Shown: positions 1 through 64,000 of the stretch, piece after piece
Layout of the letters: each line of letters begins with the position of its first letter
Numbering within the stretch: the stretch's first letter is position 1
Origin: Sphyrna mokarran
Lineage: Eukaryota
Direction of reading: 5' to 3'
DNA length: 64,000 nt
NCBI GenBank assembly: GCA_024679065.1
Contig: JAGIQG010000005.1
Coordinates: 107,136,001 to 107,200,000 of the forward strand
Notes under the pieces: model-generated
Seen by the model: the letters and a program-made list of their open reading frames with translations, nothing else
Databases searched by the model: none
What the model was told of the DNA's origin: nothing
Translations under genes and position numbers: made by a program

Positions 1-305
1 ACATGAGGACAACTTCAACTGTGATTTTGGGTTCATGTCACACTATCTGTATCCCCCACAACTTGCCTGAGTTCACAAAATCTCACTAACTGTCCTATCT
101 GGAGACAGTACACATTTCTTTAACCTGTGCTTCACGCTCTGTCTAGTCACATTGTCTTTAAGACTTGATTACCTGTAAAGACTCACATTCTAACCATTAT
201 TTTGCAAATTGTGTTTGTGAATATGCCCTGTTTGTGAACAGAACTCCCATTTACCTGACGAAGGAGCAGCATTCCAAAGGCTAGCAGCTTTTGCTACCAC
301 ATAAA
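1..305 (+). mobile_element. Penelope-like element (PLE) 3' fragment / pseudo-LTR
   Basis: Aligns by eye with 45050-45370 (end of GIY-YIG ORF 'HEDxxNxxxxFMSHYL' plus pLTR); carries decayed hammerhead motif CTGACGA at 255-261. Confidence 0.75.
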
Positions 306-659
306 AGTGCTGGATGTTGTGAGCGTTTTTGCTGCATATGAACCCGTTGCTAGAGGGTTGCAGCTTGAGAGGTGCCACTCCACATCAAACATGGCTGACT
401 GGGAGTCTCTCCTGTTTTTTAACTCCTGACAATGGCATGTTGAAGGGTTGGCAGCATAATGAGCACAACTTCATTGAACTTTATGTCCTTGGGTGGGGCG
501 TGAACCCAGAGCTTCTGGCACAGAGGCAGGAACACTACCAGTGTGCCTCAAGACCCCCGTGCTTTGTCAGAAAAATTTTTATGTTGCAGGTAAGTACTAA
601 ATTTGTCCAATTTAACACTGGCAGCCGCTCTGATTGACTCCACATCCAAGCCCTGGATT

Positions 660-1000
660 ACATTCCCATTTCTAGCTGCCTGTTTAGAGTGAACCTGACT
701 CTCCACAGCCCGCGTGATCCTGAACTTACTTTTAATATTGACATTTTAACTCTCTTCAAAACTGCCTCCTTCCATTCTGTTCTCACCTCTTCTTGTTGAA
801 GCCTTCATTTGCACCTTTGTCATCTCTGGCCCAAACCACATCAATGATTTCCTTGGGTTCCATCTTGAATAAAATGCAAAATTTTGCTGCTGACACTGAG
901 CATTAAGATTTCACCCACCCTCTTCCAGCCAACCTCCCCTTAAAATCCGTGTCTTTGTTGATTCCTTAATCACCTCCAGCTCTGTATGTCAGCTTGTGCC
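660..1000 (+). mobile_element. Highly degenerate L2-like LINE fragment
   Basis: Pyrimidine-rich L2-like segments (AAAACTGCCTCCTTCCAT, CATTTGCACCTTTGTCATCTCT, CAAAATTTTGCTGC) resembling the L2 piece at 14200-14400. Confidence 0.4.
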
Positions 1001-1101
1001 TTCCACTCCTCTTTGGCTTCCTTTGCAACTTGCCTCTCTCCACTTTATCTTCTGTTTCAGAGCCTTCATCTGCTGATAGATAGTCCTTGGTATGCATCTG
1101 A

Positions 1102-1272
<171 letters not shown>

Positions 1273-1829
1273 TGAAAATCTTTTTTTTTTTGCTTGACAG
1301 TTGCAAAATGTAGAAAAAACAAAAAAACGTACACATCAGAAGCAGCCTTTCTTGGTACAATCAGCCTAATATTAATTGCAATGGAGTGTCGTCAAAATGG
1401 ATGGCTCGAACCATTGATGAGGAATGTCACCCTTTGAGGAATAAAGGATGTCAAATGTATGCAATGAACAGAATGATATTGTCATTCCTTTTCAGCATGC
1501 ATTTAGAGATTGACCGACCAGATATTTTGAACTAATCAAATTAGGGAGACCGAAAAAAAAACTAGTTTTAATTGGAATAAGATCTTTGAGGAACAACAAT
1601 ATTCATAGTCATTTTCATTATTTGCTCCACTTTGCATGCACACAATGAATAGCTGGTATGAGGAAGAGTGACCGAACTTGCTCAAAAATGGATCGACTTA
1701 ATTCTCAGTGCATTTGGGATGAATTTAACAAGCCTCTTTTTCCAGGGTGGGTAGTAAATGCAATCAATTGGCAGTCAGTTCTTCCTATTTGGCAGCAGGA
1801 AAATGCAACAAGGATTGACCTTGTGGCAT

Positions 1830-2167
1830 GGGCAGCATGGGAGCACTGTGGTCAGCACTGCTGCTTCACAGCTCCAGGATCCTGGGTTCAATTCCCAGCT
1901 TGGGTCACTGTCTATGTAGAGTTTGTACATTCTCCTAGTGTCTGCATGGGTTTCCTCCGGGTGCTTCGGTTTTCTCCCACAGTCCAACGATGTGCGGGTT
2001 AGGTTGATTGGCCATGCTAAGATATTGTCCCTTAGTGTCCAGGGATGCGTAGGTTAGAGGGATTAGTGGGTATTATATGTAGGGAAATGGGTTAAGGCCT
2101 GGGTGGGATTGTGTTTGGTGCAGACTCAAAGGGCCTCTTTTTGCACTGTAGAGTTCTATGATCTATG
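1830..2167 (+). mobile_element. tRNA-derived V-SINE (shark HE1-like)
   Basis: tRNA-like head (A box GGCAGCATGG..TGTGGTCAGC, B box GGTTCAATTCC), V-core TGTCTATGTAGAGTTTGTACATTCTCC..GGGTTTCCTCCGGGTGCT, CR1-type TTCTATG tail. Confidence 0.85.
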
Positions 2168-2959
2168 ACAGCTCTACATCAGTCCCAGGAGTTTTGCCAC
2201 TAGATTAGCTGCAAAATGTCATTGGGCACCCATTTGTAATAAACTGCTTATTTCACCATCAAGATAGGTGCCGAGAATCAATAAGATTAAAGTATATGAA
2301 AACTTTTAGATTAAAATGAAAACTTGCATAGATGGTGTTCGTATAAGAAGAGTTAAAATAAGAGTAAAATTAAAATCAAAAATAGCATACACAAAATAGG
2401 AGTAAAATTAGGATTTTAGGGTAAGCTCATGTGTTTTCAGCTTGTGTCTATTTTCATAAATTACTTGACATTAATGTAGCAAATCTAAATGCTAACAAAG
2501 CATTATTGCTGGAATATTGAATTACTGGAGCCACAACAAGGTGGAAATTTACCAAATAGGTCAAGGAGACAGTTGTATTTCCTGGACCTGCCAGCAATCT
2601 TGGAGTTTGCACAAATGTGAAACAATATGATTTTATTCACAGCACCTAGTGAATAATTATTGTATCTTTACATTGCTGGCTACGACTGTCTCCTGGCTAG
2701 TTTCCCCAAAATGTATAGTTGTCCCCTTTTTACTCTTTTTGAAGGAAAGATATTTTGTAAAGATACTTGATAAATTAATCGCAATGGATTTTTACTAATC
2801 TTAAAAGTAGATCCCACTGGAGCCTCCTTCTGCAAGAGTTGAATCTGGAACATAATGAATAACTTAACTCGATGCTGTAACCTACCTCATGTTTTCTTTC
2901 CACTGTACAATATTGTACTGTTCATAACTTATGTTAGTGAAAATCCTATTCCTCCCATC

Positions 2960-3372
2960 CCAATTTTCTGCTTTTCTTTTCTATCCTCTCCTGAGGGCGG
3001 TGACTCATGCTGGGGTACGCTTCCATAGGCGTCGGCAGCCTTCTAATACCTTGCCCAAGTGGCCATTCTTCATGTGTGAGGCTAGACGGTGAGTGCTGGC
3101 AGATTATTCAACCATGGGGGGCATCACAGAAGAGCCCAAAACTTCCTCGCCCGACTTCCACAAATGTGCACCCTATCGGGAGGAACGTCGCTGGATGGCA
3201 ATCAGGAGGGGCACTCTTATCTGATTGTTCTTCCTTTCTCTCTCTCCTTTGCCCAGGAATACTGAGGCAAACTGTGGCTCCCCCATTGTCAGCCATGCTG
3301 AGACCAGCTGACTCAGCACAGACCATAGATCATTCCTGTCTGATAGCAGCCCATTTATTACTGAGCTAAGGG
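2960..3372 (-). mobile_element. LF-SINE-family element, near full length, in last CSMD1 intron
   Basis: Reverse complement contains LF-SINE hallmarks GGTCTGTGCTGAGTCAGCTGGTCTCAGC, GCCTCAGTATTCCTGGGC, CTCCTGATTGCCATCCAG, CACACATGAAGAATGGCCACTTGGGCAAGGTA, CGTACCCCAGCATGAGTCA; recognised from recalled consensus. Confidence 0.8.
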
Positions 3373-3897
3373 AGGAGCTTGGCAAACATTTTGTTTATTT
3401 CATGTACCTTTTGGCAACTATCCTCTAATCTAAGTCATGGCTGTTTGAACGTATGCATTTTTTCAACGAATGTCTAAAGTTTGTTGCTTTAGTGATGTTA
3501 GTAGCATTTAATTATGATTAGATGTGTGTCAGGAACATTTAAATAAAAATATTTTCCAAAGGAAAGCATTCATATGTTGATTAACTTTAACATTTTGACA
3601 AGTGGTACTGATGGGAGAATACATTCTGGTTGCCAGTGTGATTCTAAACAGAAATGGATAGATTTTGCAGCATTGGGTTTAAGATGATTTAGTAATGGTT
3701 CAAGATTTGGTCAATATATCAAAGATTCTGCTCGGTAGAGTGGTGATCTTGCAGAACTAGGTAACCAATCTTTTGAGCGTTATTTTGGAGCTACCTTTGT
3801 TAATTGGCAGCTCCTTCCTATGTTGAGCTATTCTTTGCTACTTGCGGAACTTAGTTAACAAAACCACTGACGTTATTTCTGTTTCTTTTCATTCTAG

Positions 3898-4057
3898 ATC
3901 AAGACCAAAAGTACAATACAATGGCTATGTTGGCCATGAGAACACAAATGGACAGGCTTCATTTGAAAATCCTATGTATGATACTAACTTAAAGCCCACT
4001 GAGGCAAAGGCTGTGCGATTTGACACAACACTGAACACTGTGTGTACAGTAGTATAG
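3898..4057 (+). CDS. CSMD1: CSMD1 terminal coding exon (cytoplasmic tail)
   Basis: Acceptor ttcttttcattctAG (3896-3897); (R)[55 protein letters not shown], which fits the CSMD1 rather than the CSMD2/3 C-terminus. Confidence 0.95.
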
Positions 4058-4636
4058 CCCTCACTTTGACTGCTGACTAACTGATATTAGCCATACCTCT
4101 ACCTGGCAAGCAGTAACTCCTTTGGTGCCATATACCACATCGCTCTGTCCCACTGCTTGCTTCGCAGTGATACTCTTCTTGACAACTTCTGTTCGGACAA
4201 ACACAGTCAACGGAGTTTTTGCTGGGTCAATATCCTCAAACAACAAGTCAAAGCAATTCCTTCTAGACTTCTAACACAAGAAGAACCAAAACCAATCACG
4301 GATGGGTTTGAATCTTTCTGCTCTGGATGCAAAAGGCAGATTTTTCTTCTTTTTTGAGTTATGTATTCTTCCAAGAAGAGGTAAAATGGACAGAAGAAAA
4401 AGGACAAAAGCTGTTTCACTGCTGACACTAACAGACTTTACACATACTTATAATTTACAGCTGTCTACACCACAGCGTAAGGTCACTGTCCTAAAACAGG
4501 GCAGGCAGCTTGGGAATTGTTTTCATCTCTTGTCATATGGCAAATCTACTGCACAATTCTTTGCACTAGTGTGTTATGAATGAATGAGTAGGATATTGGC
4601 ATCAAATAGGGTACAGGGTTTCTACACACTGACCAT

Positions 4637-4644
4637 TGTACATA
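4637..4644 (+). promoter_or_regulatory. Pumilio response element TGTACATA in 3' UTR
   Basis: Exact UGUANAUA match. Confidence 0.4.
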
Positions 4645-5107
4645 TAAAAAAAAAACTTGCTTTAAGACTTCAGTTTCCATTGCTGAACATCACATAATCT
4701 TCTCAACGCTAACAATAAGGTACAAGAATGCTGCAGTATTTTCTTTCAGGCTTGCATTCCTATAGAGTTGGTTTCCACTGATGTCAGGCTTGTGAGAGCG
4801 AAAGGTTCCTGAGGGTTTTTTATAGTTCCTTTAAGAAACATCAATTGGATATCATTATTTGAATTAAAAGCCAAAAAGAATGGAACGAGCTGAATTTTTA
4901 ACACAATACTATATTTCAGAACAGTTTTCTGAATCTCCACAGGCTGTAGTTCAGAAGTATTATCATAGAGATCTTAGTCTGTCAGAGAGCTTATATAAAC
5001 ACTGCCTTTTGTAAATTATATTTAGTAAAAAAAAATTAACTTATTTATTTTCCCAAGAAGAATGTAAGAAAAATTGTTGCACCATTTTATGATCTCTTTT
5101 TTGTTTA

Positions 5108-5113
5108 AATAAA
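5108..5113 (+). promoter_or_regulatory. Candidate proximal polyadenylation signal
   Basis: AATAAA with U-rich upstream and GTTGTTGTG downstream. Confidence 0.4.
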
Positions 5114-7709
5114 AGTCAAATGTTACAGTTGTTGTGATAGGGGAGGTGAGGAGTCCTTCGTGGGTTTGGTACATGGCAATTTTATCAAGGGGCCACTGAA
5201 CCTTGTTTCAAACCTTGTGAACTGCTGTGCTTACCCATGAGTAGAGATGCTGGCATTGGACTGAGGTGTGCTGGACAGGGTATCAGAGTGAAGTATCCCA
5301 CAGTCCTAAACTTAGAAATGGGGTGGGGTCATGCATGTTAGAAGAATAAGGCAGAGAATGAAAGTCAGTCCTCGTACTTGACAGCAACATTTGACAGAAA
5401 CATGGCCACATAAAGGACATTCACTGACCGATTTTGTTCTCACTTTCCAAAGACAACCATCAAACTGTGAGGTTCACAGAGAGAAATAAAATGGGTTTAA
5501 CAAAGTATATAAGTGTTTTTGGGTGAAATGTATGCATTGGGCTGAGGAAAGGAGAATGAAGATTCTTTTGTTTATGAGTGATGTTTTATTCATTCTAAAG
5601 AGTGCCTTCACTTGTGACCTCTATATCTCATAGCTTTACCCAAAACCAGTTGGAACTGTACAAAAAAATTATAGAAAACTGTTGTGATTTCCTTAATATA
5701 TCTGACACACAGCCTAACAGGGTAAATGGTCTCATTCACAGCTACAGCATAGAAAAAACTATCTCGCAAAAATTCACCTCGTACAGTCAGCAACAACTTC
5801 AAGTTTTCTGAATAGATTCTGCCTAACTGCAAACCAACAAACGAATGGAGCAGTGGGTAATGCAAGATCTTTGGTTTAAAAGCTGAGGGATTACTGTTGG
5901 TGATGTGTTGATTTATTAGGTTAACATAGCTAAAGTAGCAAACAGTGGAAGGTCATTTTGTTTCTACCTATTTTCCATCCCAATTTATAATGGAAGGTGA
6001 GAAAAATCCTCATGGAAATTTTACCCTGTTAAATCTTTTTGCATTGCTATCATCAACACTCATTTCTAGATAATAGTCCCCACCTACTCTTGTTTATTCT
6101 TATCGACGTCTCAGCTTCGATTGGCCATCCTGATGTTGGTAAGTGAATAATGTTACTGGGAGAGGTTAGAAAAAGAATCTATTATTATGATGGGAGAGAA
6201 GATGTCATCTTATAAAAATAAAAATGTTTTGTTCCTGGTGAAAAGCTTGTCGGAAATATCCAAAATGATGAGCAGAGCTTCCTCCATTTTTCTTCTTGTT
6301 TTAAATTCTGTGGTGAAGATGCACCATGGCCCCAATAATGAATTAAATAGATCTTATCACTTTTTAATGATTACATTTAATTTAAAACTGTGTATTGTTC
6401 AGCAATTATTAACTGAACCGGGGCAGATGTAAAGGATACAATAGTTCGGGAGACTCTGTATGCCTTTTATTATGAAAGTTTCGTAAATTTAGTTCTGAAA
6501 CAGTGGTTACATTAATTTTGAGCAACCTCCTTGTTTAGATTCTCTGTGATAGCACAGTAATGCATGCATAGACTTCATCACATTCTCATGCATGCACAAT
6601 CCTGAACAAAAAATACTCAATTTTCCATAAAACAAAGATTCTTCCTTCAAGAAGAATCTTTTTGGAGGAGGAAAAGAATACAAGTTCAAATGACAAAGTA
6701 CAGAGATTCCAGGTTGAACATGATATGAAAACTCAATCACGGACCTTAAATGATTAAACACCCAGAAGTATTTACTTACCTTTTCCCTTTTCCCTATCAC
6801 ACCCCACAGACCTTTGCTGCAAATCAACCTACTCTGTTTTTCAGTAATACTGTGCTTAACAAAGAAAAGGAGCATTATCAATCAGATTGAAATTTTAGAT
6901 TCCCTTTTATACACTTAATAAGGATCAGCTTGATATATATCACAAAGCAGGCTGATAAAGAAGAGAATAAAGGGCTCAATTTATACACTGAGTAAATCAT
7001 GTCCTTGTGAAAGTCTGCAATCCAAACTGCTTATTGGCATAGATGTGGACTGTCTCGGAGCTTCACACTATTGGCAAAATGGATGTGTTGATTCGCTTTA
7101 TGGAAATACACAACCTGCTCTTTGAACTGTAGAACAGGACCTGACAGAAACAGCAGAGGAAAGTTCACCTTTCTTGGGACAATATCCCATCAAGAGACAA
7201 TGTGAGTAGGTATAATGTGGCATGTAAGCTCAAAAAATCAGCTTAGTAAAATTAGGATTTTAGTTGTTCATAAGAAAGCCATCTCAAGCTATCAAAGACT
7301 GCAGTGGGCAAAGCAGGTTTGCTTTAAACAATGGGGAATAGCAGATTCCCAGTCTTTGTGTATGAATTCTACTTTGTAAATCATCAAAGAACTATCCTGA
7401 ACACAAACACTACATTGTACCATGATTATCCACCAATGCCATTCTCATAAAAATGTGTTGTCCAACATACGTTTAGAACTTGAATTGGATTATGTTGGGC
7501 TCAAAAATATGTTAGAATATGCACATTTGACAATGCAGGCTTTTCCACTGTACCAACTGAAAAATAACTACTATCTGCTACTGGGGTTACATGTCATGGT
7601 TTCAATTAAAAGAAGAAGCACTTTCGAAAATGATGCCTCCTAATCAAAAGGATAAAAAAAATGCATAGAATTCTGACAGATAAGCAGTGAACATGTATTG
7701 GACAGTCCT

Positions 7710-7945
7710 TTATATATTGCATCCCTAATTGCCCTTGAGGAGCTGCCTTGTTGAATCTTTGCAGTCTGTGTAGTGCTCACAATGCTGTTAGTGAGGGAGT
7801 TCCAGCATTTTGACCCAATGGGGAGAAAAAGAGATGCGAGGTACCTTCAAGTCTGGATGGTGTGTGGTTTGGAGGGGAACTTGCAGCCAGTGGTGTTCCC
7901 AAGTAATTGTTGCCCTCCTCCTTCTGTGGGGTAGAATTTGGGTAA
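7710..7945 (-). mobile_element. 3' fragment of second non-LTR retrotransposon family
   Basis: Same sequence family as 25090-25560, 31720-32095 and 59660-60055 (GAGTTCCAG.ATTTTGACCCA..CAAGTC.GGATGGTGTGTG..GGGAACTTGCAG..GTGGTGTTCCC). Confidence 0.7.
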
Positions 7946-9161
7946 TTAAATCCTTGTAGGGCGTGGGTGCAGATTTCCCCTCCTGCCTGGGGGAGGACTC
8001 AAAGCAGGCAGGAGGGAGGGTGGGGGAGAGGGTGGTCATTGTGGTCCATTGACTTTGGGTGGAGTTTTCTGGTTTGGGGGGTGAGTACGGCCGGAAAAAT
8101 CCCATCCTTGGTGTTCTAACTTGATGTTGTTGATCTCAGTAGGTAGTGCTGGTCATGAGAGTGGGAAAGGGAGAAACTTTGACTTGTGGCATCTTTGCTT
8201 ATGGGAATTACATTTTGGAACCTTTTCCCTTCCTGTAATAATAGGAAGAGTGCACCCCAATCTCCCTCCATGAACAATGCTAGATAAGCTTGGGAATCTT
8301 CTAGGATGCTTGTGAAAACTCTGGGAATTAAAATATAATCACCAGGACACTACTGTGAGAAATCCTGTAGGAAATCATAGAAGACGTTCAAAATAACAAT
8401 TTCTTTTTCATTTTCAAATTTTTATTTGTTGATTGTAAAAGTATTGGAGATTAGGATGAAAGGCTACTTGATTGTGAGGGGCAGTGGAGATGGGAGTTCA
8501 TGTGACACAACCTACAGAAATACTTCCAACCAGTGATGGAAACTCTACTTCTAGGTAGTAAGATTAACATTCAGCTTCCTAGTTTTCTCAACTATGGAAT
8601 AGCAAAACTCAGTCTTGCATTGGAAAAAAAAAATCTTTCAAATTCTCATTGCTACCTCTGGTCTTGCTGTCTGAACAGTAGTATTCTATTATTAGTAAAC
8701 ATGAGCTCCCAGGTTGCATGATGGAAAATACTGAGAGTACAGCTTCTTTGAGTGCAATGAAGAGTTCAAATACAAGCGACTGGGGAATGATGGGGAAAAA
8801 GTCATTTTGAATATGAGCTGAAAGTACCCCAGAGAAGACTTTCTGAGACAGGACCATGTACTTCTGTGTCGTAAGCCGCTGCTTATCTTAAAAGTTTTGC
8901 CTTTATTCAGGCTGGTTGCAATAATGTTTTCTGTGTAAAATATTTTGTAAAAACAAACCAAGATGCTGTAAAAAAAATGCCTATTAATCATTTCAGCGGC
9001 ATCACATCAACCACATTATCATTATACCATTCCACTCCTCGCTGTTGACTTGAAGTAGGTGCAAAAGATCCTTTTGTACAGAGATATATTTTTAATGAAG
9101 AATTTGTAAAAGTATTAAATATGCCAAACCTTTTTCAATATTGTAGGTAAAAAGGTGTTAA

Positions 9162-9167
9162 AATAAA
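9162..9167 (+). promoter_or_regulatory. Candidate distal polyadenylation signal
   Basis: AATAAA preceded by several TGTA motifs and followed by TGTGTTTTTT. Confidence 0.55.
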
Positions 9168-10154
9168 TGTGTTTTTTACTATGTAAAAGAAATAATTTTC
9201 CCTATACTGTAAAAAGAAATCTTGTTTAAAGAGTAGCATCTATAGCCAGTTTTAAATTTTTGATTTTATTGCACATGAAAATTATCATTACAGTGGCCTG
9301 TTACAATGACCATATTCCCTTTTTAGCATTAAAATCTGTGATAGAAGATTGTATTATAGCCTGTGCAATGCTGCCCACCTTTGAAGCTAATTTAAAACTC
9401 TAATTAAATACTTCATCACAATTTTTTGTCTAGTGTGTGGAATATGTATATGTACACATATATTTGTCTAGGAAGTTCAGTGAAAAGTGAGTTGATGGCA
9501 AAAAAAATTCTGCTTATGGTGTATGACATGATTTGAATAATTTACACTAAAATCAAGAAAGGGATTGCCACTGAGTTAACTACTCCTGGAATTATCTAAC
9601 TTTTCCTGTGGCAAAAAGGAGAGATATGCCAATTGGGTCTTTCTTTTTTTTAGAATCTCAAGTATTTTTCTTTGACAGGTTTGGAGTACGTGCAAAACAC
9701 GTCAGTGCTGGGAACTCAACTGTGCCTTCACTGGATCTCCTGACACTTCCGACTACACCAGTCTGATTTGTCTTTCAATTTTCCTCAAGGTTGTTAATTT
9801 GCGTAGGATAGCCAGTTTCTTGCCAGACTTGGGGACAGACTTTGTATTTAGGTTTCTGGCAACATGTGTTAATGTGAGATGTCACAAACTCATTTCAGGT
9901 AGAGCCCTTGAAGCTCACAGTGGAATGGCACTATCCCAGCATGGAATTTGAATTCAAGCCTCAGGAGATAGGAGGATTGGACACATGACAAGCCAAACCC
10001 TCATTCAGTTAAGTCCATTGTTAATCCCAGATTTGCAGTGCTTGCAACTTTGGCAATGTTTAGATCCAAATTAAGAGATTGTAAATGTTTAACATGAAAA
10101 GTAAGCTAATTTTTCTAACACTGAAACATTGGAGTCACATTCATTAAACAGGGA

Positions 10155-10492
10155 AATGGCACAGTGGCTAGCACTGAGGCCTCACTGTGTGGGGATCTGG
10201 GTTTGATTCTGGCCTTGTGTGACTGTTTGGAGTTTGCAATTTTTTCCTGTGTCTGTGTGAACTTCCTCCAGTGTCCTGGTTTCCTCCCACAGCCCAAAGA
10301 TGCATAGGTTAAGTTGATTGGCCATGCTAAATTGCCCTGTAATGTCCAAAGATATGGGGGTTAGGTGGATGAGCCATGGTAAATTTGTGGGGTTATGGGA
10401 ATAGGGGAGTGAGGGGGTGCCTGAGTAAGATGGTAATGCAACAAAAGGCCTCTTTCTCCATCAGAGGGATCCTATGTTTTTATGATTTCCAT
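10155..10492 (+). mobile_element. V-SINE (HE1-like)
   Basis: Same head, core and tail as 1830-2167. Confidence 0.8.
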
Positions 10493-10893
10493 GGTAAATT
10501 ATAAAATATAATCCTGAACTCTTTAGTAATGTCAGGAAGCATCTGAGCAAGAACTTCATGGATATGGTATTAAGAAGAATAGAATAAAATCAAGCTGATG
10601 CTATTTTTAATGAAAACCTGACAGCCATAGAGATGTAGGAAAAGGAAATTTATAAAATTAATCATGCTCTCTCCTATTTATGTTGTTTGTTCCAGAAACA
10701 ACATAAGGTTATCGCATATAAAGTTATCAATATCTAATTAATAATACAATAGGGTACGGAGACCTGTCAAGCTCAAGTCAGTGAAGTAATATCGAGATGT
10801 TGTTACAGCAAAATCAAAACATTTTCAGACTGGATGAGATGAACAGTTTGAATAGCTTCTTTCATCAGTGTATTGTGATTTCCGTAATAATTG

Positions 10894-11752
10894 AACAAAG
10901 ATCAAAGAAAATTATAGCACAGGAACAGGCCCTTTGGCTTTCCAAACCTGCATCAATTATGCTGCCTGACTTAACTAAAACCCCCACCCCTTCCAGGGAC
11001 CATATTCCTCTATTCCCATCCTATTCATGTACTTGTCAAGACTCCCCTTAAAAGTTACAACCCTATCTGCTTCTACTACCTTCCTCAGCAACAAGCTCCA
11101 GACACTCCCCCACTCTCTGTGTAAAAGATCTGCCTCATACATTTCATTTAAACCTTGCCACTCTCACTTTAAACCTATTCCCCCTAGAAATTGACTCTTC
11201 CACCCTGGGAAAAAGTTTCTGACTACCTGCTCTGTAAATACATCTCACAATCTTGTAGATTTCTATCAGGTCTTCCCTCAACCTCCATCACTCTGGTGAG
11301 AACAAATCAAGTTTTCCAACCTCTCCTCATAGCTAATGGCCTCCATACCAGTCAACATCCTGGTAAAATTTTCTATAACCTTTCCAAAGCCCCCACATCC
11401 TTCTGGTAGTGTGACGACCAGAATTGAACACTATATTCCAAATGCAGCTTAACTGATGTTCTATAAAGCTGCAACATGACTTGCCAATTTTTAAACTCAA
11501 TAACCCAGCCAATGAAGGCAAACATGTTGTCTGCCTTTTTAACCACTTTTTTCAACTGCATTGCCACTTTCAGTGACCTGCATGCCTGTACATCCAGATT
11601 CCTTCGCCTATCAATACTCTTAAGATTTCTGCCATCTACTGTATATTTCCTTTCGGTATTTGATCTTCCAAATTGCATTACCTTACATTTGTCCAGATGA
11701 AACTCCATCTGCCATCTTTCCGCCCAAGTCTTCAACTGATCTATATCCTGCT
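10894..11752 (-). mobile_element. CR1 LINE 3' fragment
   Basis: ORF 11373-11735 WAERWQMEF..KCKVM..LEYSVQFWSSHYQKDV (CR1 RT C-terminus) plus 3' tail. Confidence 0.9.
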
Positions 11753-12699
11753 TTGTCCTGCAAGAAGAAAAAGGTTTCTAATGAAGAATTTGAGTGATTT
11801 GAACTAACTTGAACTAGGGGTAATTTTAACACTCAGCTCTACGGTAATCTGGTTTTGTGGATCATGTACCCCTATGCACAATCTTAATATCCTTTGAGAT
11901 CGATGGAAATTGAATTTAATTAACTTCCAAAATAGTGGGCACTTTACTCCACCAGATTAAAGCTCCATTGCGCCAACAAATGACTCAGTACATACCACCG
12001 ATACTGGCAAAGACTCCTAGTATTATCCACCAGAACAAACTAAATAGCATCAACATCACACAGGTATCCAGAATGGCCGGCTGCAGCTCCATATTTTTAA
12101 GGTTTAATTTTCCAACTCTGAACAGGGAATTTCAGCCACAAGAACAAATATTGAAAATGACTGTATGTATTGCACATGATTTTTTGACCAAAGTTCAAAA
12201 ATTGCTGTGATGTCACAATACTAGATGTTTCTTTCCAAATTACTTCAGAATCTTTTTGGGGAATATTAATTGGACAACTCCTAAAGAAGACCAAATACAG
12301 ACATGATGGACCAAATGGCTGCCGACAGTGCTGTACCATTTTCCAATTTTATGATCTTATATTCAAGAATCTGAACAACACAGTATATTCATATTTGACT
12401 GAACGGTTGCCATAGAGTCCATGGAACTCCCACTATCAAGGCTTTTTTTTCCCCCTCTCTGGTTTTCCTCTATGCTTTCTCCTCCATGAGACCCACCACT
12501 TAAACCTAATCCGTCTTAACTCGAGGTCGGTTAACTCCCCTTTCCATTCCCCTGAAATTGACTTTGTAAATATTTTCCTCTTCTCAGCTAGTTTGTCCCA
12601 AAGCACCATCAAACTTTATCTCCTCAAAAATTCACTGCCCTTAACACATCTATTCAGGCAGATTATCATCAGATTTCTGATGCATGTTCATTAAACAAT

Positions 12700-13300
12700 C
12701 ACAATTGACAGTCTCTGTGTCTGCACTTGTCATGAATCATTCCTTCTTCTTGACCTCCTGGCCATCTTCTATAGAAATAACTACACCATTGCCCTCCAAT
12801 GGCTCTCCCCATTTATTGATGTAATCATTGTGACCTTCTATTATTGGCCAGATGGTGTTTTCCTTGAGATTAGTTGTAAGCAGCCTAAGTTTCTATCGGC
12901 ATCTTCTGTCCAGAACATAATCAGATATGCCAGTGTGTCCAAATCAGTGATGCTGCCTTTACATGATGCAACTCTTGCCTATCAAACCCTCAGCTGGTCA
13001 GTTGATCTTCTACAATGACTTTATTTCATAGTCCCAGGGTGACAGTGTGGTTTTTTCAATTATTTATCTTTGTCCCCTTTCTTAATCTATTTGCCTTGCC
13101 TTTATAAGATTGCCCATGTTCATAGGGTCAGCTTCCATATGTATGCTAATATCACTCAGTCTATCTCCTCATCACCTGGCCTCTCCACCACCTCTGTACT
13201 ATCAGACTGCTTATCTGAAATGCAGTATTGGTTAAGCTATAATGCTCCTGTTAAACTATGCAAGACAAAAACCATGGGCTTGATTTTTTGCTGTGAGCTT
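12700..13300 (+). mobile_element. Degenerate L2 LINE RT fragment (continues ~14180-14600)
   Basis: CTTCTTGACCTC (LLDL motif), FHMYANITQS (decayed FHMYADDTQL), SDCLSEMQYWLSYN..K..KT. Confidence 0.65.
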
Positions 13301-13619
13301 GAAGCCCCCAACATTGGAATGAAAAGCCAAGTCTCAAGCCTGGACTTGCCAGCAGTGTAGCCTTCTCATTGGTCGCCTGTGAGTCTGCCAACCACTTAAA
13401 GATGACAGGTTGACTCCTGATATTTCAAGAGGGCTGGCAGCCCTAAAGACTCAGCAGCACCAGATAGGAAACCTTGGGAGCTGGGGCAGATCATTTTCAG
13501 GAAAAAAAGAAGAAAAGTCCATGAGGCCAACTGTCAGAAGGAAAATATCATCAGGGACAGACTACCTTCCATACCAGTACATCCTTTTTTGTGCCTTGGA
13601 GCTTCTGGACTCTGATGTC

Positions 13620-13765
13620 CCGATGTAGAGATGCTGGCATTGGACTGGGGTAAACACAGTAAGTGGTCTGACAACACCAGTTTTAAATCCAACCGATTTA
13701 TTTGATAGTAAACTTGCAAGCTTTCGGCTTTGTAGCCTTCTTCAGGGGAATGAGGTGTTCTGGTC
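13620..13765 (-). mobile_element. Penelope pLTR fragment with hammerhead core
   Basis: Minus strand CTGAAGA-AGGCT-ACAA-AGCC-GAAA-GCTT (13718-13745), then AATAAA and the PLE tail, homologous to 45320-45409. Confidence 0.7.
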
Positions 13766-15699
13766 TGCCAGCTGATGGTCTCCCCACGGGGCTGGGGATC
13801 TGAGATGGAGTGCGATGAGTTAGGGATTGTTCTTCCATTAGCAGAGCCAAAAACCCGATAAAATGTCTCTTAACAAGGCCTTTAATTATGCTAATTTATT
13901 TCTCCCCTGTAGGCAGTCAACTGGCATCCAATCTCACCATTAGGAAAATGCCGGTTGGAGTGGTGCTGTTCCAATGCCACCTCCCATCATTTTACTGGTT
14001 CCCATACCTCTGGCCCATGCTCTATGACCCACTTAGCACTGGCACTATTCCTCGCTACAGACATTATCTGGCATTCATTAGACAGTTTACAATCTCAGAA
14101 GCAAGCTTGGACTAAATCTAGTTTCAGACTTCAAGTATTCTCCATGGCATGTTGGGTCCATCTTTTTCACCAACCTCAGCTGATTTTCCAGTGAGACTCC
14201 TGTGATCATGGCTTTGTCACCTCCAACATTCTTCTACTTGCCTTCTCATTATCCAATCAGCATAAATCTCAGCTTATCCAAACCTCCACTCTCCAGGTTC
14301 CGTTCATTCATCAGTAATTAGTATCAATCTCCCTGTCCTTAATAGCTTAATTCTGCTTCACGAATTCAAATTGGTTCACCGCCTCACCCTCTCTCTGATC
14401 TTAAAACCCTCCACACACACTCTTCTTTTGACACTGCTTCTTACGTATCCTCCTCCCTATGCCCTACCAATGGTGCTTCTGATTTCAGTTTTCAGCTCCT
14501 GACACTTCTTCCCTGAATTTCTTGGCCTCACTGTCTTCCAATTTCATTAAACTGCTCCATAAACCCCATTTTTTTTGATTAAACATTTGGTCAGCCCTCC
14601 TAATCTTTTGAGATGGGGTGTACAATAGACAGTTTATTCATTAAAATCCACTTTTTAACTCATTGTGAAGTGTGAGACCGATAAGATTTGCTTCTTGAGG
14701 AGCATTTTCCAACGGTTCATAAAATTTTAAACAACTCTTCTATCTCTTATTTCCCTGTTCTTTTTTGTATTTTACTGCTATGTAAATACTGCTATGATCT
14801 TCAATCTTTTCCTCTCATTATTGGTATTTTTTGAGGATATTTAAAGGATAACACAAAAAAAGGTCCCCCTAGTAACAATGTTATAAAAGTGCATCCAGGT
14901 TGAAATCAAGTATGACTAGACAAACACCAGCAATTCTCAGGTGCTCCAGGTTTGAATATTGGGATAAAATTTCTAAGCTTCAATCCTCAGATACAACAAC
15001 AGTGTTTACAATGCTCCAGTGAATTTTCACTTTTAATCCTAAGCAAATTTCAGCATTTTCTGACTACTGTCATGTTCCACCCAGAGCCACCAATGCAATT
15101 TATAAATCTAATCTATTTTGTGCAAATATGATTTTGTCTTTCATGAATTGCAGAGTGAATGTTTAAATGAGCTGTGGTACATGGGTTTAGCAATTCGATA
15201 TCCTTATCTGGAATTTATCAAATACAATTTATCAGCAATTACCTGCATGTTATTTAAATCATAAATGTGAAAGAAAGGCTGCATTTCTTTTCTATTGTAG
15301 GGGAAGGTCAGTTTTCCAATTAACCAAAATTCACATATGTAAACAGAATCAAATTGACACCACTTTGCATATTCATATGCCACATATTGTAAAAATATGG
15401 TGTGCTTGTACGTTTTTTCCTCTTTCCCTTCTCATTGCCTTCATTGATCAACTCTATTCTGCAATTTGATCCCACGCCTTTGTCGATTACATTGTTGATC
15501 TGTTTATTCTGAGACTTTTCATAGCATTTATCCCCCGACATGTACTTTCAACCTCTGTCCAACAGTACAGCAAAGGTAGAGGAGTAACTGTGTGGAGAAT
15601 CAAAAACATAAAATGATGTTACTCAAATTATGAAGTAGATTGATATCATGAAATATAGTCCTCTAAATTCATCGTGAATAGTTGTGGTTAGAGCCCCAT

Positions 15700-16560
15700 A
15701 TGGATATGAATTTGGCTAAGTGACAAAAAGAGAAAGTGGAGGTTGTCTTTCAGACTGCTGGAAACTACACAGTGATGTTCCACAAGGTTGAGACTAGGAC
15801 CTGGAGGGCTGAGGGGGAGAGCACAACTCCAGAGTTTGCAGATGACACAAGGCTTGGGAATTTTATGAACTGTGAGAAGGATAGTAATTGACTTCAGTTG
15901 ACTGGTGGAACAAACAGACACATGGCTGAAATTTAATGCAGTGAAATATGAAATGATACATTTTGGCAGGAAGAGTGAAGAGAGACAACATAAAACAAAG
16001 AGTGCAATTCTTAAGGGTGCCCAAGAGCAGAGAGACAAGGTGGTATAAGTGCACAAATTGTTGAAGTTGGTGCAGCAGGTTGAAGATGTTAATGAGGCAT
16101 CCAGGTTCCTGGGTTTAATAGATTGAGGCATAGTGTACAAAACATGGAGGTTATGATAAAACACTGGTTCACCCTCAACTGTAATGTAGTGTCCAGTTGT
16201 AGGCATCATGTTTGGGAAGATTGTCAAGGCTTTAGACAGATGTGGAAAAGATTTATGAGTATAGTTTCAAGGATTAAAAATTTTTGTTATATTGGAGAAA
16301 CTGGAGTTGTTGTTTTTAGCAAAGTGAAGGTTTAGAGGTGATTGGATAGGTGCATTTAAAATCCATGAAGGGGTACAGATAGATTAGATAAGGAAAGGTT
16401 GTTCCTGTTTGACAAAAGATTGAGAACCCAGATACACTGTTTGAAGATAATTTGGCAAAGGAATCAATGGCAATATAAGGAACCACTTTTTTTCATGCAG
16501 TGAGTGGTTCAGATCTAGAGTTCACTGTTTAAATTTGTGGCGGAGACAAATACAATCGTG
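15700..16560 (+). mobile_element. Degenerate CR1 LINE (RT and 3' end)
   Basis: GTTCCACAAGG (VPQG), TTTGCAGATGACACAAG (FADDT), TGGCTGAAATTTAATGCAGTGAAATATGAA; many stops. Confidence 0.75.
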
Positions 16561-19500
16561 GGCCCAGATCTTCTGATCTACAGATGGTCCCACCCCAGAA
16601 GATGCGCTATGGCAAGCCTCCAAAGTCACAATGCAAGGACTCAGCAGGAATTGCCTGGGAAGTTTCATCTTCTGAAGGCAATTCCTCTGCATTCAGAATG
16701 CTCCAAAAATTTTTCCAACTCTAAACTAGAATCAGAGGTTTCACGAGGTTCAAATTCATTAACGTGGATAGTCATCCAGGAAATGTTGGATTGAAAATCA
16801 AGGTCTAAATCCCAGATAACTACATAATCTACTTCAATCCTTAAAGCCCTGATCCTACCCCTCTACCTGTATCCACATATCCCTCCAAATTGCTCCTCAA
16901 CCCTCTGACACTCCAACCATCCAATTCCCATTTTAACATGATAAGATAGATTCTCCAACTCCCTCATGATCCTCCTCTTGTGAGCTTCTGACTTCCCATT
17001 CCTGACCCTCCAGCCATGTCCAGACCACTCAACATCCCCGCTACTATAGCTGCTCCAAACTTCAATTTCACCAACTTCCAACTCTCGACCCTCTTATGCA
17101 CCGCCATCTCGATGTTCCAAACTTCTCACAACACTCTTTTAACTCAAATAAGCAAGTCAATCTTAAGTTATCCAAGACCTAGATACCACCCATGAGATTG
17201 AACTGGCCAGGCTTGCTCCACCAGTTACAAATTTTGGTCTTGGGAATCTACTGAATTTCAAACTTAGGACCTTCTATGAGGCGGAAGTTGGTCTTGAATG
17301 TTTACTGCTTCATTACTGGATCCTCACAGCGCTTTCACTGCCAACATCAAGTCTTTGCTGAAGGTAGCCAAGTGTCTTATCCTCCTCTTCATGTCCTCCT
17401 GGAATATTCCCTAGCTTCCAACCAATAAGATTACCAGGCAGGGATCTCAGCCAGGCAATGGAATTGTTGATTCCATATATGGAAGACATTAGGCCTTTTC
17501 CATATAAGATAACCTGAGGGAATTCAAGGTGTTAGAGAATCTGACTAAAACTGGAGAATAAACAAATACTGTTCCTACACTTCTTGTTCCAGCCTCTTGG
17601 GCAAGTCCGGACTTGCCCTGGCTCACCTCTGGCTTCTGTTTGTGTTTCAACTTTGCCTATCCAAATTCCCATCAGCCTGGCTGCAGAGGCTATTGGCTGC
17701 TGTTTAATTTAAATTATCTAATTCTGTATGTGGCTGATCTGTTCAGGCCGTGGCTACATCCCACTGCATCCCACATGTAGCTGGGAGGTCAGAGAATTCC
17801 ATCCATAATTACAGTATGATTACAGTATAATTACACTTGCGTAATCAGCTTTCAATGTAAATGTGAACATATGAATTTATAATAGAAATTTAAATAATAT
17901 GGAACTTTAACAGAGGGCCAGAATCATCTTTGGAATCCTTGGTCCAATTTTATGCTGTCCTCTAATGCATTTGAAATTTCCGTAGGGTTTCGAAACCTCA
18001 TGAAAAACTCAGCTAGAGCAGTCCCTTTACCAGCCACTGGAAAGGCCATTCAACCTGTATGATTCAGAACAGCTCTGCTCATTTGTGATTTGAATTTTGC
18101 AATTAAATATTTGAGGAACATAACGTACATAATTTCAGCCCTGTGGCACCGTTCAAGCCCTTTCTGATGTATTGTGTTCATATTGGCACACCAGACCTTG
18201 AGCTTGGTATAGGACACAATACTGATTCCCCAGAAATGAATGGGGTAAGTTGTGCAGTCAGTTTGCATAAAAGCAAGTTGAATTTCCCTTTTGAAGTGTA
18301 CAAAATGAAAAACAATATGGTAGGTACAGAAAAATTATTTAATCTTTTTGATTTGATTTAGTTTGATTTATAGTTGCAGTTATGACAGGGTGAAGAGAAA
18401 AATCAGCTTAATATATTATTGGACTATTCAAAAGTTCGATGATAGATGCGAAGAATCTATTCTTCTGGGGCAACCTGAACAAGAGGGCATAATCTTTTAA
18501 TTAGAGTTAAGCCAATAGAAATCTATAACTTTCCCACAAAAAAACTGTGGGGGAACTTTGTGGAATTCTTAGTTTCCTCTTTTCAGTGCCGAAGACCTCC
18601 AGTGTTTCCAGTTGTTCTTTGGGCTCGCTTCTTTCACACACTTCTCATAAAAATAAGCTTTGAGGCACATTCTCAGAAAAAGCTCCAGGAAATGGCACCA
18701 ACACTTATCCTAAACATGCTTGAATAAAATCATGGAGGCTGGTGATGAATTTAGATTATTTCCGTACTCCCTCAGCTGAATATTTCAACTGAACATTTCA
18801 GTAATGACATATCGTTTTCAACGTTATATTCTAGGAAAGCATCAAATACAACTTAAAACAAATTATAAATACACATGTCCTCAATAACATTAAGTTCCTT
18901 CTATTTCTCGTATAACTTTATCAGCTGCTATTGATGTCTGATATTGAATATCATTGAATTTGCATTCAGTATTTGGGCTAATTTCAAGGGAACTAAACTT
19001 TAAGCAGGTGCTAAAATAAGCAGACGATCTGCATCTACAGTTTAGCAACCAAATGATTAAGATGAAAATTGCCCTGTATAATCGGTATTAAAGAATTGTC
19101 ACTGTAAAGGCTTACAGCATACTGCAGCTTGCACCATTCATCTTTGTTTCAACTGCCTGTTAATTAAATTAATTAACATTTGGTTTATCAGTGCAGATGT
19201 TTCAATGGGTGAAATTTCAGAGACTATTTTAATGCTTCTTTTAGTCAATGTTCTGAATGCAGTGGAAATTACTTCTGAAAATATCTCAGAATCAACGATG
19301 AGTCAAGAGATACATGTACTAAATCTATCACTTCATCATAAATTAGGGATATAAATCTGACATGTACTTTTGAATATTTCATTAAGATGATGGTCATCAA
19401 AAATATATAATTATACGTAGACGAAGGAAAATAATTGCTCATGTTTAAATTCAAGAACCCAGTTTTCTGTTGAAAGCTTTACAAGATCCCAGCCATTTAT

Positions 19501-20874
19501 CTTTTTTTCAAAGGCCAGTTTGACTCCCTGTTACATTAGAAAATCCCATTCATATATTTATACACACAATCTAGGCTGACATGCTCAGTGCAGTGCTGAG
19601 AGTTTTGTAAGATGTGTTCTTTCAATGTCTCAATTATGAGATCTTCAGACTTGTATGTTTACACATGAACTATTTATTGATGGCCTTTAGTCATTGACAT
19701 GTGTGATGCTGTCTCAAGCAAGTCTATTCCCATATGACTGTAGACATCATACTGTGGGTAGTGCTATTCTTCAGTTCTATGCTAATCCTTGCTCTCCTCA
19801 GCATCTTTACATCGCACTGCCATGCAAGCATATAGATCATCCTGAAACAGAGAGAGTGCAGTATTGTCAGAAACACTCCCTTTCAGTTGATTCACATTAT
19901 CTCCAATCATATTTATGTCTCAACAAGAAGGCACTTCCTGCCCAGTGTGCCAGCTGTTTACCCTCAGGATGCACGTTTTGGTGCCACACAATATTTAGGC
20001 ATTTTGTTTAATTGAGTGAAAGCTATTTCTATTGAAAAAGCTACGGAGTTCTCATTCAGAGTTTAGAAAGCCTAGTTGGAGCCAACAATGGTTCAAGCAC
20101 CTTTGCAAAAGCATTCAGTTTGTAACAATGTTTTTCTATGCTCTGTCTGTTATTTTGCTGTGCGTGATAAAATAAAGAGAGGGTATCTGATATTTAATGA
20201 TGTTGATCAGGTTCCTTGCCCGTGCCAAGATTGAATCTGAGCCGTAGAAATCCATGCTGATCTCCATTCCGCGTGCTTTACTGCTTGTAAAGTGAGCCTG
20301 GAGGTCTTCCTGCTGAAAAAAAGGACCAAACTTTAAAGAAGTGGGTAGATTCAGGTAGATGGAGATTGAACTCTGAAAACTCAGTTTTCTGACCGATCCA
20401 TGCCATTTGCCTGCCCATTTCTGGCTTTAACCGAGGTCAAGCAGTGGGTGGGTAGCCAACCTTCTCAAAGAGACAAATAGTACTTTCAAGATGAGAATGA
20501 GACTGAAAGATCAGGTATCAAGGCACGGACTTGTTTCTTCTAAGAGGGAAGTGATTTCACAAAAAATCCCCAAATCAGTCTCCCCCTCGGAAGCTTCAGA
20601 TTTCATCATGAGGAACTTGAATTACTCCAGTACCACTAGCAAGCCTGATCTTCCCCGATCAACATGTTGGGCCGAAGGGCCTGCTTCCTGTGCTGTGCTA
20701 TTTTTTGTTCTTGACCCCAAACCCCTCTAACAGACATCCTGACAGCCATTAGGTCTCCTCACAGGGATTAGCAGTTAACTTGATTGAAATCTCACCTCCA
20801 CTCAATTGATTTCCCTCCCACCCACATTATGATTCTGGTCCTTTGCACCCAGGTTAGAGAGTAGGAGAAATTCT

Positions 20875-21156
20875 GAGGTGAGTAACTCAGTTCCTGTCTT
20901 CCAAATGCCTGAGAACCACCAGCAAGGCACAAGTGAGGAGTGTGATCGAATACTCTGCACTTGCCTGGATAGATGTTGATCCAACAACCCCCTTAAAGAT
21001 CAACACCAACCAGAACAAAGCTGCTGTTTAATTGGCACTGCACCCACCACATTAACATTCATTTCCTCTGTCATTGATGCACAGTCCAGCACTGTGTATA
21101 ATTGCAGCAACTTTCCAAGACTTCTAAGACATCACCTTTCAAACTAACAACCACTA
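20875..21156 (+). mobile_element. Second LINE family fragment, split by CR1 (resumes 22478-22730)
   Basis: CAAGGCACAAGTGAGGAGTGTGATCGAATACTCT (KAQVRSVIEYS); family sequence ..ACCACTA continues as CCATCTAGAAGGACAAG at ~22478. Confidence 0.7.
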
Positions 21157-22480
21157 ACAAAGATCATTACAGCACCTTCGGCTCATCAAGTCTGTGTTGA
21201 CAGAGCTGCCTCTCTAATATTTTCTTGCCTCTACGTGTTTCATATCCCTTTATTCCCTGCCTATTCATATGTCTATCCACATGTCTTTTGAACGTTGTTA
21301 AGGAATCTGCTTCTAACACCTCCTCCAGCAGCATATCCCAGGCATTCATCACCTTCCATTTGAAAAACATGCCTTTTACATCTCTTTTAAACATTCCCCC
21401 TCTGACTTTCAAGCTATGCTCCTGAATAATTGACCCTTCAATGCTCAGAAAAAGACTCTATCAATTCTATCCAAGCTTGTCATAATCTTGTAAACTTCTA
21501 TCATGTCCCCCCTCATCCTTTGAAGCTCCAGTGAAAACAATCCAAATTCATTCAATCTTTCTTTGTAGTCCATATCTTCCAAACCAGACAAGATCCTGGG
21601 AAATATCTTTTGCACCTTTCCACTGCATTAATGTTCTTTGGCAGTGTAACGAGCAGAATTGTACACAATGCTCCAAAAGCAGGTAATCAAAGTCTTATAC
21701 CATTGCAATATGATTTTCCAATTCCCATACTCAATGCTCCTAACCAATGAAGGCCAGCATATCATACATCTTCTTGACTACCTTGTCCACCTGATTTGCT
21801 ACCTTCAGGGATCTCCATGCCTCGATTCCTCAAAATGCTAATATTTCTAAGAGTTCTACCACTTACTGTATGCTTTCCTTCTGCATCACCTTACATTTGT
21901 CTGGGTTAAATACCATCTGACATCTTTTGGCCCAGGTTTCGAGCTGATTTCCTGCTGTATCCTCTGACAATTCTCTTCACTATCTGCTACTCCCCCAATT
22001 TTTATATCATCTGCAAATCTACCCATCAGACCACCTACATTTTTGTCCAGGTCATTTATATATAATACAAACAATAGAGGCCCCAGCACTGATCCTTGTG
22101 AAGCACAGCAATGCCACAGACTTCCACTGGTACTCTCTGCTTTCTACACCCAAACCAGATTTGTATCCTGTTTACCAGCTCATCGATATTAGCCTGCCAT
22201 GAGGAATCTTATCAAAGGCTTTTATTAAAGTCCATGTATACAACATCCACAGCCTTTCCCTGGTCATTTTTTTTGTCACCTCCCAAAGAACTCAATTAAG
22301 TTTGCGAGACATGATCTCCCCTTCACAAAATCATGCTGCCTATCAATAAGTCTGTTCCAGTATATCCTATCCTTCAGAATCTTCTCCAATAACTTCCCTC
22401 CCACTGTTATAAGCCTCACAGGCCTGTTATTTCCTGGATTCTCTCTTCTTTCTTAAACAGAGGAACAATGTTCGCCACCA
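21157..22480 (-). mobile_element. CR1 LINE, 5'-truncated, degenerate
   Basis: ORFs LGPLLFVLYINDLDKNVGGLMGRFADDIKIGG and KVRGGMFKRDVKG..WDML. Confidence 0.9.
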
Positions 22481-22977
22481 TCTAGAAGGACAAGAACATC
22501 AGTACTGCAAATTCCCCTCCAAATCACACACCATCCAGACTTGAAATTATGTTGCTGTTCCTTTGCTGGGTCAAATTGCTAGATCTCCTTAACAGCATTG
22601 TGAGTGTACCTATACCACGTGGACTACAGAATTTTAGTAAGACAGTAGAACATCATCTTCTTAAGGGTTATTAGAGATGGGCAATAAATGTTAACCTAAT
22701 CAGTGATACTCACACTCTGTGTAAAAATAAATAAATGCAAAACCCCATTCAACTCCCTCACCCAGCATTGAACACCATTATTTGACCTGTTAGTCCCACC
22801 CACACCAGCTCCCTCCACCGTTCCTTCACCTTTTCAATCTTGCTTTCCTCTCCCCTGATGCCCAGTGATCAAACACTCATCCATTCGATCTCCCTCCTTT
22901 CTTAATGGATGCACTCCTACTCCATCCCCCTGGTCAAAGTTCCCCTCCTTCTAGTCTCATCACTTGACTTTCCATGT

Positions 22978-23252
22978 CAGCACAGTGGCACAGTTGTTAG
23001 CAGTGCTATCTCACAGCACCAGGGACTGGGTTCGATTCCCTGCTTGGGTCACTATTTGTGTGGACATTGCACATTCTCCCTGTGTCTTCGTAGATTTCCT
23101 CCCATGTTCCAAAGATGTGCATGTCAGGTTCATTGGCCACATTAGATTCTCCCTCAGCGTACCCAAACAGGTGTTGGAGTGTGGGGATTTTTGTAGTAAC
23201 ATCACAGTGTGAATGTAAGCCTACTTGTGACTAATAAATAAAACTTTAACTT
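22978..23252 (+). mobile_element. V-SINE with alternative 3' tail
   Basis: tRNA head and V core as above, but tail AATGTAAGCCTACTTGTGACTAATAAATAAAACTTTAACTTT; the same tail appears inverted at ~32097-32140. Confidence 0.75.
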
Positions 23253-23261
23253 TTAAAACTT

Positions 23262-23460
23262 ACACCCCATCCAGATAAATAGTGAATAGTTTAGGGCAGA
23301 GCTAGATAGATTCTTGGTAAGCAATAGGGTGAACTGCTGTCGGGAGTTGATGGAAATGTAGAATTGATGTTCCAATCGTATCAGCCATGATATTATTGAA
23401 TTGTGGAGCAGGCTGGAGGAGCTAAGTGATCTTCCCCTACTCCTAACGTAAATGTTTACT
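23262..23460 (+). mobile_element. CR1 3' end fragment
   Basis: GAGCTAGATAGATTCTTG..TCAGCCATGATATTATTGAA..GGAGCAGGCT..CTACTCCT. Confidence 0.65.
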
Positions 23461-25089
23461 TGCATGTTTTTGATTATGTCTCAGTGGGCAAAGGTCAGTG
23501 CATCAAATGATTGAACAACAGTAAGATGTGTTTGAGGTGAGAGAGCTGCCTATGAAGGATGTAACTGGGTGAGTTGTCTGATTGTCAGCACATTACTAGA
23601 TGGTGGCTGTTTTTCAGAGTGTTACATTGATTTTCTTTCTGGTGCTGATTCACATTTTACTTATGGGAATGTAGATTGATAGAATGACCCTAATTACATA
23701 GATCTGCAGGCTGAGATTGTAAAGTTGGCAGCGGGTGCAGTTAATTGGCAGTGTTTTCATGGAACAGATTCTTACCTTGACCATTCTGGTCAAGTTGTTA
23801 AATATTGTGGAATGCTGGACCATGTCCTGGAGCCAAGATATGTGACTGTATGAACTGGACAATTACCCCTTGCACGTGTTGCATTAGTTGCCTCTATGGC
23901 CTTCTTCTGCCCTTTGGGTCAAGATCAAACTTCTTCCTCTGGACCTCCTCCATAACCATATCCAATACCATATTGCAGAACCTGGGTGACCTCTCATTTG
24001 CATGTGACTCCTTATGCCATTTGTCCACTTCCAGCCATCATACTGTGTTATTTCTAATGGAGTGGTGAGTACAGACTTTGCATGCAACACCAGGAAAATT
24101 ACATCTAATCAGCATGTGAGCATTGAACATGTAGTTGTTGGTTTATAGAATATCAATTGGGCTGAAAATTGCATTAAAAATCCAAACAGATAAATGTCAA
24201 ACATTTCAAACAGCCATTTCCTGTAAACCCAGCAACGATTAAGCATCTCTGTATACCCCGTGGGTAAAATAACCCATGAAATATTATAGTGCCTTGATGT
24301 AGCTATGTGTCACTTCAAACAACTTCATAGCGTTAGAAAATAATAAATCTTTGAAAATGGTTGATTTTGTACAGCTGTTTAATGGAAGTAATGAAGTCGA
24401 ATGGATGCTTTAACATCAGAGGTCATCATACGGTACACTTGTCTGTGCTAAAATGGCCCATTAGTATTTCGAAGTGGTCTAACAACATGTGGCTAATCTT
24501 TGCATTTTTAGTTGCAAGCTAAATAATCACAATTCATAATCAATCTGCAATTTGATATTTCGAACAAAATAAATGACCCTAGAAATTTCAGTGCAGTCAC
24601 TAAATAATTGGAATGAGTGCAAGTGAAGTTCATTTTAAGAAGAGAAGAAAAATAGAAACTCTTTGCAATAGTATTAATCTGTAATGTTCAGCGTTGAAAT
24701 GTGTTAGGACTAGGAAAAGAATGAATTTAAACAGACCTCTCACAAAAACAAGTGCTTTGATTTGTTTTCTCTTCTGTAAGCAGTGGTGTGTTTCTTAGTC
24801 CAAATACGTTGTACAATGAAATGGCCCAAATTATAAATGTAGGCTTAAATCTTCCAATCTCGGCGTTGTCTGAAAATGCATGTCAGGACTCTGTAGGTAT
24901 CTTGATTCCCAGGCATATCTGGGAATTATCTACAAACTTTAAACTTCTGATGGGCTGGTTCCCTACTGCCTGGACCTTACATAGGTATCTCTGACTCTGC
25001 GCAATTTACTTTGAAGTTACCCTCCCCAACTAGCCAACCATCTGCCTGACCCAACCATCTCCCTGACTACCTGGTGAGATCCCAACCAC

Positions 25090-25560
25090 ACACTATCATC
25101 TGTGTGGTACAGATGCACTGACAACAGGGAGTTTCAGAATTTTGACCCAGTGACATGAGGGAATAGCGATATATTTCCAAGTCAGGATGGTGTGGCTTGA
25201 AAGGGAACTTGTGGGTAGTGCTGTACCCATGCATCTGCTTCCCTCGTCCTTAAAGATGGTCAAGGTCATGGGTTTGGAAGATACTGTCTAATGCCCTGAT
25301 GAGTTGGCACTGTGCATCTTTGTAAATAGTACACACCTATTGCCATTGTGCATCAATGATAAAGGGAATGAATGTTTAAGGTGGGTGAATGGAGCGCTGA
25401 TCAAGTAGGCTGCTTTTGTCCTGGATCGTGTTAAGCTTCTTGCATAATGTTGGAGATGAACTCGTAGAGGCATTTGGAGCGTATTCCATCGCTCTCCTGA
25501 TTTGTGCCTTGTAGATTGTGGACAGACTTTGGGAAGTCAGGCGGTAAGTGGTTTTTGAGG
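25090..25560 (-). mobile_element. Second LINE family, RT thumb and 3' region
   Basis: Minus-strand peptides LTSQSLSTIYKAQIRRAMEYAP..KKLNTIQDK. Confidence 0.75.
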
Positions 25561-25699
25561 GTGGATAGGGAGAATTGCGGCTGCAAGTGCTTGTGATACC
25601 AATGAATCGGTGCTGGGCGGGTGAATCTTGCATAATAATAGGATCTCAGGTAGCAATTTGAACATCTTGTATTGCATTGTCCTTACCATCTTCCTGCTC

Positions 25700-26220
25700 C
25701 TCCTCCTTTCCTTTAAAATTTTCCAAAGAGCTGCTGTGATCTGCATTTTGTTCCTTCTGCAGATAAACCTCACTGTTGGACAACAGCAATGCACTGTAAT
25801 GATTCTCAAAAACCTGGCTTCTGTTTAATGGAGGGCATGCCCAGATCTATCTGACAACCTGAAGTACATATTCAATATGACAATGACTTCTTCAATAAAA
25901 CAATTGACTGCTCAGATGACAATTACTGTAGCTCCGTTAGATTTGATTGATTGGGTTTTTGACAGGTAGTGTCAGCTGGTATATCTCTTGCCTCCTGGAA
26001 GTCACCTTTTAAGCGTGCTTCCAGGTGTAAAGACATCAAGGGAGTTTGAACCGATGCATGATGACAACATAGCCACTCCAAGGAATCTTGTGCTACACAT
26101 TGATGGAGTCGAAGCTGGAAGATTCAGGATATGAAAGCCAAATTCCTGGGTGATCTAGGGACACTTAGTTTGCCACTTTGCATGTCATTGCTGATGCCTT
26201 GTACCTGTAAAAAGTCACCC
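25700..26220 (-). pseudogene. Decayed PIF/Harbinger (HARBI1-like, DDE_Tnp_4) transposase fragment
   Basis: Minus strand ~25900-25780 reads FIEEVIVILNMYFRLSDRSGHALH*TEARFLRIITVHCC, similar to the Harbinger IExxxGxLKxRFRCLDRSGGALQY..IIxxCC motif; upstream G*LPGGKRY resembles GWLLGDxGY. Confidence 0.55.
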
Positions 26221-26275
26221 AAAGATATAAAGCCAAGGACCCCTTAACCAAACCTAATCTGCAGAGTGCTAACTT

Positions 26276-26556
26276 ATGAATATAGAATATAGAACATTAC
26301 AGCACAGAACAGGCCCTTCGGCCTTCGATGTTGTGCCGACCAATATAAAAAGCAATGCCCCTCCAAACTAAACCATTCCCTTCTCTTCCATATACTTATC
26401 AACTAACCTCTTAAACGACACCAAACTTGGCGCATCTACAACAGCTGCAGGCAGGGCATTCCACTCCCTAATCACTCTTTGAGTAAAGAACCTACCTCTG
26501 ATATCCGTCCTATAACTCATACCCCTTAATTTAAAGCTGTGTCCCCTCGTGCTAGC
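26276..26556 (-). mobile_element. Young CR1 3' fragment (same subfamily as 37153 and 40354 copies)
   Basis: Near-identical to 37153-37430; TRGHSFKLRG..FFTQRVIREWNALP. Confidence 0.9.
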
Positions 26557-26781
26557 ATGTTCCAGTAACATTGGATAAAGAAAACACCAAAAGATTTTCT
26601 GACCAGGGTTCAAAAGGATTTTTCAAATTTTTCATTTTTTTTATATATTGGTGGTTTAATCCTGTAATGTCACATAGCATAAAGTGGAAAATGCCTTAGC
26701 GGTGGCTGAAATGCAACACATTCACTTGGTGAAAGCATTTTCAGGAAACCTTATCGTTGTAACACAATAACGGGGCTCTTT

Positions 26782-26881
26782 GGGTGGGATTTTTTGCCCA
26801 AAAAGTGGAAAACTTGAAGTTAACAGATTTTTGCATGGTCCGCCCACTCTGATACCTATGGCAGGCGGGCGGGAAAATTCC
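26782..26881. mobile_element. Short MITE-like element
   Basis: Imperfect terminal inverted repeats GGATTTTTTGCCC ... GGGCGGGAAAATTCC; similar GGG/aattt ends at ~7960-8103. Confidence 0.45.
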
Positions 26882-27779
26882 TTCGAGCACATATATCTGC
26901 AGAAACATTTGCAGCTGTTCCAAGATAGCCCATTCATTGTCAGTTACACTCACAATGAATAACTTATTGATCCAAAGCTGGCTAAATGCATTGCGGTTTT
27001 GAGGGGTTTTTTTTAATTGAACAATGAGATTCATGTTGAGAGTTGTTTATTAAAACTGCAACAATTTGGTTTTGTTTTTAAATATTTCCATTGACTCTTT
27101 GCTTAGAGGATTTCAATGAAGATGGAATAGAGGCAAATATCTGAATATATCACAATGGTATAACTTGTATTATTCAATAAGCCACTAAACATATAGACTG
27201 TGGATAGGATGGTGGTCCAAGTGGTTGGAAATGATATCCTTGTAATCTGCAAATGCATCATCCTGAAAACACTTTATTGAAATTTGAACGCATTGCATCA
27301 TTTCTAACTCACTTCCAGGCATTGAAAGCCAAATTTTCCACTTACCTTCCAGACTTGGCATTATGCAAGCAAGTGTGGTGGAACATGAAGACCTGTGCAT
27401 GCTTGGAAATTGATCCTCAGCCCCAATATAGTCATGATGAAGGGCCAAATCACCCCTCCAGAGGGAGATCAGCCCAGAGAGAGCATCAACATCAGCACCT
27501 TCCTCACTGACAGCCACTAGAGAGAGGTTCTGGCGGAGTTAAAGCAGGGCGGCAGGGAGTGGGGGATGGGGTGGGCACTGGGTGGTGGTTGGCAGGATTT
27601 CTGTGGAGAGGAGACACTGTCTAAGTAATGGATCATGGCACCTGCGGCATCAGAGTTTACTTTGTTGTAAAGATAAAAATAATCATTCTGAAACTTAACC
27701 ATGAGTGTGAAGACTACTGAACAATTCATGTACCTGCCCCTATTACTGTTAGTTAATTCCAGCTGAATCCTTCAAGAAG

Positions 27780-30230
27780 TGTTAGGACTCTCGGTAATAC
27801 GGTTAAGGCATTAAAGCCAGGTACAGATCACAAAAATCAGATTGGAAAAGATAGCCTGGATGATGAGTTCATGCAGTGCTGTTAGGCTAGTTTCTGAGCA
27901 CTTTGTAGAGCCAACAAGATGTCAGATTATTCCAGACCCGGTAATGTGAAATGTGAGAGGATTAATTAAAGATCTAATAACACAGAAGGTGTGATCCCAC
28001 CATGGTGCAATTTTGCCTTCAGTTTGAGGGTGAGAAGGGTGGGTCAAAGACTCATGTTCTACACTACGTAAAAGCAATTACAAGGATATAAATACAAGAC
28101 TGGATAAAGTGAACTGGAAAACTAGGTTAAAGAGTAAGACATTTAAGGAGATACTTCAAGAGACTTCATAAGATACATTCCAATGAGAACGAACGACTAG
28201 GAGACTAAAGATAGCAACAAATATAAAGAAAAAGCAGGAGACAGGACAGAATTTAAACAGGAAAGATGACCAGAAACAAAATAAGGGGGAGAAATTATGT
28301 TTCTATTTTTCTTTGTTTTTGAAAAGGAAAAGAATACTTAGGGTGAACAGATTTATTCTCCAGAAGACTGGGGAGAGAGACTGGGAAATTTAAAAAGAAA
28401 AATTAACAAATGGCAATAAGTGTCGAATAAACACTTTGCATCTAACTTCACATTAGAAGACACAAATAACATCCTTGAAATACATGTAAATCAAAAGGTG
28501 AAAGAAAGGAAGGAACTTAAAATAAATCTATTCACCAGAGGAAGGTTACTGAGAAAACTGTCAGAAATAAAGGGCACAAGTCCCCAGGATGTGATAGCCT
28601 GCATCCTTCCATTTTAAAACAAGTAGCTGCTGAGATAATTGATGCATTAGTTATAATTTTTCCAAATTTTCAGATTCTGGAAAGGCTTAATCAGACTGGA
28701 AAATAGTGAATGTAATTTCACTATTCAAGAGAGGAGGGAGACAGAAATCAGGAAACTATTTGTCAAGTTGTCTTAACATCTATCATTGAGAAATGCAAGA
28801 ATCTATCACTGAGGAGGTTATGGCAGGGTATATAGAAAAAACTTAATGTTAGCCGACAGAGCCAATATGGTTTTAATAAAAGGGAAATTGTGCTTGACCA
28901 GTTCGTTAAAGATCTTTGGAGAAGTAATAAGCAATGTTGATAAAGGAGAACCTGTAAATGTGGCGTACTTCAATTTCTAAAAGGCATTTGATAAAGTGTC
29001 ACATCAAAGTTTACAATGCAAAATATATGAGTTCATGATGTAGGGTTGAGGTGAAGGTGGGGAGTAAACATATTTGCATGGATACAGAATTGGTTAGCTA
29101 AAAGGAAGCAGTGAAAAGAGTAAATTGATCTTTAGGTTAACAAACTGTTACTAATTTATGATATATATCAATGGCTTGAGCGAAAGGACTAAATGAATGG
29201 TTGCAAAATTTACTGCTGTCATAACAATAGATAGAAGATTAAGTTCTGAGGAGGACATGAGGCAAAGGGATTTAGATAGGTTAAATAATGGGCAAAAATT
29301 GTTAGGTAGAGTAGAATGTGGGAAAATGTGAACTATCCACTTTGCCAGGAAGAATAGAAAAAAAAATATTTTTTAAATGAAGAGACATTGCAAATCTCTG
29401 TAACACTAAAGGATCTGGGTATGCAGAAGGAGGTTATTCTGCCCATTAAACTGCTCTGACAACAATCCCACCCAGCCCCTATCCCAGTAACACCACATAT
29501 TTATCTTACTAATTCCCCCTGATTCCCAGGGGCAATTTAGCATGGCCAATCAACTTAACCCATATATCTTTGGACTGTGGGAGGAAATCAGAGCACATGG
29601 AAATAACTCATGGATCAGGAAAAGTTAGTATGCAGGTACAATAAGTAATTAGGAAGTTAAATCGAATGTTGCTGGTCATTGCAAGGGAAGTGAAATATCA
29701 AAGTAGAGATGTTTTGCTGCAGTTGTCCAGGCTTTGGTAAGATGCACTTGGGGTACCGTGTACAGTTTTGGTCTCCTTAATTAAAGATGAATTACACTGG
29801 GAGCAGTTCATAAAAGATTAACTCGATTGATTTTTGGGATGAAGAGTTTAAGAGGAAAAGTTGAACAGATGGAGCCTGTATTCACTAGAGTTTAGAAGGA
29901 TGAGAGGTGGCCTTATTGAAACATCTAAGATCCTAAAGGGACTTGACAGGGTAGATGCTGATAGGGAGAGACTGGAACTAGGGGACCAAGTTTCTCTCAG
30001 AGGTGGTTAGTTTGTGAATTCTTTTCTTCTGAAATCAGTGGTAGCAAGGTTACTGATATTTTTAAGGCTGAGTGAAATAGATTATTGATTGACAAGAGAG
30101 TCAAAAATTATATGGCGTAGTCAGGAAAGTAAAAATGAGACCACAGTTAAATCAGCCACAATATTATCAAATGGCAGAGCAAACTCAAGGGGCTGAATGG
30201 CTTAAACCTGCTCCTGATTTGTATGTATGT
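27780..30230 (+). mobile_element. Old CR1 LINE (EN through RT to 3' end) with nested V-SINE piece at ~29420-29610 (-)
   Basis: Decayed CR1 motifs KSPG.D, CTGGAAAATAGTGAATGTAA..CTATTCAAGA, AAGGCATTTGATAAAGTG, GTACAGTTTTGGTCTCC; multiple stops. Confidence 0.8.
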
Positions 30231-30879
30231 TCTAAAAAGTTGTATATTGGATGTCCTGAGGAGTTCAGTGTTAATGATAGAGCTTCCTTATATTTTAATC
30301 AGCAGACTTCCCTAGATGAACAGGATAGCTTTGAAATGGAAAATAAGTGATGGTAATGATGTCAGCCATGAGTGATAAGGTAAAACTTTAGTTGCTTGGG
30401 TCATAAATATTTAGATTAAATCTTTAGATTAAGGTATAAATTGACTTGCTTTGGTAATAAATATAGGTGGAAGATTGATTAACTCTTATACAGAAAGATA
30501 AAGTCTATTCTTCAAAGATATTAGGATGTGAACATCAGTTGGTCTTGATTAAGAGTAGAAGCTTTTGGGGTAAACAAATACAACTACTTGTGTGTACAGA
30601 CTGTCTCCAAAGAGTTTGGGAATAAATATGGCCTGAAGCCTTCTCTGTGCCCAGTACCTTTTGAAGTGAGCAAAAATATGGTGTAGAAAAGGAGCATGGT
30701 TTTCAGTAGCTCTTCAGAGAGCTGAAGAACTATAGAAATTAAGAAATTCTCTTTTTCCCTAGTTCAACTTCTCACTGTGCCGTTTGTCAATAATCTCTGT
30801 TCCGTATACTCTACCATTGAGAGTCTTATGTGTTATTGTGAAAGGACTGAATTCACATGACAACATCATGTCCAGCCAG

Positions 30880-31140
30880 AATATGAATAGTGGACAGCAG
30901 TACTGAAATGAGCAGAGCGAGAAAATAAGCCAGGTAAACCAGGGTTCCATCAGCTCAATCAGGCAAATGTAAAGGATCCCATATGGTACCATTCGAAGGA
31001 GAGCCAAAGTTTGTTCCTCAATCAATACCGCTAAACCAGATTGTCTGTTAATTTATCTGAGTGATGTTTGCACAGACCATGGTGCGTGCCAAATTGCTAC
31101 GACGTGGCTCTGAAGTGATTCTGAAATGAGATGTGAACTC
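30880..31140 (+). mobile_element. Degenerate Deu-domain SINE (SacSINE1/AmnSINE-like)
   Basis: TAAACCAGGGTTCCATC..TGTAAAGGATCCCATATGGTACCATTCGAAG..CTCAATCAATACC..CAGATTGTCTG. Confidence 0.5.
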
Positions 31141-31719
31141 TCCTTCCTGCTGATGAAACTTTTCTTTCTTGCAAGAACAGACAGATTTCAAGGAAAGAGG
31201 AGAATTCCTGAATATTCTTCTTCGACAAATGATTTTACAAGTGCTACATAGGTTCAATTATTTGTCTTCGGAAATCTCAGCTGCATTACAGTTGATTGAA
31301 GTTGTCAGGCTGAAACAGTTATGATAATTTATATTTTTTTTGCAGTGAAATACTCAGATAAGTATAGTTGCAGTTTTAAATTCATTTACAATTACTACTG
31401 AATAAAATTGATTGTAATGTAGTCTCAAGTAAATGCTTCTTTTCAGCTGTCAGTAGCAGCCAGTGCTAAAAACTATTACAAAGCCATTGATAACACTTTA
31501 CCTAGAGCTAAACAACCTAGTTTAACTAACAGTGAATTCTGTGCTTAATTACTGGTAACAGTGATCTTGTCATGGTGAGGAGCAATTTGACAGTAATTGA
31601 TACAATAAACCTTTTATCAGAAAGGTTTACATTCCTTCCATCTGTTCAGATGTCCGAACTATGTATCTGTTAAGCTCCCATATTTGGAATCGTTGCCCTG
31701 ACCCCAACAACTTTTAAAA

Positions 31720-32095
31720 TATTTTCATGTGATATGGGTGTCATTGGCGAGACCAGTATTGCTGCCCACTTTCTGGTGGGCTGCTTTCTTTAATTAGCAT
31801 CTTGTCCAGGCATGAATTTTTTTAAGAAGGAAGTTCCTGCAACAGTGAAAGAGCATAGGTCGAGTCCCAAGTCAAAATATGTGACTGCAAGAGAAACGTA
31901 GTGGTGTTCCCCGACAACTGCTGCCCTATCTTCTAATTAGGTCATGGGATTGGAAGCTGATGTCGAAAGAGGCTTAGCAAATTCCTATAGTGCATTTCAT
32001 ATATGGTATACTCTGCTGCGTCAGTGGTGGAGAGAGTGATTGTTTAAGGTGACAGTTGGGGTGTTGATCAAGTGGACTTTTTTGTCCTGAATGGT
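31720..32095 (-). mobile_element. Second LINE family fragment
   Basis: Similar to 25090-25440. Confidence 0.65.
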
Positions 32096-32159
32096 TTAAA
32101 GTACATTTATTAGTGTCACAAGTAGGCTTACATTAACACTATTAGCATTAACTCTAAAG

Positions 32160-32712
32160 GTTCCTGGTTTACCGAGTAAGGTGGTGGGAGCAGGCATGCA
32201 AGGGTTGTTTAAGGGTCTCTTGGACAGCCACATGAGCAGTCTGCAGATAGAGGGATATAGGAGGACTGTTTAAATACTTTAATTGTTTCCACAGGCTGTT
32301 CGGTCCACCTTGTTGACCAACAAGGTGCATGCATTCGACAGGTCGTGCGAGGGCTGCTCCTGGATGTTACTTCAGGAGTAGCCTAGTGCTTCACGTCGTT
32401 AGTGTATGCTTAAACTGGACCATCAGATGGGCAACATGACAGCTCAGACACTATCGCTGTTGCTGTGCAGACACATGGATTTGGGCCTGTGTCTGCGGGA
32501 GTTTGCGTGTTCTCCCCATGGTTACGTGGGTTTTCTCCGGGTGCTCCGGTTTCCTCCCACATCCCAAAAGTGTGCTCTTAGGCTGATTGGGTAACAAATT
32601 GTCCCTATATTGGTCTCTATATGTCATTAAGACGTTAGGACGGCGGCACGGGCTCGTTGGGCCGAAGGGCCTGTTTCCCGTGCTGTGTTGTTCTTTGTTC
32701 TTTGTTCTTTGT
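32160..32712 (+). mobile_element. CR1 3' end with long 3' UTR containing a V-SINE-like core
   Basis: ORF2 end LPSKVVGAGMQGLFKGLLDSHMSSLQIEGYRRTV*, then unique UTR, TGTGTCTGCGGGAGTTTGCGTGTTCTCCCC core, (TTCTTTG)3 tail; nested inside a minus-strand SINE tail. Confidence 0.75.
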
Positions 32713-33139
32713 ATGAAGTTAATGTGAAAAATCCTCTAGTCATCACATTCCAGCGCAGGTTGGAATAAATGCATGGGGATAGGGCTTGGGTGGGATTGTG
32801 GTCACTGCAGACTCGATGAGCTGAATGGCCTCCTTCTGCACTGTCAGATTCTATGTAACCTTCAGTGATGGAGTGCCCGAGTCGGGCTTACATGGAGCAT
32901 GTCTGTTTTGCCTCAATCCTGGATGGGCGAATGTGAGGGTAAAGGGAGAAGTGCTGGTAAAGTTGGGTGTGCAGCCCATTAAGTCAATTTAAATGCATCC
33001 ATTTCGGGAGTGGTCCCAATCACGGTCATTTTTGGGCTTTGGCAAAGGAAGAACTGGCATGGAGGCAGGTATGGATCGTGCTACTTGCCTCACGCCCAAC
33101 TTTACCAAGATTTTACGCCCAAAAACGGGCGCAACGTGA

Positions 33140-33860
33140 TGGGCTCAGAGTATTTGATTCCAAGGTGTTGCACATAAAACAGGACAAGGAATCATCAGCC
33201 AACACCTCTAATCATAAAGGGATGATCATTGAGAATGCAACTGAAGATGGTTGTACCTACAGCAGCTCCAGCAAAAATGCCTTGGGACTGAGATATATGA
33301 TCTCCAAAAATTATGACCATTTTCCTTTGTGCCAGATGTGACTCCAACCAATGAAGAGATTTCCCTTTGATTTCTATTATGCTAGGACCGTAGTTACACT
33401 CGGTCAAATGTTACCCTGTTGCCAGAGGCCTTCTCATTTCTTCAGTTCAGCTAATTAGTTCATAATTTGAACCAATATGAAGCCAGGAGTTGAATCGCCT
33501 TGGCAGAATCTAAACTAAATATCAGTCAGCAGGCTATTGCTGCTTGAATGCAACATCAATCACACCTTGGTGTCACTTTGCTGATGACTGAGACTCAACT
33601 GATGGGGTTGTAATTGGCTGAGTTAAAAATCTCCTGCTTTTTGGGAAAAGACAATTTTCCACTTTGCCGGGTAGATGCAGGGTTGTAGCTGCACCTGAAC
33701 AGAGGGGCTAGGGATATGGCTACTTCTGGAGCACAAGTTTTCAATACTATCCTTGTCAGAGTTCATCCCTTTGCAGTATCCCATATCTCCAGGCATTTGT
33801 TAGTATCACATAGTGAATTGAATTGGCTGAAAACTGACATTAGTCATGCTGGAGACCTCA
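33140..33860 (-). mobile_element. Second LINE family RT fragment
   Basis: Minus ORF IKGKSLHWLESHLAQRKMVII..GTTIFSCILND. Confidence 0.7.
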
Positions 33861-34389
33861 AAGAAAACTGTGAGACATTGTACTGATTGTATTGCTTATT
33901 CGGTGACAAATTTGAGGTTGGAGTAAGAATCACAAAGGGTGTCCATTGCTAAATATGAAATATAGAAAAGAGCCCAACATGCAAATTCATGGATTATATT
34001 CAAATTGTTGTATGAACTAAAGGGCATGAAAAACAAGTAAGTAGTTACCGGAGAAAGACATGATTGCACCTATGCACAATGGGGACCTGGAATTTGTGTT
34101 GAATCCAGCTCTGCTCAGATTGTATTCCATTTGTATTGATCACTTCCATTCTTGCTGCGTGGGCGATTACATCTCTTGAACAGATATGTTGGTGAGGATG
34201 GCAAAGTAGGGAAGTGGAATTGGGTGATGCTTTCCAGGGAAAAGTCCCTCTTTATGGCTTTGAAAAACTTCAATGAACACCCATTAAATTGAAAATCTAT
34301 TGGGATAAAAATGGAAAATGCTGGCATTACATAGCAAGCCCAGTAATATCTGTAAGCCTTGAAGCCTGTTAACACCTTGCTCGTCATAG

Positions 34390-34822
34390 GATCAGAGAAA
34401 AATTACAGTATAAATAGGCCCTTCAGCCCACAAGTTGCGCTGATCTTATCTCTACCTACTAGGCTTACCTATAATCCTCAATTCTATTAAGTCCCATGTA
34501 ATCATCCAGAAGTCTCTTAACAGACCCTAACGAATTTGCCTCCACCACCTCCAATGGCAGCTGATTCCATTCATCCAGCACCCTTTGAGTGAAAAACTTA
34601 GCCCTGACATCTCCTCTGTACCTACTTCCCAGCACCTTAAACATATGTCCTCTTGCGGCAGCCATTTCAGCCCTGGGGAAAAGCCTCTGAGAGTCCACCT
34701 GATCAACACATCTCATCACCTTATACACCTCTATCAGGTCCCCTTCTCATCCTTCATCTCTCTAAGGAGAAAACACCAACCTATTGTCATAAGGCATGCT
34801 ACCCAATCCAGGCAACATCCTT
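34390..34822 (-). mobile_element. CR1 3' fragment
   Basis: YKVMRCVDQVDSQRLFPRAE..FFTQRVLDEWNQLP. Confidence 0.9.
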
Positions 34823-34949
34823 GTAACTTACAATTGTAACATCACTTAAAATTGTAACATCAAATGTAATATCACTTACAATTGCATTTGGTTTTGCATT
34901 GTTAACAGGCTTGGAAATGTTAAATTTTGTTCACTTATCTAAATCATTG

Positions 34950-34981
34950 ATATCTATCTATATATATATATATATATATAA
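34950..34981. repeat. (TA)n microsatellite followed by GA-rich low-complexity sequence
   Basis: Direct inspection. Confidence 0.9.
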
Positions 34982-35439
34982 AGAGAGTAGGTCACAGGAT
35001 GAAAGAACAAGAAGAGTGAAGACATGGGATAAAAGAGAGTGAGGGGAATGGAGGCCCTGGATAAAAGGGAGTGAGACGAGCGGAGATACAAGATAACAGA
35101 GAGTGGGGAGAGTAGAGACGCAGGATAAAAATGTGCAGGGAGAGTGAAGACAGGATTAAAGAGCACAAGCAGAGTGGAAACATGAGAGAGAAGATCTTTG
35201 TTATAAATGCTAAGTGCATTCAGGTGCAGAGCCTTTGGCTTTGCCTTTTATCTTTGCAACATTTATTAGTGTTATTGAGGTTATTCATGAAGGCCCCCTT
35301 TCTCAACATTGCTCCCTGCCTGAGGCATGGTGATTCTCATATAAAATCATCATATTAAATAATCTGGGACTATGGTGAGTTTACTTGCATCTAATTAAGT
35401 TTCTTCCTGCTCTTCCCTCCTTTAATTTAAAACCCTCTC

Positions 35440-35600
35440 TACTTCCAAAGTATACAATTCATAAGTACACTGGTCCGAGCATGGTTCAGGCGTAGATCAT
35501 CCCAACAGTAAAACCCCTCTTTCCCTACAAACTGAAACCATCTCCCACACCAGTCTTTGAGCCATGCATTCATCTCTCTTAAGTCAGTTGCACATATATA
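35440..35600 (-). mobile_element. CR1 ORF1 esterase (SGNH-like) fragment
   Basis: LREMNAWLKDWCG..F.F...WDDLRLNHART resembles the CR1 ORF1 LNxWLxxWC..DGLHLN motif. Confidence 0.55.
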
Positions 35601-37067
35601 TTTGATACAAGTGTGACATTTTGGATTCCTTACATACATGAATGGAATTGGGGATGCTGGATCATTTCTTGTAAACCATATGTATAAGAAACAAGAAACC
35701 AGAAAAGGTAAGTGAAAGCCTCTGTTCTCATAATTGTTGTATAGAATGCATTAGAAAAAACACACACACATAAAGAAATGGTTAATAATTCTGAGAATAG
35801 TACAGCACAAAACAATGGGGAGGAAACATGAACCTTGAAAAAGGAAAGTAAATCGAGGCATTCTTATTAACAGGATGGGTTAGATTAGCAAGGGGGGTGA
35901 GGGACCTCGATACTTCAAATGTGCTGTTGCCTTTTGCAGGTTTCTAACCAGAAAGCCAGCCTCTTCAACTCCTTGACTTGCCTCATAATAAATACACACC
36001 GTGGATGGGAAGCTTAGCCAGGTTTCCCATTCCTAAATTTCTCGTTAATTCCTTTGCTTTCAAATTTTGTGTGGAGCTCACTTGTGGAATAATTATACAT
36101 GCTGTAATCTGGTGCTGAAAAATGTGTATTACCTTTATAGAAATTGCAAAATATACGACATGGCAAAATGTTTTACTTGTTGCACAAATAGATCAGGTGT
36201 TGGACCTTGCAGGAAGCCTAATTTATTCCACTAATGAACAAGACCTTCTCTTGTGAGTGTCACTTCAGAATTTCTTTCTTGAGTAATGAAACAGAATGAG
36301 TAATCCTCTCTTCTACTTTGTGTCACGTATGAATAGAATGTAAAATTAGCTGTCAAATAATACTGAATAATAAATAATTTCATTGCAATTATCTTTATCC
36401 TTCATTACTCTTTGCTTTTCCAAATAACAATTTCCCACATTAGTGTACAGACACACGAGGCATTATTATCACAATTAGTGAGGTTCATTAAGTTGAGGTG
36501 GCAATGCTGAGAAATGTGACACTTTTTTCACATTTTCACATAGTTTTATCTGACTATTTGCTGGGTAGGTGCATTGGAAACCTGCCCCCCACCAAAATGC
36601 TTTAACCCCATCGTTTTAAAAACAGACACTATTACAGTTTCACCAATCTTTCTGATGATTTTCAGAGTAAAATGATCTCATAAGTTGTAGCATTATGGGC
36701 AGCTTTGTGATGTGTACTTGTAGGTGAATTCAGGTTGCTACAATGCGCTTCATGAGAACCACTAAAACCAGTGGAAGAGAGGAAAATGTCATCCCAATAA
36801 CCTGCATCTCATAGATCGCAAAAGGAAATTTAAAAAGCAGGTTGCTTTTCAACTACGCCACAAACTCTATACATAAATAATAAATTAAAAACAGAAACTG
36901 GTTAGCATTCACATTGAAACTCAGGTCTTACAGGCCCACTTGCGATAATATGCTTTTATTTTAACTATCGTGACAATTCTTAACCACCATTTATCAAAAA
37001 TGCAAAATTGGGTTGTAGATTTTAATCATCTTTCCCAGTGCAATGTATTATTTTGATCCACATCACT

Positions 37068-37154
37068 GTCATAGAATCCTACAGTGCAGAGGGATGCCAT
37101 TCAGTCAATCGAGTTTGCATTGACGACAATCCCATCCATAGCCCCATGCATTTA
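37068..37154 (-). mobile_element. V-SINE 3' part; remainder at 40030-40125, split by CR1
   Basis: CATAGAATCCTACAGTGCAGA..CCCCATGCATTTA continues as ATTTACCCCAGCTAATCCC..GCAATTTAGCATGGCCAAT. Confidence 0.75.
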
Positions 37155-40020
37155 GAACATAGAACATAGAACATAGAACATTACAGCACAGAACAGGCCC
37201 TTCGGCCTTCGATGTTGCACCGACCAATATAAAAAGCAATGCCCCTCCAAACTAAACCATTCCCTTCTCTTCCATATACTTATCAACTAACCTCTTAAAC
37301 GCCACCAAACTTGGCGCATCTACAACTGCTGCAGGCAGGGCATTCCACTCCCGAACCACCCTTTGGGTAAAGAACCTACCTCTGATATCCGTCCTATAAC
37401 TATCACCCCTTAATCTAAAGCTGTGTCCCCNNNNNNNNNNNNNNNNNNNNNNNNNNNNNNNNNNNNNNNNNNNNNNNNNNNNNNNNNNNNNNNNNNNNNN
37501 NNNNNNNNNNNNNNNNNNNNNNNNNNNNNNCGTGCTAGCTTTTTCCATCCTAGGAAAAAGGCTATCACTGTCCACCCTATCTAAACCTCTAATCATCTTA
37601 TATGTTTCGATCAGGTCCCCTCTTAGCCTCCTCCTTTCTAACGAAAACAACCTCAATCCCTCAGCCTCTCCTCATAAGACCTGCCCTTCATACCAGGCAA
37701 CATCCTGGTAAACCTCCTCTGTACCCTCTCCAATGCCTCCACATCTTTCTTATAATGCGGGACCAGAACTGCACACAATACTCCAAGTGCGGCCGCACTA
37801 GAGTTTTGTACAGTTGCAACATGACGTTGCGGCTCCGAAATTCAATCCCCCTACAATAAAAGCTAAGACTCCGTATGCCTTCTTAACAACCTTATCGACT
37901 TGATTGCCTACTTTCAGGGATCTATGCACATATACACCAAGATCCCTCTGTTCATCAACACTATTAAGAGTCCTACCATTAGCCCTATACTCTACACATT
38001 TGTTATTCCTGCCAAAGTGAATTACCTCACACTTTTTCACATTAAACTCCATTTGCCACCTCTCGGCCCAGCTCTGCAACTTGTCCAAGTCACTCTGTAA
38101 ACTAAAACACCCCTCTTCACTATCTACCACACCACCAACTTTAGTATCATCTGCAAATTTACTGATCCATCCCTCAATACCCTCATCCAGATCATTTATA
38201 AAAATTACAAACAGCAGGGGCCCCAAAACAGAACCCTGAGGCACACCACTTGTCACCGAACTCCACGATGAATATCTCCCATCAACCACCACCCTCTGTC
38301 TTCTATCTGCTAGCCAATTCCTAACCCAATTAGCTAATCACCCTCTATCCCATACATCTGCATTTTCTGCAGAAGTCTTCCATGGGCCACCTTATCAAAC
38401 GCCTTACTAAAGTCCATATGTACCACATCAACTGCCTTACCCCCATCCACCTCTTTGGTCACTTTTTCAAAAAACTCAATGAGGTTAGTAAGGCACGACC
38501 TACCTTCACAAAACCATGCTGACTATCCCCAATCAATTCATTTCTCTCTAAATAGCTATAAATCCTATCCCTAATAATTCTCTCCAATACTTTGCCCACA
38601 ACAGAAGTAAGACTCACTGGCCTATAATTCCCTGGAAGGTCTCTCTTCCCCTTCTTGAACAACGGGACCACATTCGCTATCCTCCAGTCCTCCGGAACCA
38701 CACCCGTAACCAATGACGACCTGAAGATCAGAGCCAGAGGCTCTGCAATCTCCTCTCTTGCCTCCCAGAGAATCCTAGGGTAAATCCTGTCCGGCCCAGG
38801 GGACTTATCCAACTTCAAACCCTCGAGAATATCTAGCACATCCTCCCTATCTACTTCGATACTTTCCAGTTTGCCACCCTGTACCTCAGTGTTCTCCATA
38901 ACTACATTTACATCACCCTGCGTGAATACTGAAGAGAAGTATTTATTCAGTGCCTCTCCAATCTCTTCAGGCTCCACGCACAACTTCCCACTGCTGTCTA
39001 TGACTGGCCCTAATCTTGCCCTAACCAATCTTCTATTCTTAACATATCTAAAGAAAGCTTTAGGATTCTCCTTAACCCTATCAGCCAAAGTCTTCTCGTG
39101 TCCCCTCTTAGCTCTCCTCAACTCACTCTTTAGCTCCCTCCTGGCTAATCTATAGCTATCCATTGCACTAACTGAGCCTTCAAGCCTCATCCTGACATAA
39201 GCCTCCTTTTTCCTTTTAACCAGCAAATCAACTTTTTTCGTACACCAAGGTTCTCTTACTCGACCATTTCCTCCTTGCCTGACAGGGACATACTTATCAA
39301 GGAGCAGCAGCTGCTCCTTGAATAAGCTCCACATTCCAGATGTTCCCAGTCCCTGTAGTTTCCTAGTCCAATCTATGCACCCTAATTCTCTCCTGATGGC
39401 CTCATAATTACCCTTCCCCCAGCTATAACTACTGCCCCCAGCTTCATGCCTATCCCTATCCATCACTAAGGTGAATGTAACTGAATTGTGGTCACTATCA
39501 CCAAAATGTTCACTAACTTCCAAGCCTAACACCTGGTCTGGCTCATTGCCCAGCACCAAATCCAATGTAGCCTCACCTCTAGATGGCCTATCTACATACT
39601 GAGTCAAAAAACCTTCCTGCACACTTTGTACGAAAACTGACCCCTCTAACGAGCTAGAGCTATAGCTATTCCAATCAATATTAGTAAAGTTAAAGTCCCC
39701 CATAACAATTACCCTATTACTTTCACTCCTGACCAGAATTGACTTGGCAATCCTTTCCTCAACCTCTCTAGAACTTTTAGGAGGTCTATAAAAGACTCCC
39801 AACAGGGTGACCTCTCCTTTCCTGTTTCTAATCTCAGCCCATACTACCTCAACAGACAAGTCCTCATCAAACTTCTTTTCTGTCACTGTGATACACTCTT
39901 TGACTAATAATGACACTCCTCCCCCCCTTCTACCTCCTTCTCCACTCTGACTAAAGCATTTGAAACCCGGAACCTGCAACATCCATTCTTGTCCTTGCTC
40001 TACCCAAGTCTCTGAAATGG
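37155..40020 (-). mobile_element. Young CR1 LINE, ORF2 (APE endonuclease + RT), 5'-truncated, frameshifted
   Basis: ORF 38459-39982 with GVFYRPP, MGDFN, SDH, KSPGPD, NYRPVSLTS; ORF 37798-38292 with GVPQGSVLGP and FADD; (GAACATA)n tail; truncated at AISETW. Confidence 0.95.
37431..37530. other. Assembly gap (100 N)
   Basis: N run; flanks are contiguous in the sister copy except for one base. Confidence 1.
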
Positions 40021-40353
40021 CCCAGCTAAATTTACCCCAGCTAATCCCGTGACACTGAGGGGCAATTTAGCATGGCCAATTCACCTAATCCACACATCTT
40101 TGGACTGTGGGAGGAAACCAGAACAGCAGTTTTAATTTACTAAGGAGCAAGTTGTTTGAACTTTAGGCAGTGTCTTCCAGTGGTGGAGGCGGCTGACCAT
40201 TGGGCGCCAGCAGAATCTTTCATCTTGCCATTGTCAATGGCATTTGCAAGGCCCATCTTGTCGTTGGGAAAGCAGCCACACAGAAATGCCTTTGGCAGGA
40301 TCGAAAGATCCAGCTGGTGGGAAAACAACTCAAGCAAAATTAAGCTGTGTGTG

Positions 40354-41978
40354 AACATAGAATATAGAACATTACAGCACAGAACAGGCCCTTCGGCTTT
40401 CGATGTTGCGCCGACCAATATAAAAAGCAATGCCCCTCCAAACTAAACCATTCCCTTCTCTTCCATATACTTATCAACTAACCTCTTAAACGCCACCAAA
40501 CTTGGCGCATCTACAACTGCTGCAGGCAGGGCATTCCACTCCCGAACCACCCTTTGGGTAAAGAACCTACCTCTGATATCCGTCCTATAACTATCACCCC
40601 TTAATTTAAAGCTGTGTCCCCTCGTGCTAGCTTTCTCCATCCTAGGAAAAAGGCTATCACTGTCCACCCTATCTAAACCTCTAATCATCTTATATGTTTC
40701 GATAAGGTCTCCTCTTAGCCGCCTCCTTTCTAACGAAAACAACCTCAAATCCCTCAGCCTCTCTTCATAAGACCTGCCTCCATACCAGGCAACATCCTGG
40801 TAAACCTCCTCTGTACCCTCTCCAATGCCTCCACATCTTTCTTATAATGTGGGGACCAGAACTGCACACAATACTCCAAGTGCGGCCGCACTAGAGTTTT
40901 GTACAGTTGCAACATGACGTTGCGGCTCCGAAATTCAATCCCTCTACCAATAAAAGCCAAGACTCCATATGCCTTCCTAACAACCTTCTCGACCTGACTG
41001 CCTACTTTCAGGGATCTATGCACATACACACCAAGATCCTCTGTTCATCTAGACTACTAAGAATCCTACCATTTGCCCTATACTCTACACATTTATTATT
41101 TCTGCCATAGTGCATTACCTCACACTTTTCCACATTAAACTCCATTTGCCACCTCTCGGCCCAGCTCTGCAACTTGTCCAAGTCCCTCTGCAAACTATAA
41201 CACCCCTCTTCACTATCTACCACTCCACCGACTTTAGTGTCATCTGCAAATTTACTAATCCATCCTTCAATACCCTCATCCAGATCATTTATAAAAATTA
41301 CAAACAGCAGGGGCCCCAAAACAGACCCCTGAGGTACACCACTTGTCACCGAACTCCACGATGAATATCTCCCATCAACCACCACCCTCTGTCTTCTATC
41401 TGCTAGCCAATTCCTAACCCAATTAGCTAAATCACCCTCTATCCCATACATCTGCATTTTCTGCAGAAGTCTTCCATGAGCCACCTTATCAAACGCCTTA
41501 CTAAAGTCCATATATACCACATCAACCGCCTTACCCCCATCCACCTCCTTAGTCACTTTTTCAAAAAACTCAATGAGGTTAGTAAGGCACGACCTACCCT
41601 TCACAAAACCATGCTGACTATCTCCAATCAATTCATTACTCTCTAAATAACTATAAATCCTATCCCTAATTATTCTCTCCAATACTTTGCCCACAACAGA
41701 AGTAAGACTCACTGGCCTATAATTCCCTGGAAGGTCTCTCTTCCCCTTCTTGAACAACGGGACCACATTCGCTATCCTCCAGTCCTCCGGAACCACACCC
41801 GTAACCAACGACGACCTGAAGATCAGAGCCAGAGGCTCTGCAATCTCCTCTCTTGCCTCCCAGAGAATCCTAGGGTAAATCCCGTCCGGCCCAGGGGACT
41901 TATCCAACTTCAAACCCTCGAGAATATCTAGCACATCCTCCCTATCTACTTCGATACCTTCCAGTTTGCTACCCTGTG
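40354..41978 (-). mobile_element. Second young CR1 copy (RT and 3' end), ends in gap
   Basis: ORF 41008-41934 is a full RT core (QHGF, DFSKAFD, VPQGSVLGP, FADD); highly similar but not identical to the 37155 copy. Confidence 0.95.
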
Positions 41979-42078
41979 NNNNNNNNNNNNNNNNNNNNNN
42001 NNNNNNNNNNNNNNNNNNNNNNNNNNNNNNNNNNNNNNNNNNNNNNNNNNNNNNNNNNNNNNNNNNNNNNNNNNNNNN
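41979..42078. other. Assembly gap (100 N)
   Basis: N run. Confidence 1.
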
Positions 42079-43329
42079 GTGGGGGAACTCAAACTGCCAG
42101 GGTTTCTGACACTATGTCTGCCCACAACCTCAGCTGTCAGGATCAGAGTTAAAGGGCAGAATTCTCTCATTTTCAGGCTAAGTGCCCACAACAGTGGGAA
42201 AACGAGTGTTTCCCACTGGTACTCACAGTGTCTGAAATATGCTAATGAGCTCATCTCGGGGAACTTGCTGGTCAGCCCACTTTTCAGAGATTTCTAAAGG
42301 GTGCCCCAATCTCTGTGTTCAGAGATGGGCTCCAATGAATTGGTGACCCCACCCCACCCCACTCTACCCGCCCATCCACCCTATCTACTGACCATGGGAG
42401 TACTACCTAACCCTTCACCAAAGAGGGGGATCCTGCACCCCTACTCCCCACACAATACCATACTGGTAACCTGGTCTCTCCCCCTCAGGCCTCCCACTCG
42501 GGTTCCTCCCCTATTTCCTTCAGACCTCCAGTCAGACCCATTTCCCCTCAGAGATTCTACCCAAATACCTTTCCCCATCAGACCCTCCCCACTCAGGCCC
42601 CCTTCAGGCCATACACTGGTATCCTCTGGTATCCTGGCACTGACATGCTGGCCTGGTGCCTTGGATCCCAAGAGAGGGCAGGGAGGTAAGGCCCTGGTCA
42701 TTTGCTGTTCGCTGCTGCAAAAGAGGAAGTGATTTGCAAGGAAAGGAAGTGAAACCACTTATTTCTTTTGAAAAATCCACAGTTGTCAATTAAGCTTAGA
42801 ATCTTTGTAAAGATTGCACTGGGATCAATGGAACTATTTGAGATCCATTCAAGCGTGAAGGGAAATGAAACTAAACACAGCTGACTGGAGCATGAGTAGA
42901 AATTTATTAATGGAGGCCTATTTCAAAGCAATGCATGTTGAATTTGACAGATCAAAGGGTTCCAATGAACTTGAGAATGTTTCAAAGATTTCAGATTTCT
43001 AGGATGCCTCAGACACTTCAAAGCTAAGCTGTGTGAATACACTGGGACTGTTGACACAGCTATGCAGATTGGAACCTCTTCCCTCTCCCTCCCTCAGATA
43101 AAACTCATATCTCCTCTTTGTCAGAGGATTTCAAAAGATTCTGCACATTTGGTCCAATTGCTATAGTGAATTTATAGTAAATCTATGTTCTATGTTCTAT
43201 GAATTGTGCTGCAGTCTGAACAGGTAAAATGAACAATCAGAAATTTGTATATACTGCTCAAGTACTCGTGTCAGGACTTCCAGGGATCCCAAGGCATTCC
43301 AGAAACTTAAATTGAGTAATTTAACAGTT

Positions 43330-43900
43330 CCCATAATTGGAAGATTCAAGCCATAGAAACACTGCTTTGGCCAGTACTGAAGTGTTGTGGTCAGTTTTGG
43401 ATCCTGATTTTAGGATGCAATTTTCGAGAGGATGCAGTTGGGTTTTATTGGAATGGGTTTCACAGATGAGGAATTCAGTTAAATGGACAAACTGGAAACA
43501 CCTGGACTGGTCCCCTTGAAGAGGAGAGAAGATTTGACAGAGGTGTTCAAAATCATGAGGTAAACACAAGGTTTAGGGAGAAGCTGTTTCCATTTTTGGA
43601 AGAATCAAGAAACAGAGAACACAGGGTTAACTTGGCTGCAAAAGAACAGCAACATGAGGAAAATAATTTTTGTTCAGCAAACGGTTAGGTTGTGTAATGC
43701 ACAGCCTGAGAGTGTTGTGAGAGCAGATTTAATCATGGATTTCAAAAGAAATTTGATTAAGCACCTGAAATGAAGAAATTTGCACAGCTATGGGCAAAGG
43801 TTGAGAAGTGGGACTAGCTGTGATTCTGTTGAGGAGGACTGACAGGACAGGATGGGCTGAAGGGCCTCTTTCTGTGTTTTCATCATTCACTGATTCTATG
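43330..43900 (+). mobile_element. Degenerate CR1 3' fragment
   Basis: CAGTTTTGG, GAGAAGATTTGACAGAGGTGTTCAAAATCATG, GGGCTGAAGGGCCTCTTTCTGTG..TTCTATG. Confidence 0.7.
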
Positions 43901-44539
43901 AATCAAACTACTCTTATTTGAGCAGAGTGAAAACTTCTAAAATTTGGAAGAATGCCAAAGACCATGAAAAATTACAAGATACCGGCAGTGGAAAACAAAC
44001 TGCATATAATATAATCCAGGAAATAATATAATCTAGATTTTCTCTGGATCAATGAAGGTGATAACAATGTGACAAGGGAAATAGAGCATCAACAACTCTG
44101 GTTAAAGGTATGCTGTGCTTACCAATGAGACTGAAGACCTGATAAATCCTCCTTAGAAGGATATGTGTGAATGCACTGTCAAATGGGGTGTGTCATCAGC
44201 AATAAAGAGAATGGATAATATATTACTACCACAGGGCAACAAAAAATGTTAAAAGAGAATGTTTTAAATCCCAAACAACAATTAATATCTTAAGAATGAA
44301 ACTCTTTTCTTTTAATTTCAATGCCTGAGGGGCCGAGTTGGTTAGATTTCTGTAATGAGGTTAATTTGTATTGTTAATTTAGATAAATGCAAGGTGATGC
44401 ATTTTGATAGATTGAACCCGGGGAAAGTTACAGAACAAAGACATGTAGAGGTGCATAGCTTTTTGAAACTGGAGTCACAAGTGGATAGAGTGTGAAGAAG
44501 GCACTTGGCATGCTTAATTTCACTGGTCAGAACATTGAG

Positions 44540-45409
44540 GTGGAGATGCTGGCATTGGACACACATAGTTTACAGAATACTGATTTGAATGCGAGTCTTT
44601 ACAGCTAATCTGGTTAAACAGACCATTGTTCACAGCAAACTACCCAGCCTTCAGGAGAACAGTGACCACAACACCACACAACCCTGCTCCAGCAACCTTT
44701 GTAAGATATGCTGGAATATTGATACGGATGACATCATCTCACATGAGAACACCATCCACTAGGTACACGGCACATACTCTTGCAACTCGGCCAAAGTTGT
44801 CTACCTGATACGCTGCAGGAAAGGATGTCCCTACTCATGGTACATCCTGAGTACCATGCGGCCGCTACGACAATGGATGAATGAACAGCGCTCGACAATC
44901 ACCAGGCAGACTGTTCTCTTCCTGTTGGCGAATACTTCAGTGGGTCACGGGCATTCGGCCTCTGCTCTTCGGGTAAGCATTCTACGAGGCGGCCTTCAAA
45001 ACACACAACAGTGCAGAGTCGCTGAGCAGAGACTGATAGCCAAGTTCTGCACACATGAGGACGGCCTCAACCAGAATCTTTGGTTCATGTCACATTATTT
45101 GTAACCCCCATGACTTGCCTGAAATTGCAACATTTCACTTACTGTCCTGTTTGGAGACAATACACATCTATTTAACGTATGTTTAATGCTATCTCCATTC
45201 ACAATGTCTGCACCTTTAAGACTTGAATAGCAGGTTAGCTGTAAAGACTCACATTCTAATCAGTATTTTGTAAACTGTGAGTGCCTCTACATGCCCTTCT
45301 CTGATCAGAACTTTCCACACACCTGATGAAGGAACAGTGTTTCTGAAAGCTTGTGGGTTTCCTATCAAATAAATTGGTTGGACTTTAACCTGGTGTTGTG
45401 AGACTTTTA
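44540..45409 (+). mobile_element. Penelope-like element, truncated: GIY-YIG endonuclease, pLTR, inverted 5' segment, 12-bp TSD
   Basis: YSCNSAKVVYLIRCRKGCPYSWYI (GIY-YIG) ..AEQRLIAKFCTHEDGLN; TSD CAGAACATTGAG at 44528-44539 and 45410-45421; 44561-44612 is an inverted copy of 45231-45282. Confidence 0.85.
45320..45355 (+). ncRNA. Minimal type I hammerhead ribozyme in PLE pLTR
   Basis: CAC-CUGAUGA-AGGAAC(AGU)GUUUCU-GAAA-GCUU-GUG: intact core, stem I CAC/GUG, palindromic AGCU stem III, as described for Penelope hammerheads. Confidence 0.65.
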
Positions 45410-48400
45410 CAGAACATTGAGTACAGGAATTGGGATGTCTTGTTGAAGTTGTGCAACGCTACACTTCGAATACTGTGCATGGTTCCGGTCACCCTATTAG
45501 AGAAAGGATATTACTAAATTAGAAAGAGCATCGAAAAAATTGACTAGGATGCTACTGGGACTTGATAGTTTGATTTATAAGAAGTGGCTGGATAATTTGG
45601 GACTTCTTTCTCTGAAATGTTAGAGGCTTAGGGATGATCTTATAGAGGCCAATAAAACAATGAGGAAGCATAGATCAGTCAGATAGTCAACATCTTTTCT
45701 CAAAGGTAGGGGAGTCTAAAATTAGAGAGCATAGTTTAAGGTGAAAGGGGAGAGATGCAAAACAGTCCAGAGGAGCAATTTTTTTTATAGAGGATGGTGA
45801 GTGTCTGGAACAAGTTGCCAGAGGTAGTAGTGGAGGGGGAAGGGGGGATACAATTTTGCCTTTTAAAAAGCATTTAGAAAGTTACAAGAGTATGATGGTT
45901 ATAGAAAGGTATGAGCCAAACACGGCAATTAGCACTAATTTAGTGATTACAAAAAAGGCAGTATGGACAAGTTGGGTCAAGGGTCTGTTTCCATACTGTA
46001 AACCTCTATGACTGTACCACACAAATACACAATTTCATGTCATTCAGTATGTTTGATAGTGAGGCAGTCAGTGAGATGATGCTTCTCATGAAGTTAGCTA
46101 TAGAATAGCACAACTCAGACAATAAGTTTTGAAATCCATGTCTGACTGCATAGTTACTGATTTGAAAAATCATGCTACTATTTATGACAAATATGAACTT
46201 ATGACTTGTATTATATATAAGCTTCAGAGTTTTATTAGTCCATCATCGTTAACAATTTGTTGCTATTATAAGAGCAGTTCTTTTTAACTAACATTTTGTC
46301 TCAATGGTTTATTTTTAACCTGAAAACATCCATGTTAAGAGAGTGAAATAGTAAATAGGAGAAATTGATATGCTGTGTGCTCAGGTTTTGGATGTCGAAC
46401 AAATGGAAGTTAATCAATTTGCGTTGGTTGCTCTGCTGAATTTGAATGGCCCTATTCTTTGGCATTATGAGCCCAACACAGGCTTTCTTCCCCTTAAACA
46501 TGTAAATGAAAAGACAAATGATCAAAAAACCCATTGATAAATTTGTCATTGCCTGCAGCTGGCGTTAACCCAAACCCACTCAGGATTGTTCATCAGCTAC
46601 CAACACCAGAGTCAGATCTTTATACTCTTCCCCCACCCCTGGTTATTCTGAAGTAGGAGAAGCGTAAAATTGCATTGATAGGATTCCCTGCAGGATTCCG
46701 CCTTTTCCTGACCCAGACACGATTTTACAATGGAGCAGGCAGGACCTCTAACGGGAACCTACCCCTCCCCTTTAAGTAGCCACTTAAGGGTCTTTTCCTA
46801 CTCAGCCTCAACATTTTGAATGGTTCTTTTACAGCCATTGGCAACCAACGACAAACGGTCAGAAATAGTAAAGATTTTCACCTTTCATTTCCAAAGCCAA
46901 AAATCAAAAGGTCCCTTCAGTGTCCAGGAAGCTCTAACACTTCTTCACCAGCTTCTGACCTCCCTAGGATATACCTACCCTCCCCTCCACCAGGATCACT
47001 GACAATTACCACAGCATGTCCTGGGACTTCACCTCAGACAGGGTGCTCTGCTGACTGCTGTAGAACTGTGCCTGCGGTCTGAGTGGTAGACAGCCCTTCA
47101 AAGCAGGATTTCCCTCTCAGCATGGGCAGAAGTCCCACCTGCTGCAGACAGAACTCAATTGAGTATAAAATGGTAGTTGGCCTGTTTGATTCTCAGGATG
47201 ATGGACACTTACATTTGCCATCCTGAAAATTCAGACCCAGGTAGCCTCAAATTGATTTTTTTTTGTTCAAATGTCTTTTCAGTGGACCCAAGAGCAGAAC
47301 TACCACTCCGACTCTCCAGGAGATATTTTTGCCACTCATTGACAGATTTGATCCCTGTTCTCAGGACTTACCCAAGAATCATTAGTGAAGCAAGAATCTG
47401 GCATTGATACCTTCATTTTGGTAAGCTGTCTGGACCTTGTTCGAAGTATGGTGACAAGACCTGAGTACCAATTTCAATCAAACTTCGGATGTCTTCGTCT
47501 GCGTGCACACTGGTCACATACCACTGACTCCGCATCTGAAAATGGTTCACCTTTTAATCCTTTTACTACCTTTTAACATGTGGGCAACAGCTATCTTTGA
47601 TGTCTTACTTGAATAGTTTTGCAATTTTAGAAAAAGGTCATCAATTCTTTATTACAACAGCCTGAGGCGGAATATAATTAAATGAAAAGGTGCGTAGAAA
47701 GGAAGAATATTTGTTGTGTGAAGTACTTCCCTGTCTAATTAATTTTAAAATTTCTCCTCGGCAAATGGACATGTTTCAATATTTTTTTTCAGGATCACAG
47801 GAACTCATCATTCTGCATCTGCAAACTCACCAGGGATGCAGTTAGTTAAAATCAACTGTGGGTTCTTCTTGCTAACACTTCCACAAGAGATTTTTCTTCT
47901 GATGTTCATTGTTCACTGGCAGACATTTGTATCTGAAAACAGTTTTCTAGCAGATTAACCCATCGAATTTCACTATCCTTATAGAACCGTGGAAGTTGTT
48001 AAAATTCTAGTTTGTAAACAAGCTGTGAATTTCATTATATCTCTTGTATCCTTTGAAAAAATGCAGAATTTTTCATCTCTCTTATTGTGATGATTCCATT
48101 GAAGATTAGCAAAGCAAAATAACCAAAATTATCAAATGACCTCCAAATGAAGGAATTTACTAACAGGATTTCATTATTTCTAGCTTTTGCTCGAGTTTCT
48201 AATTCACATTAATGAATGAGAATAAGCACAAAGACAATTCACAGTAGGTGTGAACTAATTAGAACAGCAGATGCAGCAGCAACTATCTCATGGCTCTTCT
48301 TGGTGATCTGAATCCCGATGTGCTCCAGTTCCAGCCGCATTGTTCTTCCCTTCAGCGGCTTAACCAATTATCAACATGCAGTGAACAGCATCCACCTCTT

Positions 48401-49129
48401 CGGTCTTCCTTATGAGGCACTCTTCCTTCCAGAACCTTCTTCACACTCAACTCTTGTTGGCCATGGTAAGCGTGGAATTATCAGGATTGTCTTTACCTTC
48501 AGTCAATGTGGCCGACCCTGGGCATTTAATCACCCAGAAGTTAAAGAAATAACAACAAATGTTGTAAACGTGCTTTCAACCTCTCAGGAATCCAGCTCTC
48601 TGACCTGGTTTGCTGATTGCTTTCTGGAATTCATTATCTGCTTTCACTTTCCATCTGGCCACATGGCTTCCATATTTTAACTTCTTCCCTGCCGATACTA
48701 CTTCCAGGTCGCATGGACCAGTACTTCCTATTTATCCAAAAATGACATTGAATTCCTTTACAAGTATTAGAAACTCATAAATGTCCTTTCCAAACAATTT
48801 TAAAAACAATTAGATCCCTCAAACATGTAACAGTATTTATGCATTTTCCTTACTATTACTATTTCCAGATCAAAGGCTGTCACACTGTGTGGAAAGACAG
48901 TGACCTGTAATCCCTGGCTGAAAATAATACATATGGGTTAAAGTTCTAGTCTTAAAGGAATGTTTTCGAGTCAAAGCTGCTAAACAAAGAAAAATTAATA
49001 ACTAATGTGTATGTTTGCATCATGACACTTAGAGGAGAGAAATTTGGGTAAGGTAGAGATTATTGAGGATGTAGGATGAGATGCCAGCAAGAAAGGCATT
49101 GAAGAAACCCCAAGATCCTTCATGTTCTT

Positions 49130-50252
49130 GAGAAGGTGAGGGGGCATGGGATCCAAGGGACTTTGGCCTCGTGGATCCAAAACTAGCTTGCCGGCAGAAG
49201 GCAGAGAGTGGTTGTGGATGGGTCTTTTTCTGCATGGAGGTCGGTCACCAGTGAAGTGCCCCAGGGATCTGTTCTGGGACCCCTGCTGTTTATCATTTTC
49301 ATAAATGACCTGGATGAGGAAGTGGAGGGATGGGTTAGTAAGTTCGCCGACGATACAAAGGTCGGTGGTGTTGTGGATGGTCTGGAGGGATGTCAAAAGT
49401 TGCAGCGGGACATAGACAGGATGCAAGACTGGGCGGAGAAGTGGCAGATGGACTTCAACGCGGATAAATGTGTAGTGGTCCATTTTGGCAGAAATAATGG
49501 GATGAAGGAGTACAATATAAGGGGTAGGAGTCTTAGCTGTGTTGAAGAGCAGAAGGATCTTGGGGTCCGGGTCCATAGGACTCTTAAATCGGCCTCGCAG
49601 GTGGAGGATGTGGTCAAGAAGGCGTATGGTGTACTGACCTTCATTAATCGAGGGATTGAGTTTAGGAGTCGGGAGGTAATGATGCAGCTTTATAAGACCC
49701 TTGTCAGACCCCACTTGGAGTACTGTGCACAGTTCTGGTCACCTCACTATAGGAAGGATGTGGAAGCTATTGAAAGAGTGCAGAGGAGATTTACAAGGAT
49801 GTTGCCTGGATTGGGAGGCAGGCCTTATGAAGATAGGTTGAGGGAACTAGGTCTCTTCTTCCTGGAGAGACGAAGGTTGAGAGGCAATCTGATAGAGGTT
49901 TATAAAATGTTGAGAGGAATAGATAGGGTGGATTCTCAGAGGCTATTTCCCCGAGCTGAAATGGTTGCTATGAGAGGACACAGATTTAAGGTGCAGGGAA
50001 GCAAATACAGAGGGGATGTTAGGGGTAAGTTTTTCACTCAGAAGGTGGTGAGTGAATGGAATTGGCTGACATCGAAGGTGGTAGAGGCGAACTCGCTGGG
50101 GTCTTTTAAAAGATTTTTGGATGAGTATATGGGAACTAATGGGATGGGGAGTTACAGATAGGTCTGTGGCTTGGTAGGGATAGACGTGATCGGCGCAACT
50201 CATGGGCCAAAGGGCCTGTTTGTGCTGTAGTGTTCTATGTTCTATGTTCTAT
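49130..50252 (+). mobile_element. CR1 LINE, 5'-truncated, open RT C-terminal half
   Basis: ORF 49208-50161 (317 aa): VPQGSVLGP, FADD, LEYCAQFWSP; (TTCTATG)3 tail. Confidence 0.95.
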
Positions 50253-50734
50253 GAAATCCAACCAAAAGGTGACAAATGAAATTTCAACAGCAAGGGGATT
50301 GAAGATGAGAACATCACAGAGAAAGGGTGATGGTAATGTTTGAAGCTCAGCCCAAGGTTTTGCCAGCTTGGCTCTGCCTAACTGAAGCACCTGGGAAATG
50401 GTGGTTTTCTAAAGAATAGAGGGGAAGCTTGTGGCTGTTAGCAAACATGATAGCTTCAGTATTTCTGGGTGATGTTGAGAAAAGCAGCATGTAGCTGAGG
50501 GGGTGGGGTGAGCCATGACCAAAGGCTTGGTAGCTAAAGGTCCATGGGTGAGAAGAGATGCCATCTGAAGATCCCTTGACACTGTTTGGAGAAGCAGAAG
50601 TAGAACTGAGAAGACACCATATTTATAATGAAGGCTGTAAAGATTTTCGTGAAGTATAAGGAATTATGATCACAGTCACAAAAGATGTTGTTCATGAATT
50701 TGCTCAGTGCAGTATTAAGGTCGAAGTTTTTCAA

Positions 50735-50898
50735 CACTCACATTACACACTGACACACACGCATAGTCACTCTCACACACTCTCACACATTCTCACTCAC
50801 ACATTCATTCTCACTCTCTCTCTCTCGCTCACACACACACACACTCTCACTCTCACACACTCTCATTCGCATACACACTCTTTCTCACACACACACAT

Positions 50899-50934
<36 letters not shown>

Positions 50935-51183
50935 TCTCACTCTCACACACTCTCATTTGCATACACACTCTTTCTCACAACACACACATTCTCACTCTCT
51001 CTCATTCGCTCACACACACACACTCTCCACAACTCTCATTTGCATACACACTCTTCTCACACACACACACACACTCTCACTCTCACACACTCTCATTTGC
51101 ATACACACTCTTTCTCAACACACACACACACTCTCACTCTCACACATCTCATTCGCATACACACTCTTCTCACACACCACACA
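50735..51183. repeat. CA/CT compound microsatellite / minisatellite
   Basis: Repeated CACACACTCTCACTCTCACACACTCTCATT(C/T)GCATACACACTC units abutting a gap. Confidence 0.9.
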
Positions 51184-51401
51184 NNNNNNNNNNNNNNNNN
51201 NNNNNNNNNNNNNNNNNNNNNNNNNNNNNNNNNNNNNNNNNNNNNNNNNNNNNNNNNNNNNNNNNNNNNNNNNNNNNNNNNNNNNNNNNNNNNNNNNNNN
51301 NNNNNNNNNNNNNNNNNNNNNNNNNNNNNNNNNNNNNNNNNNNNNNNNNNNNNNNNNNNNNNNNNNNNNNNNNNNNNNNNNNNNNNNNNNNNNNNNNNNN
51401 N
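51184..51401. other. Assembly gap
   Basis: N run. Confidence 1.
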
Positions 51402-51614
51402 AGGCAGCTCTCAGTTGCCTGGTTCAGGTCCTTCCAGTCCGACTCAAGTCTACAGATGTTTACATGGTCCAACTGTTGACTTTGGCAAGACTGGAAGATC
51501 CCTCCAGTGAAAAGGGCTGAAAAATTCTGTCCAAGGACTGCACTTCAGAAATTTGAAGACCAAGGTTCGGAGGAAATGAGAGGGAACTGGACAAGACATT
51601 TAAAAACATTTTCG

Positions 51615-52250
51615 GATGAAATTTTCAGTTGGTAGTTAGGGAGGCAAATGTAACGTTAACATTCATATTGGGAGGGCTAGAATACAAGAGCTGTATAAAG
51701 CCCTAGTGAGACCTCATTTGGAGTATTGTGAGCAGTTTTAGGCCCCATATCTAAGGAAGGATATACTGGCTTTGAAAAGGATCCAGAGGAAATTCACAAG
51801 AATGATTCCTGAAATGAAGAGCTTGTCATATGAGGAACGGTTCAGGACTCTGGGTTTATACTCGTTGGAGTTAGGGGAGATTTTACTGAAACTTACAGGA
51901 TATCGCGAGACCTGGATAGAGTGGACATGGAGAGAATGTTTCCACTAGTAGGAAAAACTAGAACCAGAGAGCACAACCTCAGGCTGAAGGGATGACCATT
52001 TAAAACAGAGATAAGGGGGAGTTACTTCAGCAAGACAGTAGTGAATCTGTGGAACTTTTGATAGAGAAGGCTATGGAGGTCAAGCCATTGAGTGTCTTTA
52101 AGACACTCTTGATTGATAAGAGAGCAGGGGTTGTGGGGAAAGGGTAGGAGAATAGGGATGAGAAAAAAAAAACAGCCACGATTGAATGGTGGAGCAGACT
52201 CATGGGCTGAGCGGCCTAATTCTGCCCCTATGTCTTATGGTCTTATGGAG
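51615..52250 (+). mobile_element. CR1 3' fragment
   Basis: CTGTATAAAGCCCTAGTGAGACCTCATTTGGAGTATTGTGAGCAG ([15 protein letters not shown]); (TCTTATGG) tail. Confidence 0.85.
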
Positions 52251-52966
52251 GTCGGTGTTTGAGTGATAGCCAAAGAGGGTGGATGGATCAGGGATTTTTT
52301 TGCCGAGGGAGTGATGGGGTTGAATGATCATGAATTACATAAGGAGCAACTTCAATAGCACAGTGATGGGCCATATGGAGATTGGTCAGGAGAAAGGAGG
52401 AGAGTAATTAGGAGGCAATGACAGAAATGTTTTCCTGATAGGTAACAATCTGAGAGGAGAAAAATCCCACGAGTTCTTTGCACTTTGTTTGAAAGTAAGG
52501 TGTCGGATTTGGAGAAAGTAAGGTTGAGGAGATGACTAGTCATGGAGTAAAGAAACAGATTTTTCCCTGTTTTAGAACACTCCTTGATCAAAACCTAATG
52601 TTTTTCAGCCTGACATTACACCAAACCTTTCATTTATTCATTAAGCCGTAGGATAAATGTGTGTTTTTTATCTTTCTCTTGTGAGGGCTTCCTGAGATAA
52701 ACGTCATTCATATTTGAAGGGCCGCATCTAAGCTTCCATTGTCATATTGCAGAACATATAAAGAATATCTGCTTTCTCTTCTAAATGTTTGTGCTTTCTC
52801 TCCTTTTGGGGTGCTCAGTTCAGCATCTTTCTGATTGTTGGGAGACTACAGTGCATTCAGTATAGCTCATATATTCCTCCGACATCCCAAACTGGATTTT
52901 TCATTCCTCACTCTATGCAAGTGATGCCCAACTCTGTGGCAGTAAAGATATAAATCTACTTCAGGA

Positions 52967-53225
52967 AGGCAGCACAGTGGTTAGCACTGCTGTCTCACAG
53001 CGCCAGGGATCAGGGTTCAATTCTAGCCTCGGATGACTGACTGTGTGGAGTTTGCATGTTTTCACCATTTCCTTCAGTTTTCTCCCAAAGATATGCAGTT
53101 TAGGTTGATTGGCCATGTTGAATCATCCCTTGGTATCAGGGAGATTAGAGAATAAATATGGGGGTAGGGCCTGGATGCAATTGTTGATGGGGCACGTAGA
53201 CTCCTTCTGTAATGTAGATTCTATG
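52967..53225 (+). mobile_element. V-SINE (HE1-like)
   Basis: GGCAGCACAGTGGTTAGCACTGCTG head, V core, TTCTATG tail. Confidence 0.8.
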
Positions 53226-53369
53226 AAGGGATGGTGAGGCAGATGGAAGGGGAAATTAACTAAAGGGCCATTCCTGAACACAATTTGAAGGGTTGACCTG
53301 TTCTACCTTTAGGATGCAGGCATGAATAGAAAGCACAATAGGAGAAAATGGTGGAGAGTGAGGTGTGTA

Positions 53370-53590
53370 GAAATTCTTCTCCCAGAGGATGGTGAATTTC
53401 TGAAATTCTCTGCCCCAAATGTAGAATATTTAAAGTGGAAGTGGATAAATTTTTGATAGATCAAGGAATAGAAGGCTATGGGCAAATGGCATAGAAAAGC
53501 AATTAAGCTTAGTATAGATCAGTCATTATAGTATTGAATGGCAGGGCAGGCTTGAATAGCCTGGTGGTCTGCTCCTGCTTCTATTAATTG
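53370..53590 (+). mobile_element. CR1 3' end fragment
   Basis: TTCTTCTCCCAGAGGATGGTGAAT..GATCAGTCAT..ATTGAATGGCAG. Confidence 0.65.
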
Positions 53591-54499
53591 TGTTGTTGTG
53601 TGCACGATCAGACATGTATCCTCACAGGAGAGTGAATTCCTTCATAGTAATCTTAGTTAATGAAGGAAATAAGATACCAGAAAGATCACATGTGTGATAG
53701 TGTAGAATATGGATTCTCATATAATTCAGGATAGATATGGCAGATATGATTGCAATCTGAACCCTGAACTGAGGTAGGATGTAGACACTTCAGAGCATGT
53801 GCAAAGCTGAGTAACTGCAGTGATCTCTGAGTTAATTCCAAAATAGAAAATCTTGAACTATTGTTCCATCGAATAGAGAAAATAGAGCTGGTATGGTGCA
53901 AATATTTGATGTAAGGAGACAGAGAATTGATAATGAATTATTCATTGGCCATAATATGTAGAAACTAATCGAGTTGTCCTTGTGGAGTTCTGCAAAAGAT
54001 TAGAATAAACACCACAGCAGTTATGTGCATTAATCACCCTTGTGAATATGCAATATATCTTTAATTCATGCAATTATGTCCCTGCAATACAATTCCAGCA
54101 CATTCATGACAACATGCTTTCAAAGCCAGACAATTTATTCTGGCAGTATGCATTTTTAATAAATACACTACCAACAGATCATTCCTGACACACTTTCATG
54201 TTGCAGGAAGGGAGAATGTGGGTTCAAGTGATGGAGCAATGATGCAACTGGCCACAGAGAGGATATAGAAAGAGGCTTATAAGAAAAATGCACTGAAGCT
54301 GTTAAAATGTCCAAGACGTGCTCACATTGATTACTGGAAAATAAAGAAACATTTCATTAGTTTCCTCACTCAATGCCGTTATCAACCTAAATAGATGCTG
54401 TGCATCTGAATTAGAATTATTGCTGCCCTATATTTGGGTAAATACCAGTGTAATCTGGAGAACATCGAAAGCAAAAAGATTGCCATTAATGCCATTTAT

Positions 54500-54603
54500 G
54501 ATCTCATGGATATCCAAAGCTATTTATAGCCAAGGAAACAATTACAACATATACTCAATGTAGAAAATGTGACAGCAAAATTGCACAGAGCAAGGCTGTA
54601 CAA
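54500..54603 (-). mobile_element. Deu-type SINE, left half (right half 55888-56010)
   Basis: TCCAAAGCTATTTATAGCCAA..AATGTAGAAAATGTGACAGCAAAATTGCACAGAGCAAG..ACAA continues after the insert as ATAGCAA..TTGGCTGAGAGAT..ATTGGCCAG..GGGGACAACT..CTTCTTCAAAT..CACTTGAGAGG, matching a recalled shark SINE consensus in reverse. Confidence 0.6.
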
Positions 54604-55887
54604 GTTGTCATAAGGCTCATAAGGGCAGGAGTAACTATGACTCTCTTATTCTTCGGTGGGTGAATGGGAGAGTCATGGTTACAATAGCTGTGCGAATCTT
54701 GTCGCTTCTGTAGCACAATGAGCTGCGCCTCCTTGACAGTCCCGCCGGGCAACATTGCTGCTACTCCACCGCGGTGATGACTAAAGCAGCTGTCCAAGGA
54801 GCGATGCAGATGTTGTTGTATGTCTGGCTGTCCGCAGTCAGACTGCAATTACAAACAAGTGCTTGGGATTGGCTAGTATCCATTCGTGCATAAAGGCTCG
54901 TTTGTTAGCTGATCCCAGTAACTGTGCGATTCTTCTGGTTTCTAGCACACAGTGAGTCAATCCCTTCCGCGGGAGCCACCTGGTATCGTCTCCGTGGGCA
55001 CAGGAGATGGTATTCCATGACTGACCGAGAAGCTAATAGCAGGGGCGACTCATGCTAAGACCACGACCACTACCACCAGACTGCCAGCCAGGAGTGGTAT
55101 CATTGGAATGGTCTCTGGTATGTTTCGCATAGCTGTGGTATTCTTGGCGTTCTAGACCACGGTGAGTCAATCCTGACAGAGGTCCCGCAGGGTATTCAGG
55201 CCTTCAAGCTGGCAGGTGAATGGTCCTGAAGGGAATTTGACTGGCCGAGAACAGCCAGCATGCTTCTATACCTATAAACCCGGTTAATTGTGAAAGAAAA
55301 AAATTTTTGTCTTGACAGGTTTCGGCTTGACCCGGGGATAGTTGGTGATTTGCTGACGGATGCGGTCACGCCTATCTAGGGAGTAGAAAGCACCTCTGCG
55401 ACCTCCTGCCCACACGATCGGCACAGAGGAAAAGACACATAGATCTGAACTTGGTGTGACGCAGAGAAGGGATGCCCAGGGGCTGGGCGTGGTTGACAGC
55501 GATGGGCGCAGCTCCCGGCGTTGTGCGAGCGATTCTCATGCCACGGTCGCGTTTTCAGCAATGTAGTTTGTTCATTGCGCGGGCGTGTCTCCTAATAAAT
55601 AAAGGCTCATTTTTGCCTCAAATGATGATTTATGGGTAAACGGCTCGAGGCTGACGAGCAAAAACTAACCTGCACGTCAGGTGCTCCCAAAGGTGTGATT
55701 CAATCTGCTTGTCTGCAATTATGGTAGTTGTTGCCGCATCTTTCTGATCATTTCCCCGTTTCCACCTATGCCCTACGGCTGTGTAACATCAGGTGGATGT
55801 CACTCTGATTCCATTCAGAAGTGCACAATGCACGTCAACGAGCGACAATAAAAGTCAGATAAGACACCCTCACGAGTGTCTCTTAAA
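54604..55887 (+). ncRNA. Putative array of structured ncRNA units (~210-235 nt period), foreign composition
   Basis: Three clear repeats at 54685, 54919 and 55130 plus degenerate ones at ~55339 and ~55564; conserved predicted fold with compensatory changes; stem mismatches largely G-U on + strand; CpG-rich; no credible ORF. Confidence 0.6.
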
Positions 55888-56165
55888 ATAGCAAGGTTGG
55901 CTGAGAGATGCACATTGGCCAGATTACTGGGGACAACTACTGTCTGCTTCTTCAAATCGTGAGAAGAAAATTTGTCTACACACTTGAGAGGCTAGGCCGG
56001 GGTTTGGATGGAATCCTCATTTTCATGTCTCTTTAACTTCATTGGTGTCATGGCCCAATTGCATTCAGCCATAATTGGTTGCAAATCAGTAGAATGCTGC
56101 AAAGATGGCAGAAATGTTGGCATCAGGAGCCAAATGACTGCTCAATGTGAGCATGGACTCATCTG

Positions 56166-56594
56166 GAGGGGCATACACGTGATGGGTCGTGAGAGGACTG
56201 CTCTTGGACCTTTTTCGAGAGTATTCTACTGCTTCACATCGTTAGTGTATGCTTGACCTGGACCATCTGATGGGCAACACGACAGCGCAGTGACTACAGC
56301 TGTGCTGTGCAGATACATGGATTTGGGCCTGTGTCTGTGGGAGTTTGCGCATTCTCCCCGTGCTTGCGTGGGTTTTCTCCAGGAGCTCTGGTTTCCTCTC
56401 ACATCCCAAAGATGCGCTCTTAGGCTAATTGGCAAAACAAATTCTCACTAAATTGTCTCAAATTTGGTTTTTAATACATAGATCTATAAACATGGACAGG
56501 GATCGCGTGTAGAAGTGGGAACATCGAGGTGGCGGTGCAGGCTCATTGGGCCGAAGGGCCTGTTTCCCGTGCTGTTTTGTTCTTTGTTCTTTGT
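56166..56594 (+). mobile_element. 3' UTR-only copy of the CR1 subfamily with V-SINE core
   Basis: Closely similar to 61100-61525 and 32325-32712; TTCTTTG tail. Confidence 0.8.
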
Positions 56595-59339
56595 ATCCAA
56601 GAAAGCACATCATCTCGATAATCTGCAACACCAACCCATTCATGCTTGAGATGGACTCCTTCATTATCTGCAATCTTGGTGAATCTGTAAGGTTGCTGGG
56701 TAGGATTGAAAGACGTGTCAATGCTTCACCCATTCCTAGCTGCTGCTGTCCTGCTTAAATTGCCTTCAAAGTACATCATCTGTGTCCATTTGAGTAGAGT
56801 TTGGAGAAGTCAGCACCCTCTGAAGCATATTTTCCACTGATGTCCCTGACTCCAACATCTTCTCTTACTCATCTACTGAGTGCAAATCATGAGACAAAAA
56901 CTCAACTTTCTATCTGTGTGGTCTGACTGAAAGATGAGTCTCTGAACCAATGCATGGAGTATATCAATCTGTGACAGTAGAGTCTCCAAAGAACTCAGCT
57001 TCACTGAGGAAGCATCATCTGTGACTTCCAGATCTCCTTCTGTATGTGTGAAGGCTCTGTCAGACATAAGATATGGACAAGTCTTGAAATAATAAGAGTT
57101 ACAAGTTGTCATTCTGAAGATGATTGTGGTTCACTTATTGTTGAAATTAAGATGAAAAAAAAACAGGGCTATGATTTTACTAAAAAATCATTCATGGGCA
57201 TTGCTGGCTGTCCAGCATTTATTGCCCATCCCCAGCTGCCCAAGGACAGTTGAGAATCAACCATATTGCTGTGACTCTGAGTCACATGAGTGACAGCAAT
57301 GGCATGCATTCAACAAATGGATGGAGTTCATTTTGTGGTGATTAATCAGGCCATGCTTTCAATCCCAGCACAGCCCTCTGTTAATATAGAAACCAATACC
57401 TCTTGGCAAAACCTTTCAGGGATTTGAGGATCTGGTTTGCCATTTAAGTGCTTTGATGGACATTGTACAGGTGAGATTTTAATTAACACAACATACTGGT
57501 GTTCGAAACCAGTATGCAGCAAAATTGTGATTTGGTTTTCTCTTTAATATTAGATTTTACTATGCCAGCAATGAAAACACTTAATTTTTGGGCTAAATGT
57601 ATATTTTTTTCAATCCAAGATGAGTAATTTCAGATTAGCCATTCCATGATTTTTCCTGGTACCAATGTAGTTCTAGATTATGACAAGGATTTTATTGCCC
57701 CTGCTGCCCAGTGGGATATTACAGAATTGCTGAAGTAAAGACCAATTTAAATGACCCAGAGCATATGTGGGTGGGGATGTGCAAACAGTGACAAGGTTGT
57801 AATATTCTGCCCTGTATGATCCAAATGGTGAGATGCAATTGGGCCATGTCTCTTTCTCTCTATCTGTCCTTTCTATTACTTGCTTTCAACTAAAAGGCTG
57901 CAAACTTTTATTGAAAAATTTGGTTACAAGATTTGAATCATAAAGATCAGGTGTATATCTGTCTCTATAATCCACGTGGTCATGTAGTGCTCACAGGTTA
58001 TATAGTATGATATTGCTTCAATGATTTACTTTTTGTAAGCATCTATTCACTAATTAATCCTTAATATATTAGCTAGGTAAATCTTCTCATTGAACTGTTT
58101 TTCACCCTTTTTCTGTTCCAATGAAAGCAATTCATTACAAATAGTGACACTGCAACTGGCTATTCAGGAATCTCAAGGGGCCAATGTCAAATTGACTGTT
58201 CATTCCATTGCATGAAGATTATGTACTTCCTGAGGGAATTATAGATCTTGACCTCCAACTATAATACAGCCTGCAGGCGTCCCAAAGATCAATTTATTAT
58301 TTGCTTTAGAATTTACTTTCACAATCTTTTATTTGTGTTCCAGCCAAGCTGTGAAATATAAGTTGTCGCCAGCTGTGAAAGATCTGGCACTCAATTAAGT
58401 CAATCACTTTGCCATTGATGGATCAATATAAGCAATATTTTTTACATTATCTTTCAGGGATAATGAGGGTGGGGGATGGGGGTATATGGTGGAGGTGAAT
58501 GAAATTGCGCTGCTTGAACTTACTCCTGATAGGAAATACATCTGACTCCATTGTGATAAAAGAGTTGGTGCCCTTATCTTTAACATTCACTGGCAGCACA
58601 TAGAGCATGATTCCAATCAACATGCAACAGGCTTGATATTGGCTCTGCCATTTTGGAGCTCCTTGCTCCAATCTATATTCTTGCCTTAACCAACTAAAGC
58701 AGAAGAAACATTCAACAGCAGATAGGACTCCATTACCAGCACTACTTAAAGCCTGCACTTTCCATCCGTGAGAATGGCAGCGCAGGTTCAAGAGCCAGTA
58801 TAACCCAAAATTGTTGGCAAGGTTGTGATTTCTGATTTTGGCAACCCCTTATTGGAGATGTGATCAGGTTCACATCCAGAATGGGTGAAAAGATGATTTT
58901 CACTCATTTCAATAGATTTGAATTTAACTAAAGAACCCCCCTCCCCACCCCTTCCCTCCCTCACCAGGTCATCCAGTATTTTCAACTTCACCAATGTAAA
59001 GTTTTTAAAGAGTGCTCCAATCTAAGTGGAGCCAGTTCCCGAGTCTAAGAGACCCCACTTCACGTGACTGATGGTGTAAACTCAGCCCATTCTCTTTTTT
59101 GGCAGTTAAAGGAATGAGATCTGAAGAGAAAGCTTGGCCAGTGGAGCTAAAGAATCCACACCAGTTCTCTCACCAAAACCGATACTCTGCCAAATTCTTG
59201 AAAGATCCTGCCCTATTGAACACTCAGACAATAGTATACAGCGAGTATTTTGACTGATGTAGAAGTTTGTTTTTGTTGACTTAAAAGCTTGTACACAAAG
59301 CAATTGAGGAGAACATGTTAATTGTGCGCCAATTTACAA

Positions 59340-59600
59340 CTTCTGGAAGTTTTCCACCACTGAGGTTAAACTGACTGGCCTATAATTGCTGTGTTTACCT
59401 TTACATTACTGCTTAAGTAAAGGTAAAACATTTTCAGTTCTCTAGTCCTTTGGTAGTGACCTTGTATCTAAGGAGATTGGAAAATTATGGCCATTATCTT
59501 TGTAATTTCTACTCTTATTTCCCTCAGTTTTCTCAAATGCATTGCAACCAGTGATTTACCAATTTTAAGTAACACCAGATTTTTAATATTTCCTCTTTGT
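59340..59600 (-). mobile_element. CR1 RT fragment
   Basis: GTTAAACTGACTGGCCTATAATT = NYRPVSLT on the minus strand. Confidence 0.65.
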
Positions 59601-59659
59601 CAAGTTTTAGTCCAGTAACTCAATTAACTCCTACTTTAGTACAACGTTGGCAGTATTAG

Positions 59660-60055
59660 AATATTCATTCTTGAGGTGTAGGCATTGCTGGCGAAGTTGA
59701 ACCTTAATTGTCCTTATGGAGGCGGTGGTGAGTTGCTTTCTTCAACTGCTGTAGTCTATTTCACGCAAGTACACCCATAGTACTGTTTTTGGAAGTTCCA
59801 CAATTTTGGTTCAGCAACAGTGAAGGAATGACGATATACCTCCAAGTTGGGATGGTGAGTGGCTTGCAGGGGAACTTTCAACTGTTGGTGTTCCCATGTT
59901 TCTGCTGCCCTTCTCCTGGTAGTGGTTGTGAATTTGGAAGATGCTGTCTAAGATGTCTTGCTAAGTTCTTGGAGCTCACTTTGCAGATGGTACATACTGC
60001 TGCTACTGTGCTTCGGTGGTGGAGGGAGTGAGTGTCTGAGGATCGGCTGCCAATG
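59660..60055 (-). mobile_element. Second LINE family 3' fragment
   Basis: SLHHRSTVAAVCTICK..LRQHLPN; similar to 25090-25400. Confidence 0.75.
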
Positions 60056-60289
60056 AATACCATGCATCTATCTTTGTAATTTCTTCATTTCATCATGTCT
60101 TCTGCCTCCGTGCATAGATTTCATTTTTGATCCATAATGGGTAAGGCCACCCCTCTTATTATCCCTTTTTTCTATTTATGTGCATATGAATGATTCTTGA
60201 ATACCCTTTTATTTCAGCTGTCATTCTTTTCTCATACTCTGTTTGCCTCTCTTATTTAAATTCTTCATTTCCCCTCTGAATTTTCTATA

Positions 60290-60440
60290 TTCAGCCTGGG
60301 AAAATCATGCTATAATGCTTTTCACATTGGAGAAGCCTGCTAATAATAATTTCTCAGGCTAACATTTGGAGAATGGCCACTTGCAGAATATACTCCAGAG
60401 ATGCTGCTACCTGTGGAATCCCAGGGATTGAGAAAGAGAG
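60290..60440 (+). mobile_element. Degenerate LF-SINE fragment
   Basis: AGCCTGC..AGGCTAACATTTGGAGAATGGCCACTTG..CCTGTGGAA. Confidence 0.5.
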
Positions 60441-60914
60441 ATTTTTCTAATGTTGATATTGTTGAAAAGATCAGTTTGTATGTTTCTTAAAAAATGATGC
60501 AACATGGAGGGGCAATCCAGAAGTTCTATGAGTGGGAGTTCCTATCTGGTGGAGTTCCTACGTTTTATTCAGAGTGTCAGCACATTGTTGCTGAAGTTAT
60601 ACTGAGTGACTAGGAGAGTTAAATGTCTATAAGCTGCTGGAGCTTTCTGGAGTAGCTATGCACTGGGAATGATGCACAAGGGAACAGAGGATGTGTAAGG
60701 GCTGAAGGAAAATTGTAGAATTGCTTTACATGAAAATAGGAGTCCATACAGACTGCTTCTGTAACCTTTACAGGCAGACCAAAAAAACTTATGTGAAGTC
60801 AGGCCTAACAACAGTTTGAAAATATTTTATTCGGCATTTAGCAAGTCATTAACAATTGTTTCAAAGTTCCATCAGAATTCAATTTCTTTCAGAACAAGAT
60901 AAAAGTTCTCCACA

Positions 60915-61525
60915 CTCTGGGGTTATTTAAGAGATACTTAGATGGGCACATGAACAGAATGGGAATGGAGGAGTATAGAAAATTGATTTAAAATAGGGAT
61001 CATGAGCCTTGGGAGTCCCTGGGAAGTGTGTAAATAGATGATGATATTGATGTACTTGTTTTTATCCTACAGGTGCTTTGGTCCGCCTTGTTGTCTAACA
61101 AGGGGCATACACACGATGGGTCATGAGACGTTGCTCTTGGATTTTTCGAGAGTATCCTAGTGCTTCACGTTGTTACTGTACGCTTTACCTGGACTATTTG
61201 ATGGGCAACACGACAGCTCAGTGACTATCGCTGTGCTTTGCAGATACATGGATTTGGGTCTGTGTCTGTGGGAGTTTGCACGTTCTCCCCGTGCTTGCGT
61301 GAGTTTTCTCCGGGTGCTCCTGTTTTCTCCCACATCCCAAAGATGTGCTCTTAGGCTAATTGGCAAAACAAATTCTCACTAAATTGCCTTAAATTTGTTT
61401 TTTAATCCATAGATCTATAAACATAGGCAGGGATCATGGGTAGAGTTGGGAACATCGGGGTGGCGGCTCGGGCTCGTTGGGCCGAAGGGCCTGTTTCCCG
61501 TGCTGTTTTGTTCTTTGTTCTTTGT
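60915..61525 (+). mobile_element. CR1 3' end with long UTR and V-SINE core
   Basis: ORF2 end LGLFKRYLDGHMNRMGMEEYRKLI*, then UTR as in 32160-32712. Confidence 0.8.
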
Positions 61526-62089
61526 ATATTATTCCCAATAACTTCATTTAATATTTACTAGCCTGTTTCCTGCTCCCAATCTATGGGTTTGAAATGGATG
61601 TCCTTCCCAGATCTTGTGTTCTTTCCATAGCTAATGGATTGATTCCAAGAATGATCAATAATGCCTTACTCTCCTGCTTCCTCCTGTTGCCGCCTTCTTT
61701 GTGTGAGTTATGCTACGCATTCTGCCTAAAATTTTAAAAGCAAATTATAGGGGATGATGGAATCTGAAACAGAAACAAGAAAACGGCAGAAAACCTCAGC
61801 AAACCTGACAGCATTTGTGAGAGAGAACGGAGCCAAAGTTTCAAATCTGGATCACTCTGATGAGTCATGGTTTTGAGTCCGATGGTAGTTTGCTTTTAAT
61901 ATGGTTCCTTTCACGTCAAAAGGACCCTGATTATCATTTTTGGAAAATACTGAGTGGAGAGTGCATGATGTTCTTTCTGCACAGCTTCAACTAACTATCC
62001 AGCAGAAATACAGCAGAAGGAGCTGTTTTGAGGCTGAAAGGAAACAGCAGTGTTACTCTTAGCGATCCAATAAGATCATATCCCAAGTG

Positions 62090-62330
62090 TGCTGTGACCA
62101 CACCTATTATCACTTTCCCTATTGTTGATAACAGGCTAAATCAGCCTATTGTTCCTGATTTCTCTTTCTCTTCTTTCATGAATAATATTTATTACCTACC
62201 AACTCACAGGGACCATTCAAGAATTTAGGAAATATTGGAAGTTCACTTCTTTTAAAGCTGATGTGGTCCATTAGGTCCAGGGAATTTGTTAAGGTTTTGA
62301 GTTCCAAAGATCTCTCCAATAATACTTTGT
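62090..62330 (-). mobile_element. Degenerate CR1 RT fragment
   Basis: ACTTTCCCTATTGTTGATAACAGGCTAA..GTTCCTG (PGxxxxISLxSxIGK). Confidence 0.5.
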
Positions 62331-63858
62331 ACTAATGCTTGCTTGTCTAAGTTCCTTAATTTCAACCCATATATGGTGCTGCTTTTAATGACTTCACAGA
62401 ATTAAGAGAGGGACATCATACAAAACATTTCCTAACTCTTGCTGTGCACAAAGATTTTTGCAGTGCATTCAAGTGTCTGACAGAAACTGCCATTTCACAA
62501 AATAGCAATTTTCACGTCTGTTTTAATGGCTTCAGCCAAGATCCAATCTGATGCATTGAGTTCAGCCATTTGAGGAGGGTTTCCCTGCAATTTGTAGAAT
62601 TTGCTAAAATCAAAATTCACCACTCCTAACCTCAAAATAAGCTTGAGGTTACAAATGCAGGCAAAAGGAAGATGTGTCTTCTTTCCTCGCATTAGATTCA
62701 TCCTCCGGATGGTCGCTGTGCAACTTTATCTCATCAATATTAGCAAAAAGTGAATAAGCATTTCTTTACAGCCTTATTAAGGTCATTACTATAAATATCA
62801 GTGCATATAAAGCCTGAAGTGACTGTTATTACATTTGTAAATGTTATCACTAACATAATGAGAAGGAAAAAAAAAATTAAAGTTAAATGACAAAAAAAAG
62901 ACATTTTTCCTTTACGGCGAAATGACTATTTAACCAGCGTCAATGTTGTCTTTGTAATATCCTCTTGGTTAGACCAATTCAAAACTGCAAGGAGTTGGTA
63001 AATTAGGTTTTCAACTGAGATGTGGCTGAATATTGTGGATATTGTTTGCACTCCCTTCCCCAACACCCCCATTGAGGGGTTGGAGGGATGTGTCAGGTCG
63101 GGTTTCGATGGTCAGAGATGAGTGGAGGTACCATCTTGGGGAGATATCCTGATTTGGAATAGCACTCCTCAAAGAGGCAACCCATCCACTTTTTCAGCAA
63201 TTGATATTAAAGGGCCTGTTCACTTGCCTATGCTTTTACCAACCATAATATGGCAGTGGAGACAGAACAATCAACCTCCAGAATGGCAGGCAGGCTCTGT
63301 GCACCTCACCAACTCACTGTAGTATGGGAATCAGAGCTGTGTGGGTGAGGAAGGCAACGGGTGAGCCATCCACCAAAACTACATGCCACTCTCCTAAAAC
63401 ATGCATAGTAGGGGGCAGCAAAATCTAGTTTGTGACTTTTTTTTCCAGTTTGTGATTCCCTGGGAGGATAGGTATCAACTTATTTGGAAAAGCAAGAGTA
63501 TGCTGATTTTAATCATGGTCGCATATGAAAATGGTGTTTGGGGCTTAGTTTGCCATAAAGCAAGTGAACAACTGTTCCACCTGAGATGATTGCTGAGGGA
63601 AATGCCTGGAGAAAGTTACTTGGGTAGTGAGGGCAATGGAAGACCAAATGTGGATGTAATTTTCTGGAAAACACATTGTCTTGGGGTTATATTTTTAATA
63701 GTAGAGATGTTAATATATGTCTGTTAATTCTAGTAAAATGGAAAGCTCTGCTGTTACCTTTTCTGGCTACATTTATTCTTTTTTAAGCGAATATGGGGGC
63801 CGGTAAGCATGTTTGACTTGAAGGTTAACATAAGGTTCAGAATACACCAACAGTTATT

Positions 63859-64000
63859 GGACGGCACGGTAGCACAGTGGTTAGCACTGCTGCTTCACAG
63901 CTCCAGAGACCTGGGCTCGATTCTCGGCTCGGGTCACCGTCTGTGTTGATTTTGCACATTCTCGTCGTGTTTGCATGGGTTTCCTCCGGGTACTCTGGTT
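63859..64000 (+). mobile_element. V-SINE (HE1-like), runs off the window end
   Basis: GGACGGCACGGTAGCACAGTGGTTAGCACTGCTGCTTCACAGC..V core. Confidence 0.85.

Follow-up and report, generated by a model that had tools for sequence, protein, structure and literature searches.

The closest described counterparts of the element reported here are the R2 SIDEs of Drosophila (Eickbush and Eickbush 2012, PMC3414825), which, according to the accessible sections of that paper, are non-autonomous, carry an R2 ribozyme at the 5′-end and the R2 3′-end, and have no ORF; template jumping by R2 is documented in the same sections. R2 ribozymes are HDV-like and, in the available excerpts of PMC3774820 and PMC11331408, are described with a P1 formed from 28S sequence, an HDV-type L3, P1.1, J4/2, and a long J1/2. 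Many of them cut at the G at position −28, and cleavage of the silkmoth ribozyme is helped by a 35-nt J1/2 region and by downstream sequence (excerpted text of PMC3774820). HDV folds have been argued to protect uncapped R2 templates, and RNA-only gene insertion, for which template stability is limiting, builds on R2 proteins together with their 5′ ribozymes (available parts of PMC11331408 and PMC12222951).

Here, we analysed a window of 64,000 nt from the genome of Sphyrna mokarran, in which a first-pass annotation had pointed out a repeat motif with a constant hairpin scaffold and short variable slots. We consider it probable that the motif is the J1/2 hairpin of an R2-type HDV-like fold, of which a dispersed non-autonomous R2 derivative carries three, and that its loop, which is predicted to pair with the tail of its own module, likely serves as a clamp.

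Results

Occurrence of the motif

The three motif copies were all located on the + strand, at positions 54685-54722 (A), 54919-54956 (B), and 55130-55166 (C), and their alignment is exactly as annotated. The pattern has three matches in the window and none in each of 100 shuffles, a result that by itself is circular, because the pattern was built from the same three copies. The genome-wide search proposed at the time yielded 293 exact matches in the own genome (2.77 Gb) and none for the reversed control. No matches were found in the prokaryote genomes or in the viral contigs that were searched.

The proposed hairpin stem is real, i.e. 93% (A), 90% (B), and 96% (C) of the stem cells are paired across subfamilies. 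The compensatory swap that had been noted between the copies was likewise confirmed, and a wider range of swaps was found across the subfamilies. When folded in isolation, none of the window hairpins shows unusual stability (z = 0.57, −0.07, and −1.06 for A, B, and C, respectively).

The slot does differ between the modules, as had been described, but it is not free to vary. Among the 100 genome matches listed, it falls into three classes, one per module, and the point variants within the classes resemble decay. A guide RNA or a spacer array would have a slot varying between copies and targets in trans. Instead, the slot is constant for each module, and the sequence complementary to it is found in cis, about 85–95 nt downstream in the same module. 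Because the slot is fixed per module and the loop is complementary to the tail in cis, we regard it as a cis-pairing strand and have given up the comparison with the programmable slot of guide RNAs. The alternative proposal of a processing site was right in spirit, because the hairpin forms part of a self-cleaving-ribozyme fold, although the hairpin itself is not the cut site.

Extent and copies of the element

The motif copies lie within an interspersed repeat, of which all 40 scored candidates (of 537 candidates) matched, 39 of them besides the window copy, at 87–91%. The whole non-autonomous, R2-derived (SIDE-like) element was delimited by the alignment of copies and spans 54624..55891 on the + strand; its boundaries and its dispersal are direct observations. 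In the 26 aligned copies the ends are sharp, the element length is ~1340 nt, and target-site duplications are absent. Copies of the family differ on average by 6% from their majority sequence. An earlier guess of a target duplication near 55602 was discarded, since the element ends at 55891 and the duplication is absent. The window copy differs by 5.7% from the family majority sequence, and ~77 nt are missing at 55475. A six-frame reading of the family majority sequence revealed no long ORF. Several sister subfamilies of 1.47–1.64 kb have an identical 5′ architecture. The R2-derivative reading would explain this repeat family of hundreds of copies, and the window copy is a decayed passenger. 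Apparent second elements at five loci (L009, L020, L029, L040, and L112) turned out to be pattern matches that were anchored wrongly. Contigs from four sequencing runs (three organisms) cover the element, which is not informative on its expression.

Two other classifications were considered. A SINE with a tRNA, 5S, or 7SL head and an internal promoter was rejected, because no Rfam family reaches the gathering score in the window and the head consists of 28S sequence and a ribozyme. The second is that the motifs are host gene features, i.e. 6-nt microexons or antigen-receptor D segments between recombination heptamers. Motifs B and C do read AG-6 nt-GTGAGT (pattern at 54946 and 55156), and heptamer-like words flank each core. 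However, motif A has no donor site, and the locus has no heptamer-nonamer signal, since the nonamers of a V(D)J D segment (heptamer, 12/23 spacer, nonamer) are absent. Moreover, hundreds of scattered repeat copies contain these letters as well, and the microexon pattern is accounted for by the repeat, so that we regard this reading as hardly credible.

Other repeats were observed in the window. Positions 37252-42111 and 49187-50161 contain CR1-type LINE fragments with long RT frames, and a simple repeat is found at ~50660-51520. A piece of the SINE at ~56170-56590, which we take to be family HE1, is also present in the R2 3′ UTR (L054, 8700-9560) and in the 3′ halves of L092 and L093.

Ends of the element, the autonomous R2, and insertion sites

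The element starts with a head of 25 nt (54624..54648, + strand), which is derived from the 28S rRNA sequence upstream of the R2 site and matches a 28S fragment of the own genome (L041). Self-cleavage is predicted at the first G of the head (54624; position −28), where the P1 5′ strand of module A also lies. For 22 of 30 copies sampled via the 3′-end, the 5′ start is located at most 10 nt from the −28 G. A short stretch inside the element (55637-55649) resembles the 28S sequence just upstream of the head.

A 3′ terminal motif with a hairpin (55834..55891, + strand) is common to the 3′-ends of the autonomous R2 and of the sister families, and sequence comparison predicts that it is the binding and priming end for the R2 protein. 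Like the 28S head, this R2-like 3′-end is directly observed. The window family has the last ~55 nt in common with the autonomous R2 (L054); beyond these terminal nucleotides, its 3′ half has no alignment with the R2 3′ UTR. For comparison, the 3′ half of the sister family L091 aligns with the 3′ UTR of the autonomous R2 with 77% over 648 nt.

The autonomous R2 (L054) contains zinc fingers, a Myb-like stretch (by eye), an RT, and a C-terminal nuclease region, and its best PDB matches are three chains named R2 (E ~1e-160). It is dispersed genome-wide, with at least 151 matches (150 scored of 347 candidates plus 150 of 613; L054, L121-L160), and several copies have intact frames of 1345–1358 aa, among them the 1355-aa frames of L126, L128, and L129. 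At the 3′ junctions of R2, 12 of 20 sequences begin with TAGC, and only one continues into 28S, namely the copy that was picked through its 28S flank. As in the derivative, target duplications are absent from R2. The 3′ junctions of the window family have T, A, and G in 38, 34, and 30 of 41 copies, respectively, and none of the 41 runs into 28S; insertion at the 28S R2 site, typical of R2 SIDEs, is thus not a feature of this family. Because of the shared ends, the TAG(C) junctions, and the lack of target duplications, we infer from the sequences that the R2 protein may mobilise the family in trans.

Fifteen of the 41 window-family copies (including L013, L014, L017, L019, L028, L029, L030, and L032) are inserted in sense orientation at one site in a CR1 LINE ORF with a sequence similar to the 28S target. 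Of 62 non-autonomous copies, 3 are located at a second CR1 site. Four sister copies that were picked by a 28S pattern carry just 38–357 nt of 28S. The dispersed elements L042-L044, L046, L048, L051, and L053 carry 38–357 nt of downstream 28S, and two carry 60–114 nt of upstream 28S, suggesting that these elements are copies from rDNA co-transcripts. Two small 28S contigs, L041 (C1259) and L049 (C1614), end right at the R2 site. One of them includes 15 nt from a 3′-end of R2 type, a hint of rDNA insertions that are missing from the assembly.

Three homologous modules, one with a catalytic signature

The 5′ part of the element contains three homologous modules, which are directly apparent from the alignment. 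In module A, the predicted fold has two J1/2 hairpins: hairpin 1 (54631..54682, + strand), which sequesters the 28S-derived stretch, and motif A as hairpin 2, with the loop strand at 54701-54709. The HDV-like core (54721..54791, + strand) was assigned by alignment and by weak matches to Rfam RF00094 on sister copies, i.e. 30.8 and 27.9 bits at two of six loci, which is under the gathering score of 50. It is composed of the P2 5′ strand (54721-26), P3/L3 (54727-40), the P1 3′ strand (54741-46), P4 (54753-79), J4/2 with the predicted catalytic C at 54781, and the P2 3′ strand (54786-91). Tail A, which is complementary to the loop of motif A, follows at 54797..54805. The nested double pseudoknot (P1, P1.1, P2, P3, P4) was recovered, with 95% (P2), 96% (P3), 94% (P1.1), and 94% (P4) paired, and the catalytic C in J4/2 is invariant in all 17 module-A rows. 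The fold predicts that module A, alone among the three modules, cuts itself. One of the P3 pairs of module A is disrupted in the window copy, and this copy is therefore probably impaired.

Module B (54857..55033, + strand) was assigned by alignment and structure. Its P1 5′ strand (~54857) is decayed in the window copy, and it further contains a hairpin (54865-916), motif B, the P2/P3/P1 3′ strands (54955-80), P4 (54984-55012), a non-canonical J4/2 (55013-17), the P2 3′ strand (55018-22), and the tail (55028-33). Module C (55039..55258, + strand) consists of the P1 5′ strand (55039-44), motif C, the core (55165-88), P4 (55195-230), a J4/2 without any C (55231-36), the P2 3′ strand (55237-42), and the tail (55248-58). 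The P1, P2, P3, P4 scaffold is present in both modules (for C, two P4 pairs are countable on the alignment), and the catalytic J4/2 and L3/P1.1 signature, which is observed directly in A only, is absent from both.

Among 12 subfamily representatives, the identity of hairpins, cores, and tails is 0.85–0.96, compared with 0.34–0.79 for the linkers; the values are 0.94 for the core of B and 0.96 for the hairpin of C, and the cores of B and C are conserved to the same degree as that of A. The J4/2 stretches of B and C are themselves conserved (0.87 and 0.95), which is compatible with ribozyme activity of B and C through a non-canonical active site, leading to the release of shorter RNAs, especially as silkmoth R2 ribozymes retain little but a C and an A in J4/2 (available text of PMC3774820). 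However, in most rows of module C the stretch from P4 to P2 is free of cytosine, and the L3 of this module has lost the P1.1 pairs. In addition, none of 49 copies starts at P1 of B or C, though just 14 of these copies are truncated. Activity of B and C thus appears improbable to us, and a predicted cleavage by module A alone is preferred. Three truncated copies (L100, L103, and L120) begin 18–30 nt upstream of the P1 of module B, possibly reflecting a stall of the reverse transcriptase just 3′ of module A.

The autonomous R2 contains one ribozyme module with a two-hairpin J1/2 as in the element, and three modules were not found in any of 28 R2 5′ regions. Its post-P2 tail sits just before a candidate start codon. 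In older R2 lineages (L163-L171) an A-rich tail is nearly invariant, and in several of them it is located right before a candidate AUG; the P2 strands of L166 and L168 resemble P2 of modules B and C.

Predicted pairing of the motif loop with the post-P2 tail

Within every module, a tail 5–6 nt past P2 is complementary to the slot together with TTCT. Across the alignment, 91% (A), 90% (B), and 98% (C) of the cells of this loop-tail helix are paired. One pair per module has changed on both sides, with UA found 6 times and CG 5 times in A, UA 20 times and CG once in B, and CG 18 times and UA 3 times in C. This covariation is directly observed, and it comprises few independent events among related sequences. 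In one C subfamily, an insertion in the loop is matched by a bulged base in the tail. The structures of the whole modules are 93–98% paired, compared with 23–59% when they are slid.

The specificity of the pairing was quantified with the mean duplex energies in 16 elements. Loop A has −12.2 with its own tail versus −6.8 and −6.1 with the other tails, and loop C −12.4 versus −7.4 and −9.6; loop B shows no preference for its own tail (−7.3 versus −8.2 and −7.5). The own tail was the best in 31 of 48 loop tests. When the whole element was scanned, the own tail ranked second for A and was not among the top 8 windows in the case of B, C, and R2. For the R2 copies of the own genome, the loop-tail duplex was clearly above shuffled tails in 2 of 10, and no loop was found in one further copy; these tests ran on decayed copies and are mostly uninformative. 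The pairs that changed on both sides are not in clear excess over shuffles (37, 42, and 95 of 500). Taken as sequence evidence, the covariation argues for loop-tail pairing in A and C, and weakly so in B.

The best independent support for the pairing comes from a comparison by eye with published elasmobranch R2 5′-ends, i.e. the first ~400 nt of each of the 13 chondrichthyan rows of Table S2 in the accessible part of PMC13188248. Five of the 13 rows (catshark, zebra shark clade A, two bamboo sharks, and Atlantic stingray) appear to have the hairpin with a loop complementary to the post-P2 tail, and in four rows the complement comprises 9 bp. Between zebra shark and catshark an A-U/G-C swap was noted in the loop-tail helix, and the stingray hairpin has the same flanks as the window motif, with a loop and a tail that are different yet again complementary. 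Of the other eight rows, that of the ghostshark has a ribozyme without the J1/2 motif hairpin, three lack the ribozyme region in the part shown, and in the remaining four, which belong to other lineages, no motif hairpin was seen.

The conservation of the flanks from the element to the stingray R2 (by eye, in the same part of the table) could also mean that the hairpin, with its constant stem and U-rich loop, is mainly a binding site of the R2 protein or of a host protein, that its tripling raises the avidity for the R2 protein, and that the loop-tail pairing is secondary. In accordance with this, copy L117 lacks J1/2 hairpin 1 and has retained the motif hairpin. However, the loop letters change along with the tail instead of staying fixed, and we judge a mere protein-binding site to be quite unlikely.

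Another interpretation accepts the same element and treats B and C as neutral relics of old duplications, so that just module A and its hairpin matter. The lack of the catalytic signature in B and C and the weak specificity of loop B are compatible with it, as is the relatedness of the subfamilies, which may be mosaic. In contrast, the core of B (0.94) directly adjoins a hairpin with an identity of 0.34, P4 and the loop-tail helix vary yet remain paired, and B and C are kept in every position-ordered sampled element that reaches far enough 5′. We therefore regard neutrality as doubtful, albeit deserving serious consideration, and prefer retained folds in all three modules, in which, according to the structural model, the loop-tail pairing likely clamps the fold shut.

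Discussion

The following life cycle of the element is proposed. Module A would cut read-through transcripts at the −28 G, an intact R2 protein of the own genome would bind the 3′ motif in trans, and target-primed reverse transcription would insert the RNA at TAG(C/G)C-like sites. Modules B and C may have arisen through duplication or template jumping. They would have had to lose catalysis, because the element would be trimmed by any inner ribozyme that was active, and they may have been kept as folded, non-cutting stability modules of an uncapped RNA, with the loop-tail clamp stabilising the fold.

A wider scenario is put forward tentatively. The clade-A R2 ribozymes of sharks and rays would carry an extra pseudoknot between the loop of J1/2 and the post-P2 tail, R2 would have escaped from the rDNA in one lineage, and a parasite of it would have stacked three folds, one active and two dead but under selection, which serve as RNA armour or as decoys for the R2 protein. 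If our interpretation of the element holds, the clamp would be a stabilising addition to the HDV fold of natural origin, for which compensatory variants already exist, and ribozyme folds would have been retained after catalysis was lost. The R2 itself would be a vertebrate R2 with intact ORFs and a relaxed target choice, the specificity of which could be compared with that of its rDNA-bound relatives.

In the literature searched, i.e. texts outside subscription journals, neither a loop-tail helix, nor a SIDE with stacked dead ribozymes, nor a vertebrate R2 with a dispersed distribution was found to be reported. Repbase or Dfam may already list the family.

The comparison with known systems can be summarised as follows. 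The own-genome R2 shares its location outside the rDNA with a known invertebrate R2, and differs from it in that it is a vertebrate element, has kept the 28S head, prefers a short TAG(C), and supports non-autonomous families. The clade-A R2 of sharks and rays, as far as the available part of PMC13188248 goes, likewise has a two-hairpin J1/2 and a loop-tail complement in five rows, and its protein N-terminus and RT are similar to those of the own-genome R2 (all by eye). Together with the repeats of the own genome, this likeness points to a cartilaginous fish. The clade-A elements are reported there as 28S-specific and full-length, whereas the own-genome R2 occurs with non-rDNA flanks on dozens of chromosome-scale contigs. 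Module A has the features of the R2 HDV-like ribozymes described in the excerpts of PMC3774820 and PMC11331408, from which it differs by the extra J1/2 hairpin with a loop complementary to the post-P2 tail. By analogy, the element would work like an R2 SIDE save for the insertion into 28S, i.e. it has a 5′ R2-type ribozyme (by sequence and structure), a 3′-end in common with the own-genome R2, and no coding capacity. The Drosophila R2 SIDEs, as characterised in the accessible sections of PMC3414825, reside in the 28S gene and have one ribozyme, while the window family is dispersed in a vertebrate genome in hundreds of copies and carries three folds.

Follow-up and report, generated by a model that had tools for sequence, protein, structure and literature searches.

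R2 retrotransposons bear, at the 5' end of their RNA, a ribozyme of the HDV-like type, for which the -28 site is the commonest place of cleavage (Eickbush 2013, PMC3774820). The moth R2 ribozyme cleaves at this site, and its activity depends on J1/2 and on downstream RNA (PMC3774820). J1/2 domains activate HDV-like ribozymes, as documented together with drz-Agam-2-1, in which a structured J1/2 and an extended P2 pinch P1 and P2 (PMC4908430). Several relatives of R2 depart from the autonomous, rDNA-resident form. The SIDEs of Drosophila are non-autonomous elements within rDNA that combine one active ribozyme with an R2 3' end and integrate by target-primed reverse transcription (TPRT) (PMC3414825), and the flatworm families R2NS-1_SMed and R2NS-1_CSi reside outside the 28S genes (PMC5035012). 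R2 elements are also present in cartilaginous fish (PMC12247875). Work is under way to turn R2 proteins into tools for RNA-only gene insertion, an application whose efficiency is limited by the template's 5' module; use of the template is raised by the ribozyme fold, and stability of the 5' end is a limiting factor (PMC11331408, PMC12222951).

Here, we describe an element found in a window of 64,000 nt of the Sphyrna mokarran genome, which bears three consecutive fold units, A, B, and C, at its 5' end (Table 1). Each of its parts has a known relative: the R2 ribozyme, the SIDE, the non-specific R2, the cartilaginous fish R2, and the R2 3' module. We consider it probable that the units make up the 5' portion of a retroelement that is dispersed, encodes no protein, and is likely moved by the R2 of this genome; cutting is predicted for the first of its HDV-like folds, and the second and third are likely non-cutting structural blocks. 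The identity of the element and of its folds is held with high confidence. Like the R2 ribozyme (PMC3774820), the head has a P1 5' strand drawn from the leader, the core, the catalytic C, and a structured J1/2, but it contains three folds in a row, two of them without the catalytic strand, and an additional helix. The family shares with the SIDEs its non-autonomy, the ribozyme head joined to an R2 3' end, and TPRT, whereas its dispersal, triple head, and swapped tails set it apart (PMC3414825). As with the R2NS families, R2 is found outside the 28S genes; unlike in the flatworms, this is a vertebrate-type R2 with a 28S leader and passengers (PMC5035012). The J1/2 domain of drz-Agam-2-1 is a hairpin inside J1/2, whereas here the loop also pairs 3' of P2 (PMC4908430). 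The silk-moth R2 likewise has a pseudoknot associated with its extended ribozyme, to which the R2 protein is reported to bind (PMC6765202). In the literature searched, we came across no case in which dispersal is combined with a triple head, conserved dead folds, and a third pseudoknot, and nothing on tandem dead R2 ribozymes.

Table 1. Positions of the element, its leader, fold units, and tail in the window
Feature	Position	Strand	Remark
Whole ORF-less R2-type passenger element	54624..55889	+	Copy in the window lacks ~77 nt at 55475 compared with relatives
28S rDNA-derived leader	54624..54649	+	Same letters in rDNA locus L031; PMC3774820
Unit A, P1 5' strand	54624-30		First 7 nt of the leader; one P1 mismatch in the window copy (54627)
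Unit A, predicted cut site	immediately 5' of 54624		-28 site
Unit A, J1/2 hairpin	54631..54682	+	Pairs the leader back (P1.2-type)
Unit A, core	54683..54808	+	P4 present
Unit A, extra hairpin	54688-93/54713-18
Unit A, extra pseudoknot	54702-09/54797-804
Unit A, P2	54721-26/54786-91
Unit A, P3/L3	54727-40
Unit A, P1 3' strand	54740-46
Unit A, catalytic C	54781
Unit B	54857..55039	+	J1/2 hairpins, P2, P3, P4
Unit B, P1	54857-63/54975-81
Unit B, extra pseudoknot	54936-43/55028-35
Unit B, J4/2	55013-17		Without canonical C-N-A-A
Unit C	55038..55259	+	Long J1/2 hairpin, P2, P3, P4; no P1.1
Unit C, P1	55038-44/55183-89		First position unpaired
Unit C, extra pseudoknot	55145-53/55248-57
Unit C, J4/2	55231-36		Without C
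Non-coding middle and tail	55260..55833	+	Source sequence not found; sister subfamilies have helper 3' UTR instead
Terminal ~55 nt	55834..55889	+	75% identity to the autonomous R2 3' end

The element is dispersed, free of ORFs, and ~1.33 kb long. When the genome was searched with it and the best 40 of 537 candidates were scored, the 39 other copies were 87 to 91% identical, and the match extended from ~54624 to ~55890 in 30 fetched loci; family copy numbers are to be read as lower bounds (at least). Copies begin with letters that in the single recovered rDNA locus lie a short way upstream of the R2 site, at the -28 position; this locus was the only site returned by an rDNA search of the assembly and lies at a contig end. 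Among 22 copies chosen by their 3' end alone, 15 begin in this leader and the remaining 7 are 5'-truncated with the same 3' end. A further 14 copies, chosen by a middle segment, include 9 that begin there, bringing the total to 24 of 36. The 3' end of the element is fixed, and the letters that follow it are T, A, and G in 37, 30, and 25 of 39 junctions, respectively. No target duplication longer than 7 nt was found in the 25 copies examined. The fixed 3' end and the 5' truncations are the two marks by which TPRT was judged, and together with the lack of such duplications they represent its footprint. The ribozyme head, the R2 3' end, and the absence of an ORF place the family with the R2 SIDEs, but the copies are flanked by ordinary DNA and not by the R2 site of 28S rDNA, in an assembly with one recovered rDNA site, so that copies in rDNA may exist as well. 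By analogy with the vertebrate 3' module (PMC12180492), the terminal ~55 nt are likely the docking site for the R2 protein.

Two other identities were considered and rejected. The element is not a simple internal deletion of a resident R2, as its head and middle could not be aligned to the autonomous helper element described below outside the leader, the core, and the last 55 nt. Neither is it an LTR element or solo LTR, as it has no TG...CA ends and no short target duplication.

Several individual insertions deserve mention. Ten of 27 passenger copies (L003, L004, L005, L006, L010, L015, L017, L026, L029, and L030) lie in one and the same site of a common LINE, in which several older helper copies were found as well. 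As judged from its resemblance to part of the R2 leader, this site is a secondary target. At locus L165 (G000:C771:117264800-117271800), two copies are arranged head to tail, with the passenger 3' end directly joined to the unit A hairpin of the next copy, likely as the result of a template jump. Two independent insertions, L150 and L154, are both truncated to element position 380, in the loop of P4 of unit B, and another independent pair, L248 and L251, to positions 184 and 187, just behind the extra helix of unit A. These repeated truncation points, few as they are, may reflect stops of reverse transcription at structure.

A pattern of the ribozyme core matched the genome 77 times, versus 18 times for a control pattern. 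The 20 loci fetched from these matches comprised 8 elements of ~4.9 kb that share the leader and contain a single ribozyme, 8 sister passengers, and 4 unrelated sequences. The protein of the ~4.9-kb element matched vertebrate R2 structures (PDB 9NL3) with an E value of 5e-166 and silk-moth R2 with 2e-73. It is encoded by a single ORF with a zinc finger, reverse transcriptase, and restriction-like endonuclease, and R2 is its closest relative; the element, referred to as the helper, is an autonomous R2 and is dispersed like its passengers. In a search with the endonuclease region, of which the best 150 of 614 candidates were scored, at least 9 had an open frame of 1345 aa or more.

The sister passengers contain up to ~630 nt of helper 3' UTR at 75 to 86% identity, whereas the window subfamily has only the last 55 nt in common with the helper 3' end, at 75%. 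Since the tail match is confined to these 55 nt, it does not single out the exact helper of this subfamily. A parent with the triple head or with the tail of the window subfamily was not present among 8 + 30 + 20 helper loci and may exist among the 614 candidates, the best 150 of which were scored. Three helper copies are worth describing individually. The one at L183 is preceded by an exact 79-nt duplicate of the 3' part of its own ribozyme and start codon (469-547 and 688-766), showing a route by which a 5' module can be duplicated during insertion. A second (L181) apparently has a ~27-nt duplication on its two sides, which sets it apart from the passengers examined, and in a third (L247, G000:C794:25231000-25237200), an open frame of 1358 codons crosses the ribozyme before the first AUG.

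The three units had been read in an earlier note as three-way junctions, each consisting of a closing stem around two hairpins of unrelated sequence and followed by a conserved 3' motif. All six closing-stem strands, the UGAG, and the three 3' motifs were found where they had been placed; the 3' motif also occurs at 51527 and 57236 of the window and is therefore weak by itself. That the units repeat beyond chance was confirmed. They can be aligned almost without gaps, and across 27 units from five subfamilies the structure is paired in 88% of cells, compared to 33 to 45% in slid controls. With a mean column identity of 68 to 70%, however, the units are homologous, and their hairpins are not of unrelated sequence. 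The architecture is also a different one, for which a known ribozyme does provide the match that the note had missed, namely the HDV-like ribozyme of R2 retrotransposons. The supposed closing stem corresponds to P2 and the second hairpin to P4. The first hairpin was correctly drawn for unit B, where it is P3, but not for A and C, where the partner belongs to the P1.1/P1 strand, and the pairing proposed for C is not kept in sister subfamilies. UGAG and CUG, for which a catalytic or protein-binding core had been suggested, form the base of P2, and RAGRA is one strand of a peripheral pseudoknot and not part of a new catalytic core; the conserved letters may still bind a protein. What had gone unnoticed was P1, as well as the conserved hairpin situated just before every unit and the base pairing between the loop of this hairpin and the 3' motif. 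On sequence grounds, the units are three homologous, collinear HDV-like folds of the R2 type, with P1 of unit A derived from the 28S leader.

Covariation was assessed over the same 27 units, the rows of which are related. Two-sided changes numbered 84, versus 36 in shuffles; of the five shuffle measures, just two are conspicuous (0/500), again with related rows. Four of the six pairs of P2 show two-sided change. P3 is 90% paired, and its two C-G pairs are kept in 27 and 24 of 27 rows, while P1.1 is 59% paired over all units and fails in most rows other than those of unit A. P4 of units B and C was judged by eye. Minimum-energy folding returned nested structures and missed the pseudoknots. In Logan, contigs of two other organisms cover the units; two contigs of one of them (organism C) extend from A into B and from B into C and reveal a compensatory change in P3 of unit C. 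The earlier proposal of selection on RNA structure is upheld by the pairing relative to controls, by the two-sided changes, and by the lower divergence of the units compared to their linkers. Rfam gave no match at gathering score and three chance matches by E value in this region of the window. This result, together with the conserved flanking letters, would suit a new three-way-junction ribozyme or riboswitch built around UGAG/CUGNCCRAGRA. Such an interpretation is nevertheless extremely improbable: the fold can be threaded onto the HDV double pseudoknot, its P1 being supplied by the 28S leader, the catalytic core recurs in the helper R2 (19 of 21 letters identical to unit A), and the full motif was found in none of the 117 loci listed in a metagenome pattern scan.

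In its family state, unit A exhibits the nested double pseudoknot of P1, P1.1, P2, P3, and P4, a catalytic C in J4/2 followed by N-A-A, and the U and G of L3. Of 30 copies, 27 carry the catalytic C of unit A, the other 3 being unparsed. Family-typical unit A is predicted to be a self-cutting HDV-like ribozyme, to which the 24 of 36 copies that start in the leader point indirectly. The window copy keeps C 54781 and differs from the family at 54734, 54738, and 54780, three changes that are damaging. Due to these changes in L3, P3, and J4/2 and to the P1 mismatch, it is probably dead.

In addition to the HDV-type helices, all three units contain an extra pseudoknot, formed between the loop of a J1/2 hairpin and the strand right behind P2. 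The hairpin upstream of each P2 is 94% paired, with two-sided change in 2 of 7 pairs and another 2 of 7 invariant. For the helix between loop and strand, the pairing is 88%, 5 of 9 pairs show two-sided change, and 3 of 9 are invariant. When single duplexes were shuffled, the A-type pairing was reached in 3 to 41 of 2000 trials, the C-type in 44 to 390 (a mixed result), and the B-type in 177 to 633, which makes it weak alone. A U-A-U triple helix on this knot found no support, as an older subfamily changes the third and purine strands in a non-matching way. In the helper, this hairpin recurs with another loop sequence, and its partner strand differs to match; the pairing is reached in 34 to 47 of 2000 shuffles. 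At least 6 of its 7 pairs form in 19 of 20 copies parsed from 28 loci, and in all 20 the 3' strand of the knot ends on the A of the first AUG, which offers a testable handle on translation start of the uncapped R2 RNA. A spacer hairpin precedes the partner strand in 14 helper copies; 6 older ones are without it and have the passenger spacing. A model of the passenger units picked up the helper ribozyme at all 8 helper loci and at none of the 6 control loci. As its scores were only 11 to 14 bits, homology of the helper knot rests on topology and on the shared 5-bp stem. A published description of the extra helix was not found in the literature searched, in which primary papers and R2 supplements were incompletely covered.

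Units B and C possess P1, P2, P3, and P4, and lack the canonical catalytic C and an intact P1.1; they are classed as HDV-type folds and not as ribozymes. In the commonest patterns, 6 of the 7 pairs of their P1 remain (from 93 loci, many of which are without the units, 70 copies of B and 67 of C were parsed). J4/2 of unit B is non-canonical in 29 of 30 copies and holds two C. In unit C, it is G-rich in 27 of 30 and has no C at the aligned place in 29 of 30, and the first position of P1 is unpaired in 65 of 67. Copies that start at the predicted cut sites of B or C (element positions 234 and 415) were not found among the 22 and 14 copies considered above (0/36), a count that is blind to cut products that fail to insert. 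Units B and C likely no longer cut. Slow cleavage by one or both, or cleavage via another cytosine, releasing short RNAs or circles, appears improbable. It would be in line with the retention of all four helices, with the two C in J4/2 of unit B, and with the wide variation that R2 ribozymes tolerate (PMC3774820), but it is at odds with the missing C, missing P1.1, and unpaired first P1 position of unit C and with the lack of genomic copies starting at either site.

Despite the loss of catalytic features, units B and C diverge less than the linkers in all ten pairs of subfamily majorities (built from 30, 3, 3, 6, and 1 copies). The differences in B plus C versus linkers amounted to 9/254 versus 34/192 (p 5e-7), 13/254 versus 28/189 (p 7e-4), 29/250 versus 34/140 (p 0.002), and 27/250 versus 26/144 (p 0.047) in the four pairs tested. 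Their divergence is below or about equal to that of unit A (e.g., 4/123 and 5/131 versus 18/127). These values bear on the view that repeated 5' capture or template jumping left B and C behind as neutral relics, which recombination between subfamilies has kept similar. R2 enzymes do jump between templates (PMC3414825), heads and tails have been swapped within the passenger family, and both the head-to-tail copies at L165 and the 79-nt 5' duplication of the helper at L183 fit such a history. Even so, we regard neutral relics as quite improbable, given that low divergence follows the borders of the units and not the linkers in all four tested pairs and that changes within the units are compensatory.

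We propose the following sequence of events for the family. The element would be transcribed by read-through, and unit A would cut at the -28 site, leaving an uncapped 5' end. In each fold, the extra pseudoknot would clamp J1/2 onto the strand leaving P2 and thereby stiffen it, in keeping with the activating J1/2 domains of HDV-like ribozymes (PMC4908430) and with the need of moth R2 ribozymes for J1/2 and downstream RNA (PMC3774820). The R2 protein would bind the 3' module and reverse-transcribe the RNA at the nick, and the leader would anneal to loosely similar target DNA so that the 5' junction can be finished. The role of units B and C is likely RNA protection, by analogy with the R2 templates discussed above, although we are much less sure of this than of the identity of the element and folds; that they serve specifically as reserve barriers against 5'-3' degradation of the uncapped template is given slightly less than an even chance. 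A mutant of the catalytic C at the 5' end of a template was severely inhibitory (PMC11331408), so that benefit from a dead fold cannot be taken for granted.

The main rival to RNA protection is that B and C are retained for binding the R2 protein or ribosomes, a set of three such handles letting the passenger out-compete the helper RNA. This is possible, if on the doubtful side. Several letters of the units are invariant beyond what pairing needs (the pseudoknot and hairpin pairs that never vary), the helper knot ends on the first AUG in every parsed copy, and R2 ribozymes with IRES-like activity are described along with binding of the R2 protein to a pseudoknot in the extended ribozyme (PMC6765202). 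The invariant letters of the passengers, however, differ from those of the helper, which is odd for a decoy of the helper protein; the passenger has no ORF; and finch R2, the closest solved relative of the helper, can cut each of the two DNA strands without its 5' UTR (PMC12222951). A more elaborate version, which we think rather unlikely, holds that a triple-pseudoknot form of the HDV fold, whose third knot sets the start codon in the helper, was duplicated and lost catalysis, and that selection holds the two dead copies more strongly than the live one because, as a stackable hijacking module, they recruit ribosomes or the R2 protein. If units B and C no longer cut and are locked by the extra pseudoknot as predicted, a fold of ribozyme origin would have been put to use as a structural component. 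The passenger family amounts to a natural selection experiment on the 5' module, suggesting that non-cutting, clamped HDV folds improve passenger RNA. Its dispersed copies also record relaxed choice of R2 targets in a vertebrate-type lineage.

The window surrounding the element is AT-rich and contains reverse transcriptase fragments of the LINE type, and no notable ORF was present in the region of the three units. A 317-aa C-terminal fragment of a LINE reverse transcriptase, which we take to be CR1-like, is located at 49208-50161. A common short repeat adjoins the element at 56270-56448, and a similar segment was observed in the helper 3' UTR and in sister passengers (L182 and L175).

What the first reader, a model, noticed from the sequence alone, without database searches (positions are those of the whole stretch)
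54631..55336. Long G-U-rich hairpins precede every unit and set the strand as +
Seen: 54631-54651/54662-54682 is a 21-bp stem whose only three non-Watson-Crick pairs are U-G. 54863-78/54903-18 is a 16-bp stem with several G-U pairs. 55045-55128 is an interrupted hairpin (CATGCTA/TGGTATG, AGACCA/TGGTCT, TACCAC/GTGGTA). 55279-55336 has CCCGGTTAA/TTGACCCGGG. Each ends 0-2 nt before the TAG/TAA of the next repeat. On the minus strand the G-U pairs would be A-C mismatches, which favours a + strand RNA over a DNA cruciform. The stems may mark processing sites (RNase III-like) between units.
Basis: partly seen in the sequence, partly recalled or inferred. Interest (0 to 1): 0.7.

Follow-up and report, generated by a model that had tools for sequence, protein, structure and literature searches.

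The report
Retroposed RNA with tandem pseudoknot modules
A roughly 1-kb piece of RNA, apparently copied back into this vertebrate-type genome, carries three diverged repeats of a knotted RNA fold that matched no catalogued RNA family; the hairpins look like spacers between the repeats rather than cutting signals.

Summary
The stems are at the stated places and the + strand call holds: 11 G-U and 0 A-C among 72 pairs; z -5.1 on + against -1.5 on -. Only H1 and H2 are clearly beyond chance, H3 is marginal, H4 is not. There are three homologous units, not four. The hairpins share no sequence, length or loop, so the RNase III reading is unsupported. The conserved thing is the 115-125-nt unit: a pseudoknot whose helices are kept by compensatory changes, with two invariant mirror pyrimidine tracts facing one purine tract, as a short triple helix would need. 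A 9-bp direct repeat, the right copy directly after an A-rich tail, brackets the block (54621-55601) like a retroposition target-site duplication, which independently makes + the RNA strand. Unit 1 alone also fits a relaxed HDV-like ribozyme descriptor. No Rfam family, bacterial or phage relative was found; vertebrate and viral collections could not be searched. Best reading: a retroposed RNA with tandem triplex-pseudoknot stability modules insulated by hairpins. Function is inferred, not shown.

The parts
54612..54620 (+). left copy of a 9-bp direct repeat, candidate target-site duplication
   Evidence: a 9-mer repeat between two 60-nt windows about 980 nt apart occurs in 18 of 1616 control positions
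54621..55601 (+). candidate retroposed insert, 981 nt, GC 0.52, CpG o/e 0.73, single copy in the window
   Evidence: fold z -4.4 (+) and -1.45 (-); flanks z -0.11 and -0.25 on +
54631..54682 (+). H1, 21-bp spacer hairpin (3 U-G); its loop 54655-60 can serve as P1 5' strand of the unit-1 HDV-like fold
54685..54805 (+). unit 1: S1 54687-94/54712-19; tract b 54697-700; tract c 54706-09; purine tract 54797-800; inner stem 54721-25/54787-91
54721..54791 (+). HDV-like core inside unit 1 only: P2 54721-26/54786-91, P3 54727-29/54738-40 (one C-A mismatch), L3 54730-37, P1' 54741-46, GG, 9-bp P4 54753-61/54771-79, C54781 in J4/2
   Evidence: descriptor relaxed after seeing the sequence; 7 of 1000 shuffles match
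54822..54843 (+). extra 9-bp tetraloop hairpin between unit 1 and H2, no counterpart after units 2 and 3
54863..54918 (+). H2, 16-bp spacer hairpin (5 G-U)
54919..55035 (+). unit 2: S1 54921-28/54946-53; b 54931-34; c 54940-43; purine tract 55028-31; inner stem 54955-59/55018-22
55045..55128 (+). H3, interrupted spacer hairpin (marginal, z -2.5)
55130..55255 (+). unit 3: S1 55132-39/55156-63; b 55142-45; c 55150-53; purine tract 55248-51; inner stem 55165-70/55237-42
55279..55336 (+). H4, weak 9-bp stem, not above chance
55339..55592 (+). CpG-rich 3' quarter; not a detectable fourth unit; predicted hairpins have z near 0
55593..55601 (+). A-rich tail (two overlapping AATAAA, at 55594 and 55598, running into the direct repeat)
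55602..55610 (+). right copy of the 9-bp direct repeat

Best explanation
54621-55601 is a DNA copy of a + strand non-coding RNA inserted by target-primed reverse transcription (inferred from tail plus direct repeat); the source is most likely the 3' part of a retroelement RNA or of another A-tailed RNA. It holds three diverged tandem copies of one module. In each, an 8-pair stem S1 encloses two pyrimidine tracts; tract c and the bases before it pair with a purine tract at the unit's 3' end (S2, 8-9 bp), making an H-type pseudoknot that carries a branched inner domain in its long loop (shown by compensatory changes among the copies). Tract b is placed to lie in the major groove of S2 and give up to four U.A-U / C.G-C triples, as in the telomerase pseudoknot and ENE elements (inferred). 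Each module thereby clamps its own 5' and 3' ends and most likely protects the RNA against exonucleases (inferred). The hairpins are unrelated spacers that tie up the sequence just 5' of each module so that the weak S1 strand is free to fold (inferred).
For: Unbiased helix scan of the 3-unit alignment ranks S1, the inner stem and the two tract/purine helices among the top five. Named structure: 59 of 65 cells paired (90.8%), 6 of 22 pairs with double-sided changes, 2 of 500 shuffles as high, slid controls 34-44% paired. Each unit's c strand pairs best with its own purine tract (-13.3, -8.6, -11.0 kcal/mol; best of 6 partners in 3 of 3 rows). Tracts b and c are invariant in 8 of 8 columns against 2 of 9 other loop columns (Fisher p 0.002) and are mirror images on the S1 axis in 3 of 3 units. 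A generic clamp descriptor matches 10 of 1000 shuffles once and none twice. Direct repeat plus tail at the edges of the GC/CpG block; left flank CpG o/e 0.16-0.22 against 0.73 inside; both flanks unstructured. ENE triplexes protect RNA, also in a retrotransposon 3' UTR (PMC6633196, PMC12501189; passages read).
Against: Only three related sequences; the structure was derived from them, so the shuffle count is not a probability, and S1 alone reached 126 of 500. The three descriptor hits are homologues, not independent, the descriptor was written after seeing the units, it also hit 11 other places in the window, and the purine tracts it picked first in units 2 and 3 were not the homologous ones. 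Four triples and a full 8-9-bp S2 cannot coexist: the top pairs must open or only 2-3 triples form (geometric inference). Tract b can also pair Watson-Crick with the purine tract at similar energy (-10.5, -8.7, -12.4), so a two-state switch is possible. Unit 1 has G in the third purine position, and nested folding gives the S1 pair tested in unit 1 probability 0.0 and a competing rod 0.97-1.0. The purine tracts are internal, whereas the MALAT1 tract is the 3' terminus. CpG o/e stays 0.61-0.65 for 200-400 nt beyond the right repeat and the GC change point is only located to 55515-55783. No second genomic copy, empty site, transcript or assay was available.
Confidence: 0.4

Rival explanations
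1. The RNA is a ribozyme-headed non-autonomous retroposon (SIDE/NARTc-like): unit 1 is, or descends from, an HDV-like self-cleaving ribozyme that cuts the element out of a host co-transcript near its 5' end, with H1 and S1 lying in a long J1/2; units 2 and 3 are duplicates that lost the catalytic core but kept the scaffold.
For: A relaxed descriptor needing P1 finds 1 locus on + (unit 1) and 1 AU-rich locus on - in 64 kb; 7 of 1000 shuffles. A second possible P1 strand (54624-30, 6 of 7 pairs) begins 3 nt inside the left boundary. The C-G pairs of the P3-like stem (5 of 6 cells) and the GG after P1' are kept across the units. R2 ribozymes tolerate 6-bp P1, a P3 mismatch and J1/2 up to 700 nt (PMC3774820, sections 16 and 18 read); SIDEs are ribozyme plus 3' end with target duplications (PMC3414825, abstract).
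Against: Descriptor was relaxed after inspection and had no positive control; a stricter one found nothing in 54550-55650. No Rfam HDV-type hit at E<=10. P3 has a C-A mismatch; the 5'-end P1 has a central A-C mismatch; the better P1 strand lies in the loop of H1, 34 nt inside the insert. Unit 2 fits only partly, and unit 3 lacks the L3 pyrimidines and the J4/2 cytosine. A rod that sequesters L3 dominates once the RNA passes 54803.
Confidence: 0.2
2. The insert is the retro-copied 3' UTR of an RNA virus of fishes, and the modules are tandem exoribonuclease-resistant or replication elements separated by stem-loops, as in flavivirid 3' UTRs.
For: Architecture of diverged tandem pseudoknots with unrelated hairpins between them; little CpG depletion; each unit holds a three-way junction. 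Tandem xrRNAs occur in tamanavirus 3' UTRs (PMC10770923, passages).
Against: No Rfam viral family at gathering or E<=10. Units are about 120 nt against 48 nt for class 1b. A loop-to-downstream pseudoknot was seen only in unit 3. No viral ORF beside it: Pfam on six frames of 53591-54684 and deeper searches of one frame gave nothing meaningful, though that stretch is flank if the direct repeat is real.
Confidence: 0.17
3. The whole module is a new self-cleaving ribozyme that cuts at the invariant UA just 5' of S1, releasing 208-234-nt monomers (unit plus next hairpin).
For: Order of strands equals the HDV order without P3; first S1 pair is purine-U in 3 of 3; UA before it, UUCU in the loop and GAG after S1 are invariant.
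Against: No P3 can form between the tracts and S1 in all three; no conserved C-N-R-A in register; the invariant pyrimidines are already explained by S2. No assay.
Confidence: 0.1
4. One reading: the stems are RNase III-family (Drosha/Dicer) sites that cut a polycistronic RNA into units.
For: H1 is a near-perfect 21-bp stem; H3 approaches pri-miRNA size; stems abut the units.
Against: No shared sequence, length or loop; H4 not significant; the only miRNA-family scores are far below cut-off (24 of 80 and 11 of 50 bits).
Confidence: 0.07
5. Host promoter, enhancer or decayed tandem duplication; the stems are chance or DNA-level.
For: CpG-island-like 3' quarter extending into the right flank; units on their own have nested-fold z near 0.
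Against: Double-sided changes and self-specific pairing and the G-U/A-C asymmetry are not expected from DNA-level decay.
Confidence: 0.06

Closest known systems
ENE triple helices (MALAT1/MEN-beta, KSHV PAN, Evade retrotransposon ENE)
   Same: Two opposed pyrimidine tracts stacked on a stem, with a cis purine tract that includes a G for a C.G-C triple; present in retroelement 3' UTRs (PMC6633196, PMC12501189, passages).
   Different: At most 4 triples; no upper duplex; purine tract is internal and separated by a branched domain; three tandem copies; no tRNA-like element follows (ARAGORN 0 genes; no Rfam hit).
Vertebrate telomerase RNA P2b/P3 pseudoknot
   Same: H-type pseudoknot with a U-rich first loop positioned on the U-A pairs of the second stem next to the junction (recalled, from no call).
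   Different: No Rfam telomerase hit; repeated three times; long loop closed by its own stem.
HDV-like ribozymes of non-LTR retrotransposons (R2, SIDE, L1Tc/NARTc)
   Same: Unit 1 can be drawn with P1, P2, P3, L3, P1.1, P4 and a J4/2 cytosine near the 5' end of an insert flanked by a direct repeat.
   Different: Mismatch in P3, ambiguous P1, not kept in units 2 and 3, embedded in a larger pseudoknot.
Flavivirid tandem xrRNAs
   Same: Diverged tandem pseudoknotted units separated by hairpins in a 3' region.
   Different: Larger, different strand order, no Rfam match, no viral ORF found.

Membership tests
ENE triple helix | U-rich tracts opposed on a stem | tested here: met
   U/U, C/C, U/U, U/U on the S1 axis in 3 of 3 units
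ENE triple helix | duplex-triplex-duplex (closed internal loop with upper stem) | tested here: not met
   apex is a 4-5-nt loop, at most one pair
ENE triple helix | A-rich target is poly(A) or the processed 3' terminus | tested here: inconclusive
   target is internal in the DNA; RNA ends unknown
ENE triple helix | triplex forms and stabilises RNA | not testable with these tools
   needs melting, probing, decay assay
HDV-like ribozyme | P2, P4 and nested order | tested here: met
   unit 1 only: P2 6 bp, P4 9 bp
HDV-like ribozyme | 3-bp P3 with 7-8-nt L3 and P1.1 | tested here: inconclusive
   unit 1: L3 and P1.1 fit, P3 has 2 of 3 pairs; unit 2 partial; unit 3 fails
HDV-like ribozyme | P1 of at least 6 bp starting with G | tested here: inconclusive
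   two candidates, 6 bp in the H1 loop or 6 of 7 at the 5' end; minimum of 6 bp from PMC8495972 passages
HDV-like ribozyme | catalytic C in J4/2 in every copy | tested here: not met
   present in unit 1 (C54781), doubtful in unit 2, absent in unit 3
HDV-like ribozyme | self-cleavage | not testable with these tools
   needs in vitro assay
Flavivirid xrRNA (class 1) | Rfam model match | tested here: not met
Flavivirid xrRNA (class 1) | three-way junction with loop-to-downstream pseudoknot in each copy | tested here: not met
   6-bp candidate seen only in unit 3
Flavivirid xrRNA (class 1) | lies in a viral 3' UTR; blocks Xrn1 | not testable with these tools
   viral collections closed; no assay
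pri-miRNA / RNase III substrate | about 35-bp stem with unpaired flanks in each spacer | tested here: not met
   21, 16, about 26-29 interrupted and 9 pairs; size rule recalled
Non-LTR retroposed insert | target-site duplication and 3' A-rich tail | tested here: met
   9-bp repeat, tail directly before the right copy
Non-LTR retroposed insert | empty site or further copies elsewhere | not testable with these tools
   single copy in 64 kb; no vertebrate genomes on hand
tRNA-derived SINE / Pol III gene cluster | cloverleaf head, or T-run terminator after each unit | tested here: not met
   ARAGORN 0; first T4 run after 54500 is at 55304

The most novel reading that the evidence does not exclude
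An undescribed mobile or viral RNA of cartilaginous fishes is built from a new RNA fold, a triplex-clamped pseudoknot that houses an HDV-like catalytic core in its first copy and has been repeated as a non-catalytic or differently catalytic module; it would link HDV-like ribozymes and ENE-type stability elements in one evolving unit and define a new class of self-processing, self-protecting RNA.
Probability: 0.15. Interest if true: 0.88.

Novelty: new variant of a known kind. Interest (0 to 1): 0.62.

Why it matters
The module matched none of 4227 Rfam families and shows compensatory changes among three copies inside one locus, so it was under selection as RNA. If it is a triplex stability element it adds a compact, internally targeted, tandem form to the few known natural RNA triple helices and a possible tool for protecting uncapped or untailed RNA. 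If unit 1 cleaves, it points to ribozyme-headed retroposons in a vertebrate genome. The insert also marks a source element or virus that remains to be found. Every claim is cheap to test on a 1-kb transcript.

Tried and rejected
Rfam: 0 at gathering on 64 kb; 3, 9, 1, 1 and 0 sub-threshold matches on the region and the four sub-regions, none near cut-off. ARAGORN 0. blastn of 54600-55640: no match in phages, 2 chance matches at E about 1 in plasmids. Two exact degenerate-pattern scans of GTDB genomes: 0 and 0; insensitive to diverged relatives. Host gene: Pfam on all 353 stop-free frames of at least 55 codons found reverse transcriptase/endonuclease debris and three weak sub-cut-off hits; the Arb2-like hit at 16096 was inspected and read as decayed LINE sequence (my recognition). 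Exons under 55 codons were not examined. Upstream decayed ORF: Pfam on 12 read-through frames, one sub-cut-off hit; for one of six frames PDB 0, 1 hit at E 2e-4 with 13 repeated stretches, judged low-complexity and not followed, 0 of 144 candidates; that frame has no language-model look-alike result. Stop-codon read-through signals: the TAG/TAA are not in one frame (spacings 234, 211, 209). A match of the 3' end to 13349-13390 is chance (25 of 60 shuffles as good). Solo LTR: one TG..CA with 5-bp repeat at 54481/56101, not fitting the composition boundaries. Resemblances to tRNA heads, 5S rRNA boxes, the hepacivirus 3' tail, twister, pistol and hairpin ribozymes came from memory, had no Rfam support and were dropped. 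Ten paper searches turned up no description of this motif; five short strings from the units hit two papers whose titles are unrelated (listing only). The library lacks most subscription papers, and supplements were not read; tables of predicted ENEs or HDV-like ribozymes there could contain relatives. Viral and metagenome collections, vertebrate genomes and repeat libraries stayed unchecked.

Full report
Setting. The window is vertebrate-type genomic DNA: GC about 40%, CpG o/e 0.26, LINE reverse transcriptase debris and dispersed repeats covering 19% by self-comparison. The SINEs and LINE ends look like those of cartilaginous fishes; that is my recall, from no call. No host exon was found by Pfam among 353 stop-free frames of at least 55 codons. 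The region 53187-56166 is single-copy in the window.

Observation. H1 is the strongest inverted repeat of the window in a strand-neutral scan. z-scores on +/- are -8.4/-6.95, -4.1/-1.0, -2.5/-1.5 and +0.3/+0.4, so H4 is not above chance. The 72 counted pairs include 11 G-U and no A-C; the unbiased version is 7:0 against 50:44 in 25 other stems (p 0.018). The region folds at z -5.1 on + and -1.5 on -. Raw energy differences between strands are not evidence by themselves, as several G/T-rich windows nearby show differences as large.

Units. Three segments (54685, 54919, 55130) are homologous (0 of 2000 shuffles for heads, 0 of 300 for whole units); 45 of 114 ungapped columns are invariant. A covariance model built from them finds only these three above noise in 64 kb, and not the segment after H4. 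The hairpins are unrelated to each other.

Fold of the unit. An unbiased scan of the alignment for shared helices returns S1 (8 pairs), an inner stem (5 pairs, 3 with double-sided changes, no mismatch), and two pyrimidine tracts, b and c, that both match one purine tract at the unit's end. With S1, c/purine, the inner stem and a 3-pair hairpin named, 59 of 65 cells pair, 6 of 22 pairs change on both sides, 2 of 500 shuffles reach this and slid controls give 34-44%. S1 alone is weaker evidence (126 of 500). The c strand extends to 8-9 bp and each unit prefers its own partner. S1 and S2 cross, giving an H-type pseudoknot with the inner domain in the long loop. Tracts b and c are invariant (8 of 8 columns against 2 of 9) and are exact mirrors on the S1 axis, which is the code of a parallel pyrimidine triple helix. 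Limits: three related sequences only; a full S2 and four triples exclude each other; b can instead pair Watson-Crick at similar energy; the descriptor is post hoc and hits 11 other, mostly AT-rich places; nested folding does not populate S1 in unit 1.

Boundaries. A 9-bp direct repeat lies at 54612-20 and 55602-10; the right copy follows an A-rich tail directly. It is the longest of four repeats of 8 bp or more between the flanks searched; such a repeat arises in 18 of 1616 control positions. CpG o/e is 0.16-0.22 to the left and 0.73 inside, and both flanks fold no better than shuffles. Against: CpG stays at 0.61-0.65 for 200-400 nt to the right. A SINE at about 22977-23243 ends in the same 12 nt, which may mean shared mobilising machinery or only a common tail type; the 3' ends printed for four other SINE copies did not show it. 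I put retroposition at about 0.65. If right, it fixes + as the RNA strand independently of folding.

HDV-like core. A strict descriptor found nothing in 54550-55650; a relaxed one finds unit 1 as the only + strand locus with P1 in the window (7 of 1000 shuffles). The G-CAA before a 9-bp P4 resembles the genomic HDV ribozyme (recalled). P3 has one mismatch, P1 has two candidates, one starting 3 nt inside the left boundary, units 2 and 3 do not keep L3 and J4/2, and a competing rod dominates after 54803. R2 ribozymes allow such deviations and long J1/2 loops (PMC3774820: passages and sections 16, 18). It is a lead, not a membership.

Mechanism. Shown: + strand structure, three homologous modules, covarying helices, unrelated spacers. 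Inferred: retroposition, triplex, protection from exonucleases, insulation by the hairpins. The insulation idea rests on position only; local folding shows that S1 and b strands can mispair with upstream sequence. RNase III processing gets no support from conserved features.

Comparison and novelty. No Rfam family, no tRNA, no phage, plasmid or GTDB relative. It works most like an ENE or telomerase-type triplex pseudoknot, but fails ENE membership on the upper duplex and HDV-like membership on units 2 and 3. Papers seen: PMC6633196, PMC12501189, PMC8495972, PMC6765202, PMC10770923 (passages); PMC3774820 (passages and two sections); PMC3414825 (abstract); all others as search listings only; no supplements. 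Ten searches found no description of the motif, within a library that lacks most subscription papers.

Verdict. Real feature, strand call right, processing-site idea unsupported, and the more interesting object is the repeated pseudoknot inside a probable retroposed insert. New variant of a known kind; interest 0.62; most novel reading 0.15 likely, worth 0.88.

Noticed in passing
window 55611-56010: CpG-rich sequence (o/e 0.61-0.65) continues right of the direct repeat, with several TGACG/CACGTC words; may be a promoter-like patch or a second insert. Folds no better than shuffles.
   Followed up: partly
window 55017-55158: The 3' end of unit 2 can pair with the head of unit 3 across H3, extending H3 into a long rod; a possible alternative state, weaker than own-unit pairing.
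   Followed up: partly
window 54729-54740 with 54789-54801: Unit 1 alone has a rod of about 12 pairs that would hide its L3 and its purine tract; could act as an off-state once transcription passes 54803.
   Followed up: partly
window 54624-54629 and 55038-55043: A similar GCAGG word precedes H1 and H3; none precedes H2 or H4.
   Followed up: partly
window 54184-54204: Branch-point-like CTGAC followed by a weak pyrimidine tract and CAG; could be a 3' splice site upstream of the insert (read by eye).
   Followed up: no
window 22977-23243: tRNA-headed SINE whose last 12 nt equal the insert's tail.
   Followed up: partly
window 38462-40066 (-) and 49187-50158 (+): Long open LINE frames: endonuclease plus start of RT (535 aa), and RT C-terminal part (324 aa); relatively young copies.
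   Followed up: no
window 44560-45110: Looks like a Penelope-type GIY-YIG endonuclease fragment (my recognition; no Pfam hit).
   Followed up: no
window 56167-56596, 61101-61527, about 32323-32705: Three copies of a 430-nt dispersed repeat, 74-89% identical.
   Followed up: no
window 50745-51183: CA/CT microsatellite block running into an assembly gap at 51184-51401.
   Followed up: no
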